A stretch of DNA of 64,000 nucleotides from Podarcis vaucheri (lineage: Eukaryota), in the NCBI GenBank assembly GCA_965113315.1, contig OZ220367.1; one strand, written 5' to 3'. Each line of letters opens with the position of its first letter. Position 1 is the stretch's first letter. The translations under genes were made by a program, and so were the position numbers. This document shows, one piece after another, positions 1 to 64,000 of the stretch. Under the pieces are notes generated by a model. It did not search any database, was not told where the DNA came from, and saw nothing but the letters and a program-made list of their open reading frames with translations.

Positions 1-169
1 GTTGTTTGTGATCTCAGAACCCAAGTCACAAGTCAGTTCACTGGAATAAAGAGCAGTGACATGCGTCTTGAGGGTGTTTGAATAAACTCCACAGAGGTGG
101 TGTGTACTGTTAGCAAAGAATAAGATTATGAACAAGCAAAGGAACGTGAGCGGTTGTTGTAGGATAGGT

Positions 170-640
170 TTGATGCAGCCTAAGAAGCCTCCATTACTTG
201 CTTTGTATTCCATATTCTTTCTCTCCACACTGTGTTCTGTCAAGCCCTTACTTTCTCGTTTAATCAGAACCAGGAATTATCAAAATTCCCAGCTGTTCCA
301 CAGGTTTTGCCAATAGCAAAAAGGTCTTCTGGTATCTTGCCAGTCTTTCTCAGAGATGTAGACTTTGTATGTACAGTAGTCTGGCTGATTGTCTTTGTTA
401 TCCTCTGTTGCATTCTGGTAAGGCTGATACCTAGCAGACATTTCAGGAGGGTAACATGGTCTTTCTTAATCTTCTTAAAGATCATCCAGCCTACACTAGG
501 GTCCTCCAACCAAGAGAGGCTGCAGCAGTAGAACAGGCAGTTCTTAAGTTGTGTAATTGACAGATTTTTCCATATAACCAGTTTGCTGGTCTCCTGTATG
601 TAGGCTCGCACGTCATGAAGAAAATGAAGTTTCTTACCTT
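170..640 (-). mobile_element. Highly degraded RTE-like LINE C-terminal remnant
   Basis: ORF 264-695 contains KLVIWKN, LKCLLGISL...RITK and GKIPEDLF, echoing the RTE motifs KRVW.N, CLR.ILGI.W.DRITN and GRIPKDLL. Confidence 0.4.
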
Positions 641-3600
641 TTATCTTGGAATTGCATTGTACTCCTCTCCTCCTCAAGAGGAATATAACTGACATGATTT
701 GAATTGCAGATTTTCGGTGGTGTGAAATAACTAAATGAGAAGCTACTGTGCCCTACTATTTGCTTCCAGATGGTTATAGAGGAAGGGGGAACTGTGCAGA
801 TTCAGTCCTGTGTGTGGAACTGAACAGAAGAGTCTAAGAATAACAGTTAACAGGGAATATTTGTTTTCTTTCTTCCATGAAGTAGTCTTAGATCGCCCTC
901 TGTTGCATAATCAATAAACTGCAATACAGTCTATGCTGGGCTGGGCTAGAGATGGGATTGCATGAATGTTGCTTCCTTGGGCTTCAGATATTTAAGGAGA
1001 CCTACCTCTGAACTGAGCTATTGGCCTTTTAAGCTAGTGGAAGTAAGGAAGTGATGGCATGGTGATTGTTGCCATATTCCCAGTTGCCTTACATCCAAAG
1101 GGAGAATCCTTTCACATGCTTGGCTTCCAGCAACTGCTGGGAGCAAACAAGCACAGGAATCAATATCCTTTGCCATTTTACTTGATCCTATGGCACATAG
1201 TGATGGAAAATATTCTCCTGTATTCTGCATGAATCAAATGCAGCTACTTCCCAGTATTCGGGGGGGGGGGATTGGTGGGATATATGTGTGCTCAGTTTGG
1301 TGGATAGCTGAAAAGAGTTTCAGTTTTGTAAATGCTTTTGTATATGTTCTCAGAGCTATATGAAGAACCAGTTACTATTGATAAAGCAGGTAGTATGTGG
1401 ATTAACATGAACACTAGTTATGAGTCTTCTTTCTAATTACTGTTTCAGTTTCTCTCAAAGGAAAGTTATTGAAAGGAAGTAATTTATCTAACAGAGCAAT
1501 TCTAACCATGTTTACTTAGTTCTACTGAATTTGATGGGGTTCGCTCCCAGCTTAGTGAGGTTATGGTGGCAGTCTAAATTACTTGCAGCAATTCTTAAAC
1601 AGGCCTCTAGTATCCTCAGGTTTTGTTTTGTTTTGTTTGTTTAAAGAAGACTGGTTTTTTCTGCAGGTTTCCATGCACTTGATCAGAAGCATCTGGCACT
1701 GGCCACAGAATTTACCTTTCAGATTGGACTTTGGTTTGGCCAAGGATAGTGGCACATGGTATTAGGTCTACAAACTTTAAGCTGAAGACAAGTTCCCTAC
1801 CAGAGCAATATATCTTGCATTGTGTGTGATCTTAAACTCTTCAGAGCATACTAAAGAAGGTTATTGCTACCTGTGATGTAGGTTCTTTTCTCATTAACCT
1901 AGTAAGTGGAGGCCTATAGACAAAATTATCAAAATTATGTTTTTGTTCATAGCACTTATTGACTCAGTGTATATGCTGAAACGTATGACTAGCAAACCTG
2001 CAAAAAGTATTCTTATTGGTTACCTAGTACTCTTGCTCTCAGTTTGGAAAGGAGTTCTTAAACTATGTTATGCTAAGCCTTTCAAATAGCTTGATCCCAA
2101 GCATTTTTCACCTGCAAATAGAGCAAATTCAACCATGGCAGTGTACTGTCACGGACATGGAGACTTTTTTTTCAGAATCTCAGAACCAGAACAAATCTTT
2201 AGGATTAGGGTCTTGTTAAGGATGGTGGTTTGGATTGTTTAAGCCCACCCAGATGCAGCTAGAACACAGTTTAGGTAGCCATGCATTGCATATTGTGTTG
2301 GAGCAAGGGCAAGGCAGATCAATGAGTATGATGGAGAGTTAAGATATGCAGCTACTAAGGAAAATGAATATGCAGCTTCTAAGGGGAACCGTGGGAGCAC
2401 CTCAGACAAACAGTCAGGATTTGAAAAATGAAAAGCTCTCTTACTTCCAGTTATCATAATATACACCATCATGGAAAAGGTTAGTTCTCTGCCTCTTGGC
2501 CAAATGAAATGCCCAAAATAATGGATAAGAGAGAACTGGTATATGTAGTAAAATTGGAGTATTAGAATGGTTGTGTATGCTGAAGCTGTATTTTATTCTT
2601 TCTGATGCATACTTTGTGATGGATGTCAGAAGAAAGGCTAGCACGGGCACACAACTGTCAGAACTGGCAACAGTCTTAAGCACGCTTTCAGCATAATGGG
2701 CTGGTATGAAATGCCCTGGCTCAGAGTAGCAAAGATCAGCCAGACTTCTTAATTGTTCTCAGTACAATAAATCCTGCACCAGAAACCTTAACATATTTAA
2801 AGCTGCCTCTGCATCCCACTAGAAATCTAGGAGATGCAGATCAAACCCATGGTCTCAATACCTCAAAATGGGATTAGAAATAAAAGGGTTGGTGCCAGTT
2901 CTACTCTTGAGTAGGACTTAGTTGAATGCAATTCAAATTATTTTTCATGTATCTGTTAAACACTTTTTCTCAGTGAGAATGTTCTAAAGATCATTTGTAC
3001 AACATGGAATTAGTGTGAGTGCACCATTTGTTCAGGTGAAACAGGGAAGTTGTGTGGTATGAGAATCTAAAAGCTGTTTAAATAATGGGTTAACCAAAGC
3101 AATATTCTAGGCAGTAAGGCTTTCTCAACTATGAATATGGCAAAATTGAAGTATAAATGTCTTACTCAGCTTAATAGTGCTCAAATGCTGTCTTTTTTCC
3201 AGTTCAGTTGTGAAGCAGAGGAGACTGACTTTCACAGTGGCAAGGTTGTTGCACTACATGGAAGCTAAACTCTACTAACATCCAATTATTATTTTCCTGT
3301 TTGCTGAATTGTACTATCCTAGCATATAAAATGGACATAGTGTCAGTTCAAATGTAGCATCGAACTGTGGTTTGGTATTATATTATTGAGCCTTGAATTT
3401 GTGTGGTTAGATTCCTTCTTCAGCTACCTGTGAACTCTGCTTTGCTTGCAATCTCTGGCTTTTGCAAACCAGAATTTGCCTGGTTTGGATAAAATTGCAA
3501 AGTATAGTTTGCTGCAAAGTAAGAGTTTGCAAGGAGTTCTGTGTCTGCAGTAGTTTTGTGCATGTGACTTTTTTATTTTATACCAAGAATGGAATGGTTA

Positions 3601-5135
3601 AACTTTGTGTAGCAAGTAAATGTTGGAATATCTCCAGGGGCCTAAAGATTTTTACTAATTGGCATAAAGGGGTGCTGATTTCAGCCATCCATTTCTAATG
3701 TGGCAAGAGGACCAATGGTGGTTGCAGGTTTGTGCATGTGGTCATGGCGTGTTTTAACCAGGTAGTTTCTTCAGTCATTTTGCATATAGCAAAAAGATAA
3801 GGAGATGCTGCAGTGTGTAGTTTTGCTGCAAGTTATGAGTTTGGCCAACTGCTACACAAGCCCAGTGCCAAAGTCTAATGTGGCTGCAGCTAACAGCACT
3901 GCGGCTAACAGCACTGTTGTTCATCTCAGTTCACAAGATTTAAAAACCAATTCAGGGTGTTGGTAAGAACAGAAGATGGGGGAAGAAATAGTTGAAAGTC
4001 AGCAAAAGTCACCTTGGTAACTGCAGCATTACACTCGCTCAGAATGAAGAGACTTCAAACATGACTACAAACAGCTTTAAAGAAACAAAAAGAATTTAAT
4101 CATCTAAAGAATTAATCTGACAACTGCCCACACTTACACCTCCCACAATCCTTCAATCACTAGGGAATGAGCTTTAATCTCAGATTCCCCTCCAGTTCCA
4201 TAAAATGCTAGATATGCAGTCTTCAAACTGGGGCATTTCCGGCACACTGCTCTCATTCAAATGCTCTCCCTCTCCTAACACAGCAGCCTTGGCTTTTGTC
4301 AGTTTTTTGTTTCATTTCTTTCTGGATGCAAACCGAGGATCATGAATTATTTGTGTTGGTTGGGTGAAGCATTCAGTCTGGTGGAGATGTTTACAATATT
4401 TTTACGTGCTAGTTACTGCAAAAAAGAAAACTTGTGCCACCTTTTACTAACGCTTTTGGGAAGGAGCAGGGAGAGGCCAAGATGGGTGGCACAAAAATAC
4501 AAGTAATTGAAACAAAAGGCATGCTTAATTGTCATTTTTAAAGCTATAATTTTTAGATAAAAGAGAGTGCAGTAATGAATTATTGGGTTCTTCCCCTCCC
4601 ACACTGATTCCCCCCCCCCCAATCTAGGTTGCCTTCTTTTGCAAAGGCCAGGCATGGATTTTCATTCATGCTTGAAGAATGTGAAAATCTCCTGCATACT
4701 TGGTTTTCAGCTTAGTGTGTAGGTTATTGAACATCTAATGTGTGGGTGGCCCTTCCAGTACCCTCCCATTCAAAGGTTGGCAAGGCAAAGAGAAGGGCCT
4801 TCACTTAGGAGACAAATTATATGGGGAATTCTACGCTTCCGGAGTCAGTCTGTAAAGAAAATCTCTTGGTTCAAGAGTTAGAGCCAGCAAATCTGAATCA
4901 CATATGGGTTACGGGGAGCTTATTCCAGGGACTTAATATATTGTCTTGTTTTGAGAAGAAGCTCATCAGGATGTGGTCAAGCCAGGAAATGAGGCACAGT
5001 TCAGGTTAGGGGAATAGACTTCTGGAATACTGGAGCAGGCAGAGCTTTAAGGAGGAAATTGCAGCAGCAAAAGGCATGTGGAGGGTTCATGGACTTTTAA
5101 ATCTGTTCTGTTCGTTTTTCTGAGAAAGAAAAGTA

Positions 5136-5775
5136 CCGTATTTTTCGCTCTATTAGACGCACCAGACGATTGGACGCACCTAGTTTTTAGAGGAGGAAAA
5201 TAAGAAATAGGAAAGGAACGCAAAGCATCCTGAGCTAAGAGGGAGCGCTCCTCCATCTTCGCTCAGGAGGCTTTGTGGGGCTATCCCTGAAGCCAGGAGA
5301 GCAAGCAGGATCGGTGCGCACCAATCCCTCTTGCCCTCCTGGCTTCAACAAAAGCAAGCCTACTGGCTTTCCTCCCGCAAGAGCCGTGTGCTCTGTCCCT
5401 TCCCCCACCTCCTGCAAAAGCCAGGGATAGCTGCGCAAAGCCTCCGCAGGGCAGCGGGATAAAGGCTCCCCGCTCCCCTGCGGAGACTTTATCCCGTGGC
5501 TAAGCCAGAAGGTAGAACAGCCAGCGGGATTCCGCTTGCTGTCCTGGCTTCTTCTTTGGCTGTGCGCCTTCATCCCCTGCCCAGGAGAGGCTGCGCGTGG
5601 CTAAGGATCCCCCAAGAGTCGCACTCCCTTTAAAGAGGGCACAGAGTGTGCGTGCGGCTCTTTAAAGGGAGCGCTGAGCAGAGCCTCCTGCCTGCATTCG
5701 CTGCATAAGACGCACACACATTTCCCCTTACTTTTTAGGAGGGGGAAAGTGTGTCTTATAGAGCAAAAAATATGG
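5136..5775. mobile_element. Tc2/pogo-like MITE (640 bp) with GC-rich palindromic interior
   Basis: TA|CCGTATTTTTCGCTCTATTAGACGCAC ... GTGTCTTATAGAGCAAAAAATATGG|TA. ~25-bp TIRs and TA TSD. Confidence 0.85.
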
Positions 5776-6642
5776 TACATAAATGTCCCTTATGCTAACA
5801 GCCTATTCTGTAGCAGTCCAGAATGAACGCTGGAATATGTAACTATAATGTAACCTGTGATCAGATACACAACCTATGCTGTTGATAGTGGTGCAGCTAC
5901 ACTCTTGCCAGAAAAAGATACGGGCTTCTGAAGCTGCAGAGACACCTTTATACAATAGTACAGAATATTCTATTGATCTATGACGTTCTGTGGACCCAGC
6001 TACAGCGATTCTGGATGCATAACACTGCATTTGGACAACATGGCATTTGCATTCTGGCCATTGTTGTTTTATGTGTAGTTTGGTGCTCTGGTCAATAGCA
6101 GCCCCTGTCTCAGTAAGATGAATGAACCTGATCTTGTGATTAGGGCTTGGCGATGGAGAAGTTGGCACTGAAACACAATTCATGCGGGCAAGTTAACACT
6201 AGAGCACAATCTACAGTAAGAACAGTTCTATTTGGGGGTTTTGTAAACAGAAGCACAGCTACGTACATCTAAGTGGATACAGTTATTTCCATTATGCCCT
6301 AGAACTCCTGTGGTTTAGGGTTCTCTCAGCAGTGGACCTCATACAAAAATATAATGTGAGCCTAATCCCCAAAAATTGTAAATTTACTTGTAAATTGCTG
6401 TCTGGAGAAACACACAGCTGCCATTATTACTGCTTTAACACTAGAGCCAAATATATTGTCACAGTTGGAGCATCAGAGTATGAGCATGAATTCTGCCCTT
6501 TTTTTAGCATTACGATGAATACTTAATCTCATTTTTTATTATAACTACAGAGTAAAGACAGTTTGGTTCCAGTGTCCATAAGGTTTGCAACTGTTTTCTT
6601 AGCTTGCAACTTAGGGATGAAAAATTTCTCCATCACCATTTA

Positions 6643-6798
6643 TCGTATTTTTTCTGTGTATAGGACGCCCCCTATTTTGGGAGACTCCAAATTAAGAAAA
6701 CACTCTTTAGCACTACCTGTCTATAAGATAAGCCCCAATTTTAAACCTAATTTTCTGGTTAAAAAAACAACCCTAGTCTTATACACGGAAAAATACAG
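6643..6798. mobile_element. Short (156 bp) Tc2/pogo-like MITE; empty relative of the FKBP3-bearing element
   Basis: TA|TCGTATTTTTTCTGTGTATAGGACG ... GTCTTATACACGGAAAAATACAG|TA. TA target duplication and subterminal TATAAGA repeats. Confidence 0.8.
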
Positions 6799-9671
6799 TA
6801 ATTTGTATGCCGTCTTTCCATAGTTAAAACCATGTTCAAGACGGCTTACACGTGAAAAGATTTACATAATTACAAACATATCAAAAGTAGTCAAAAACAA
6901 TGAATAAAGCATATCAAAAGTACACAGCCATTATTGAACAATTTCTGCATGAATAAGATGTAAATAAATAAAATGTAAACATAAACATACAAAAAATAAT
7001 ATAACAGCACAAAAAAACCCAACAATCCCTCCTAAACAATGCCCCAACCCAAGAGTCTATTCAGCAGCGCCAGCTTTTGTAGCTGGAGTAAGTCAGAGCT
7101 CTGCCCTCCGAAGCCAGGTGGAACAGGCTTGTTAGGCAGGGAGCAAGTCTTCCACGACTCACAGCCATAATTTGATATTCTTCTGGTGACTATATGCTGC
7201 TTTTAGGAGTTAGTGTCAGATAAATAGAATGTGTGGGTAGCAGGATAATTTTGCTAAATGTAAATTGGAGATCAAGAAAGCTTAACTTAGTGGTCAATTG
7301 GCTGTTCAGCTATTTTAGAACAAAATGATAAACTGCCAAACTTATTATTTAAGAGTCTGCTCCATGCTATGGTTGGGTTTTTTAAAAAAAAACACACACA
7401 CAAAGGCCCCACCTACACATCAGTGCAGTTCTGTATCCTATCTAGTCTGAAATCATTTGGTGGGGAGTGAAATATATTTTCTCCAGAGGTTCCAGCTGCA
7501 TCAACCTGAATGTTCTATGACCCACATGGCAACAGTTCTGAAATGGTGGGCTGGAATAAATCAGTGAGCCATGGAAGACATCCTCCTCTGCACTTCTTGC
7601 CAGGGTTCATTAAATTGGGTGGGGAATCTCTGGCCTCTCTCCCCATCCATATTTCTCACCAGCCTTGCTCTGTACCCTGATCAAGTGCTTTTGCCTCGGA
7701 GGAATGTGTCCTTGCCATTTCTATTGGTTGTCAGAGTGGAGATGTGTAGAAATCTCTGAGTTGTACATAGTTGGGATATAGCCTGTTATAAGAAAGGTAA
7801 GAGTCACATCCATTGCTCTACTTGCTTTTGGATCTGGCTGTATGCATGACTGGCATGAACACCCTGGAAGGTTGCCCACGGGAGTCTGTGGCCCTTTGTT
7901 GAAAAGTATTCCCCATGCTTGCCTTAGATGAAATCACAAAGTGTTTTGTTCACATCTTCTTCACTATTTGCATGGAGAGATTTATTCCCTTTTTTTCACC
8001 CTTAGATTATAGTCATCTAAATCAGGGTAGGGAACCAGTGGCCCTTCAAATGTTGTTGGGCTTTTCTGTTGGCCCCAACCAGGGTGGCCAATAGCCAGGA
8101 ATGTTAGGAGCTAGAGTCCAGCAATATCCACAGAACCGTAGCTTCCCCATCCTTTCTTTATGCCTTCCATCTATTAAAGAATGGCTAGTATCTTATAGAG
8201 AGGTTGGCATTAATAAAACTTTTACCGGCTTAGGTGTGATTCTTTCAACTGGCTTTGTGCCTCACTGGGGAAACTGGCAGGAAGCGTTGAGGAAGGGTTG
8301 ACAAAGTTTTCCAAATCCAAACATTTGCAAAGAATCATGACCAAGTTTGTCAGGGTTGTATAACCTGAAGGCAGTAGCTATGGATATTTATTGCATGTGA
8401 ACAACCGGCTAACTGAGAAGTGATCCAATGTCATGTCCCTCCTGGAGGAATCTTTTTTGAGGGCTCACATGGAGTTCCTGAAGCTAAAATCACAATGGTG
8501 CAGTCTTTGGCAATGGCTCTTGAAGCAGATCTGTTGATTCTGTGCCCTCGGGACAGGTAACCCCTGTCTTGGAGACAGATGCCAAGTGGCCACCTAGTCC
8601 TCAGGAGTGCAGGTACCTAATGGTGCAGAATTGGTCAATCTCCAGCTGCAGGTACTTGCCTGAGGAATAAAGTATCCATTTGAACAAAGAGATATTTGGG
8701 AATAAGCCACTCTTCACAAGTCGGGGCTCTGAAGACTTGAGGCTTAAAAGCCTTCAGTTCTAGACAGAGTCCTGGAACAATGTGTGCACCAGCTCCTAGA
8801 CTTAAATATCCCCTGATTACCAAACTGTTCACTAGGACCTCTCGCCACCACCCTGATGTTTGGACTTGAGACTTCCTTCAGATCTTGCTTCTCATTCTGA
8901 CCTTGTGTTTGGACCTCAGACTGCCTTCAGACTGTGCTCCTGATATACACCTTCGCTAATTCCCATATGTAAATCAAGCAGCACTGTAAGAACTGACCTG
9001 ATCTCTTAAAAATTCCATATAACAGTGTTTGAAACTTTGCTTCTAAGGCAACCAGACTCGTTGAGTACCACTTAGGAATATGTTTCAAGTCTTCAGGTAC
9101 TGTTGTGTGTGAATGTATATTTGAATCAATACTAAGTGTTAACAGACATGGTCATTCTTCCTTTAGTGACTCCATCATCACAGATAATGTCTAGAGGCAT
9201 CAGTAACTTCTCACACTGATTCTAGCTCACTGTGATAATAAAATTGGCAGTAAGGTTGTTTCTACATTGAAGAAGATATTCACAGTGCCTTATAAGATTC
9301 TTGTAAAAATAGGCCATCCGTGATAGGATCTGGCTAGGCTGTGCAGTGAAAAATCCTCTGGAAAATATGCCTGTGGGTCTTTAACTGTGAAAAGGCAATA
9401 TTATGAATATTTACTTGTGAATGATCCTATTTTACTCAGTGGGACATGCTTGCTACATACATCTTGGCTATGTGAGAGGTTGGATGACTTAACAAATTTA
9501 TGTAGGCATACAAATATTAATATGGATACTGCAGGAGCTTGGTCTAGCAGGTTCCCAATATTTTCATGGTATGCTACCATCTCTAAGTGATTCCTCCAGC
9601 AGGGAAATGACATCAGGTCACTTCTCAGCCGGTTGTTCACATGCAGTGCAAAACTCAGTGGTACTTATAGC

Positions 9672-9771
9672 CCCAAGGTTGCAGGTTCAGTCCCCGTAAG
9701 GGACAGCTTTGCAGGGTTTTGGACTAGATGATCCTCAGGGTCCCTTCCAACTCTACAATTCTATGATTCTA
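9672..9771 (+). mobile_element. Partial copy of the same tRNA/CR1-tail SINE
   Basis: ccaaggttgcaggttcagtccccg...ggactagatgatcctcagggtcccttccaactctacaattctatgattctat. Similar to 10972-11078. Confidence 0.7.
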
Positions 9772-10299
9772 TATTCCCAACCCATAGCTACTACCTTCAG
9801 GTTATACAATCCTGACAAACGCATTCATGATTTTTTGCAAAAGCTTGGATTTGAAATTTTTTGTCAACCCTTCCTCGACACTTCTGGCCAGTTTCCCCAG
9901 TGAGGCACAAATCCAGTCGAAAGAATCACAAGACCTAAGCATAGCCTGGATACTAGAAAGTAGGAGTGACACCCTTAAAAAATATAGATCATACTAAAAT
10001 GAGAGTGTAGCCATTTTCAGGTGCCTCAAAGTCCTGAAACTTGTGAGATGAGGCAGCAGGAACAAGTGTGGTCGTTTCATCCCTCACCCCTCCTCTCCCT
10101 ATTTTTTTGCCTTCTGCCTTGGGAAAGGAGAATGTCTGCCTGCAGCGGGAATGCTTTTGTATCTGTAGTGGCTTCCTGTGTGTATTGGAATGCTTTCATA
10201 GGTTTGAAGGCAATAGTGGTGGACCTAGCACATTTTACCCTACTGCCCCCCCCCCATGCTTACTGTTACCACTTTGGAGCACATGAAGATGGATTTTTG

Positions 10300-10470
10300 G
10301 ATGGATTTCCCCCCTAAATTGATTTTTGAATTCTGAATTTATTGTTATTCATGTTTTATATTGTATTTTATGCTGTTTTTTGTTGCATCAATTAAGTGTT
10401 TTAAATTTGTTGTTAGCCGCCCTGAGCCCGATTTTCTGAACCGGGAAGGGCGGGGTATAAATAATTTTTT
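10300..10470 (+). mobile_element. L2-type LINE 3' tail; similar tails at ~6830-7150(-), ~48000-48360(-) and ~54100-54378(+)
   Basis: T-rich tract then gttagccgccctgagcccg...ccgggaagggcggggtataaataa. Confidence 0.65.
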
Positions 10471-10475
10471 AATTT

Positions 10476-10511
<36 letters not shown>
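10476..10511. repeat. (ATAG)9 microsatellite
   Basis: Direct reading. Confidence 0.97.
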
Positions 10512-10512
<1 letters not shown>

Positions 10513-10784
10513 GCTGGAGAATAAGCTGCCTGTGAGCCAGAATTACTGGATCAAAATTGCATGTGATACGCTGGAATATTAAATTGGAGGGTAGAACATA
10601 GTGTACTTTTGCTGAGGATGGTTGCATACAGCCATGTTCCTCTCTGTTGGAAAAGTGTGTTGTCCATTTTCCAGGGCACATCTGTCTGCCTTTGCCATTA
10701 ATAAAAATCCTCTTTACAAAGTGATGTAAAGCAGGGTATTGGTCTTGGGCTCTAAATTCACGCCTATGTTTTTCTTTCTCTTAG

Positions 10785-10919
10785 GAGTCGGAAGGACAGC
10801 CTAGAAAGTGAAAGCTCGGCAACAATTATTCCTCATGAGTTGATTCGCACAAGACAGCTTGAGAGTGTGCACCTGAAATTCAACCAGGAATCAGGAGCAT
10901 TGATTCCACTTTGTTTAAG
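10785..10919 (+). CDS. SUFU: Suppressor of fused homolog, coding exon (equivalent of human exon 9, 135 nt)
   Basis: Pyrimidine tract ...tttctttctcttAG| and donor AG|GTGAGT. Translates (g)SRKDSLESESSATIIPHELIRTRQLESVHLKFNQESGALIPLCL(R), matching the SUFU C-terminal domain. Confidence 0.97.
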
Positions 10920-10930
10920 GTGAGTAGTCA

Positions 10931-11078
10931 GCCTGGTTCGCTCAGTTGGTTAGAGCGTGGTGCTGATAACTCCAAGGTTGCAGGTTCGAACCCCATATGG
11001 GATGGCTGCATATTCATGCATTGCAGGGCATTGTACGAGATGATCCTCGGTGTCGATTCCAACTCTATAATTATGTGA
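10931..11078 (+). mobile_element. tRNA-Ile-derived SINE with CR1-like 3' tail
   Basis: GCTCAGTTGGTTAGAGCGTGGTGCTGATAAC...GGTTCGAACCC resembles tRNA-Ile, but the acceptor stem does not pair. Continues into gatgatcctc...ttccaactctataattatgtga, a CR1-like tail. Confidence 0.75.
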
Positions 11079-11723
11079 ACTACAGCTTTCTGTGAACTAC
11101 CACCCTCTTGCTGCTGTCACTTCAAGCACACTGTCACCATTTAACAAGGCATTTTGTCCATGTGACGTTCACTTGTGAATGTACATGCTAATAATAATGC
11201 ACTGGTACACAAGGCACTGCTTTTATCATAATTCAGTCCAATATACAGCCCTGTATCGATAGAATCCTAAGTAACTGTCAGCTGATTTGATTGATTTATG
11301 AAAGATTGTGTATTGCAGTTAGTGAGGAAGAGTACAATTGAGTGTGGTTATCAAAAGTGGAGTTTTGGTATGGAATTGCTTTCACTTGAGCTCCCTTATA
11401 ACAGGAGCTAATTCCCTGTGGTGTGAACCCATGAGGCTGCACTATGCTCATCAGTATTGAAACTGAAACACAGGTCAAATCTAAGTCTTCTTTTTTACCC
11501 AGGGCCAAAATAGTCAGCAAGGGCCTTAATCATAGGTTACTGTGGTCATGTTATGTTCACCCCCTTATGCCTTACTTTTTTATTATCTGTGAATTTAGAG
11601 TAATGTGCGTTCATGCTGTGAGACTTGAGTAGTTTAGTGCTTATAATATAGCAGTGTGTCACATGGAGAAGATACTGTGGATTTAGAAATCACATTTATG
11701 AGTGTTTCTATTTACTCTTCCAG

Positions 11724-11862
11724 GGGCAGACTATTACATGGACGGCACTTTACATACAAAAGTATTACGGGAGATACAGCAATCACTTTTGTGTCAACAG
11801 GAGTTGAAGGGGCCTTTGCTACAGAGGAGCATCCATATGCAGCACATGGGCCTTGGTTACAA
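11724..11862 (+). CDS. SUFU: SUFU coding exon (equivalent of human exon 10, 139 nt)
   Basis: ctcttccAG| and CAA|GTAAGA. Encodes GRLLHGRHFTYKSITGDTAITFVSTGVEGAFATEEHPYAAHGPWLQ. Phase is compatible with the previous exon (AG+G = Arg). Confidence 0.97.
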
Positions 11863-13417
11863 GTAAGAGCCCTCTCATCCTCTTTCCATCTTGCTGCAGT
11901 CACTCCTTCCTTCTTCCCAAAAGAACATTTCTTCACTTCATTTTGCTATATTATTTTTAGGCCAAGGAAGCCTTTGCATTCTGCTGCAGTTTCTTTTGAA
12001 GTGTTTAGGAAAGAGAATTTAAAGCCAAAAAGTAATGGCAGTCTCTAATACTCTCTTCTGTGTAAACAGCAATTTTCTCTCCCAGAATCCCAGAACATTT
12101 TACCAACTCTGCATCCTCTAATTCCCTCTCTTACCACTGCAATGCAGCTACCTCTTGTAGTTACTGTTTTTGAACAGCACAATGCAGCCTAGAAGACAAG
12201 GTTACAATACTTGAACCCTTGAAAAACTCAAAAGGAAAATCAAAACTGCAGAAATGGGAACCTTGCAAAATGATCTTCGCCTAGGGCGCTGTTGTGAAGA
12301 GGCCTGGTTTTTGAGCAGAGAGGCATAGTATTCCTCTTCCCTTAATATGAAACTGTAACACACTTTTGATTTAAGAGTTTTTTTCTTAAGATATCCACAA
12401 CATGAATTCCTAGAAATGACAGCACTCCTCCTGGCCCCTTTGCACACTGGGTATGTTTCACCCTTCCTAAAATCTTGCCATCATAACTGCGTACATCCTC
12501 TAGGATGAGCTAGTGGGGGCAGGAAATAGAGGAACTATTTGAAACAACTGAGTGAAATCCATGCCTATGGATGGAACTCTGCATGGCTTCTGTATCTCGT
12601 CTTGAAATACTTTCAAAGGCTGTAGCTTTGTTTATATAATCTACAACTAGTTAAGAAAAGGACAGGAAGTTTAGATGTGTGGCCATTTCTCCCCCCTCAC
12701 ATTTTTCAAGATGCATTTCTTTCCTAAGAACCCTTCAGTTCTTTGCTCCTGTAGGTGTCACAATTGGGCTGGGTATGAACTTTTTTTTTTAAAAAAATAT
12801 TCTTAAGGCATATGAGCTTGAAACACTTTTAGAACATGTTGAACATGTAGGAAGTCCCTGTCAGCTTGTTTTCTGAGAAATGGATTCGCTTTCCCAGCAC
12901 ACTAATGATTTAGGATAGACACTCAAAGGATCTAGTCCATTGTTCTGGTTCTTGTACTATTGCCTGTGGCCTCTGAATATTTGCTCCAGATAATGGCTTT
13001 TTAGGATTTGTCCATGTGCGAATGTATTGAAGAGCCCTGTATAGCTTCTCAGTTAGTGCTCCAGCTATTAAGAAAGCACAGACAGTACAGACCCTTTTCA
13101 GAATAGACAAAGAATGATCTACATTTGCTGGTTGTGGGTGTGACATTTTTGGAAATAACCTTACCCAGTTTCATGCACCTCTGGCCGTCCTTCTTGCTGC
13201 TACCTGCCCTATAATTAGACATAACTGACAGATATAGGAAAGCTAGAATGAGTAGTTAGGGCCTAGAGCAAGCAGGTTAGTAGGTGAACCTGTAGTTGTA
13301 GAATATTCTTAGTTTTCGAAATGAAATAGCAGCTTGGCACAACCCATGTTTGGGGGGATAAAAGAGCACATTTGTCCTCAGCAGAGGTTTTGTATAATCA
13401 GATAAAGAATTCCCCAA

Positions 13418-13896
13418 TGTCAGGGACAACCAGGAGTTCCAAGGGGTGGGCAGAGAAGGCACGGGGGTAGGAGGATGGGGCAGGGAAAGAAGCCAGTGAT
13501 TTGGGGGGTTCTGTGCCACCTGTGAGGCAGGAGCTGGGGTTGGAGGAAGAGGAAGAGTCCGGGCGGGCAGGCAGCTGCGGGGGGCTCCTCTGTCCCTCCC
13601 CCGCTGTCTCCAAGGACAAGGAGGGGCTTAAAGCGACAGGAGCAGCTGGAGCTGCTGTGCAGGTGAAGTCGCCTGTTGCTTGTGTGAGGGGGCTTAAGTG
13701 AGCTGGAAGGGGCATGGTTGCTTCAACTGTCTGGGCCAGAGTATAATGCTGAAGAAGTAGGTGCCTAGCTAGCTAATTAGTAGGAGTGCTGTGTATATCC
13801 CTTGCACCTTAGGAGCTGATGTAGTTGAGTGTTTTGCCAACAAAGAACTAAACTACCAATTGCTTATTCTCATTGGGGCTGGGTGTGCTCTGGACA
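13418..13896 (+). mobile_element. Solo LTR (479 bp), probably Gypsy-type
   Basis: Begins TGTCAGGGA and ends ...TGGACA. Perfect 5-bp TSD CCCAA (13413-13417, 13897-13901). Purine-rich 5' half. Strand inferred from composition. Confidence 0.72.
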
Positions 13897-14266
13897 CCCA
13901 ACCACATTTACTCCCCGTTCGATTCTGTACCTAACAGTGACTACTCGTACCCAGCCCTTTTACTGTGTTTTCATTTTTGTCTAGCAAGGAAGTGGGAGAT
14001 GTATGAAAGTGTAAAAAATGTGACCTCTAAATGAGTGCTTTTGACTCCTCATTAGAAGCATAAAGGTATTTGGCTCTAAATGGAAAGCATGTTTTAGATA
14101 ACGATAACAAAAGAGAATGTAGTAAGATTCAGACTATAAGCCTTTGCCCATTTACTTGGGAATAAGCTCCAGAGAACATAATGGGATTTACTCCTGAGTA
14201 GACATGTAGAGGATTATATTATGTTTCCTAATGTAAAAACCACCAGGAAATTGTGATAGCAAGGAT

Positions 14267-14306
14267 GGATGTAAAGGTGAGCATGTGGATATAAAGGTGA
14301 GCATGT
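14267..14306. repeat. 20-bp tandem duplication
   Basis: ggat(g/a)taaaggtgagcatgt twice. Confidence 0.85.
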
Positions 14307-17300
14307 GACTGAACTAAGGAAGATCCAGGTTGGACTTTTCTTGATTCTGAACATGATGAAATGTAAATGTTCAGCTATAAATTAAATACAATGTACATCC
14401 TTATAGAAAGATCTTTAAACCTTTTAGCAGTCAGCAATCCAGCTGTGCTCTCTGAATCTTGACAGAGGTCAACCAGTGTTTTGTATGCCTTCTTTGGAAA
14501 TATGGCACTCATGTTTCCAAAGCACCTTTCCTTCTATTACTACTACCTTACAGAAAATCAGCTGCCAAAAACCCTACGGTCATACTTCTACAGGAACAAG
14601 GTGTGTTTACCAAGAATTGATTAGCTCCACTTTAAGTACTAATCTTGCCAAGGTGAAGGTGAATTAAATTGAGCAAGAAAAAGCAGCTCATCCCCTTGTC
14701 TGATCCAGCAGGGCTGCTCTTAGATACCCTGACCGTAGCCTGTTTAAGGCTTTAAAAGGAAAACAAAACATAACCCAGTATTTTGCATTTAACTTGGAAG
14801 CAAACTACTCACTTCTCTGGTAAAAACAAACAAACAAAACCTTGGAAGCAAACTGAAATCCAGTCTAGATGTTTTAACTCTGAAATAATAAAATCCCTGG
14901 CAGTCAGTATCTGTTAATAGGCACACACTCTGCCTCAGTGAACATTGTTGAAAGACAGTCACACGTCCAATGGATTACAGCAGTGGTGAGATACCTCTGG
15001 AGGCAATTTCCCCCAATCCATGTCCACTTACCCCACACTTGACGTCACATGTCAGGTGTGAGGCAGGTAAAAAGACGCAGCTGCATTGGGAGGGGGCTTT
15101 TATTTGGTGCCTTTTAAAATGGGTGTCAAATCCGCTTCTGGGATTGGTTCTACACAGGATCTCATGAGTGCAGCCAGTCCCTGCTGGAAGTGGGGCTTGC
15201 AGCTGCCACTGATGAGCTGACTCGCAGTGACTACAGACCCCATTTTGTTTGACTTCATGGTTTGATTTCAACAGTTGGCCCCACTTTGCTTACATGTGAG
15301 GTGATTGTACCCCAAAATAAGGCTTCTGTCATGTTTGGTTTTAGCTTCCACACCAAGCTGCCATTGCTAGTACCTGATGCATATACTATTCATTTTTCAT
15401 ACAGAGAGCATCCATTAGTCACAAAGTGAGCCTTCTGCCCTCAGTACAGCTCATAGTTCTTCCTCAATGTCTTTTTTACTCTCTTGCAGTTGCATACATT
15501 TTTTCTCCACCTTTTTAAGCTCAGAACTTGCTGAGCTCCCTAACATCAACTTGGAACACACAATTCCAGATTGTTTAGGAATCTATATGCTCCCCCAAAT
15601 AGTATTATGGGGAGGAGTGCAACTTAATATTATTTAGATTTTATAATAATCTTATAGCAAATTAAGGTTTTTTGGCCACAAAATTTGAGGCTTTTTAGCA
15701 TTACATATTAAAGTCCATGAAGAAAACTTTTCTACAAGTTTTTTATACCTGCTAATCAGTTACACAAAGCTGAAACTTCAGGATTCCTTGTGTCAGCCTA
15801 GCTTAATTCCCTAACACCTTCCACTGTCTCCGGTATTGTTCAATGAGAAAATCACTTTGAGCCACAAAGATGCTAAGCAAGCAAGAAGTCTCATTTGTTA
15901 GCACTAAGCTTCTGTTTGTATGTTAGTTACTGTGGCAGTGTCTCTGATGTGTAACACTCATACTAATGCTGTACATGATCAAAGGCTTCCAGCAACAGTT
16001 TCACCTCCTCTAGAATAATGGCTGCCAAAAGCATCAGCACCTCTTTCTGAAGATATTGCTAAGGCAAACCTCTTCCTGGGGGCAGAGTGAATGCTTCAGG
16101 TGAGCATTAAAACAGCCATGCTGGGTCAAACAAATAGCCTATCCAGTGTTGTGTAATGGGCTTTCTGTCATAGAAACCACATACAAAAATGTTAATAGCA
16201 TTGGAGCTATTAAAACAGCATTTTCCATTTCTTCCTGTTTTCTTCCAGCATCTGTCAGTCCATGGTGTTAGGAATAGTCAAAGCATTAAAAAGCTAAGAC
16301 AGAACTTGCATTAAGACAGTCCCTTTTCCGAAATAATAGAATGGCTGCTTCATTCTTTATGTAGCAGCACACATGCATTTGCCAGTGCTTTTGCTTTATT
16401 AAAGGACCACCGCTCTCTTGGCTCCATTGTGTCTTTATCTGCTTAACAGGCATTTGCAAATGCATAGTTGTTGCTTGCCCTCTCTGAATTTATATTTTAA
16501 CATCTAACAATATAACGTGAAAGGTAAGAAAAATAGCGAACATCATTATTTTGAAACTGGCACAAATGTTCATTTTGCTGTAAATACACATGTTGGAGAA
16601 ACTGGTGTGCTGAGCCTGACCTCACCTTCATCTAGGCGAAAACTCATTTGAAAAGCAGTCCTGTAATTTACAGTCCCTTTAACATTTTTAGCCATCTTTT
16701 GTAACATGATTTTGCTGTTGGATGTTACTATGCTGCTGGTGAGAAAAGTTCTACAGCTCAGGGCCAGACTAGATACAACAGTAGGCAGTATTTTAATAGT
16801 CACAGCCATGCCTCCCCCCATTGAAACTACAGGGTAAGAGGAAAGGGATAATGCCTCTCCCTGGGGCTGTCATTTGTCTTGGGCAGAAATTAATACCTTT
16901 ATAATATCTGCATGTTTTGACCCACAGAAAGAATGGTGTGGAGAGAGTGGTTAAAACACACTCCAGTTCTGCGATTCTGGTTGGATCTCCCCTGCCACCC
17001 CCTCCCAGCTATTATTAAAGTATTAAAAATAGCAACACTATCTGCCTTCAGATGTAAGAAATGTGGGTAAGGAAACAGGGGCTGTTAGGGATGAGTATTC
17101 TAGCTCTGGCCTTCATCAGTTTTTGTCGTGTTCCACTTTGTAAAAGGTGACTGTGTCTGGTGGGGGAGCCTTTAATATCTATGGAGGCTTCCAGCACATT
17201 TTGGAACCATACTTTCCCCTATAAGGAGCCTCCACAAATACAAAAATTCCCCTCCCTGACACAGCCACTTCCTACAATTTAGACAATGATAAAAATCTAA

Positions 17301-17481
17301 TAACCAAAGAAGGCTGCTGCCATGCCCGATTATGCCTACAGGTATGAGCAGTGTAAAAAATGTCTCCTCTTGATGTTGCTGTGTGTTACCTGTTTCCAAA
17401 TAAAATTTAACTTCCTATTTGTTGCGGAGCATAGGCATCTCAACAGGTGTAAGCCATAATGGGTGTATGAAACAGCCATGC

Positions 17482-17710
17482 CATAGGCATAGGCAGGATT
17501 TATGTTGGGGGGGGGAGGCAGGACACCCACCTGTCATCATCCTCTGTCTGACAGATTTGGAATGAAATGTCTCAACAACAGTTTTAAATCACTTTCTTTT
17601 GCTCAGAAAAATCTGTCAAAAATCTTTTTACAGTTTCTACTTTTAGTTAAGTATTTTTATTTATTTACTTGATGGGGGGAGGCAGCTTCCCCCTCCCGGC
17701 TATGCCCATG
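17482..17710. mobile_element. Probable MITE with G-rich imperfect TIRs (Harbinger-like)
   Basis: cataggcataggcagg ... ccggctatgcccatg inverted ends. Family assignment is uncertain. Confidence 0.45.
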
Positions 17711-20700
17711 AGCCATGTTAAGAGGCAGTATGCCAGTGAATACAACAATATTCTTGGGAGCAACAGTGTTGGAGGGCTCTTGCCTTTATGTTGTGTTTGC
17801 CATCTTCCCAGGAGCTGGCCACTGTGAGAAATGGGTACTGCCTTTTAGGTAGTGGTAACAACTAATTCTGCGCTTGGTGTTGTCTAAGTGTAGCTGCATA
17901 TGTGATCATTGGGAAGAAATACACAAGAAATTGCAGCAGCCACTGCTCATACCGCATTCAAAATTTGCTTTCAAAAGTGCCTGGCATTTGGCTTGTCAAG
18001 CAAGTATGCAGGGCAGCACTTGAACCAGGCCTGGCATGGGAAGTGAGAAGCTCCACTGTGCACATTGAAGTCACTATTAAGGTTTCAGTCTGCCATTTTG
18101 TTGATCACCCTTGCTAATCAAGTTCTTCTCAAGCTTTGGCTATATAACAGTAATAATAGCAACAGCTGTAACAAATATTTTATTTATTTAACCCTTTGTC
18201 ATGTAGGGTCCCAAGGTGGCATGCAACAGCATAGGGAAACAAGTCACAAATGTGGCAAAACAGGTGAAAACCATAGCATCAGGTGAAAAAAGCAAACATA
18301 AGTTGCAACTGTACTTAACCAACCAGACTCAAAACCATCCTTGGAATGTCCTATTATTCAGCCATTTTTGCCTCCTGTTAGCTACTTTTCTTTAATATTT
18401 AACAGAAGGCTAATCCCTAACAGGCCTTGACTTGGGTTCTTATTTTTAGAGCAGGGAGCTTGATGTACCTTTTTGAAAGGTCCATGTCTTTGATGTGCAT
18501 TGAATCACTCTTAGGTTTCCTGCCCAAAAAATTCTGTTACGTTGATAAAGAAGGATTTCTCTTCATAAAAATCCTTATCCAAGCATTTCATAAGAAAATA
18601 AGGGTCTCTGACATGCAGTTTTTGAGATTACCTCTGAAGAGTAATTTCTTGTTTCAATAAAATAATGACAATTTTTTTCTTTAAAGTTCCCCAAGTCTCA
18701 GTGGCATGTTGGGAATACCAATATATGCTAAAGGTTTGTGGAACAATATAGGTTGAGTCTTTTGTGTCATTTCCTCAAGTCTCCTTTGAGTAGTGTAGCT
18801 TTACAGGGGAAGTGTGATGATTGTGACAAGCACATTCCAACACAATTACCAACACCCACCACAAACTGCTTTACTTTTTGCTTGAACAAACTAAGAGAGC
18901 TGACTAAAATATTGTACAATTGCTCTGTTCTAGTAAGGCTATCCAGAGGCAAGCATTTAGCAGTTTTATCACTTTCTCAAGATTTGTGTAGATACATAGC
19001 ACTGTGCAAATCATCCCCTAGGTTTGTTGAAGCAAAACAAGGCAATAGTGCCTTACCCTCTGGTAGGTGTTGAGAGGCACTATTAAGCCATGTTTAGCCT
19101 CTCCAGGGACCAGCATAGGGTTGATTCTACAGTCTAAGCTTGAATGACTCTGCCGCACCATCCCATTTTTAGCAAGAGAAGAAACAGTCAGCTCTCTCAA
19201 GTTTGCAAGCTCTTGCCCCATTAAATTCCTGGCTGCTATTCATATAAGAAGGTCCATTAGCAGTATGAAGATGCAGGCCTCCCTCCCTCCCTTCCACTGT
19301 TGGAGGGAAGGAGGCACTGTTCTTGGCAATGTCTGTCCAGAATTGGGTAGGTACATTGCAGAGAATTGGAAACAAAGGGTCCCATGGCATCAGTGTTCTA
19401 TTACCATAAGTGTTCATGGGCTGGAGTCCACTTCATCAGATACATGTAGTATTATACACAGTTGGCAGTATGGGTATAGAGAAGTGGGAAAGAGAGAGAG
19501 AGAGAGAGAGAGAAAAGGGGGCCAAATGGCTGTGAACAGCAACAAGTACATAAAATTGTCACAACTATAAACCTGAAGAGAAGGGGAAAAACATTCACAA
19601 AAGCAGCAATTGGTGATAATATAATTATCCTAAGTTTTGCAATTGTTAGTTAACATTTGTACTGAACAGGAAACTATTGTCTGTATTCAAGCCTGAACAG
19701 ACTTGGACTTCTTGGTTCTATTTCAACAATTTCATGCTGGAGTCTCCTTATAAAATAATTTCAGAGAATGCAATTTTTCAGGTTAGTAACAGGGCTCTGG
19801 GATGTTGAAATGTACTCTTACTGGTTTCTGAATGCTGCCATTTCTAGTGTCTGATTTGCAAACGTTTTGTCTTTTGCATAGAGACTGACCTTTATGTAGA
19901 AGGACATTGCTAGCAGGTGACAATATGAGCAGGTGCACGAGTCCTTAACATTAGGTCTTACAATAGTGCATCAACTTTGTCTTAATAAACACTCAGGCAT
20001 CTAGGGTTGCAGTAGGGTCTGTGTCCATGTACAGCTACTTAAAAAGATCTCAGCAAATATCAGACCCTGGGCAGGAGAGGCACTCCTTCTGGTAGTCAGA
20101 GCTCCAACTATTCCAGGCTTTCTATGTTAACCAGAACCTTGAATTTGAGAGTAGCTATCTTTAAGCAAGGATAAGTCAACTCAAGGCCTGTGAGAAAACA
20201 GTATCATTGTTCAGGATGGCCTGTAGATCCTTGACATTATGCAGACATGGTTTACTTGTGAGCTGTACATGACAGGTAGTGTTCTGTCAAATTTTCCCCT
20301 TTACGGGACTCTCCTGTAGTAGATTATTTCTAGATACAAGTATAACCTTGATGATCCTGCTTTTTCACTTCATTGGGTTGGTGTTAATTGTTTAAGAAAT
20401 TCCTGATGTAAATCCTAAAGGTGTGAGTCCCTGTCCAACAGGTTGGAACAGATGCAGTTCTCTTAATAAGACTTGGCTATGGACAGTGGATCTTGTAGTG
20501 TCTTTGTGGTGGAAGTTAGATTACAAATGTGCAGTGGGTTTCTGGTATAAGGTGATGCTTGTCTTTTTATTGCATAGAAGCACACTGGTGTCCAGAAAGT
20601 GAACTGGCTTCTTGAAGTAGTCCAGGCCCAGGTCCATGTTCAGACCATCAACCTAATTTAATAAACCTTAGTTTGTGTGATTCCATTTGGTGGCTTAAAC

Positions 20701-23700
20701 AATCGATCTGAAGGACAAAAAATACTTCCTCAGGTTTTAGATGGTGTGAATATGTCACAGCAAGAATGGTCTAAGGTGGCAACTTTTATAAGTGAAATAA
20801 TTAGCAGGATTCCAACAACAAACTGCTTGTTCCCACAAAACGCTTTTCCTCCATATCACCATTGTAGGCCGAGGAAGTAGTGTACAGAGGGACAGGTCAG
20901 TGGATTCCAGCATAGTTGAAGAAGTCAGACAATGTGTGATGAAAATATAACCTTTGGGGTACCTGGATCAAGGGAGAAGGATGGCAAAACCTAGCTTTGT
21001 TTCTCCTCTCCCCTTTGCTTGGCTTGGGGTGGGAGAAATAAAGCTATATTTTGCAAGCGAAAGCAGAGAAGCCTCGCTGCTGTTTCGAAGAGCAAGCAGG
21101 ATTGCTCACCCTTCACATTAGCCAGTGCTTAGGGAGGGGGATTCTTTTAATGCTAATTTCAGGCATGTGAGAGAGCGCCCTGCAGGGTGCACTCTTACAT
21201 TCCTGCACCAAACTGATGTCCTGCACCAAACAGGTTCGCTTGCCCTTTCATCAGCCAGTGGTGGTGGGAATCCTACTCAGCAAAAATGCACATGCACCGA
21301 AAGCCCAGTTCTTAGGAGGATCGTTCTTCCTTCACGCCAGCTGCTAGGTACTGAGTTCCAAAAGCGCTGTTTGAAATATCCATCCCCATTCTCCTTTAAA
21401 CAGTGCTTTTATGCACCCCTTTGCTGAAACAGGAGCATGGGGCTCTCTTAAAGTGCTTCTCAAAAGCACTGTTTGAAGCCACTTGCACACTTCTCTTGTG
21501 AGCAGGTGGTAGTGGCAGGGGGGAGAGTGTGAGAGACCTTTCTTCCCCACATTGCCTGCGTACTTGTAGGAGAAGAACATGCACTGCCTCAAACAGCACT
21601 TCTGAGCAGAATATAATTCCCACCCATGGGCAAATGGGCAGAGATTACATCCTGCTGGGAACAGGATACACAGCCAAGCCAGACTTAAACCCCATCCTCC
21701 CACTGATCTGACATTGGCAGGTAGCCGTGGTTTGAGAGAAATGGCCTCATGGGCCACATTGGTTCCCCACCCCTGCTGTATGAGATCAACTATTAGAATG
21801 AGAATGTTTCTAGGATACATCTGGGGTTGGGTAACAACCAGTTACAAACCCTTTTTACAGAGAACATCTATTGTTGGCCAGCCAAGTTTTTCCTGTTAAC
21901 ATTAGTTCACAAAACGTAATTTTAAGGAATTTGTTATTGTTTCTTGGCATCAACAACCAGACCTATAGAGTTACCTTTGCTTTCTCAAAACCTCCAGTTT
22001 CCTTTAGCCTTGCTGTAGAGACTCCCTCCAATGGATGAGAGAGAGGTTTTGCTGGGCATGCCACTCATACTTCTGCTTCTTTTTTTTACATTTGTAGAAA
22101 ATGTTTCAGCTTTCCTATTTTGTCATTGCATAGTATATGCCAAGCCTTCATTGTAAACAAGAAATGTGAGTTCAGTTGTGTTTTTTTAAGTGCTCTTGGT
22201 CAATGCAAGTGAGATTCAAATTCCTAACTGCTGATCCTGCAAGATGGGGGAAATAGCCTCAAAATACAAACATGTCTTCTCCATAAATGTAAAGCATCAT
22301 TTCTGTGTTTGCACAGTATTCTCATTGTTCCATCTTGCCTAGTGTAATTCAGTGCTGCAAGATGTAGTGAGGGCCACAGGCTTAGATGACTTTAAAATGA
22401 GACTTATAGAGGATGGGTGTATCACTGCATAATATGATAGCTAAACAGAGCCTCCCAGTCTCAAAGATTGCCTTTCTCTGAACATCCCGAGCTGAGGGCT
22501 GTTTTCATCCCCTGCTGTGGTCTTTCACAAAGCATATTTCTAGTTATTGCTGTCCAGATATGTCCACTGTTTGCCTGAGCCTAGAAAACCTAGCATTGGT
22601 TGCTAAAGGCGGAGCACACTTGTAAGGTAGAGGGGGGTGTTGTATGTTTTACAAACAGTCTCCATACAAAGGCAGAACCATGTCCTAGCTTGAGTAACCA
22701 GTTACAGCAGGCTAGTGAGGCAGGAACTGTTTGCACAATGCCACCAGGTCTATTGAAGTGTTGTGGCATTTCAAAAGCCCCATAGTGTGTACCATTTGAT
22801 AGTCTGGGGCCTGTTTGCTGCTCTAGGGACTGTTTACCATGTTAGTTGTAGCTGAAAGTTTCCCTGGGAGGAAAAGATCCTCTTGGATGAGAGTTTTAAA
22901 TGTGTGTAGAACAACAGAGATACTTATCTCAGATTTTCCTATCATTTTCTTACAGGGAATTTCCCCCCAATAGGGGAATAAATGGCTACTGTCTGCTACC
23001 AGTCTCTTCATAGTGTCCTGTTGTTAGGAGCTCTTAAATATTCTCAAAAGGTGGTGCTCAGTTCAAGTTGAACATTTTTCAAAGAACAGGGCCTATTTGT
23101 TCAATTTCAACTTCTAAGCTTCTAAATCCCAGAAGAAATTAAATGAGGTGCCTAGAGCTATGACAGCCTGTGATGTTGATTTGCTGCAGATGTCACCTTT
23201 AATATCATGCACATCAAATGCATGCAATTTCTAGTGCAATGTGGTGCCGCCACTGCAGGAACAGTGCTGAATGTAAGGAATGCTGTGAAAAAGATATTGT
23301 TGATAATAGCTAACTGTACAGTCTCCTTAAAAGCCATGCTGTAGGAACTCTTGAGGGTGAAAACATGGGTAGGAGATAAGGGGTTTTGCTGCTATGCCTA
23401 AATGCCCTTGTGTATCTGGTTTATCTGACCCTTGCAGAAGAAACATGATTTTTGCTAGGGCAGGTATATCTTTTGTCTATTAGCACTGGATTACGTCTTG
23501 GTATTTCAGGCATGGTTTAACAAAGAAGTTCTTTGAAGGTTAGATTATTTGACCCATTTGGTAGGAAATGTGTTTGCAGGCTAATAGTAGCTTGCTCCTC
23601 TTCCTCCTATCAGTTCATTGAAGCCTAAGGCTAGCTCATGGTGTTTCAGACAAAAAGCACCTCCTTTCTCCTATTGCCTGTCTTTTCAGATAATGTAATC

Positions 23701-23971
23701 TCTCTTCACAATTCTTAGCTTTTCTTCTCTGAATCAAAGCTTTCAGTTTTTGACACAGGGAGAGAATTGATGATACAACTAGATTCCCTAATAATTGCAG
23801 CATTTTGTAGGTACTAGGGGAGGAAACAAACCAACCTCCAAGGGCTTTGTGAATTTCTGTATGAACAACAGTACAGTTTCTTCTCTGTGCACTAAGAAAG
23901 AGTCTGTTGCTTGGCAATTAGGTGAAGCTTGGAGCGTAAAAGAATAAAACTACTGTCTCTCCCTTTTGCAG

Positions 23972-24040
23972 ATCCTGCTGACTGAAGAGTTTGTGGAAAG
24001 AATGCTGGAAGACCTAGAAGATCTGAATTCTTCAGAGGAA
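23972..24040 (+). CDS. SUFU: SUFU coding exon (equivalent of human exon 11, 69 nt)
   Basis: ctcccttttgcAG| and GAA|GTAAGT. Encodes ILLTEEFVERMLEDLEDLNSSEE. Confidence 0.96.
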
Positions 24041-25237
24041 GTAAGTTTCTTAACTCTAATATCCAAAGGGACTCTTTCTGTATTCAGGGGGTTGATTTGC
24101 TTGGTTGATGGTTTGATGGCCTGGTTTCTTGGCTATAAATCCAGGGCTCATGTTTTCTTTGCTGTTATCACCCAGTCCTTGAAAGTCCTTCATGTGGCCA
24201 CCCCAAGATTATGTGGTCGGAGCACTGGGGATGGTAAAGATTGAATGTTCTATTTTAGGACTTCTATGCTAGCCACTCCCCTGGCAGTTGTTGATGTCTT
24301 GGCAAAATTCCGATGGAGTTCCTATCCCTTATAGTCTACTGAATGTAGACATAGACTTTGACTGTCTGTAATGACACCTTCAGTAGCTTTTTACTGCTTA
24401 CTTGACAGTCTTGCATTGTGGTAAGAGCATTTATATGACTCCTCTGTGGGGCTGCTAATGGTTTTTCATGTGCATATCATAAGGTAATCCTCCCTAACAT
24501 TCATTCATTGCCATGAAAAGCAAATAATCCTAATTCTCACAGTTCTGTTGACTCCAGTCAAGGTTTGTCTGCTTGTAGAACAGCCTTTCCTACTTCTACT
24601 GCCCAAACTGCCCTGTTGTTTAATTCTTACTGCTGAAGTTTTGTAGTCTCAGAATTAGAAGGCTGTGTTGTAATGAAAGTTACAGTAGTTGTTTATTTTT
24701 AAATTGACAGGATAAGGGGAGGGTGGCAGAAATTTACAGTCAAAGGAGATAACACAACCAACTTGGAACATGCACACCTGGTTTTCTGTAATGGAGTCTG
24801 TCTTGGGGCCTCTCTTGGCCAAAACTGAAACTTCCTTTTAAGGTGCAGGCTACTATAGAAAAGTTATTTTTAGGCATGCTTCATATTTATTTTTAGGGGT
24901 GCTTCATAACAGTCTTCAGGATTGGCAGTGGAGAACCCTCTCCATTCCCCAAAGTCTTAGGTCAGTGAGAAGTTTGGTTCATCATATGAGGAGTTGGTGA
25001 CTGCCTCTTGGTCAGGGCCAGAAAGACAGCTGGCTCAGGGACTGCGGAGTTACCTAGAATCTTAAAACCATGCAGGAAGGCTTGGCACACTTCTTACATG
25101 GATTAAAAATGGATTTGAGAGCTATTTTGAGGAACAGTCAACATCAAAAATGGGGGGGGGGTGTTTTTTTACAGCAACAAAAACAAAAAGAATGAAGTTA
25201 AAAGACTGTTTCATCTTGCATCTAATACTTAACCCAG

Positions 25238-25709
25238 TGTCAGGGAACTGACATCAGAGGCAAGAGGAGAGGTAAGGCTCCCCAATGATGCAGGGGAGGG
25301 AACCAGCAAGGAGAGAGAGAGAGCTTCCGCTGGGGAAGGAAATCCAGGGGACACCAGGAAGAAAGGGGAGGCTGAGAGTACTGCGGAGGGAAGGCTCCGA
25401 GACTCTTCCAGTGAGATCAGCAGAGAGAGCACAGGACCTCCACTTGGCACGCCTACGCTGCGCAGAAAGCTTCCGCGTAGAGAATCTAGGCGGAGACTTG
25501 GAGTCAAGGAACTTTTATGCTGGAAGAAGTTTAGGAAACACCCACTGACGGATTCTGCCAGTGACTGAGACAGTCGCGTTGTAAGGGCTGTCAAACCAGG
25601 GAAAGGTTTAGCTATACAACCAGCTTGGAGCAGTTTGCAGTTTACGCACAAGCAATCCCAATTCCCATTACACCCAGTAATGTGAATGAAGTTGTCTTTC
25701 ATTATTACA
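25238..25709 (+). mobile_element. Solo LTR (472 bp), similar in style to 13418-13896
   Basis: Begins TGTCAGGGA and ends ...ATTACA. Flanks CCCAG / CCAAG form a 5-bp TSD with one mismatch. CpG-richer than its surroundings. Confidence 0.7.
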
Positions 25710-26574
25710 CCAAGTTTACTGCCTCCCTAATTTTTCTTTATCTCAAGATCATTCAAGTTTTTAGTGAATAAATGATAGTTCTAAATTACTTTTTAACCAT
25801 TTTTTCATGTGAAGAAATTATTGGAGGAGTTTTAAAATAAGTTTACCATTGAATGATCTTCCCTCAGTGAAGGAGAGCACTAATGTAAGCTTTCTCTTGA
25901 TTTTCTGTAAGTGTGATCTACTGGTTCACTCTGTTGACAGTAGGTTTCTGTTATACCCAGGATTCCTGTTTTTTTTAGCTTCCAAGCTCTTAAGCTCTCC
26001 CATCACAGTTAAGAGATTTCTGTAATGTTAACATATAAACACCTATACATTCTATCTCTCTTCAAACATTTTCTAGTTCAATTTCTTCAGTCACTCTTTG
26101 GGTTTTTGCTAGCTACCATTTTTCTCTGTATACTCATTTTAGAGTTGTACTCTGTCCTCCACTTTACCTGAAAAACATTTACATCATCATCCTTAAGTGT
26201 GAAATCATCCCGAACTTGATGATCCTCAACTCCGGTTTGCTTAGCCTGAGAAGTTAAGTCTAATAGCTGCTCTGTGACTTCTTTCATGTTCAGCACCAGC
26301 AGTTTGGTTACACTGCAGTTGAAGTGGAGGGTGCCTCTTTGTACAGGCTCAGCTTGTCCCAGAAGAGACCCTGATGTCTAGCAAATGGCTGCTCTAAAAT
26401 GCTTTGCTTAATAGTGTGATAGAAATTTCCTTCATCTATACTCTTCCTCTTCATACCACTATCACATCCAAGAACTAGGGCCCTGCAGTTCCACCAGTCT
26501 AGCTGGTCATGTATGTGGAAGAGAGAGCATTTCTGAAAATACTACCTTGGAGGGCTTTGACTCAATGTTCTACT

Positions 26575-26702
26575 CAGTGCTATTTTTCTAGAAAAAGAGG
26601 TGCCAGAACTCAGCATGAACACCTCCCTCATTCTCTTTGAATGGCAATGGTGCCCATCTGAGAGCTGCTGGAACTGAGTTCTGGCAGGAAAAAAGCCCAT
26701 GT
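26575..26702. mobile_element. Probable hAT-like MITE
   Basis: CAGTGCTATTTTTCT... and ...AGGAAAAAAGCCCATG form imperfect inverted ends. Internal ccagaactcag / ctgagttctgg inverted pair. Confidence 0.5.
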
Positions 26703-27722
26703 AACTTAACCACTCCTCAGCCAATGTGCACAATGGTCATTGACTTCTCCATTTAACAGTCTATCCAGTCTACAGTCTTCCCACCAGGCAGACTCCACCC
26801 CCAGTTTTGTGATTGCCTCTTACTAGCCCCTTCCCCAATCAACTCCTGTAAGTTATTAAGCACCCAAGAAATAGGACAGTTCTATGGAACCCCCCCCCCA
26901 ATTCCTCAGCTAAGACCCTCATTCTCCATAATAGCAAATGAACTGTTGGCATGGAGTAAGGCTCCTCTATGTGTCCCTGAATTCTGCCCCCCCCCCTATT
27001 TTTCAAAGTCAGCCTCAGGGGAATGAATTTGTTCCCAATAACCAGGACCTCATAAGTCCCTATATTTCTGCTAGTTTTCTAGTTTTGCTACTGTTCTTGT
27101 TACGTTCATGTGGGATTGATGTTAACCTTGAGAGGCTTATTGGGACTTCACTTCCCCATGACCCTTGCATGAATCCTTTATTTGCCAGTCTCACCAGCTT
27201 CTTCCTCAACTACCTTATTGTGGGGTTTCACTTGTGTTTGTTGTATATCAAACCTATTTTAAAACTGTTTTATCACTGAATTGTCAATGTCTTGAACTCT
27301 GTGCGTGTTTGCTGTACCCTGAAGTCTTATATGCATGATACACTGGGCTAGAAAACCTCTGAATTCACTGACTCAGTCCTTCTTAAGCAGGTGCCAAAAA
27401 AAGAGGCCCTGGTGAATTAAGAGAAAGCAAAGTAAGACAGTAATGCACAAGTGAGTGGTAGAAATAGGAAAAAAAATACTTGACTATGTAATCTATGTAA
27501 AGTGACCTGTGATCTTTGGATGAAGGGTGGTATACATTTTTAATAAATAATGATAAAATAACAGTCTTCTGTCCCAAATGAACACTTTGGAAAAAGATTT
27601 CCATATTTACCTGATAGCTGGAAACTTTTGCTTCTATTGGGTCTAATGGTATTATTTTGTTTGCTTTGTGTATCATACATCATGGTAAGTTATATTAACT
27701 AATAACTTTTTTGCTTCTTTAG

Positions 27723-27812
27723 TTCAAACTTCCAAAGGAGTATAGTTGGCCTGAAAAGAAACTGAAAGTCTCCATCTTGCCTGATGCTGTATTTGACAAC
27801 CCACTGCATTAA
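27723..27812 (+). CDS. SUFU: SUFU terminal coding exon (equivalent of human exon 12), with stop codon
   Basis: ttttttgcttctttAG| then FKLPKEYSWPEKKLKVSILPDAVFDNPLH and TAA at 27810-27812. Matches the known SUFU C-terminus. Confidence 0.97.
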   Translation, partial: FKLPKEYSWPEKKLKVSILPDAVFDNPLH

Positions 27813-30800
27813 AGCCAGCTGAGACCCACAAGCAACAAGTTGCTGTATGCTGCCCAGTGACTCATAGGATAATTTAGTGCAGTAAAAGCTCTTCCTGCAA
27901 ATAAGAGATGCTGCTGCATATCCACTGCAAACAACGGAGGGGTTACTCAACAGCAGTCCAGCCGGAACTCAATTCTTCCAGTACCTGGCATTCTCCTCCG
28001 TCATGGAAGAACTCTGAATAACCTGCATATGAATGAGTGTGAGAGTGAGACAAGGAGAGAGAAGTATTTAACTATTAATAGTAGTTGTAAGAATTCCTTT
28101 CCCTACTTTAACTGGCTCCGGAGGTCCCTGCAACCCCCAGCCCAGGGTTTATGTGCCTCATCTGCCTTGGCTTAATCACACAATTTTCAAGCGTAAACAC
28201 ACAATCCATTAGAAGTATTTTTTGTAACTCTCAAATTCTTTAATTAGCCATGCTTCTTCTGGCCAGAATTATTCCTTCAGTGTGATTTTTTTTTATTGCT
28301 CCAGAAAGGCCATTTTGTTTATACTTTATGTACACACAATCAAACTGAGGAAACACTGATCAGTTTTGATGCCACGCTAGGGACTGATTTGGCAGGGGAA
28401 TCATGGTCCCACTGGCTAAACTGCCATGATGTTACAGAGGGGGCTGTACTTAAGCTGTCATTTTAGATTCTGAATTCTGAGGCCTATAAACATCCTATTT
28501 AAGTCAGGAGTTTGCCCTAGGGAAGAGATACAGCTTGGGTTATATTTAGGAAAAGGTTGCTTTAAAAAGTTCTGTGAAACCCAAGCCTAAGTGTTTTTCT
28601 TCAGAATGAAACTTAATGGTGTTCAGTGGGGCTTCCTACCAGGAAAGTACTGGATTGCAGGATTAAACACCTATCTTAGTGTGTCCTAGGGTAATAGGCC
28701 AAAATGATAATTGATTCTCTTCAAAGATAAGCATAACTTCCTTGTTTCATGGTCACCTATGAAAGGGACAAGTACATGGAGAATTGGGTTTCATAGGTAT
28801 TTCTCATTGGACTGTACAATGAGCGGAGGGCTTTGGGTGTTTATTTTCTAACTTGGTACAGCCAGATCTTCTGGGTTAACAATTTTGATACTGTATCCTT
28901 CCTGAAGTTTCCTATAGATTTGTACCAAATTTTCCTGACTCATACTGCAGAGAAATAGAAAAGGGTACATTAGTTAAAGAGATGCCTGAAAACCTGTTGT
29001 CTTGTTTCTAAATTGGCTTTAAAAACAAAGTTTTCCAAAGAACATTTAAATCATGTTTTCACTTTCCATTCACATATTTTGGGAAGGCATATCTGTTAAT
29101 TTTAATGCATATTGAGTCAGGCCATTTCAGAATGTTTTGAAAATTCAGCTTGATGTACTACTGCAAACACAGGCATTAATTTTCAGAGTTCTGGTCTGAT
29201 TTTGAGACAGCTAAACTGTATTTCTAACACCATTTTGTGCAGACTTTGACTTTGTGTTTATAGGCAGTTTGACTAACTTTCTAGGAGAGGAAATGAAATC
29301 TGGCACTGCTAAAGCAGAAATCTACAACCTGAAACTATCTTCTGAAAGTTTCTGTTACAAAGTTTGTAGAAGGAAACATGTTGGTTCTCTTCCCTTCCCA
29401 TCCCAAGAGAATGAGAGTCCACTTCAACTAGGCAACTGTTCAAAATACCATGTTCTCTTGTTGTGCATACTTAGGTTCTTCAGAAATTTTGTCACGGGCA
29501 TAAGTGACCTTCAGAAATTGGTCAGAATTGTTGTATACTGATGTACACCAGAATTGGTGTACACCCATGGGCTGATGGCTAGGGAACTGGACCTCGAGCA
29601 AGTTTAGATAGATATGTGCTGGTGACATAAAGTAGCTCACAATAAACTATTTAATATTGCCCACAGGCTCCCTGTCAGAATCCTAGAAGCCTCACCTTTC
29701 ACATTAAGTAAAGGACTTAGGATCACATGGTACACTAGTGTGGTCTGATGTTTAGGGACTACAAGGCAAAAATGCTTTGGGAGTCACTCACTTAGTTTGT
29801 GGTATTTTGGATGCTGTTGTGCTGTCGTGAGCACAATTCAAACGTGCTAACGTAAGCAAAATTGACTAACCGCTATTGCCAAATTGACTAAGCATAAAAC
29901 ACTGCAAGGTTGAAATAGGCCAAGCCATTGAAGGTTGTAACGAAATCTTGTAAGGGGTCCCTGCTTATGAGGAAAATCTTTTGGCATTCAAATGGTGTGC
30001 TATCACTCAAATGTTACTGTCAGATACCTAGCATATTTTCCCCACAAAAGCCATCCTTATTAGGCCTAGCTTTCACAAACAGCAGCTGGGATGATAAAGC
30101 TGTTTCTTGACTGCTGTGCTTAGGACTGCAATGGAGTCTCATATGACGGAATGCTCCTCTGTGCAAGAGAAAAAATCCTTGCACATAGAAAACTGGCATG
30201 TCAGGGAGGAGTGTAGAAACCTTCTGCCTGACGTAAATTTCCTATGTACATAGAAATGTTATTGGATGAAGGAGAATTCAATTATGTGAGGCTTTAGAAG
30301 TCATTTCTAGAATCTAAACTGTCTGGCTTTTCTACAGTTTATCTTGGAAGCCTTGTGTTCCATAGTAATTTAATTAATGTAGTGAGGCTTTACACAGCTA
30401 TACTGTCTCATTTGTTACTCTCTATAGTTTACCCTCTACCATATGCAGTAAAGAGCTGAGGAGTTTCCTATCTGAGAAATGAAAGAATCCATGGAGGGAA
30501 AGCCAGAAATCCTATGAAATGTTAATCTGGAAGTGAAAAAAAAATCTTGTGGGTTTTTCAGGAAGGATCTGTGAGCTGGAGACTAGACTACAGTCTTCTG
30601 TGGCTTTTGATAGTTTGCTGCAAAGTCCACACTGATGTTACATTTTTCCATAACCTTTTAAACGTTTTGTTCTGCATGAGCATTCCTTTAGAGAGAAAGA
30701 ACTGGTCCAAAGTGTATTTAAAATGACTGTCTTGTAGGGTTTGCAGAGTATTGAGATTTCATATCTGCCTGAAAGTACCCACAAATTACTACCTTGGCAA

Positions 30801-33800
30801 ATCAAAGGTAAAGTGTCTTGGTGTTTAATCAGTAACAGTTTATGGCAGTAACTGCTAGAAACTATTATTGTTGGCTTCCCAGAGGACTTAATGGAATGGA
30901 GCTTGGTCTCTCTGTTTACTGTGTATTACTAACTTTTCACTGTGGTCACTTATGCTGACCATTCTTCCCACCCTAAGACAAGGCAGGAAGAGTTTACTTT
31001 GCACTCTTGTTCTCCACTTGCTAGTTACTAAACTGGCTAACAGGAAACTGGAGCTTTGGCTGTTCTTCAGTTGGTTTGCACCTGCTGCTTAATCTCTTCA
31101 GCACCTGGAGCTGTAAACACCATTCCTCGGTTGCTGCGACAATTATTAACTTTCAGTGCAGCTGTTGCAGCAGCCATGTGCCAGGACAGTGCTAACCTAG
31201 CCATCAGACCAAATGGCAACAAAAGAGCCATTCCAGAGGGTTTACTGTCTCAATATGAAGCAGTCAGTAAGTAAGTGAGCAAAATATAGATGGGCTGTAG
31301 AATTTCACATGAGAACACTGCAAGCTATAAGAATAGAGTTTTAGCAAAACAAAAAAATTCTATCCCCACTTCTGTGGGTTTCCTCTCCCCCATGGCACTG
31401 ACATTGGTAGCAAGGGAAGTTATAAAAACAGAATCCACTCCCCTCTTCAAAGCACACTCATCGGCTGTGTTTGCATGTAAGGTTAAACCATAGTTAATAT
31501 TTAACTGTGGTTTAATGTGAATGAGCAGCATGCTGGTGCACACTGCTCAAAAGTCCCTGCTTTGCTCCTCCCTCGCTCCTGGCTGCATCATACTAGGAGC
31601 AACAAACTACAAGACTTGACTTGTCATGTTGTCCAAACCCATGCTCCTGGTTTGTTTGGGGGAACTAAGCCATGCGTTTAAGTTTAGATGACACACCACC
31701 TGTGGATTGTTGCTCCCAGCTCATTCCGGCACACTGCTCATTTGCATTAAACCATATTACACATGTCAATTTGAAGCTGAAGGGGCTGCTCAAAGTGCTA
31801 ACTGGCTGGACATTTGTGACACCATGAAACAACCTCTGCCTGTAATAATTTTCAGCTTCAGAATAAATGATGGCTCTTTAATCATCAATAAGTCAGGCAC
31901 TGTATGATTGTTTAAATGCAAGGTCCTACCAGCAGCACTTTAAAGATAACAAGAAAGACAGGCAGCTCAGCAGAGAAGGGTGAGGGTGGCCTAGAAACCA
32001 GTGCTCACTGCAAAGAGAGTGTGTGAGAGAGTCTAAAGAATGAGGGTTATTGAGCTTACCCCACAGGGTCAAAAGAAGTTTGCTCCTTGTACATCTGTGT
32101 GCACCATTAGACACAATAGCTCAGGATTTTGTTTTTCTGGTGTGTAAATCTGAACTTTGCCACTAAGCCAGATGGTTGGTTGGACAGAGATGCTCTACAT
32201 GCACACTGCAAGCTTCTTCAGCATGTTTTGCACTGCACCATGATCATCCACTTAGCTTTGCAGATCTGGAAGTGTCAGGCACTTCTATGGCAGATGAAAG
32301 CATGGGTTTCACATCTGCATGCATGCTGGTGGAGTTCATTGCTGCTGTAGGGATTGCTCCATCTCATCACACTTGTGTTTTTCTAGCAGCAGGGAGAAAA
32401 TCATGAACTGTTTTAAAGAAAAGCCCTTTACACATAAAAGCAAGGGAAGTAAGGGTCAAAAAGCAAATGTTTTGCAGAAGTGTTTTTAATGGCTTGGGGC
32501 AAAAATGTGTTAATGTTTAATGTTTCTCTACACCACTACCATCATTGTACTTTATAGGAACAGAAAGAATACCTTCATATTCTGGCAGCCCTATGTTACT
32601 GTAGCTTTTCCTACCTTTAGTTGTTCCGTCTCTTTTGAACCCTCCTTTGCTGAGCATCCAAAATGTCAAACAGAAAATGAGCCTGTAGCTGATGAGGGTT
32701 TCAAAAGGATCCCTAGGCTGACCTGCCTCTCAGGCAATTAACCCATGGGCATTATGCACTTTGCAGCTTCTTCATTTCATACACAATTATTTTTTCCTCA
32801 GATTGCTTACAGACCATAAAGTCGTAATAAGTGGTACATTAGCTTTACAGTATCATTCCAAGGCTGTCATAAAGGTATGCCTTTTCTACTTTCTGCCAGC
32901 CAGCTAATAAGGAGGTTGGAGAAGTATTCTGAAGTACCCTTTCCACCTACCTACTTTTATGATTCACTGTTGAAATGTGGAAGCCTGATAGCAGAATAGC
33001 GTAATGAATGCCAGCGTGTGAAGTAAATGTTTAAAGGGCTCAATCAAATACACTTTAATTTCAGAAAACAGATTTGTTTAAAAGCACAGACCAGAATCTG
33101 CTTACCAGCTGATGGTTCTGGTTTTGCAAACACTTCTCTTACTACTCTCCTCGCCCTCCTGCACACATTTCCCTTTGCTTGTTTCCTAGTTTGGGTTGAA
33201 ATCAACATGGCTGCTGTTTTCTTTCCTGGGCCCTGATGGCAAAGGTCTGCATTCATCACTGCTCCTCTACATAATGGAAAAGGAGGGGGAGAATGGTTTG
33301 AGCCTTGTTGACAATAGTGCATGTTAGTGTAGGCCCTTCAATAAGAGAGGATAGCCACTGCCAGCCCTGGTTAATATTCTGGGGAAACACAGGAGTGTGC
33401 AATTGTCTTCAAAGAATCTGTTGGCTCAGGTTTAAGCCGAGTATCCCTTTCGCTAGTTTCCCTTTCAACACTGAACAGAATCTCAATTCTGTATAAAGAC
33501 TTCACCTACCTTAGGGAAAGCGAAACCTATTAAAGTGATAAAACCAGTGAGTTAATTCAAAAGATTCTGTGCTCTGATTGCTGATGAATTACACAGTCTG
33601 GGGCCTGGCTTTTCTGGAGCTGCAGTTCACAATTTAGCAGGATCAAACTGCCATCGTGGAAGAAAGCTCCTAAAAGCCATGGGCTTTGTGGCCCAGCCCC
33701 CATTCTTAGGGCCATTCCGTGTGCTGGATCCTGGGTGGGAGGGCTCAGGAGCATAGCATTGGTGTTCAGTTCTAGCAGATCAGATTGTCGTTGCTGCTAA

Positions 33801-34139
33801 ACACAGCAAATGAGACTTAAAGGAATACATTAAGGTAATGTTACACTCCAGGTTTGCCTTTGCCTTCCTTTCTTGAGACTGTTTTATATCGGTAGGAACC
33901 AGAGTTCACTGTTAAAGCAGGGTGGATTATTATTTTTTTGATTTATTTTTTTTTACATGATAGTGCTCTTGTTGTTACTGTAGTTTTATAATTTGGATGG
34001 CTGTAATGCTAGAAAACAAAATGAGTGGTTTTGCTTTTGGAGGACCTAATCCTTAGACCTGCTCAATTTTAATTCTGACTGCTGAGGCTACTTTTACCAG
34101 CTTCAGCTGAGATGAACCTTTTTGTAGTTCATCTATGTG

Positions 34140-34143
<4 letters not shown>

Positions 34144-34187
<44 letters not shown>
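34144..34187. repeat. (GT)22 microsatellite
   Basis: Direct reading. Confidence 0.97.
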
Positions 34188-34188
<1 letters not shown>

Positions 34189-34461
34189 TCAACAAAAATC
34201 TTAAGGACATTGCAGAAGCTGTCTGAAAATGGCTTGCCATTCCTGCAGTGAAATTCTCAGTACTTTGTAGTATGCCTTTTTTTCTACCAAAAAAACAATG
34301 GGAACCTAAACTAGCAGAGGTTTTAAAAATATTTTATATTAGTTTCTAATGTATATTCTTACATTATCACAGTGCCGGTGTGTGTTCACCTGCGCAAAAC
34401 TACTTTTTGTAATATTTTTGTGATCACAAAGCTTTGTTTCCCTCCTGTGTATTCAAAGTGC

Positions 34462-34467
34462 ATTAAA
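34462..34467 (+). promoter_or_regulatory. Candidate distal polyadenylation signal (ATTAAA) of SUFU
   Basis: ATTAAA preceded by TGTA/U-rich motifs and followed ~15-30 nt later by GU-rich ttgtgtcttgtgtg. It ends a repeat-poor region downstream of the SUFU stop. More proximal AATAAA occur at 29641 and 31862. Confidence 0.4.
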
Positions 34468-37408
34468 CTTGTTTGCATAGTTGTGTCTTGTGTGCATTTA
34501 TTGAGTGATTGCAGAACTGATAAATGAGACTTTATACTCTAACTCTTGTTTAACTTTCTCATTCCCGTGCTTTACAAGCTTCAGCCAGGTTAGGGGGCCC
34601 TTTGTCTGCACACAAACGTAAGAGCCTGGGCCCCAGCATTTGCTTATCAACGGTCCTCTGATGTGGTCTGTTTCCTTTTGCACAATATGATCTGCCTCAG
34701 GAGAAGGCTTGTATTAATAATTTCCATGGCACTTACTTTGAAGTGGTAGGTGCTTTTACAATTTTTTATCAGTTTTACCCTCACAACCACAGTTGCACAT
34801 TAAGTTGCTCTGATTAACGTTTTTGTGTGTGCTATATTTGGATAGGGTGGATATACCATAACCGCTGTGGTCGAGAATGGATTGAGTTCTGTACTCTGAT
34901 CAACGACTCCAAGGTTCAAGTCACACTCCTACAAATCACATTCCCATGGGTAGTAGTGGCCACTTGTACTGTTACCACACTTGTCACTGAATTGCAGATG
35001 GAGCGTGATAGTGATTTGTCTTAATGGCAATCATTTGTGCATTAAATTGGATCCCAAAATAATGGCTTGCAGACAAGTGTTCGAAGTTTTAATGTCTATA
35101 ATAGGGCTGTTGGGGTTTTTTCCTCTGCAAGAAAGGACAAAGAGAATGAAGGTGATTAATATATCATTTATATTTCCAAGCTTCCTTGCAATGTATCTGT
35201 GAAAAACACCTGGGCTTTATTAAAGTAATAACAGGCAAGTCTTGGCCTTCACACAAAATGAAACTTATTTGTATACACAAACGTCTTCTTCATCAAACAT
35301 TGCAGTTTAAATGAAGACACCTTCCTCAAAGGTTAGAAATACTCACTGAGGCTTGGTCCCACCATAACACCCTGTTCTGTAGAGAGCCTGACTCCTACAG
35401 AGAGTCTTCCTTTCTTCAGCCTATGTTGGGGACGGTTAGCTCTATCAGACTAGATCAGGGGTACGGAACCTCAAACTCAAGAGCCAAACAGGGCCTTTCA
35501 GACTTCTCTGTCTCCAGGCTATACTCCTCACTGACATTGCTTTGCACCCAAATGTTTTTGCTTGGCTGCAGTGTGTTTTGAACATTGATTGTGCCTCTTG
35601 CTTTTCTGGATTGGGGGGGGGGCTGTGCAAGTGTAAAAACTAGCCTACCAGTGTACAAAGGTAAAAAATTATGTTTGTTGCCCCACCTAGCATGCAGGAG
35701 GATGTGACACACTCTGAGAAGTCCATATTCCTGTACAACTCCCACAGTCAATTGTGGAGGTATCATGTGAAGCATGCTGTGGCACACCAGACACATCATA
35801 CCCAAACTGCACAGATCCCCCAGTCTGCTGTACTTTGGGTGCATAGAAATACTGTGGCTCCTCACTGGATCTTGTTTCTCACTTTAGGGCATCATTGCTC
35901 TTGAATGGCAGAGGGCTATAGCATTGGAAGTTATTGCTGCTAGGGAAGATTGTGCCTCATGTACCCAGGGGTCACTTTGAGGACCAATAGACGCATATTC
36001 CATCTGCATTTCAGTGTTGCTAAGTTCACATCTTTCCCCCCAAAATTGTAAATAAAATCTTTCTGTCATCCAAATTTCTAGCTACAGTACCTGTCTGAAT
36101 TATGATTCAGTGAATCTCAGCCCTGATGAGTTTCTCTGTGTTTTTACAGCCACATTAGAAACCACACAAAAATGGCGCTTATGCGTTATAAAGAGCTAAA
36201 GGAAATTGACAAGATGGAGCTCCTCTGTGCTTCATTCATGCCTGAAATTGAATTGGGAGACTCCCAAAGTCAACAAGTGGTACATCCACAATTTTAATCA
36301 AAGATCCTTAGCAGCCTAGCATTGCCTGTGGGTTTGGGTCAAAGGAGGACATGGAATCAATTCCACATAGATAGGGCTGTGAGGGGGTGTCTTGTTTTTG
36401 TATTTTTGCATCGCTATAGTATCTGGTGTGGGATCAGCATCCTAATTCTAGTGTTGAATGTGGAGGAGAGCTTTAATGAAGGCTGGACAAGGACTTGCAG
36501 TATTCAGCAAATGAAAGGTGAGGGAAGAGGCCTGTACAGTTACTTGTTCATCCTCTACAGCTGCTCTACAGCCTTAGAGAGTGTAGAGTGTAGGTTAAAA
36601 GTATGAACTTTTTTTGGGGGGGGGAGCCATTTCCATCTATGTCATCAAGGATCAGGGAGAACACATTTAAAGTTTCACTGAGATGGTATTTCACTTTCAG
36701 TAGGATATATAATCATCTCAGTTGGAGTCGCAGAGGTTGAAACATCTTTCCACATGTGGTGGCAGTGTACAAGGCTCCAATCATTCTGGTTAAATGCTTT
36801 TAGGTGAGTCCTACATTTATATAAGCAGTCTTTCAAAATGATTTGGCAGAAGTAACGGTTAAGGAGCTAACAATTTTCCTCTTGAAGATTGCTAGGCCAT
36901 TTATAACCTGGACATGAAAAACAGAAGAGGGGTCTGCAGTTGAGCGATGATACACACAAGTGTGGGATATTGTATTACTATAAGAACAAATGCAAAAGTC
37001 TAAAGGCTTCAGAAGGGAATTAAGACAAGGAATATTTTATGAACTAAGGTATGAATATATTTCATATATAATTATAGGTGATCTGAGGACTACCTGATAA
37101 TTGGAATTGATGGCAGGATTTGTTTATTTGACAGGGAAGCCGTTTCGATTCCTCTGTTGGACTTTATCCCCATGTTTATATGGATTTTGTTACTGTTTGA
37201 TATTCCCTGGGATAAATATTAGTGTTCTTAATCAAAGGGGGGGTGAACTTTATTGGAAGACTAACAGTTCAAATCTCATCTCAGGAACTCTGTGGGTACC
37301 CATAGGCCAAAGGGGTAACCTAGGGCTTCGAAATGATTGATGCTGGACAAAAGACACCATCATCCCTGAGCATTGATGGAGCTGATGTAAGTTGGTAGTC
37401 ACAGGTTT

Positions 37409-37475
37409 ATAAAACTGTAGAATTGGAAGGGACCCTGAGGATCATCTGGTCCAACCCCTTGCAAAGCAGGAATCT
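37409..37475 (-). mobile_element. CR1-type 3' tail fragment (SINE or LINE)
   Basis: gtagaattggaagggaccctgaggatcatctggtccaacccc is the reverse complement of the tail at 9720-9765. Confidence 0.6.
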
Positions 37476-38729
37476 CAATTAAAGCATACATTACAGATTT
37501 ATGCTTTAACATCTGGAGGGTCACCAGTTCCTCACCCATGCTTTAGGCAAAGCCCTGATTTAGGCTTGTTACTGGACCCTTACAGCCCACTCCTGTCTCC
37601 TTCATGCCATTCAATGCCCAGTTCCTTACTAAAAATTACAGATGTTTCCATCACCGTATATGAAACTGGAAAGTGGTGCATAATACAAGATACCTGCAGA
37701 GTTGGTTCACTCTTAACTCATACTCTGGGATTTATTTCAGTGCAGAATTTGGAATTTCTTTTTGTGTTGAATGCATTTAGGGCATTCTCTCATGATACGG
37801 AAAGTTAGACACAAGATAGTAGGTGCATACAGATTAAGAGTATATCTACACGGGTGTGGGAGGTACAGAATACCAGCAAGAATGGGGCATTGATTTACTC
37901 AGCCATTTAGAAAGAGTTCTGTGCTCACCACCCTCAGGCAATGCGCATCTGGCCTATGGCACAAAGTTAATATTTCAACTGCTTTGAGGTTGGGCTGAAT
38001 GCTAAATATCCACTGAGGCTGGAGGAGGCATAAACCTGCAGCATACAGGCAGCTATGGGCTTGCTCTTGCAGACCAGCCAACATTTACCTCTTTAGGCAG
38101 CAGTCAACTAATAATGGGGCTGACGCCGTTTCCCTACCACTTCCAAATCTTTTCTACTATCCCAGAGTGAATTCTAGTTTTTGATTGTTTCTTCTAAAGG
38201 GCCGCAGAACGTTTTTATTGCCACTGATTTCCTTACCGTCGTCGTAAAGTTCAGACATGCTTTGCAAGAGCTGAGCTGCTCAGTCTGCATTTTTTTTTGC
38301 TCTGAAGCAACTGAAACAAGGAAAAAATAAGGTAATGCACTCCCAGGCATTGATCCTAGCAGCAATGAGAGAAGCAAACCACAAATGATCTAAAGGGAGG
38401 GGAGCACAAGGAGCTGCTACTAGTATAGTAGCTGTGTGATCCTACTAGTCCCATCTGCTCCAATGGTGGCAGGCTGTTGCAGTCTTCTGCAAAACATGTA
38501 TCTGGAAGTGCCCTTAGGCATCTGGTCAGCCTTAACATTGGGCAATATGAAACAGCTTGGTTTTTGAACTTTGAAGATGCATCAAGGATGCTGTGCGGAG
38601 AGTGAATGCTAAGATTTAAATAACTGATCTCCCAACTCTGTTGGCATTGGTGTCTGCATGAGCTAAGGAAAAAACAGGAAGGGGCTTGTGCTGCAGATTA
38701 AGTTGCCCAGAAATACGTGTAACCAGTAG

Positions 38730-39146
38730 TTATTATTTATTAAATGTATATACTATCCTTCATCAGAGGATCACAGGGCGGTTTACAGTATAAAAACACA
38801 AAAATGTGTAACGTAATACCCACTACACACACACAGAGTTTTAAAGGCCATAGATTGTTTAATTAGTCAGAGGCCAGCTTGAGGAATGCTTTTGCCTAGT
38901 ACCTAAAGATACGTAATGAAGGCACCAGGTGAGCTCTCTGGGGAGAGCATTCCACAAGCAGGGAGCCACTGCAGAAAAGGCCAGTTCTCGTGTTGCTGCC
39001 CTCCGGACCTCTTGCGGAGGGGGAACACAAATAAGGGCCTCAGGTGATGGTCAAAGGGTCCAGTCCTGTGATTATATGGAGAGAGGCAGTCCTTGAGGTA
39101 TTGTGGCCTTGGACCGTTTAAGGCTTTATAGATCAAACCTGCACTT
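38730..39146 (-). mobile_element. L2 LINE 3' fragment abutting the BovB tail
   Basis: Minus frame IYKALNGPRPQYLKDCLSPY is L2 ORF2 C-terminal-like. 3' stem-loop/AATAA tail at 38730-38790. Confidence 0.75.
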
Positions 39147-39153
39147 TATAATA

Positions 39154-40730
39154 ATGTTGTTGTTGTTGTTGTTTAGTCGTTTAGTCGTGTCCGACTCTTC
39201 GTGACCCCATGGACCAGAGCACGCCAGGCACTTCTGTCCTCCACTGCCTCCCGCAGTTTGATCAAACTCATGCTAGTAGCTTCAAGAACACCATCCAACC
39301 ATCTCATTCTCTGTCGTCCCCTTCTCCTTGTGCCCTCCATCTTTCCCAACATCAGGGTCTTTTCCAGGGAGTCCTCTCTTCTCATGAGGTGGCCAAAGTA
39401 TTGGAGCCTCAGCTTCACGATCTGTCCTTCCAGTGAGCACTCAGGGCTGATTTCCTTCAGAATGGAGAGGTTTGATCTTCTTGCAGTCCATGGGACTCTC
39501 AAGAGTCTCCTCCAGCACCATAATTCAAAAGCATCAATTCTTCGGCGATCAGCCTTCTTTATGGTCCAGCTCTCACTTCCATACATCACTACTGGGAAAA
39601 CCATGGCTTTTACTATACGGACCTTTGTTGGCAAGGTGATGTCTCTGCTTTTTAAGATGTTGTCTAGGTTTGCCATCGCCTTTCTCCCAAGGAGCAGGCG
39701 TCTTTTAATTTCGTGACTGCTGTCACCATCTGCACTGATCATGGAGCCCAAGAAAGTAAAATCTCTCACTGCCTCCATTTCTTCCCCATCTATTTGCCAG
39801 GCGGTGATGGGCCCAGTGGCCATGATCTTCGTTTTTTTGATGTTGAGCTTCAGACCATATTTTGCGCTCTCCTCTTTCACCCTCATTAAAAGGTTCTTTA
39901 ATTCCTCCTCACTTTCTGCCATCAAGGTTGTGTCATCTGCATATCTGAGGTTGTTGATATTTCTTCCGGCAATCTTAATTCCGGCTTGGGATTCATCCAG
40001 CCCAGCCTTTCGCATGATGAATTCTGCATATAAGTTAAATAAGCAGGGAGACAATATACAGCCTTGCCGTACTCCTTTCCCAATTTGGAACCAATCAGTT
40101 GTTCCATATCCAGTTCTAACTGTAGCTTCTTGTCCCACATAGAGATTTCGCAGGAGACAGATGAGGTGATCAGGCACTCCCATTTCTTTAAGAACTTGCC
40201 ATAGTTTGCTGTGGTCAACACAGTCAAAGGCTTTTGCATAGTCAATGAAGCAGAAGTAGATGTCTTTCTGGAACTCTCTGGCTTTCTCCATAATCCAGCG
40301 CATGTTTGCAATTTGGTCTCTGGTTCCTCTGCCTCTTCTAAATCCAGCTTGCACTTCTGGGAGTTCTCGGTCCACATACTGCTTGAGCCTTCCTTGTAGA
40401 ATTTTAAGCATAACCTTGCTAGCATGTGAAATGAGTGAAATTGTGCGGTAGTTGGAGCATTCTTTGGCACTGCCTTTCTTTGGGATTGGAATGTAGACTG
40501 ATCTTCTCCAATCCTCTGGCCACTGCTGAGTTTTCCAAACTTGCTGGCATATTGAGTGTAGCACCTTAACAGCATCATCTTTTAAAATTTTAAACAGTTC
40601 AGCTGGAATACCATCACTTCCACTGGCCTTGTTATTTGCAGTGCTTTCTAAGGCCCATTTGACTTCACTCTCCAGGATGTCTGGCTCAAGGTCAGCAACC
40701 ACACTACCTGGGGTGTACGAGACATCCATA
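39154..40730 (-). mobile_element. BovB (RTE clade) LINE, 5'-truncated, recent insertion
   Basis: Uninterrupted RT frame running directly into a (CAA)n tail (tgttgttg... 39155-39173 on +). Candidate 7-bp TSD TATAATA at 39147-39153 and 40731-40737. Endonuclease domain absent. Confidence 0.95.
39173..40729 (-). CDS. BovB reverse transcriptase ORF (518 aa, N-terminally truncated)
   Basis: Non-LTR RT motifs KASGSDGIPAELFK, NYRTISL, QAGFR, FIDYAKAFD, GVRQGCILSP, LRYADD, FTFLGS. BovB-type C-terminus RALVHGVTKSRTRLND. Confidence 0.85.
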   Translation of the reverse strand: MDVSYTPGSVVADLEPDILESEVKWALESTANNKASGSDGIPAELFKILKDDAVKVLHSICQQVWKTQQWPEDWRRSVYIPIPKKGSAKECSNYRTISLISHASKVMLKILQGRLKQYVDRELPEVQAGFRRGRGTRDQIANMRWIMEKAREFQKDIYFCFIDYAKAFDCVDHSKLWQVLKEMGVPDHLICLLRNLYVGQEATVRTGYGTTDWFQIGKGVRQGCILSPCLFNLYAEFIMRKAGLDESQAGIKIAGRNINNLRYADDTTLMAESEEELKNLLMRVKEESAKYGLKLNIKKTKIMATGPITAWQIDGEEMEAVRDFTFLGSMISADGDSSHEIKRRLLLGRKAMANLDNILKSRDITLPTKVRIVKAMVFPVVMYGSESWTIKKADRRRIDAFELWCWRRLLRVPWTARRSNLSILKEISPECSLEGQIVKLRLQYFGHLMRREDSLEKTLMLGKMEGTRRRGRQRMRWLDGVLEATSMSLIKLREAVEDRSAWRALVHGVTKSRTRLND

Positions 40731-41611
40731 TATAATAGTATACTGCTAATTTATTTTATACCTTGCCCATCTGACCGGACTGGGTTGCCCCAGCCACTAT
40801 GTGCGGTATCCAACAAAGATACCCCAAAAAAGTATGCCTCCTTTAGAGCCAAACTTTCTTGCAGAGGTGGAGATTTTCCAACTAAAAAATAAAAGACCAT
40901 TTTCCTCCCATTTCCCTCTGCCTTATTCTGTATCTTGCAGTGAAAAGGCAAGACCAGACTAACGTTCTGTCGGTCACAGCCTGGAGGATACTGGGTACAG
41001 CTCTTGAACTGCCTGCATGCCTTACTATCTGCTCCAATGGCCTGCCCCCAGTTTTCACATCCTGTTCTCCTTCCTTATCAGGGCTTAGGGGCAGGGCGAG
41101 CTGGGGCATGGGGCACTGCAGGGTGGCTGAGGAGGGGGCAGCGAACAGACACAGGTCCCACACTGCCTTTTCAGACAACATGGTGCCTGTCGGTGCCCAA
41201 GCCACCGCGTCACTTCCAGGAGAGATGCATGGCTCAGGCGAGCTGCAGGCACCGCTGTAAGTGCCGCCCCCACGGTAAGTGGCCACCTCATGTGACCCCC
41301 CAGAGTGTTCTTTATTCTCATTTGTGTGTTTTTAAAAAGCAAACAAAAAGTATTTGAATTCTAGATCTTGGAAGCAAATGTGCTCTGCAAAATAAATCCT
41401 GCATTGCACAGTTTTGTTTTGGTTTTTTTGCATATTTTGGCACACACAAATCTCATTGTGCTCTGATTATGGTAACTACCTGTGAATGGACCCTAGTTTT
41501 CTGGTGCCTTGCAAGCTAATCCCTGAGATTCAGTTTTTAAAATAGTTTTTGAAAGTGTGTTTCTAGCCTTCGTGTTTACTGCTATGTTTGGCTACGTGCA
41601 ACAAGCCATGC

Positions 41612-41968
41612 GGGACGTGGGTGGCGCTGTGGGTAAATCCTCAGCGCCTAGGGCTTGCCGATCTCATGGTCGGCGGTTCGAATCCCCGCGGCGGGGTGAG
41701 CTCCCGTCTGCGATCCCAGCTCCTGCCCACCTAGCAGTTCGCAAGCACCCCTAAAGTGCAAGTAGATAAATAGGTACCGCTTTCTAGCGGGAAGGTAAAT
41801 GGCGTTTCCGTGTGCTGCGCTGGTGCCGGCTCACTAGAGCAGCTTCGTCACACTGGCCACGTGACTCGGAAGTGTCTCCGGACAGCGCTGGCCCCTGGCC
41901 TCTAGAGTGAGATGAGCGCGCAACCCTAGAGTCGGACACGACTGGCCCGTACTGGCAGGGGTACCTTT
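41612..41968 (+). mobile_element. Sauria SINE, full length
   Basis: tRNA-like head (GGTGGCGCTGTGGG ... GGTTCGAATCC), BovB-derived 3' segment AGAGTCGGACACGACT, and ACCTTT end. Perfect 12-bp TSD AACAAGCCATGC at 41600-41611 and 41969-41980. Confidence 0.93.
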
Positions 41969-43279
41969 AACAAGCCATGCCGGATAAAGGTGCTGCATGC
42001 AGCTTTTAAAGGGCAGGCATTAGTGCAGGAGCTTAGGCATTCCTGTCATCTCCACAACACCATTTTACTGGGAGGAGCCTTCTCTGAATATTATCGTCCT
42101 GCTGGTATCTTGGGACCCAGGATCATCAGCTGTTCATCTGCATTTGCTAGATTCTCATTCACTTGGTTCCCTGCTCTCTCCCTAGCTAGGCTGCCTGTGC
42201 CGCGTGGCTGTTTTCTCAACTCTGCCTACACAAGTTGTGTTTGTGAGGGCTTAGCCAGATTACTAAGTAACACTTCCTGGAACTTGCTATAAGCATTCAC
42301 TTGGCCCCCACACAGTATTTGGTTTCCTGCTTTGGCTAGCCTGAAACCTATTAGGAGCTTTAACGTGTAGATTCTTCTGTTTAAATAAAAACACAGCAGT
42401 TTCTCTCTTTCTCACCTCCCACCCACCTTCTCCAGGTCAGAGTCACAGTCCTGCTTAAGAAAGAAAGAGAGATTAAAGATCTTTCTTTTGAGTTATAAAG
42501 GTCTAATAAACAGACTGGCTGTGGGAAAAATAATTATCAACATGTAAGTCATTTTCACAGCCCCAGGCTGGCTGAAAACATGTTAGGATCATTGGGGCCT
42601 CTTTGGTTAGCGTGTTGGGACTAGGACTTGGCACACCAGGGTTCAAATCCTGACTCAGCCATAAAGTTCACTGAGTGACCTTCGGTTCCTTGGAGGAAAG
42701 GAAAGGTGGGACTCTCAGAAAAATTGTGTGTGCTGTAACTTGATAAAAGTGCATGGCAGCCTAGCAGCATCAGCACCACAAAATGCCAGGGAAGAACAGG
42801 TGAGTGAAGATCTACATCAGTTGGGGGGGAGATAAAGATTTACATTGGAATCTACTGCTGTTGTGGATCCTGCCGCCCGAGGCAATTCCCTACCTTGCCT
42901 CATGGGTGGGCCAGCCTTGCAGCCTAGACACAACTCGGTGTCCTTGGTTCTGTGTCAGGAAATACACCTTCTTCCTACAACTACCATGAGCTCATCTACA
43001 CCATACAGTCAAGGCAATGGCTGCTCCCAAAGGACTTTGGGAACTGTGGTTTGTTGAGGGTGCTCATGAGGGGGAAACGACTGTTCCTGGGATTCTTTGG
43101 GAGAAGCCATGTGCTTTGAAAGAATGATGCGGATCTGACCTTAGTGAAGAGGCCCAGAATATCTTCTAGCTCTTTGAGATGGACAGAGCAACCCACATCT
43201 ATGAGAGGAGGAGACATAGAGTACATAGCTGGATAAGAAACTAATGACTTACAGGCACAGGCTATTTGTCCATCTAGGC

Positions 43280-43415
43280 TAGGCATCCCCAACCTTCGGG
43301 CCTCCAGATGTTTTGGACTACAATTCCCATCATCCCTGACCACTGGCCCTGTTAGCTAGGGATCATGGGAGTTGTAGGCCAAAACATCTGAAAGGCTGCA
43401 GGTTGGGGGTGCCTG
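43280..43415. mobile_element. hAT-type palindromic MITE
   Basis: TAGGCATCCCCAACCT...AGGTTGGGGGTGCCTG with internal actacaattcccatcatcc / gggagttgtag inverted pair. Perfect 8-bp TSD ATCTAGGC. Confidence 0.88.
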
Positions 43416-44627
43416 ATCTAGGCAAACCCAAGATTGCTTTCCAGGGTCTTGGGCACTTGCTACCTGATTCTTATAACTGGAGATGCCCTGGCTTGAACCT
43501 TAGCCCTTCTTCAGGCCAAACACCTGCTCTCTACTCACTGACCTATGGTTCCTCCCCAGTCTTTCTCTGATCACAAAGCTGACTTCATTGCTACTTTTTC
43601 TCCTAACTTAGGCTTCTTTCCTCCCTCCCTCCCTCGTTTTGCTTTCCCTTGGATTTTATACTGAGAATTTCTCTTAGCCCCTTTTTATCTTCAATGAGCT
43701 TAGCAAGCGTTCCCTAATTAACATAGAGGTTAAACCTAAACTCGAGTTAATTTGGGTTATTGGAAAGCAGCTTGGAATTTTGAAGGTGCAGGCGTGTGAA
43801 AAAGAAGGGAGAAAGATGGGCAAGAAACCGAGGCCTTCCTCTGCAGCTGTTTGCACTGCAGACAACTCCCTGCAGGGTGCCTGTTAGATGTCAGGCAAGA
43901 GATCCTAAAGGCAGGTGGGGGATGAGACAGGCTGGCAGGTCAGTAGCAGACAGGCTGTGATCAGGTTGACCGTAAGCCAGAAACCTGGAGGTATGGAACA
44001 TGAGCTGCCTTGCACTGAGTCAGACCTGTCTAGCTCTGTGTTGCCTACACAGACTGGCAGCAGCCTGCAGGATTTCCGGCACTGGTCTCTCCCAGCCTTA
44101 CCTGGGGGTGGAACCTGGAACCTTTCGCATTTAAACCAGATTCTTTGTCACCTAGCTATGGCCCTTAGCCACCTCACTCAAGCCCCTGCCCCTGCCCCCA
44201 TTATGCAGTGCCCAGACTGATGGAAGACAGGGGGTCTGTGGGCCTTAATAGCACCTGATCAGGTCTCCACAAGCACCTGGCTTTCTATGTCAAGAGGATG
44301 GATCACAGGCTTCTTAAGGAACGGCCTATAGAATTCTGCCCTCCCCCAGCTAGCAGGCTTGTTGATGTGTGGATTTGGTGTGCTCCTGGTTTATTCTATG
44401 GTATTTAGCAAGATTTATATACCACTTACTTGAAAAATAAATCAACAGTCTGCATAAGCAATGGATCCACATGGCTTTGTATTCAATTCAGGACCTGTGA
44501 CCATCCCTGGACACTTTTTATATGCACAGTAATGATGAGGCGAACAGCAAGAAATGGTTTGGTGGGATATTGTGTGAGCTCTATGGCTGTAGTATTGCAT
44601 AACCCAGACCCATAAAATGGGTGAGTA

Positions 44628-45623
44628 CCGTACTTTTCCGTCTATATGTCATCCCCGTGTATAAGACCCCCCCCTATTTTGGGGACTCAAGTTTTAAGAA
44701 AACGAGTTTCCCCGCCATCCCACCCTTGCTGTGTGGGAAACAAGACCACAAACACATTTTCTGGACTTCCAAGAGCATCTTCACAGTTTTCAAATATGGG
44801 GGACCAGGAGGAGCAACCTATCATTCAATATCCACCAGTTCTACTTCAAAGAAAAGTTTTGCATTTGGTGGAATTTTGGCATCCAGCTGCCCTTTCTTCC
44901 CATAAGCCCATTCTGGTTCGATTTCCAGGTGAGCAGTCTCCCCTTTGCTCATGGTCAGCAGAGCTTCGTCCCAGCCTCGTATCACTTTTCCAACGCTGAC
45001 TTTGAAGCTCAGTGGTTTTGCAGCTTTCTTTTTCTTTGAACTTGTTTGAATATTACTATCGAAGACTGTTCCATCTTGCAGCTTCCCTGCATACCAACAT
45101 TGAACAACATCACCCTTTTGGGGAAAGTTGATTTTATCCCCCTTCTTAAGTACTGACTTTGTATATTTTGGGGGGCCCTCATCCACAGCTTCCTCAGGCT
45201 TTGTCTCCTTGGGCTTCTCCTCATCAATTTTGACATTTTTCACTTGCTCTGCTACATGCTCTGGACTCTCAGTACCATGAAATCTCTTGGTTTCAAATAG
45301 CTCATTATATGCCATGATCAGCTGCTCCTTACTGGCTGTCTTGGCCACATTTTTTATCTGTCCTAGTAGTTTGTGCTCTGACAGGAACTTGTGCGCCGCC
45401 TGCTCCTGCAGGAAGCAGACAATCTCCTTCCTGGGCAGGGTGTCTCCGCGGAGCTCCTCAGGGCTCCAGGGCTGCGTGGGGGCCGCCATGGCATCACCTC
45501 CTTGCAAGCGTCGCCGCCTCACACAAGCGAGGGCTCCCTCACGAAGCCAGGACTCATGACCCCAGTTTTTTGACACAATTTTTAAGTCAAAAAAACCCTC
45601 GTCCAATACACGGGAAAATACTG
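44628..45623. mobile_element. Tc2/pogo-like non-autonomous TIR element containing the FKBP3 cDNA copy
   Basis: Left end TA|CCGTACTTTTCCGTCTATA; right end TACACGGGAAAATACTG|TG (reverse complement CAGTATTTTCCCGTGTA). Arms 44628-44702 and ~45556-45623 align by eye with the two halves of the empty element at 6643-6798. Confidence 0.8.
44821..45489 (-). CDS. FKBP3: Intronless FKBP3 (FKBP25, peptidyl-prolyl isomerase) retrocopy, 222 aa, ORF intact; retrogene or young processed pseudogene
   Basis: [14 protein letters not shown]...[14 protein letters not shown]...[15 protein letters not shown]...[31 protein letters not shown]...[26 protein letters not shown]. This covers the N-terminal helical bundle plus the FKBP domain with the FKBP25 basic loop. 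ATG at 45489 is in a gccATGg Kozak context. No introns, whereas vertebrate FKBP3 is multi-exon and not normally next to SUFU. Confidence 0.93.
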
Positions 45624-46634
45624 TGGGGAAACAGCTCCCTTAAATCCAGGGAGGTTCTTTGTGGCCTTCCATGAGGACAATGTACCGGTAATATCGATGA
45701 ATGAACGACAAAGCCTCAAATCAGCTCACCAGCCTGCATTCTGCCATGGAAAGAGCATCTGGTTTGAGCAAAGCTATTCTGGGCTTTGAAGCTCAGTAGG
45801 TGGCCTTGAGCAAGGTGTGTGTGCTCTCAGCCTAACCTACCTTTCAGGCTTGCTGGGAGGATAAATGAGGCAAGAGCTGCAGAGCATTGCACACTCTGAA
45901 AACTGCTAGAGAACTAAATCGCATTAGTTGAATTTCCTTCTGGGTTTGAAGGTTGAACATGGCAATACTTTGCATGCTGTATGTCCTTGGGTGCCCCTCT
46001 GCTTTTTAAAAAGGTATTGGGTAGTGGAGCTGGAAAGGACTTAAAAGCCTTTAGAGGGGAGGCCAGACTTCAGACTTGTAGTACCTATTTTGTGTTTGAC
46101 TTGAACCTCAAGATCTGCCACCTGGGGCCAGGTGTAAAAGACATACACTTAAGATGAAAGAATAGGGTACTTTGAAGTAGCTGCTGAGCACAAGGATTTG
46201 TTTTGAGTACCAACTGAACTTACAGTCCTCCTGCATCAAAATCCATTCCTGGTTAACCCAAGTGTTCTTAATTGGATCTGAAAGAAGGAGCCATTCAGTT
46301 GTTGCCATTGCCAAACAATTGGGAGTCAGAATTCTTGTTGATCTACTGCAGATCACAAGGAGAGTTACCAGTAGATCCTGATCTACCTTCTGCCCTGCCC
46401 TGGCCTATAGCCATGCCCACTTTAATGCCTTTCCCCTAACATATTGGGGAAGCGACAAAAGATCATTCGGCAAGCTGTGCATTTTCTTCTTTGTAGCCAT
46501 CAATGTGTCATAGTAGCTATAGCAAGATAACTGACATAGTCACCCACCCATTATGGGCTCTAATAATCAATGGCTGGAAAATGATCTGTAGGGTTGGGTA
46601 TGAGTTGAAATGTTTCAATTAGTTGAATGGAGGA

Positions 46635-46848
46635 AGGACATATCTCAGTGGCAGAGCACCTGTCATGCACGCAACAGGTCTCAGGTTCAATCCCTAGCAG
46701 TGGTCTTGTTGTTATTAATTGAATTTATATCTCCAGATACGGCTGGAGAGACTCCCACCTGAAAGCCTGGAGAACTACTCCCTTTCTGTGCAAACAATGC
46801 TGAGCTAGATGGAGAAAAATCTAACTTGCTATAAGGCGTCTTACTATG
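46635..46848 (+). mobile_element. Degenerate tRNA-derived SINE; related copies on - at ~43995-44166 and ~43430-43555
   Basis: ctcagtggcagagcac...caggttcaatccc supply A/B boxes. Body ends tgctgagctagatgga...tataaggcgtcttactatg. Confidence 0.6.
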
Positions 46849-48180
46849 AGTCAACTTTCTGAGTTCCAGGAAAAATTGGGTGCAGCTCGGTTTAGGAAGA
46901 ATGGAGGATCAATTCTAGAGCTCCTTGCAGCCATCCCAGTGTCCTCGGGAAATTTGTGAAGCAACTGGCTTCATTGCTCTGCTGAGAGGCAGTATTGGGT
47001 AATGGGGGATCAACCCTTTTTTTCTGAGACAGCATTAATGTGTTGCTAATGATCTGGGATTTTTAATGGGTGGCCTGGATGAAAGAACTAATCCTACAGT
47101 GCTTGACCCTTCCCAGCCTGCGACCCCATACCACCAAAGGAAATAGATGGGGATAGCTGCTCACTCCTTCCCTCTCTGCTTAGAAAGGGTCACAACCTCC
47201 CAAGGCCCATTTGTGATCTCCCCCCCCCAAAGGTCATGACCCTCGGAATAAATGTGTTGGCCAAAGGAACGAGCACTCCGGATGTTGGCAGGGAGGAGAG
47301 GAGATTTTATTCTTTCCCATCTTAATTAGTCTGCTTTGATTGACTAAAATTCTGGGCACCCGAAAGGGCCTTAGTTTTGTAAGAGCCCTCAAGAAGAAAT
47401 ACCTTCTCATCAGGGACATACAGTTCTGCAGCCCAAGCTCTGAGCCCTTTAGTCAAAGCAAGGACTGAGCCATTGTTTAAGATCCATTGAGCAGAAGGGA
47501 ATATATGACTCAACGTCATTCTCCAACCACTGGGAAAGCTCTGTGGTGATTGGGAATGGAGGGTCTTTTGGGGGGAAGAAATACTGGATGTGACCCCAGG
47601 CAGAGGTCGGCTGTGTGTCTGAAAGATTTAGCCCTGGTTGACAGTGTCTAATTGTTTTTCATTAATTGTGACACAGAGTGAATGGCAGGGCCTTATGGTC
47701 ACGTTGGGGTGCTGCATGAGACTCTGAGGCCCTTTCCTGCCAATCTCTGCTATGACAAATGTTTCTTGTTCTACCTGATGCTCAGTAAGGTGCCCCAAAT
47801 CAGATATCTTCCCGTGGACAAAGGACAGGCAGTGCAAGGGACTGCCGGCTTTCAAGCTTTACCATACAGGCAGATTGAACATGGTCACTGCTTTCCTTTA
47901 ACTGCTATTGTTCAGTTATAAGGAGGTGCAATGCATTTTTAATTGGGTGATTGCATAATTGCAAATTTTCTTTTTATAGATATATAAAAAGTATGTCCTG
48001 CCCCTGATCACTAGTGATAATGGAACGAGTCACAACAGTTTTCAAATTCAGAAACTAATAAAAGTAAAAATACATTTCAATGTGCCCAAGTCAAAAGTCC
48101 TGGCAGTAAAGGAAGGTCTTCAGCTGGCGCTGAAAGACAGACCAAGTAGAAACCAAATGAGTCTGGGAGAGGAGAGTGCT

Positions 48181-48240
48181 CCACAACAGGAGTGCTCTTG
48201 CCAAGAAGGCCCACAACAGGAGTGCTCTTGCCAAGAAGAC
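48181..48240. repeat. 30-bp tandem duplication
   Basis: ccacaacaggagtgctcttgccaagaag(g/a)c twice. Confidence 0.9.
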
Positions 48241-50094
48241 CCTTTGGTGAGTTGTAGATCTCCTGATCTCAGCTGAGGGGGACCCCACCAGAAGGGCCTT
48301 CCCAACCAGCCTCACAGTCCAGGGAAGAGTATTGGGGAAGAGACGTTCCTTCAGATTTCCAACCATTCCAAATTGGGATTCCTCACCTGCTGCATCTGAC
48401 CAAAAGCCCCACCTTATCTAGCATCTCACCCAACATTGGCCAACTAGGTGCCTATGAGAAGCCTGCAAGTCATACCATGGTTAAGAGTATATGGCTAGTA
48501 CTAGAGGTCCAAAGTTCAATTCTTGCCCAGCCTTGAAGCTCACTGATGGGTAGGCTTAACATATTATTAAAGAACAGAATTGCCAAACATATAAAAGAAC
48601 AGGTCTTGCTACAAGCAGACAAAAAACAGTGGGGCTTCCATAAGAAGAGCCAGCACGGCTGCCTATTAGGTTTTGCTGTTGGTATTATGATACAATACGG
48701 AAAAGGTTGAACTCTATGTGGTGTGTTTTCCAATACCATAGACTCTACTTCTTACTCAGCAAAGAGTTCTAGGAATCCATTCCAAATCAAATGAAAACTT
48801 CCTTACTTTTGCATTTTACTGGACAGAATCTTCTTATGGGCTGCCAGTTGCAAGGTCCACAATACCAGATATGTCATGGGATTTCCAGTGTTGGGGAACT
48901 ATCATTTGATATTTGTGTGACCCCCTGGAGCCATCTCTTCTGCTCTTCCGTCACCCATCAGTCAACAGGTCTAATATGGTATGAACATCCTCTGATCCAG
49001 GTTGTCTAAGACCAAACCAATTCTGTTTTCTCTTCAAGCAGATTCTGGTCCTGTCTCTTTAAAACAGTCACTATGGGATCTTAAAACTACCTTTAATAGA
49101 AAGCTCACTGATGGAAAAAATGGCCTGTGGAAACATGGGGCTAAACCTGCAACTTATGCAAGGGTCACGTTCCAGGGATCGCACCCTCAAGCCAAAATCG
49201 CGTAGAAGCAGAAGACATTGGGTGCAATGGTGGATACGATTGTCAAAGTCCCTTTTCCTGGATTCCACCCCCTTTCCATTTAAAATATATATTTTGCCAA
49301 GCGCGTAAAGCTGAATGTGCGTAAGTTGCAGGCTTACTGTACCAATTCTCTGCTTGTGACATATGTTGCACAACTCTGTTGAAAAAGCATGGGTTTGATT
49401 AAAATGGGGCTGCCTTGTAGACGAGTTCCCTGCCTTCATATTCAGCACCTCAGCCTAGATATAGAGATATTAATCAGAAATCCTTGGGAGGGAGGTCAGC
49501 AAATTGCCATTTCCCATCCCTCCTCTGTTTAAATTAGTTTCAGACCAGTAGCTGCTTCCTGTGGCTATTGGATTCTTAGCACTTGTCTCTTCAACATCTT
49601 ACCCTGCTGCACCCCACTGACAAGTATTCTCCACTGTAGGAGAGAGAGAGAGAGATACCTAAGATCTGTGGGAAAGAAGTAGATGGCAGCTCCTGTGGTC
49701 CCCCTCCCATCTGAATTTCATTAGAAGCACCTTCTGGCTAACCAGTTTCTCATTAATAATGGAATTGTTCAGAGCAGGTGCTCATCTGTATGTCTGCTGA
49801 ATCTTTGTTTACTGTTAACTGTTCACTTGCAAGGGATTTAAACACCAATGTCCGGGAGTAATTTACTATCCTGTGGCACTGCAGGATATATTTTTGTCCT
49901 TTCTGAGTTGGTACACCAAAGTGTTTACAATTCAGTACGCAACTTTTATCACTTTGTGGCTCAGCACATAGACATGGGACATATTTTTGCCCAGGTCTGA
50001 GCAAGTTCCTCCAGAAAATCTTTGAATATTACTGGACCTTTCTTCAACCAGCCTCGGTTACCATGAAGTCTAGCAGGTTTTCCATCCCACTGTC

Positions 50095-50590
50095 CCTTGC
50101 CTTGAGATCCCACAGTAGTTATTACAATCATGGCAATCACCTTCGTTCTTACAGAGGGTTGCACATGTCTTGCGGCACGGATCCTTTCCCCCCAAATCTG
50201 GAAGGGAAGACTGTGGAGGTGCATCATGAGGGAGGAACTGAGGTCAGCTTTCAGCACTTCTGTTGGGTTTCCGTCTTGTCCTGGTGCTTTACCACCTGCT
50301 TAGGAGTTGATGGTGTCCTTCAGTTTATCAGGGGAAGGGACGGAGGGATATTCAGCTCTTTCAAGACAGGCAGAGTCTGGATGCTGTCAATTGCTATGTC
50401 AGAGACCCATGTTTTCCCATGAGTACAGTTCTTACTAATGCTCTACCCATCACTTCATCTGCTTGCTATGGTCTGCAATGATCTTTCTAGACAAGGTTTT
50501 CAGCAGTGCAGTTTTCCTGGCGGCTGGTCCAAAGGCTTTCTTCACATTCAACACTCTTCAAGCAGACTGTGTTGTTTTGCTTGCAGTTAA
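50095..50590 (-). mobile_element. Old, frameshifted RTE-clade LINE fragment
   Basis: Across shifted minus frames: AIDSIQTLPVLKELNIPP...GKAPGQDGNPTEVLKAD...HLHSL..QIWGE...LCKNEGDCHDCNNYCGIS, the pre-RT region of an RTE ORF. Confidence 0.7.
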
Positions 50591-51548
50591 ACATCCAAGA
50601 GTAGTCCGTTGAAACTTGCTGAGAATTCTGCCTTCTCCTCTTTGAAATGCCCTTCCTCCAGTGCCTGGAACCACCAGCAGCTAGAGGCTAATTCTATATA
50701 AAGGAAAGCTAATAACCGATACTTCCAGACCAACTATCAAATTGTGATACTGAAATGTACAATTGCAGCTGCGCATATTCCTATGCCCGCGGTAAGTATA
50801 TTGATCTACAGCTGAGGATTTTATGGCCTGGTTTCCCCTCCTCCTCTTACATTTTTAGTACCTCACTGCTTGCTTTGAACATTTAAATTGCAAGCAATGC
50901 TGGGGTGACCTGGAACACAGCTGGAGCCTCTCCGAAAGCATCAGTTTTGCATATGAAATGCACAATCTCTTTCTCTTCCTCTTTGCTCTGCTGCTTCTGA
51001 GGCTGTCTAACATTTTGTCAAGACGGATCAGCCCAAAAGCTATGTTGCTGTTTCAGATTCCCCAAACGTCTTTCATAGCAACTGTTGGGTGTCCAGCTTC
51101 TTTGTATTGCAGGAGAAGTCTCGCCCACACCTCATAACTCTTCCCCGCTTCCAATGCAGAGTCTAAGAACCCAGCAGCCAGGAACGTCACCTGACCCTTA
51201 TCAAGAACGGCTTGATGCAAACACTCAGAGAATGCAAAATCCGCCAGGGCACCTAAGATAGATAGGGGTGCCAGTGTCAGATTTTGAATGGACATTTATC
51301 TTTTAAGAGCTACATAAAAAGGAAAGCTATACTTAGTGAAACTTCCCCTGTCACTAGGTTGCAGTGATGGGGGAAGTTGCACATCATAGAATTTCTCCTC
51401 CACCTTCTTATATGCAACTCTTAAAAGAACAGGATGTCCTGTGGTGAGGCAAGGCCCAACCTGGGTATAAGACAAGGCAAGGTTAAGGACTGGAGACAAA
51501 GTTCTGAAGTTGCTTCTGCGGATAACAAACTGAATCAAGCCCTTCTAG

Positions 51549-51684
51549 CAGGCATGGCCAAACTTGGCCCTCCAGATGTTTTGGGACTACAACTCCCATC
51601 ATCCCTAGCTAACAGGACTGGTGGTCAGGGTTGATGGGAATTGTAGCCTCAAAACATCTGGAGGGCCAAGTTTGGCCATGCCTG
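51549..51684. mobile_element. hAT-type palindromic MITE (same family)
   Basis: CAGGCATGGCCAAACTTGGCCCTCCAGATGTTTTG ... CAAAACATCTGGAGGGCCAAGTTTGGCCATGCCTG, a perfect 35-bp inverted repeat. TSD CCTTCTAG / CCTTATAG. Confidence 0.9.
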
Positions 51685-52606
51685 CCTTATAGAGTAGTAG
51701 CAGCAGCAGGTGCAGCCCAATTGTTAGTCCCACCTGAACTACAAGGTGCTGGTTTACTGAAGAAGGCCGGATCCCTTTAAGTAATCTACTGTGATGGAGC
51801 AAGGAGCTTCAGTCTTGTGCAGTGGAATCCTCCAAATATGTTACTAATGGACATGCACTCCTACCCTTGGGCCAGGACAGCACTAGAGAAGAGCTTGCTG
51901 GATCAGGCCCATGGCCCATCTAATCCATCATTCTCTTCTTACACTGGCCAACCAGATGCCCATGAGAGGACCAAAAGCAGGTCCCGAGTACAACAGCACC
52001 CTCTCCGCTTGTGGTTCCCAGCTACCCATCACCCGGCAAAGAGGAATCTCTTGACTGTTGACACAGGAGCTTTCTATGGGGCCTGGGTGATGACCTTTCA
52101 GTGCAAAGGTCAGACAGGCCTCTTCCAGTTTGGCTCCTTACAGCTTTGTGAATAAACTTCCTAAACAGCACTGGGGGGGGGGGTAAGCCAATGAAATGTC
52201 CGCCAGATGTTGTTGGATTCCATAGCCAGGAATGACAGGAGTTGTAGCTCATCAACCTCTGGAGGGCACCATATTTGTCTACCCTTGCTGAAGAGGAGAT
52301 AGGACAGGGGAGCGGACTGCAATGAAAGTGATGGTAGAACACGAGAACAGTGCCTTGGGGATCATTGCCTTTGATAGCCCAGACCCACCATTCCAATCAT
52401 CCCTGATCTTTCATACTTTGGAAGTATACTAACTGTTTGCAAAATCAAACAGCCTTGGAAGTGAATGGTCCACCACATCTATTTGGTTTATGAGGCGAAA
52501 AGGGTTGTTTCGCCGTGACTTCTAAAAGCATTCTCTAAGCTTCAGCTATTTCGAATTCTTGAGAGTGCTGCAGGGTAAAGTGTATTTAAAACAGCACTGG
52601 CAGATG

Positions 52607-52608
<2 letters not shown>

Positions 52609-52652
<44 letters not shown>
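52609..52652. repeat. (GA)22 microsatellite
   Basis: Direct reading. Confidence 0.97.
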
Positions 52653-52655
<3 letters not shown>

Positions 52656-52666
52656 TGTGTATAGAT

Positions 52667-52787
52667 CAAGGGTGGAGAACCTGTGGCTCTCCAGGTGTTG
52701 CTGAACTACACCTCCTATCATCCTTAAGCATTGGCTATTTGGACTGGGGCTGATGGGAGTTGAAGTCCAACAACATCTGAAGGGCCG
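52667..52787. mobile_element. Degenerate hAT MITE; similar remnants at ~8023-8153, ~52190-52290, ~54640-54735 and ~62140-62215
   Basis: ggtggagaacctgtggctctccaggtgttgctgaactacacctcc...gatgggagttgaagtccaacaacatctgaagggcc carries the same core motifs. Confidence 0.6.
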
Positions 52788-53104
52788 TATTGAACCTTGG
52801 TTTTACTCAAGGGAAATTCGCTCTTTAGTGCTGGGATAAGTGCTTGCATTTTTGGACTTGTATAATGTAAGAGTTAGTTCCCATTCTAGAAAGGGTATTC
52901 ACTTGGCTGCTGCTACTGATTGTATCTAGTTTTCCTTCTGCTGCTACACACCGTGGATGGGAATGGAGTTTTGATAGAAGAAGGGAGATGATATTTTGCA
53001 ACCACTTAATTCAAGCCCTTCCTTGGGCAGGCAGCCGTGGAGAACTTTCAGTAGCTGTCTGGCTACATGCTAGACTGATTCTTTGATAATATGCAGAGTT
53101 AGTC

Positions 53105-53430
53105 TCTTGCAGCAATAAAGTCTTGCAGCACCTTAGAGCTGAAGGCTTAGACAAACAGACTTACTGTAGCATAATAAGCTTTTGTGGGCTACAATCCACG
53201 TTATCAGGTGCGCAAAGTGTTGTTCTGAGTTGCAGGATGTGTGTGAGGTTGGTTGGGATGGGTGCCTGTCTGTGGGGGAGGGAGTGTTCACAGTTGTGTC
53301 CTCCACCCCCCCAAAAAAACCTATCTATGTGTGTGTAATACACACACAGCTCAGGATTATGCTTCATTTATAAATAAAGTGGGCTCTGTTCTTACGCCGT
53401 AATAAATTTGTTAGTCTTTCAGATGCGGCA
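53105..53430. mobile_element. Penelope-like element remnant
   Basis: gcagcaccttagag...ataagcttttgtgggctacaatccacgttatcag with an inverted partner taataaatttgttagtctttcagatgc. This resembles inverted termini of reptile Penelope elements. Confidence 0.45.
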
Positions 53431-55564
53431 AATGTGAATGGTCCCTTCATATATTCTCACTCTAAACAGGATTCATTTGCTTCAGATGCGCATAATTTTG
53501 TAATCGCATACAGTATGTGACCCCTGATCGGCTGAGGATCCCTGAGGAGGAATGAAATGGGGGGTGGGGGAAGGAATGGCCATTGAAGAAGCAGCAAGAG
53601 CAGAGGAGGCTCTGAATAGTAGTGAACAGCCATGAAAAAAAGGTTGGATTTGGGGCAACTGCAATCTGGGAAACAGTAAAACATTTGGTAAAAAGTTAAT
53701 GGGGTCTTGCTTATCACCCTATTATATCTAGATCTATCTCCATTTCCTTACTTTACTGTTGCTCATCAAACCTGACCCAGGACTCCTGTTGTTCCACCCC
53801 CAATTTATGCCCATCAATTCTTTTTCAGCAGGCATGAACCCTGGTCCACCTTTTCCTTTTGAGGTTTTCAGCACTGCCAGATCAGTACTGAGACTGACCT
53901 TTCTTCTTCTTCAAGTACTTGTAGATTAGATGTTGGACCTGGACCAGGGGATTACTATTTCTGTACATTTTGGAATTTTGTAAGCTGTGCAACTTCGTTG
54001 CTCGGTTCATTTGATTTTTTAAAACATGGTCTGTGATATTTTATGCATTGTGACTTTGCTGTTATTTTTATTTGTTATAGTTTAGTAGTGATTTTGTGTA
54101 AAGATCGTTGTGGGGAGAGATTTTCTGTTTAATTATTTGCTGATTTTAACGGTTGCTTTTATCATGTAACAGATTTCAAGCGGATTATTGAATATTACTT
54201 TCATTGATTGACTTGCTTATTTTTATCGACTTGTCACATTTTTCATTATGATTTATTTGCCTTGGATCTGATGGTTCTATGGTGTGTGATCTTGGTTGTA
54301 TATTTTGTTGTTTCTGTGGCTTGTAAACTGCCTTGTGTTCAGCAATGTAGAAAGGTGGTATACAAATTAAGAATAAAATGAAAAGAGTCTTTGTTGTTGC
54401 CTATAATATATTGGTAGGACCTGTGGGCTTGAGCTGCACTGTGGTGCTTAGCACAAGGCTGTGTGTTGAAGGGAAGGAGATGAAATCTTTGTTTCCTAAA
54501 ATGTTCATTTTCGTCATGTATCTGCCAAGGTCTAGTATGGTGATTGATGAGATGAAATAACCAAGAGGCATTTCTGCTTCTTATCGGTGAGGGTTCTGCA
54601 GTGTGTACTTTTTAAAAAGCCTGTGCCTCCAATTCAAGGATGGAGTAACCTGTGGCCCTTCGGTTGTTGTTTGGCTAAAGCTCCCATCAATCCCACACTA
54701 GAATGATAGGAGTTGCAGTCCAGCAACATCTGGTTCTAGACAGAGAAGCAGCCCAGGGAGATTAAGGTAACCAAGGAAGTGGCTCTGTGCCAGACTGAAA
54801 ATGGGTGGGGGCCCCCTCCTCAATTCCCTGGTAGTTAGAAAGAACAGAGTGGAGAGTTTAGTTGTGTGCAAGCTAGAAGCTAGAATCAGGCCAGGAAACC
54901 AGGACATCAGAGCCATGTCTGATTTCTGCTTGAATCCAAGCTATGTGGCTATGGGAGAAACAAGACCCTCTTCTTCGAGTGTTAATGCTGTGAACCCCTT
55001 CATCGTAGGCTCAGGTTGTAGATATGTGTAAATAATCCACATATCCTAAAGACACCACAGTCTCCACTGTCTCTCGTTCTAAAGGAAACACAAACCCTGG
55101 GTAAGCACCTGGAACCTCTGGAATTTCACACTGCTCAGAGACTGGGGTAGCATGCAACGTTACTAGCCTACAGAAAGAAGCATCTTCAGAGACAAGCTGT
55201 CATTTACTCCTGTTGGTTAGTTTGTCAGCGGGGGAATATGCAGGTAATAAAAATTAAAACAAATTAATGGTTCATACCAGTTATTCTAAAATGTGCTTGT
55301 TTGCAACAAGCTGAAAAGTACATTTGAGACAACAATAAACTCCATTTAAATTATGCCCTTTTTGATACATCCCTCCCTGGGTTTGGAAGTACACAGAGGT
55401 ATGGATAGATAGCTTTTTATCTTTACATGCCTGCTTTTTTCTTATTCTTTTTGGTAGCAAATCAGGTGGTGGCAATATCCAGGTGTTGTTGGTTTTTTTG
55501 CTTTGATAACATGAGCATAAGGAATCAACTGTATGCAAAAAACTATGGGAGCCAAGAGTCCTAA

Positions 55565-55925
55565 GAGGAGAGGCAGCAAGAGTTGGGTATATCTATTCGG
55601 GAGAAGAGATTAGTAAGAGGTTATGTCATAGCTATCTTCAAATATCTGAAGGGCTGTGACATAGATTATTTGTTTTCCACTGCTCCTGAGGGGAGGGCCC
55701 AAACTAACAGGTTCAAATTACAAGATGGAGAATTTTGATTAAACATTAGGAAGAACTTTCCAACAGTAGGGGAACAGGCTGCCTTGGAAGGTGGTGGACT
55801 CTCTTGTTCATTATAAGTTTTTAAAGCACTGGTTGGGTGAGCACCTCTCAGGGATGCTACCATCCAGAGGAAGCAGACCCATTGGATGACATTTGTGGCC
55901 CCTGCCATCTCTCTTCATTCTGTAA
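55565..55925 (+). mobile_element. CR1 LINE 3' fragment
   Basis: atagctatcttcaaatatctgaagggctgt...ttcaaattacaagatggagaattttgattaaacattaggaagaactttcc...ggtggtggactctc, typical of the CR1 ORF2 C-terminus. Confidence 0.8.
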
Positions 55926-56677
55926 TGTCTTTTAATGAGGAGTCATCTAGTCAACTATCATGAGAAATAGCGGGAAGTTTGTATACGTGCATAGGGATGG
56001 AAACACTTTACTTTCGATATATGTTCCAGCCAACATCAAATCTGTCTCCAACAATCACAGGCTGTGGGAAAATAACTCAAGGGCTTTGGGGAAATAGTTG
56101 GGGGGAGGGAATTGCAACCAGTACATTAAAGAAGCTGAGGTCAGAGTGGAGGTTTTCAGGCTGCTTGCTTAGTGATCAATGCCAAGGCTGGTGCTAGAGG
56201 CGAGCAAACAGGGTGACTGCACATCACAGCGTGCATCTGTGTGCTGAGATGACTTTGGTGTGTGCTGAACCTCTACAGCACTGATTTATCCTTAAAAGAT
56301 TCCAAATCCTGAACAATCCTGCTAGATGGCGAGGCCATATGATTTTACTGGGGGCCTTGAAGAGAGAAGACAGATGTGCGATTCTAAACGTGGCAGAAAC
56401 AATCTAATACTGTTTCCACTGCTCTGAGGGCTGATCCAGCATGCAGTTTGTTAATAGGCAGATCTTCATTAAAGCTGCAAAACTGCACTCACACAACAGA
56501 TAGTCACTACAGCTCTGCCCCCCCCCTCACTGCTGGTAACACTTTTTAATGCCTCCCACATCTGACTTAGGGAATTTTCTGTTCCATTGCTGCAACCTGG
56601 AAAGTGGCTTTGAACAAATGACCTACCGAGCTGCAGTTAATATGTGAGAACGGTAATACTGAGTTGAAAATGACCTA

Positions 56678-57013
56678 CAGTGGTGCCCCGCAAGACGAAT
56701 GCCTCGCAAGACGAAAAACCCGCTAGACGAAAGGGTTTTCCGTTTTTTGATGCGCTTTGCAAGATGATTTTCCCTATGGGCTTGCTTCGCAAGACGAACA
56801 CGTCTTGCAAGTCTTGTGATTTTTTTTGCTCCCCCCCTTTTTCTAAGCCGCTAATCCACTAATGGCCTTTTAGCCGCTAAGCCTTTAATAGCCGCTAAAC
56901 CGCTAATAGCGCTAATCCGCTAAGCCGCTAATAGGGTTGCTTCGCAAGACGAAAAAACCGCTGGACAAAGAGACTCACGGAACGGATTATTTTCGTCTTG
57001 CGAGGCACCACTG
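56678..57013. mobile_element. Tigger/pogo-like MITE
   Basis: TA|CAGTGGTGCCCCGCAAGACGAA ... TTCGTCTTGCGAGGCACCACTG|TA. Repeated CGCAAGACGAA subterminal motifs and internal (a)gccgctaa tandem repeats. Confidence 0.9.
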
Positions 57014-57100
57014 TATTGGCAACGTTCCATAGGTTGTTTCTATTTTAAATTGTTATATTTTACCATTGCAATCTATGACCCTCCAGATGTTGCTGGCCTA

Positions 57101-57800
57101 CATAAGGATCAGGCCAAAGGCTTATCTAGTCCAACATTCCGTTCTCACAGTGGCCAACTAGATGTCTATGAGAAAATTTAAGCAAGAGGGCATGGGTGCA
57201 AGAGCACTCACCTCACTTGCAATTTCCAACAACTGGTATTCAGAGGCATCCTACTTCAGACAGTCGAGGTAGAACATTTCCATCCTGGCATCCATTAATG
57301 TGTCTAATCCTAGCAATTTGGTGTTATGAGCAAACTTTGCTGCCTCACTGTTAACCCCTAACTCTAGAACGTTTATGAACAAGTTTAAAAGTGCGGGTTC
57401 CGATATTGATACTTAAGGGAACTCCACTCTTTACATCCCTCCACTTCTTCAGGAAGGTTTAGACCAAATCCTGAGAATACTGATCCACAAGAGAAGTTCT
57501 CCTTTTATGCCACAACTGCTAAGATTATTCAGGTGTCTTTGGTGAAGGGCAATATCAAAAGCTTTGTGAAAGTCTAAGTACACATTGTCAACTGGATCAC
57601 CTCTGCCTATGTGCTTGTTGACACGTTCAAAGAACTCTAAAAGGTTAGTGAAAGAGGACTTAACCTTGCAAAAGGCATGCTGGTTCCGCTTCAGCAAAGC
57701 TCATTATTCTATATGCCTGGCATTTTTATCTTTTATAATGCTTTCCACCAGTTTTCACAGAACAGATGTTAAGGTAACCAGCCAATAATTTCCTGGATCC
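57101..57800 (-). mobile_element. CR1 LINE remnant (RT segment joined to 3' end, internally deleted)
   Basis: ORF 57449-57697: NQHAFCKVKSSFTNLLEFFERVNKHIGRGDPVDNVYLDFHKAFD, a CR1 RT motif. 57101-57300 resembles a squamate CR1 3' end. Confidence 0.85.
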
Positions 57801-59027
57801 CTCCCCCCCCAAAAAAAACCCCTGGTGTTATGTTGGCCATTTTCTCATCCTCAGGTAAAGATGCAAAAGAGTACCCTCACAAACTTTTTACTCCCTTGTT
57901 ATCCAGATGCCCAGGCTCCTCCCTAGAGGGTCTCCAGCTTCTCATGTATCTAAAGATTTGTGGTGGCGATCTTTGTTTTTAACAGTGTGCTCTTCTACTT
58001 TTTAAAATATGTATCCTTCATTGTCCACTTGCATTCTTTTGCTAAAGTTTGTGTTTCTTTTCGTTCTCATTTGGACAAGGCTTCCATTTTCTGAAGGAAG
58101 TCTTCTTGCCTCTGTGGAAAGCCAGCCCACTTAATATGTGGAGAACCAGCTTCTATTTACCACCGCTGATTCACCAGGTGGGTGGAGAGGTTCCTATTTT
58201 GTTCCCACTCCCACCATTGTACTCACATTTCAAATCCTGCCACCGCTGTATCTCTCTGCTCTGCTGGTTTACCAAAGCCTTAATCCGTAGTTGTGGTATT
58301 TTAGACATGGTACAAAACCAGCCAGACCCGCTTTATAAGTAAATATGGGTGACCAAGAATTTCTACCCAGCAAGCGAATCAGAAGTTAAATTGTAGAATC
58401 CTTTAACTTGGCATAAAAATAACCCAGCTCTTCCAAGATCAGTTTTATGCAACAAAGCAACTGACAGCCACCAAGGGATACTTAACTCTTCACATAACCT
58501 CACATACAGAAATGAACTCTTGTATGTTGAATATAAAACAAACACTGTCCCAGTAAACAAATTTTAAAATATGATTTCTCCACAGCCTCCAACAGCTTTA
58601 TTGATGTGGCTTGTTAACCGCACTAATGATTTATTGGCCTCGGTGGTACCTTTCCTGAGCTGCCATGTACAGTTCAGCTGATCTTCTGTTACTATCGTTT
58701 TGAACAAAATTATTTAAAATTTATTTTAAAGTATTTGAAACTCCAGCTCACCCGTCTTGGTTCGTGGGCTTCTGGTATTAGTATTTAAACATTTGCACAT
58801 GCTGCCTCTCTCCAAATGTCTTTGGCACAAGGCATTTTGCTTTATGGCTCTTTAGCTTCTTTTAATCGCTATTGTGTGCCCCTGGGCTCTCAGTGTATCA
58901 TCCTACACCCTCCTCTATTTGAACTTGGTGTCTATAGCCCTAACCATTGGCATCTATATCCCTAACAACATCTAAATCCCTAACTATTGCCCATGCTGTC
59001 TGGGGCTGATGGGATTTGCAGTCCAAC

Positions 59028-59355
59028 TGTTATGTACTGAGTTGAATAGGATCCAAACGACAGCAGTCTGATTGGTCCTAGAACAATAGGATTCAGAATG
59101 CAGCAGTCTGATTGGTCCAAGAACAATGCAGCAGTATGATTGGTTGGCAGGAACCACCCAATCATGCTCCAGATAGAAGTGAATCCACAACCTGATTGGC
59201 TTACAGTAGAATTCCAGAATTAACCAATCATGTGCAACCCATTGTGTAAATAATGTATATAAAGCAGATACTTTGAGGGGACTTTTATTCATTCCTCCTC
59301 ACCACTATGAGCTGAATAAAGAGCATGAAATCACTTTGCAACTGAGTATATTTCA
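59028..59355 (+). mobile_element. Solo LTR (328 bp) nested in a hAT MITE
   Basis: TG...CA termini and perfect 5-bp TSD CCAAC (59023-59027, 59356-59360). Multiple CCAAT boxes, TATATAAA 59256-59263, AATAAA 59315-59320. MITE sequence gctgatgggatttgcagtccaac|aatatctggagagg is split around it. Confidence 0.85.
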
Positions 59356-60173
59356 CCAACAATATCTGGAGAGGCACAGGTTATCCCCCTCTCCAAGCAC
59401 AAAACATAATAGCCATCTTTCTGAACTTCTAAGCTTTTTAACGAATGCTTGTGAACCAGTTGCATTTTTTCCACAAATCGCTTTCAAAGCTGTCATCCAG
59501 CAAATATGCTTTGATCTAATGGCACTTGAGCAGCCAACATCAAAGTTAAATTAACACTCCATCCCAAGAAACAGCAAAAGTGATACAGTTGAGTTGCATA
59601 GTTCAGGGCTGTAATTCCTCCCGCACCTCTGACCACACATACTGTGGGGCCTCTGTGCACCCAGATGAAAGGTTTGAACCAAATACATGCTGGTTTGCAT
59701 TGGGTGTGTGAGTGTGAATGTGTATATCGGAATGGATGCCGGTTAAACTTTATGATGCCATTTATATGTAGCTGATTCTGCGATATTTCAGCAATATTCC
59801 ATGACTGCAAGTAATTAGCGCACTTACTTAAGCATGATGGTACCTACATATGTAATATAGGAACGCTTCTGGACTCACTGACCGCACAGCCCTATACATG
59901 TCTTCTCAGAAATAAGTCCCGATTGAGTTTAATGGGGCTTAGCCCCATGTAAGCAGGTATAAAATTGCAATCTGAGTTATCCCAGATACTGGCCATAAAG
60001 CCTATTCATATAGTGTGAACTTACCATTTAAAATGTTATAGCCACTGTTTGATCCAAAATTTTTAAAGCGAATTTGTAGCCAAATTTCCACACTAATGGT
60101 GGGTTGCTGCAGAATTGAGAAAAGTTCAGTGGCTGTAGTCAGTCCCTTTATGTACCCTCAAATTCCTCTAGCC

Positions 60174-60305
60174 CAGGGTTTCCCAAACTTGGGTGTCCAG
60201 CTGTTTTTTGACTACAATTCTCATCATCCCTGGTCACTGGTCCAGCTAGGGATGATGGGAGTTGTAGTCCAAAAGAGGCTGGAGACCCAAGTTTGGGAAA
60301 CCCTG
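60174..60305. mobile_element. hAT-type palindromic MITE (same family)
   Basis: CAGGGTTTCCCAAACTTGGGT ... ACCCAAGTTTGGGAAACCCTG. Flanks ctcTAGCC / gggTAGCC give a partial TSD. Confidence 0.85.
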
Positions 60306-61528
60306 GGGTAGCCAATGAATATCAGAGTTATGAGCATGTGCATGGGGATAGTCTGTTCATGGCATTTTATTTATTTAATACCTAGTCCTCCAGAATTCTG
60401 ATATTTTGGAAGTAGAGGAGATGAGGAGAGGAACTATGAGTCTGCCTGAGCTATAGCAAACCTGGTTATTGTGATGAAACTTTGCCTTCAGCTAATGATT
60501 GCTGTCACGGGCAGGACTTTGGCTCAGTGCTACCGTCTCTTGCTGTTCTCTCTCTCCTCTGAACTGAGTTTGCAAACTGACAGCTCACAGCGGTCAGGGG
60601 GAAGTGGCATGGAACAGATGCTTCCCAAGCCACACCCACCACGATGCTTGTACACATGCTGCACAAATGAAAATATTGAGGATCTCTTCCAGATCTTTCA
60701 CAAAAGTCAGGTGTTGTGCAAGGCAAGAAAAAGCAGCTTTTGTGTATGTTATTCTTGAACACCACCTGAATAATGACAATGTCATATGACAACATGCAAT
60801 TTTAAAAACAACAAGAACAACCCAGGAACTATACCACTATAAATGGTAAGTGGGGAAAGGCCCTCAGCCTTTGGTGTGTGGAGGTGGGAGGTATCTATGC
60901 AACTACTGCATCAGGGGATGCTCATGTCAAGCACTTTTCAGAGAGATGAAAGAAGTCAAGGCAATGTCCCAGCTGGCACTGTGTTGTGGGGGAAGCCAAG
61001 GTCTAATTTCTGTTGCCTGTCTGTACATGCATCTTTCCCTAGGCCCTTTTTCCCAGTGCTCATGGATTGCTTACTGGAAAGCTGTTTCCCTCTGGGGATT
61101 CTTTTAAGATGCAGGCTTGATTAGTACCACTGCATCTGTGGCAGCAGAGTAGACTATGCTCTTTGGGAACCAAGAAGTAAACACAAGAGCTTGCAACTTC
61201 CTGTCTCAGTTGTGTCTGAGAGTTTGGCAATGAACAGGAAGCAATTGTGCCACCCATGCACAGAAAACCTTTACCACCCTGCCTAGGTCACATGTGGCAG
61301 ACCACACCATGCATGTACTTCTTTGCCTCTAAAGAATGAGAGGGGGGTTTCCCCTAGCTGCATGTTCACAACAATTTAAGGTCTGGTTTTATCAGTTCTG
61401 TGGTGCACCACAGAACTCTGTACTCCCATGATCAGCGCACATTCATGCAATCTGTGCATGAGAGGTACTGTCTGTCTCAGAGAAGCATCCTTGTCATATC
61501 TGTAATTAACTGTTGAGATGGCTTTTGC

Positions 61529-61530
<2 letters not shown>

Positions 61531-61576
<46 letters not shown>
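61531..61576. repeat. Compound (AC)16(AG)7 microsatellite
   Basis: Direct reading. Confidence 0.95.
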
Positions 61577-64000
61577 TACATACCGCTGTCACTAGTCTGG
61601 AGCATTCTGCTAAGCACCTAATGTGTCCGCAACACAGTCTTATGCATGCCTTTTCAAAAGGAAGCCTCCTAGTAGTTAAATGGCTGCAGTCCCAGGTAAG
61701 AATTGCAGCTTTAACAATCTCATCCTACACTGCATGGGGTGTATGAGTGAAAATGGGAGTGGGGAGTCAGGGGTGAATGGCTGTGAAATGCATGGCACAG
61801 TGATACTGCTGTAGTACTGGGAGGGCAATGGCTGGCTTTTCTTCTGGCATAAGGAAATGAAATTAAGTACAGTGCCTTCCATTATGTCTGTCTCAGGATG
61901 CAATAATTGATTTTGACTATTGATGCTGCATCTCCCTATTCCTCATACTGGATCCACTTGGGGAAAGCAGCCAAGCAAAGATGCCTTTAACCTGAGTTGG
62001 AGGATGGTTTGTTTGTGACATGATGAGAGCTACCAGGAACCACTGTGGGCAAATGCAGGGAGGCACCTGGTGGCACATCACCTAGAGCTCTTTGGAGGAA
62101 AGGTGGGATATATAGCCAATAGTCATAAATAAAATAAATCCCTGGCTATTGGCCATGTTGGTTGGCGCTGATGGAATACAAACACACCTGCGGGGACAGA
62201 GGTTTTCAATCCCTGACTTAGATTGTATGTAGGACCATGCCACTGGAGCAAGCAGCAAAGCAGAACAAGGATAAGAATTCTATTTATTTATTTTTTCAAC
62301 TCAACTGGGCAGATACTAGGTACCACACCAGCCATTCAGACTGAGAGCCATTTCACTCATTAAAAATATATGATGAGTTTACTTTGTCACATAAAGCTGT
62401 GTATTTGGGAAGGAATTGTGGTGGTTTGCTTGAAATCCTCCTGAAAAGAAGCACCGTTAATCTTTTGCTTCTGTGTCACTTTATGCCCCCCCCCCGTGTG
62501 TGTCTTTCTATGAAAATAAGATTTTAGAGTTGCAGGGACTGTGTTTGGAGTTCAGACACTAATAAATGCTTCCAAACACCATTAACTACCCAGTGCAATT
62601 GATTGGCATACATTCCAAGGTATGGCTATATAATATTCAGTTCTTTTCCAGGGCAAAGTAAAATCCAGGTATATCTGGACACTATCTTTTGGGCAGAAAA
62701 CATATTTTGGGCAAAAAATACATGCAGAAAATATTGCTGTCACACGCTTACTGATTTTTGTCAGGATTTGTTGTAAGCCTGTATAGAGACAAGAGCTGTC
62801 TGGAGGAGCAGGAATGTCTTTACGATATGAGCACCTCTGTTGATGGGTTCCAATCCTTTTTACATACACTTTTTAAAAAATAAAATCAAGTAAAATTATT
62901 CCAAAAGTGATCTGGAAATGGGAGACAGTTGTATTACTAATGGACATTAGCCACTCGACGCCTGCAAATGTCACACCAAAATGAACACACGCCTATTGTT
63001 AACAGTGCTGACCACATGCTTTAGAGAGAGACAGCCTGTTAACAGAAACTTGCAAATGCCATGGCAGAACACAAAATGTAGAAATGCCATTGCCAGTGAT
63101 ATACAACACTGCTAGCAAATAACTGTGTGCAGAGGGGGAAATATTACTGTCTATACTGTACATAGCCCTAGTTAATTTTGCCACATTCCTTAGATCTGGG
63201 AATTTTGACTATGGGTCTCCTGCTTCTGAGACTGTATTTTAAAACAGAAAAAGCACAGCTATAGTTGAGCATGCAGGATCTGTGAATATTAGTTCAGTGT
63301 TTAAATTTAGACAGCAAGTTGCTTTTCTCTTTTACTTTGCTGCTTTATTTTTAGACTTAGAAATGTACTTCCAAATCAAATCCACCCATCTTTGCCTCTC
63401 AGCTTTGGGCTGCTGTGACACTCCCCAAATGGAGAGGTTGCCTGGAGAGGAAAGATGATTTAATAATAAATTGTTCTGGGGTCTGAAGTTGGGATTCCCC
63501 GCCCCCACCCCTCTTTCCCCCTGAATGTGTATGTGGCTCTGACGCAGTTTCCTGAAAGTCCTGCCTGGTCCTGCCAGGGACTGAACGAATGTAGATCCCA
63601 GCTCACCCAAAGGGGAGTGGAGTGGAGGGGGAGAGAAGACTTTGCCAAACTGGCTTGACCAGAATGTGACACAAGAGCAGGAAATGAGTCACTCCTGGTA
63701 GGGCAGCTGCTCTCAGCCATTTGCATAAAGAGAAGCACCAGCAGAGGAGGGGGAAATGACACCAGGCCTCTCGGCCTGCCCTGAGTAAAATCTGCTCCGC
63801 ATTCAACTAGCTTGCAGGCTTCTGTCTTGATACGTTCCTCCTCTTCCTCCTCCTTCCCCCCTCGCTGCCCCCACCCCTGTCCTTCAAACATCTCTCTGCT
63901 ATATCTCACCCTGCAGAACCCCAAACATTCAGGGTCTGGATCTTTTTAAAGTGCTGCCTGTAAAGTCAACATGAAACCTCTGTTTAAACGAAAGTACACA

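Follow-up and report, generated by a model that had tools for sequence, protein, structure and literature searches.

How a spliced copy of a host gene came to lie within a DNA transposon is the question raised by positions 44626-45625 of a 64-kb stretch of Podarcis vaucheri DNA (64,000 nucleotides), here referred to as the window. In the preliminary description, the locus was taken for a candidate Pack-TIR with an RNA-derived cargo, i.e. either a retrogene that can be mobilised by cut and paste or an atypical retrocopy in an old MITE. Our analysis confirmed in the sequence that a tail-less, spliced FKBP3 copy is placed mid-way in an old MITE, but a mobile gene-carrying transposon found no support, and this verdict is the same whether the copy arrived in one step or in two. 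As a tentative explanation, to which we assign somewhat less than an even chance, we propose that a partial FKBP3 cDNA was captured in one step at a break inside a MITE already resident at the site. According to this proposal, a double-strand break would have occurred within the MITE, the break ends would have lost ~30 bp of the MITE centre, and a partial reverse-transcribed FKBP3 mRNA, comprising the whole CDS together with a short leader and with the initial 102 nt of a 3'UTR that is much longer in the parent, would have been taken up in a single repair event. The cDNA would have been joined by end joining, leaving a 15-nt filler at the 3' junction and possibly more at the 5' junction, and the composite would then have been fixed before the congeneric lacertid species split. 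We infer the break, the capture in one step and the order of events from the observed anatomy, splicing, 3' truncation, single copy, congener orthology and divergence, which are described in the following. In terms of the literature, such an event can be called RT-product-mediated, endonuclease-independent break repair or, equally, a single-copy, transposition-independent 'gap-filled' Pack-TIR with an RNA-derived filler.

The cargo is a spliced and 3'-truncated copy of FKBP3

The cargo holds an intact, intronless ORF on the minus strand (44821-45489; 222 codons followed by TGA), which had already been assigned to FKBP3 (FKBP25) and is confirmed as such by its frame, Pfam and protein matches. 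Its product has the N-terminal basic tilted helix bundle, the C-terminal FKBP-type PPIase domain and the length (~220-224 aa) of this family. Both Pfam domains, BTHB and FKBP_C, are matched over their full length with 97.5 and 102.2 bits, compared to 106.8 and 110 bits for the parent protein, and the human FKBP25 structure 2mph matches the product from end to end. The product shares 94% identity with FKBP3 of Lacerta agilis and differs from lacertid FKBP3 at 13 amino acid positions, and in a comparison of contigs the ORF differs from the parent at ~4.7% of its nucleotides with zero indels. The insert between the MITE arms comprises ~853 bp, and the part homologous to the parent is restricted to 44719-45502. 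Within it, the ORF is followed by the first 102 nt of a truncated 3'UTR (44719-44820, minus strand), which align to the parent's last exon, and preceded by 13 nt of 5'UTR (45490-45502, minus strand), which are contiguous with the parent's ATG exon in genomic contigs of two species that align over 45388-45502 and then diverge into unlike sequence. A leader of ~66 nt and a trailer of ~118 nt had been proposed, of which 13 and 102 nt, respectively, match the parent while the remainder does not. Thus, the gene is complete as far as its CDS is concerned, but not as an mRNA, which is 3'-truncated and in which 53 leader and 15 trailer nt have no match in the parent.

An RNA-run contig of parent type from another species is colinear with the copy over 44748-45492 without interruption. 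The genomic parent contigs, in contrast, break at 45040, 45388 and 45502 and continue into unlike sequence. The alignment to parental FKBP3, which had been suggested as a check, accordingly places the endpoints of the match at 44719 and 45502 and the splice breaks at 45040 and 45388. All parental introns are absent from the copy, while the parent itself is multi-exon, showing that the cargo is RNA-derived, as had been claimed. At its 3' side, the match to the parent stops at 44719 in the genomic contigs of two species and in one mRNA contig. As the parent mRNA contig extends at least 638 nt further 3' beyond this position, the cargo is 3'-truncated.

The cargo does not carry the hallmarks of target-primed LINE retroposition. 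In canonical L1 retroposition (TPRT), a copy extends to the polyadenylation site of the parent, carries an A-tail and is flanked by a target-site duplication (TSD) of ~7-20 bp. Here, the copy ends inside the 3'UTR, the retained 102 nt of which contain no polyadenylation signal (AATAAA or ATTAAA) on the sense strand. Neither an A/T run at 44690-44720 nor a T-run at the left junction was present, and no TSD of ~7-20 bp was found directly flanking the cargo. The 3' junction also shows neither a LINE 3'UTR nor a microsatellite tail, as would be expected for a stringent-type CR1/L2 copy, and no LINE, LTR or Penelope sequence was found to adjoin the cargo. The earlier statement that poly(A), microsatellite tail and TSD are lacking at the junctions is hence borne out. 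Two candidate signatures were rejected. The sole direct repeat, GGACTCA (44683-89 and 45550-56), has its left copy 14 nt inside the left MITE arm and, with a chance expectation of ~0.07, is plausibly a chance match. A TTTT/AAG at 44692-98 was considered as an L1 endonuclease junction, but MITE sequence runs on across this site.

The same end state would nevertheless be reached by two ordinary events. A LINE-made processed retrocopy of the full-length FKBP3 mRNA, with A-tail and TSD, could have landed in the MITE, and a single later deletion of ~0.7 kb, preceding the species split, could have taken away ~30 bp of the MITE along with the tail, the distal 3'UTR and one copy of the TSD, with a 15-nt scar remaining. 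A lizard genome holds hundreds of LINE-made retrocopies, with 404 in Anolis, 54% of them intact (PMC3136929), whereas germline-fixed host cDNAs captured at breaks have rarely been documented. Moreover, since TIR-derived DNA is abundant, chance alone should place some retrocopies inside MITEs. This explanation, however, requires two events, the second of which must erase all hallmarks together, and zero remnant of an A-run or TSD is left. In addition, three independent parent sequences end their homology at the identical base. We consider a retrocopy with subsequent deletion somewhat unlikely, but the main alternative to capture in one step, and it receives further attention below.

The copy lies between the arms of one MITE

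On the left, the TA target-site dinucleotide that flanks the MITE is located at 44626-44627, where family copies start to align and before which the sequence is unrelated. It is followed by the left arm (44628-44703, plus strand), which begins with the terminus CCGTACTTTTCCGT, continues with a GTATAAGAC motif and ends with TTAAGAAAAC. The right arm (45557-45623, plus strand; start +/-3 nt) ends with CACGGGAAAATACTG and is flanked by TG at 45624-45625, a degenerate form of the TA found in the family consensus. An intact 156-bp copy of the same family with TA on both sides is present at 6643-6798 (plus strand) and served as the reference by which breakpoints and absent centre were placed. The left arm is 83% identical to 6656-6701 of this copy and the right arm, likewise with 83%, to the region 6764-6799 (E values of 2e-6 and 7e-6). 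Hundreds of genomic contigs stack exactly on 44634-44695 and 45564-45625, with flanks that are unrelated from 44626 and a summed depth of ~3,500 in the former and ~1,900 in the latter bin. The intact copy and the contig stacks thus agree with the earlier notion that both arms belong to one TIR element. The consensus right end of the family reads ...CACGGAAAAATACGG|TA, from which the filled MITE differs at 3/27 positions, and its two termini agree with each other at 16/23 positions and are hence degenerate. Membership in the Tc2/pogo group, as suggested earlier, would call for a TA duplication and for TIRs akin to those of an autonomous element with a transposase; of these, the TA flanks were observed, and the assignment to Tc1/mariner-pogo is a putative one.

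Compared to this single reference copy, ~31 bp of the MITE centre are absent at the FKBP3 locus. That the cargo replaces the centre, as proposed earlier, therefore holds with regard to the missing bases, with the provision that breakpoints, deleted bases and any microhomology are all deduced from one other family member, a point that weighs against capture in one step. The locus also has the make-up by which Pack-TIRs are defined, i.e. two pieces of the same TIR element with at least 10 bp per terminus (here, arms of 76 and ~67 bp) around an insert of 100-5,000 bp. It departs from the associated control, by which the captured sequence should not be an intronless copy of a multi-exon parent; the FKBP3 cargo is exactly that.

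These features also bear on a repair coupled to excision, in which a transposase would have excised the MITE, synthesis proceeding from both ends on the sister copy would have stopped early, and the gap would have been filled with FKBP3 mRNA or cDNA, giving rise to a Pack-type TIR element capable of cut-and-paste transposition. Retained termini, a lost centre and the presence of filler are what abortive gap repair classically leaves behind (PMC8277862), and the RNA-derived nature of the cargo is in line with such a filling. On the other hand, a 156-bp element offers little room for synthesis that aborts from both ends, the right TSD reads TG, and the termini have degenerated to the extent given above. 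The locus is also present as one copy at single-copy depth, the MITE was probably already an old one when it received the cargo, since its arms seem to have accumulated about twice the divergence of the latter, and most single-copy Pack-TIRs of animals formed without transposition (PMC8277862). We regard this explanation as decidedly doubtful. A broader proposition is that the MITE itself caused the break, by excision-coupled abortive gap repair or by hairpin fragility, and that lacertid TIR elements recurrently acquire reverse-transcribed host mRNAs; this we consider doubtful as well. In a fold of the intact MITE as single-stranded DNA, pairing was limited to the terminal ~22 bp (z = -2.0), and a strong argument for cruciform formation or hairpin fragility does not arise from a fold that is confined to this region.

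A LINE reverse-transcriptase ORF is located 4 kb from the cargo.

Unmatched sequence at the junctions

Between the left arm and the end of the parent match at 44719 lie 15 nt (ATGGCGGGGAAACTC in sense orientation; 44704-44718, minus strand). This filler is non-repetitive and resembles neither the continuation of the parent nor the MITE centre. At the other side, a GC-rich leader piece of ~53 nt (45503-45556, minus strand) does not match the parent DNA beside exon 1, and among the public contigs neither a parent nor an RNA contig covered it at 82% likeness or more. Its CpG observed/expected ratio is 0.9, and it may possibly represent an upstream FKBP3 5'UTR exon or, alternatively, filler. When the N-terminal extensions of two FKBP3 models of Podarcis muralis were back-translated and compared to the leader, only GAGGCGGCG was recovered, which fits the N-terminal 'EAAA' of one of the models (P0019) and is to be taken as a hint only. 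A search for the source of the two pieces yielded no significant match within the 64-kb window and no Rfam family; neither the 12/15 match to the cargo at 45120-34 nor the 7 nt shared with the start-codon region exceeds chance expectation. An imperfect microhomology between the MITE TTAAGAAAAC and the parent GGAATAAAAGC just past the breakpoint is too weak to be claimed. At the breakpoint itself, the parent sequence is GGG|GTGAAA, which might represent a splice donor.

The absence of a tail, TSD and LINE-type 3' end from a spliced and 3'-truncated copy, together with 15 and ~53 nt of unmatched letters at its junctions, supports capture of the cDNA in one step. Filler is less usual at a simple deletion junction, which speaks against the retrocopy with subsequent deletion. 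If, however, the 53-nt leader truly derives from an upstream 5'UTR exon, the copy would possess a full-length 5' end, which is more typical of ordinary retroposition. LINEs are, furthermore, present in the region, as indicated by the reverse-transcriptase ORF mentioned above.

A further scenario involves a reverse transcriptase other than that of L1 (an L2-, CR1- or RTE-type LINE, a Penelope-like or an LTR element), which, acting at a nick in the MITE, might have primed internally on FKBP3 mRNA or switched template to it and so generated a copy lacking a tail. Immediately beyond the truncation point on the 3' side, the parent mRNA carries an A-run (GTGAAAAAG) that could serve as an internal priming site, but this run is absent from the copy. 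Neither a TSD nor an adjoining LINE, LTR, Penelope or microsatellite sequence accompanies the cargo, and we consider this scenario improbable.

Copy number and age of the composite

Among the contigs of the species itself, two FKBP3-like copies occur at 82% likeness or more, namely this locus and the parent with its introns. Each is represented by one contig (the locus contig with 0 differences) at an equal single-copy depth of ~26-35x, indicating that the MITE-FKBP3 composite is single-copy. Multiple loci with identical TIR-FKBP3 junctions, as predicted earlier for an element that transposes, were not encountered in these contigs, in which this locus stands alone. A mobile Pack element would be represented by at least two copies with the same junctions and different TSDs or flanks. 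Movement as a unit is hence not supported, given a single copy at single-copy depth, a right TSD of TG and degenerate termini. The same data bear on gap filling at the DNA level, in which an older FKBP3 retrocopy elsewhere would have been copied into the MITE and its source later lost. This is the standard mechanism for Pack-TIRs, with ARF6 in MER20 as a possible human parallel, and an 'FKBP3-like' protein (P0022; XP_033016556.1) is annotated in Lacerta agilis. It demands an extra loss event, however, and a third FKBP3-like copy of at least 82% likeness is absent from the contigs of the species, rendering it very improbable.

A congener that is ~2% diverged carries the same filled locus, and the site is filled in every sister species examined, all of which are close congeners. 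A 170-aa protein model of Podarcis lilfordi (P0039) is a putative orthologue of the copy. Arm-to-arm contigs that skip the cargo did not occur among the public contigs examined. The preliminary description had named a single copy, along with an empty MITE in sister species, as the outcome that would speak against its proposal; the former was found, while the close relatives are all filled. Fixation of the composite thus predates the divergence of at least two congeneric lacertid species, and probably of ten or more. The retrocopy differs from the parent by ~5%, with some 30 diagnostic differences, and this value, compared to ~2% between species sharing the copy, would have left ample time for the deletion that the two-step explanation requires. 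The arms appear to have diverged about twice as far as the cargo, and the comparison leans towards an old resident MITE, which looks older than the cDNA capture. As it rests on short, CpG-rich sequences, this comparison also counts as a weak point of capture in one step. Nonetheless, the loss of ~31 bp of MITE centre, the apparently greater age of the MITE and the presence of only two FKBP3-like copies are in support of the one-step capture.

Comparison with known systems

Endonuclease-independent LINE-1 insertion was reportedly described by Morrish and colleagues in 2002. The FKBP3 cargo displays the features by which RT-product-mediated or endonuclease-independent repair is recognized, i.e. 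a 3'-truncated cDNA, no tail or TSD, and untemplated letters or microhomology at the junctions. As in RT-product-mediated repair (RMDR) and endonuclease-independent LINE-1 insertion, a spliced, tail-less, TSD-less and truncated cDNA is accompanied by junction letters of unknown origin and loss of target sequence. In mouse zygotes, spliced cDNA fragments captured at Cas9 breaks lacked polyA and TSD, had truncated ends and showed either microhomology or a few letters whose origin is unknown (Ono et al. 2015; PMC4516963), and the match to these hallmarks supports capture in one step. The known cases, however, are experimental (Cas9-treated zygotes, repair-deficient cells) or concern fragments of retrotransposons, whereas the FKBP3 locus is old, fixed, of natural germline origin and contains a whole host ORF, and its break is inferred.

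Similarly, most single-copy Pack-TIRs of animals are attributed to breaks in resident TIR elements without transposition, and their breakpoints often bear short insertions made de novo (Tan et al. 2021; PMC8277862), which also favours the one-step capture. With these the FKBP3 locus shares both termini, internal breakpoints, the loss of a part of the element, a de novo breakpoint insertion and the single copy. Unlike them, its filler is RNA-derived, and the pipeline of that study dropped intronless copies of multi-exon parents as retroduplicates; its one comparable case, ARF6 in MER20, remained ambiguous (PMC8277862). Pack-MULEs and multicopy Pack-TIRs such as Ssk-FB4 in Drosophila (PMC8277862) likewise hold a gene-bearing cargo between transposon ends, but are multicopy, have distinct TSDs that prove transposition and carry genomic DNA, while the FKBP3 locus is single-copy with decayed ends. 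Finally, the cargo resembles a canonical L1-derived processed pseudogene or retrogene in that a housekeeping gene with several exons is present without introns at an unrelated locus, and differs in the lack of A-tail and TSD, the end inside the 3'UTR, the target deletion and the junction filler.

If the one-step reading is true, the locus would be a clean, naturally fixed vertebrate case in which a copy of a host mRNA patched a chromosomal break and delivered a whole ORF, a process so far documented mainly in experimental systems. If the two-step reading is true, it would be an ordinary retrocopy decaying in a repeat. Should MITEs cause such breaks and capture mRNAs recurrently, a hybrid class I/class II route would place retrogenes between usable transposon ends, a type of cargo that published Pack-TIR surveys filter out by design. 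The locus also points to a blind spot, as the sole metazoan survey (PMC8277862) discarded intronless cargo and with it any RNA-derived inserts that TIR elements may hold beyond chance.

Coding capacity of the copy

The lineage of the retrocopy has accumulated ~5% neutral divergence. Among the differences listed, ~14-15 nonsynonymous and ~8 synonymous changes fall to this lineage, and with a binomial P of 0.05-0.19 neutrality of the ORF is not rejected. Two RNA-like runs, both from other species, contained only parent-type contigs and are uninformative on expression in P. vaucheri. The ORF is still open in P. vaucheri, yet drifts from a strongly conserved parent, and in its openness it resembles the Anolis retrocopies, about half of which are open (PMC3136929).

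Structure of the FKBP3 retrocopy and its MITE arms

As read from 44300-46000, the minus-strand ORF comprises 222 codons, with its ATG at 45489 and its TGA at 44823-44821. Its product contains both domains that define FKBP3/FKBP25 (Pfam BTHB, 97.5 bits, and FKBP_C, 102.2 bits), matches structure 2mph of human FKBP25 over its entire length and has FKBP3 of Lacerta agilis as its top database match (94% identity). The same reading bears out the preliminary description of the locus as an intronless FKBP3 copy bracketed by the arms of a terminal inverted repeat (TIR) element.

The left arm starts at 44628 (TA followed by CCGTACTTTTCCGT...) and the right arm ends at 45623 (...CACGGGAAAATACTG followed by TG). 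They correspond to the left and right parts, respectively, of an intact 156-bp family member at 6643-6798, which has TA on either side (83% identity; E 2e-6 and 7e-6). Hundreds of public contigs from the same species and a congener stack exactly on 44634-44695 and 45564-45625; the alignment of arm-matching contigs starts at 44626 with unrelated sequence before it, and the consensus right end of the family reads ...CACGGAAAAATACGG followed by TA. Judged from these alignments, the arms are the two ends of a single MITE. Relative to the one reference copy at 6643-6798, about 31 bp of its centre are absent and the cargo stands in their stead. The TA flanks are the one feature observed that bears on the putative Tc2/pogo assignment of the preliminary description. 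The ends at the locus are decayed: the right target site duplication (TSD) is TG, and the termini agree at 16 of 23 positions.

The intact MITE (6641-6800) contains two direct sub-repeats, each beginning with a GT(G/C)TATAAGA motif. At 5132-5200 lies one end of a second TIR family (TA followed by CCGTATTTTTCGCTCTATTAGACGCACC...), related to but distinct from that of the FKBP3-bearing MITE; the first ~12 nt are identical in both, and the two may have had a common transposase source.

A spliced but incomplete cargo

Contigs of the species itself that cover the cargo fall into two sets, the locus (0 differences) and a second copy that is 5-8% different, the pieces of which cease to match at 45040, 45388 and 45502 and run on into long stretches of dissimilar sequence. 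By this pattern, the second copy is the intron-bearing parent. Over 44748-45492, a contig from an RNA run of a related species is colinear with the window while carrying the variants of the parent, which indicates that the window copy is spliced. Set against the three breaks in the parent, this contig confirms the proposed RNA origin of the cargo. The cargo is, however, not the complete mRNA that had been assumed: homology to the parent ceases at 44719 in genomic contigs of two species and in a spliced mRNA contig from another run, which extends 638 nt past this position. The retrocopy thus ends 102 nt past the stop codon, within the much longer parent 3'UTR, and the retained part of the latter contains no polyadenylation signal. 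The 15 nt at 44704-44718 do not match the sequence that follows in the parent, nor do they match the MITE.

On the 5' side, contiguity with the exon of the parent extends for only 13 nt upstream of the ATG, up to 45502, and a GC-rich leader of ~53 nt (45503-45556) has no match in the parent. The leader may represent a 5'UTR exon located upstream, as hinted at by the boundary sequence CAAG/GAGG and by a GAGGCGGCG motif compatible with the N-terminus of one P. muralis model, or it may be filler. The leader retains five CpGs in 53 nt (observed/expected 0.9, compared to 0.11 in the flanks and 0.30 in the CDS), which could mean that the 5' end of the copy is hypomethylated in the germline, in a promoter-like state, or that this piece originated recently.

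The parent 3'UTR is prone to indels at 44798-44809: relative to the retrocopy, the parents of two species have a 12-nt deletion, and that of the window species has ATTTCA and T insertions. Position 44760 is T in retrocopy and parent of the window species and C in both copies of the congener and in the parent mRNAs of two other species, a pattern that reflects either coincidence or a small parent-copy gene-conversion tract.

At the junctions, the reported lack of a poly(A) stretch, microsatellite tail and TSD holds: the 3' junction is free of A/T runs, neither microsatellite nor LINE sequence was found there, and no TSD flanks the cargo, the sole repeat (GGACTCA) falling within the left arm. 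In its tail, its end point and its TSD alike, the locus does not conform to an L1 retrocopy. Internal priming or template switching by a non-L1 reverse transcriptase would be another source of such a copy, one that we regard as quite improbable. An L1-type TTTT/AAG motif at 44692-98 does not coincide with the junction. Some 4 kb away, on the retrocopy's own strand, a LINE fragment (39173-40729, minus) contains an ORF of 518 aa in which a reverse-transcriptase domain is recognised (RVT_1, 142 bits).

Copy number and age

In the contigs of the window species, each variable site has exactly two states at near-equal depth, with ~34x at the locus and 26-30x at the parent, and no third FKBP3-like copy of at least 82% likeness is present. 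With two states and no third copy, the composite is single-copy. This speaks against a Pack-TIR element moving as a unit, as had been suggested, and no trace of transposition was seen. Capture at the DNA level from an older retrocopy that has since been lost appears very improbable.

Contigs of a congener (~2% diverged) bridge the left flank, arm and cargo, the cargo and right arm, and the right arm and flank; by these contigs, it carries the same filled locus. Between 46 and 59% of the locus 31-mers are present in nine further species, where runs found by common 31-mers are exclusively those of close congeners. A 170-aa Podarcis lilfordi protein annotated as FKBP3 has nine derived residues in common with the window copy and, therefore, goes back to this same retrocopy, most likely as its orthologue. 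L. agilis has a second FKBP3-type protein (XP_033016556.1, 'FKBP3-like', 274 aa), in which the N-terminus is foreign and 37 aa are inserted internally. It has G165S in common with the window copy and lacks its other derived residues, and may be a syntenic orthologue or an independent copy.

The copy has diverged from the parent by ~4.7-5% (35 differences in 745 nt). With 83% identity between the arms and the other copy of the family, and with 3 of 27 right-end positions deviating from the family consensus, the MITE appears to be about twice the age of the capture; this is a soft estimate, as the sequence compared is short and rich in CpG. The copy long predates the species split, which leaves room for an ordinary tailed retrocopy that later lost its 3' part and tail, together with one TSD and the centre of the MITE, in a single deletion; we consider this rather unlikely.

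Mechanism and comparison with known systems

Taken together, the locus combines a spliced, 3'-truncated cDNA that lacks both tail and TSD with unmatched letters at its junctions and a loss of bases from the target. The same combination has been described for endonuclease-independent L1 insertions. It is likewise found where Cas9-induced breaks in mouse zygotes are repaired by capturing reverse-transcribed spliced mRNA (PMC4516963). Single-copy animal Pack-TIRs, in turn, mostly arise without transposition, when a break within a resident TIR element is filled, and short de novo insertions often accompany the filling (Tan et al. 2021, PMC8277862). In the light of both precedents, our preferred, still tentative reading is that a break arose within an old MITE resident at the site and that a partial FKBP3 cDNA would have been taken up there in one step. 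Excision-coupled abortive gap repair, the model favoured in the preliminary description, is compatible with the structure but improbable, given that the arms look old, that only one copy exists and that its ends have decayed.

Structurally, the locus falls within the Pack-TIR definition except for the filter against retroduplicates: the pipeline of Tan et al. removed intronless copies of multi-exon parents, and their single similar case, ARF6 in MER20, is of ambiguous status (PMC8277862). The FKBP3 locus is not multicopy, and in descriptive terms it fits break-repair cDNA capture. It is probably a natural member of the latter kind, located within a MITE, and does not represent a novel type of mobile element.

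Constraint on the ORF

The retrocopy differs from the parent at 13 amino acids; every one of these changes falls on the retrocopy lineage, and they include residues otherwise unchanged between fish and human (K124Q, H130Q, T134A, G165S, P202L); both domains score lower in Pfam than those of the parent. An estimated 14-15 nonsynonymous and about 8 synonymous changes occurred on this lineage, for which neutrality is not rejected (P 0.05-0.19). Under neutrality, the lack of stop codons would be expected with a probability of 0.2-0.4 and that of indels with 0.001-0.11, depending on the assumed indel rate. About half of the Anolis retrocopies are intact (PMC3136929), and the present copy was picked out on account of its intactness. 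The P. lilfordi model stops at residue 170, and codon 171 in the window is CGA, one CpG transition from TGA, which suggests a nonsense mutation in that copy. Given these points, constraint on the ORF is not established.

Repeats in the flanks and elsewhere in the window

To the right of the locus, 45824-45865 is the core of a very abundant interspersed repeat (summed depth 4,400-8,800 in the two large contig sets, those of the window species and the congener, both presumed to derive from DNA), which also occurs in RNA-like runs, with a loose-end consensus before the repeat of ...GGGTGACCTTGGGCCAGTCACTGT; it is probably a SINE-type element. In the left flank, 44386-44447 is moderately repeated (depth ~290 against a baseline of 30). 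A tRNA match in Rfam at 10931-11004 on the plus strand (33.2 bits, threshold 29; no ARAGORN call) probably represents either the head of a tRNA-derived SINE or a tRNA gene that has decayed, and a (GA)n microsatellite is located at 19488-19515.
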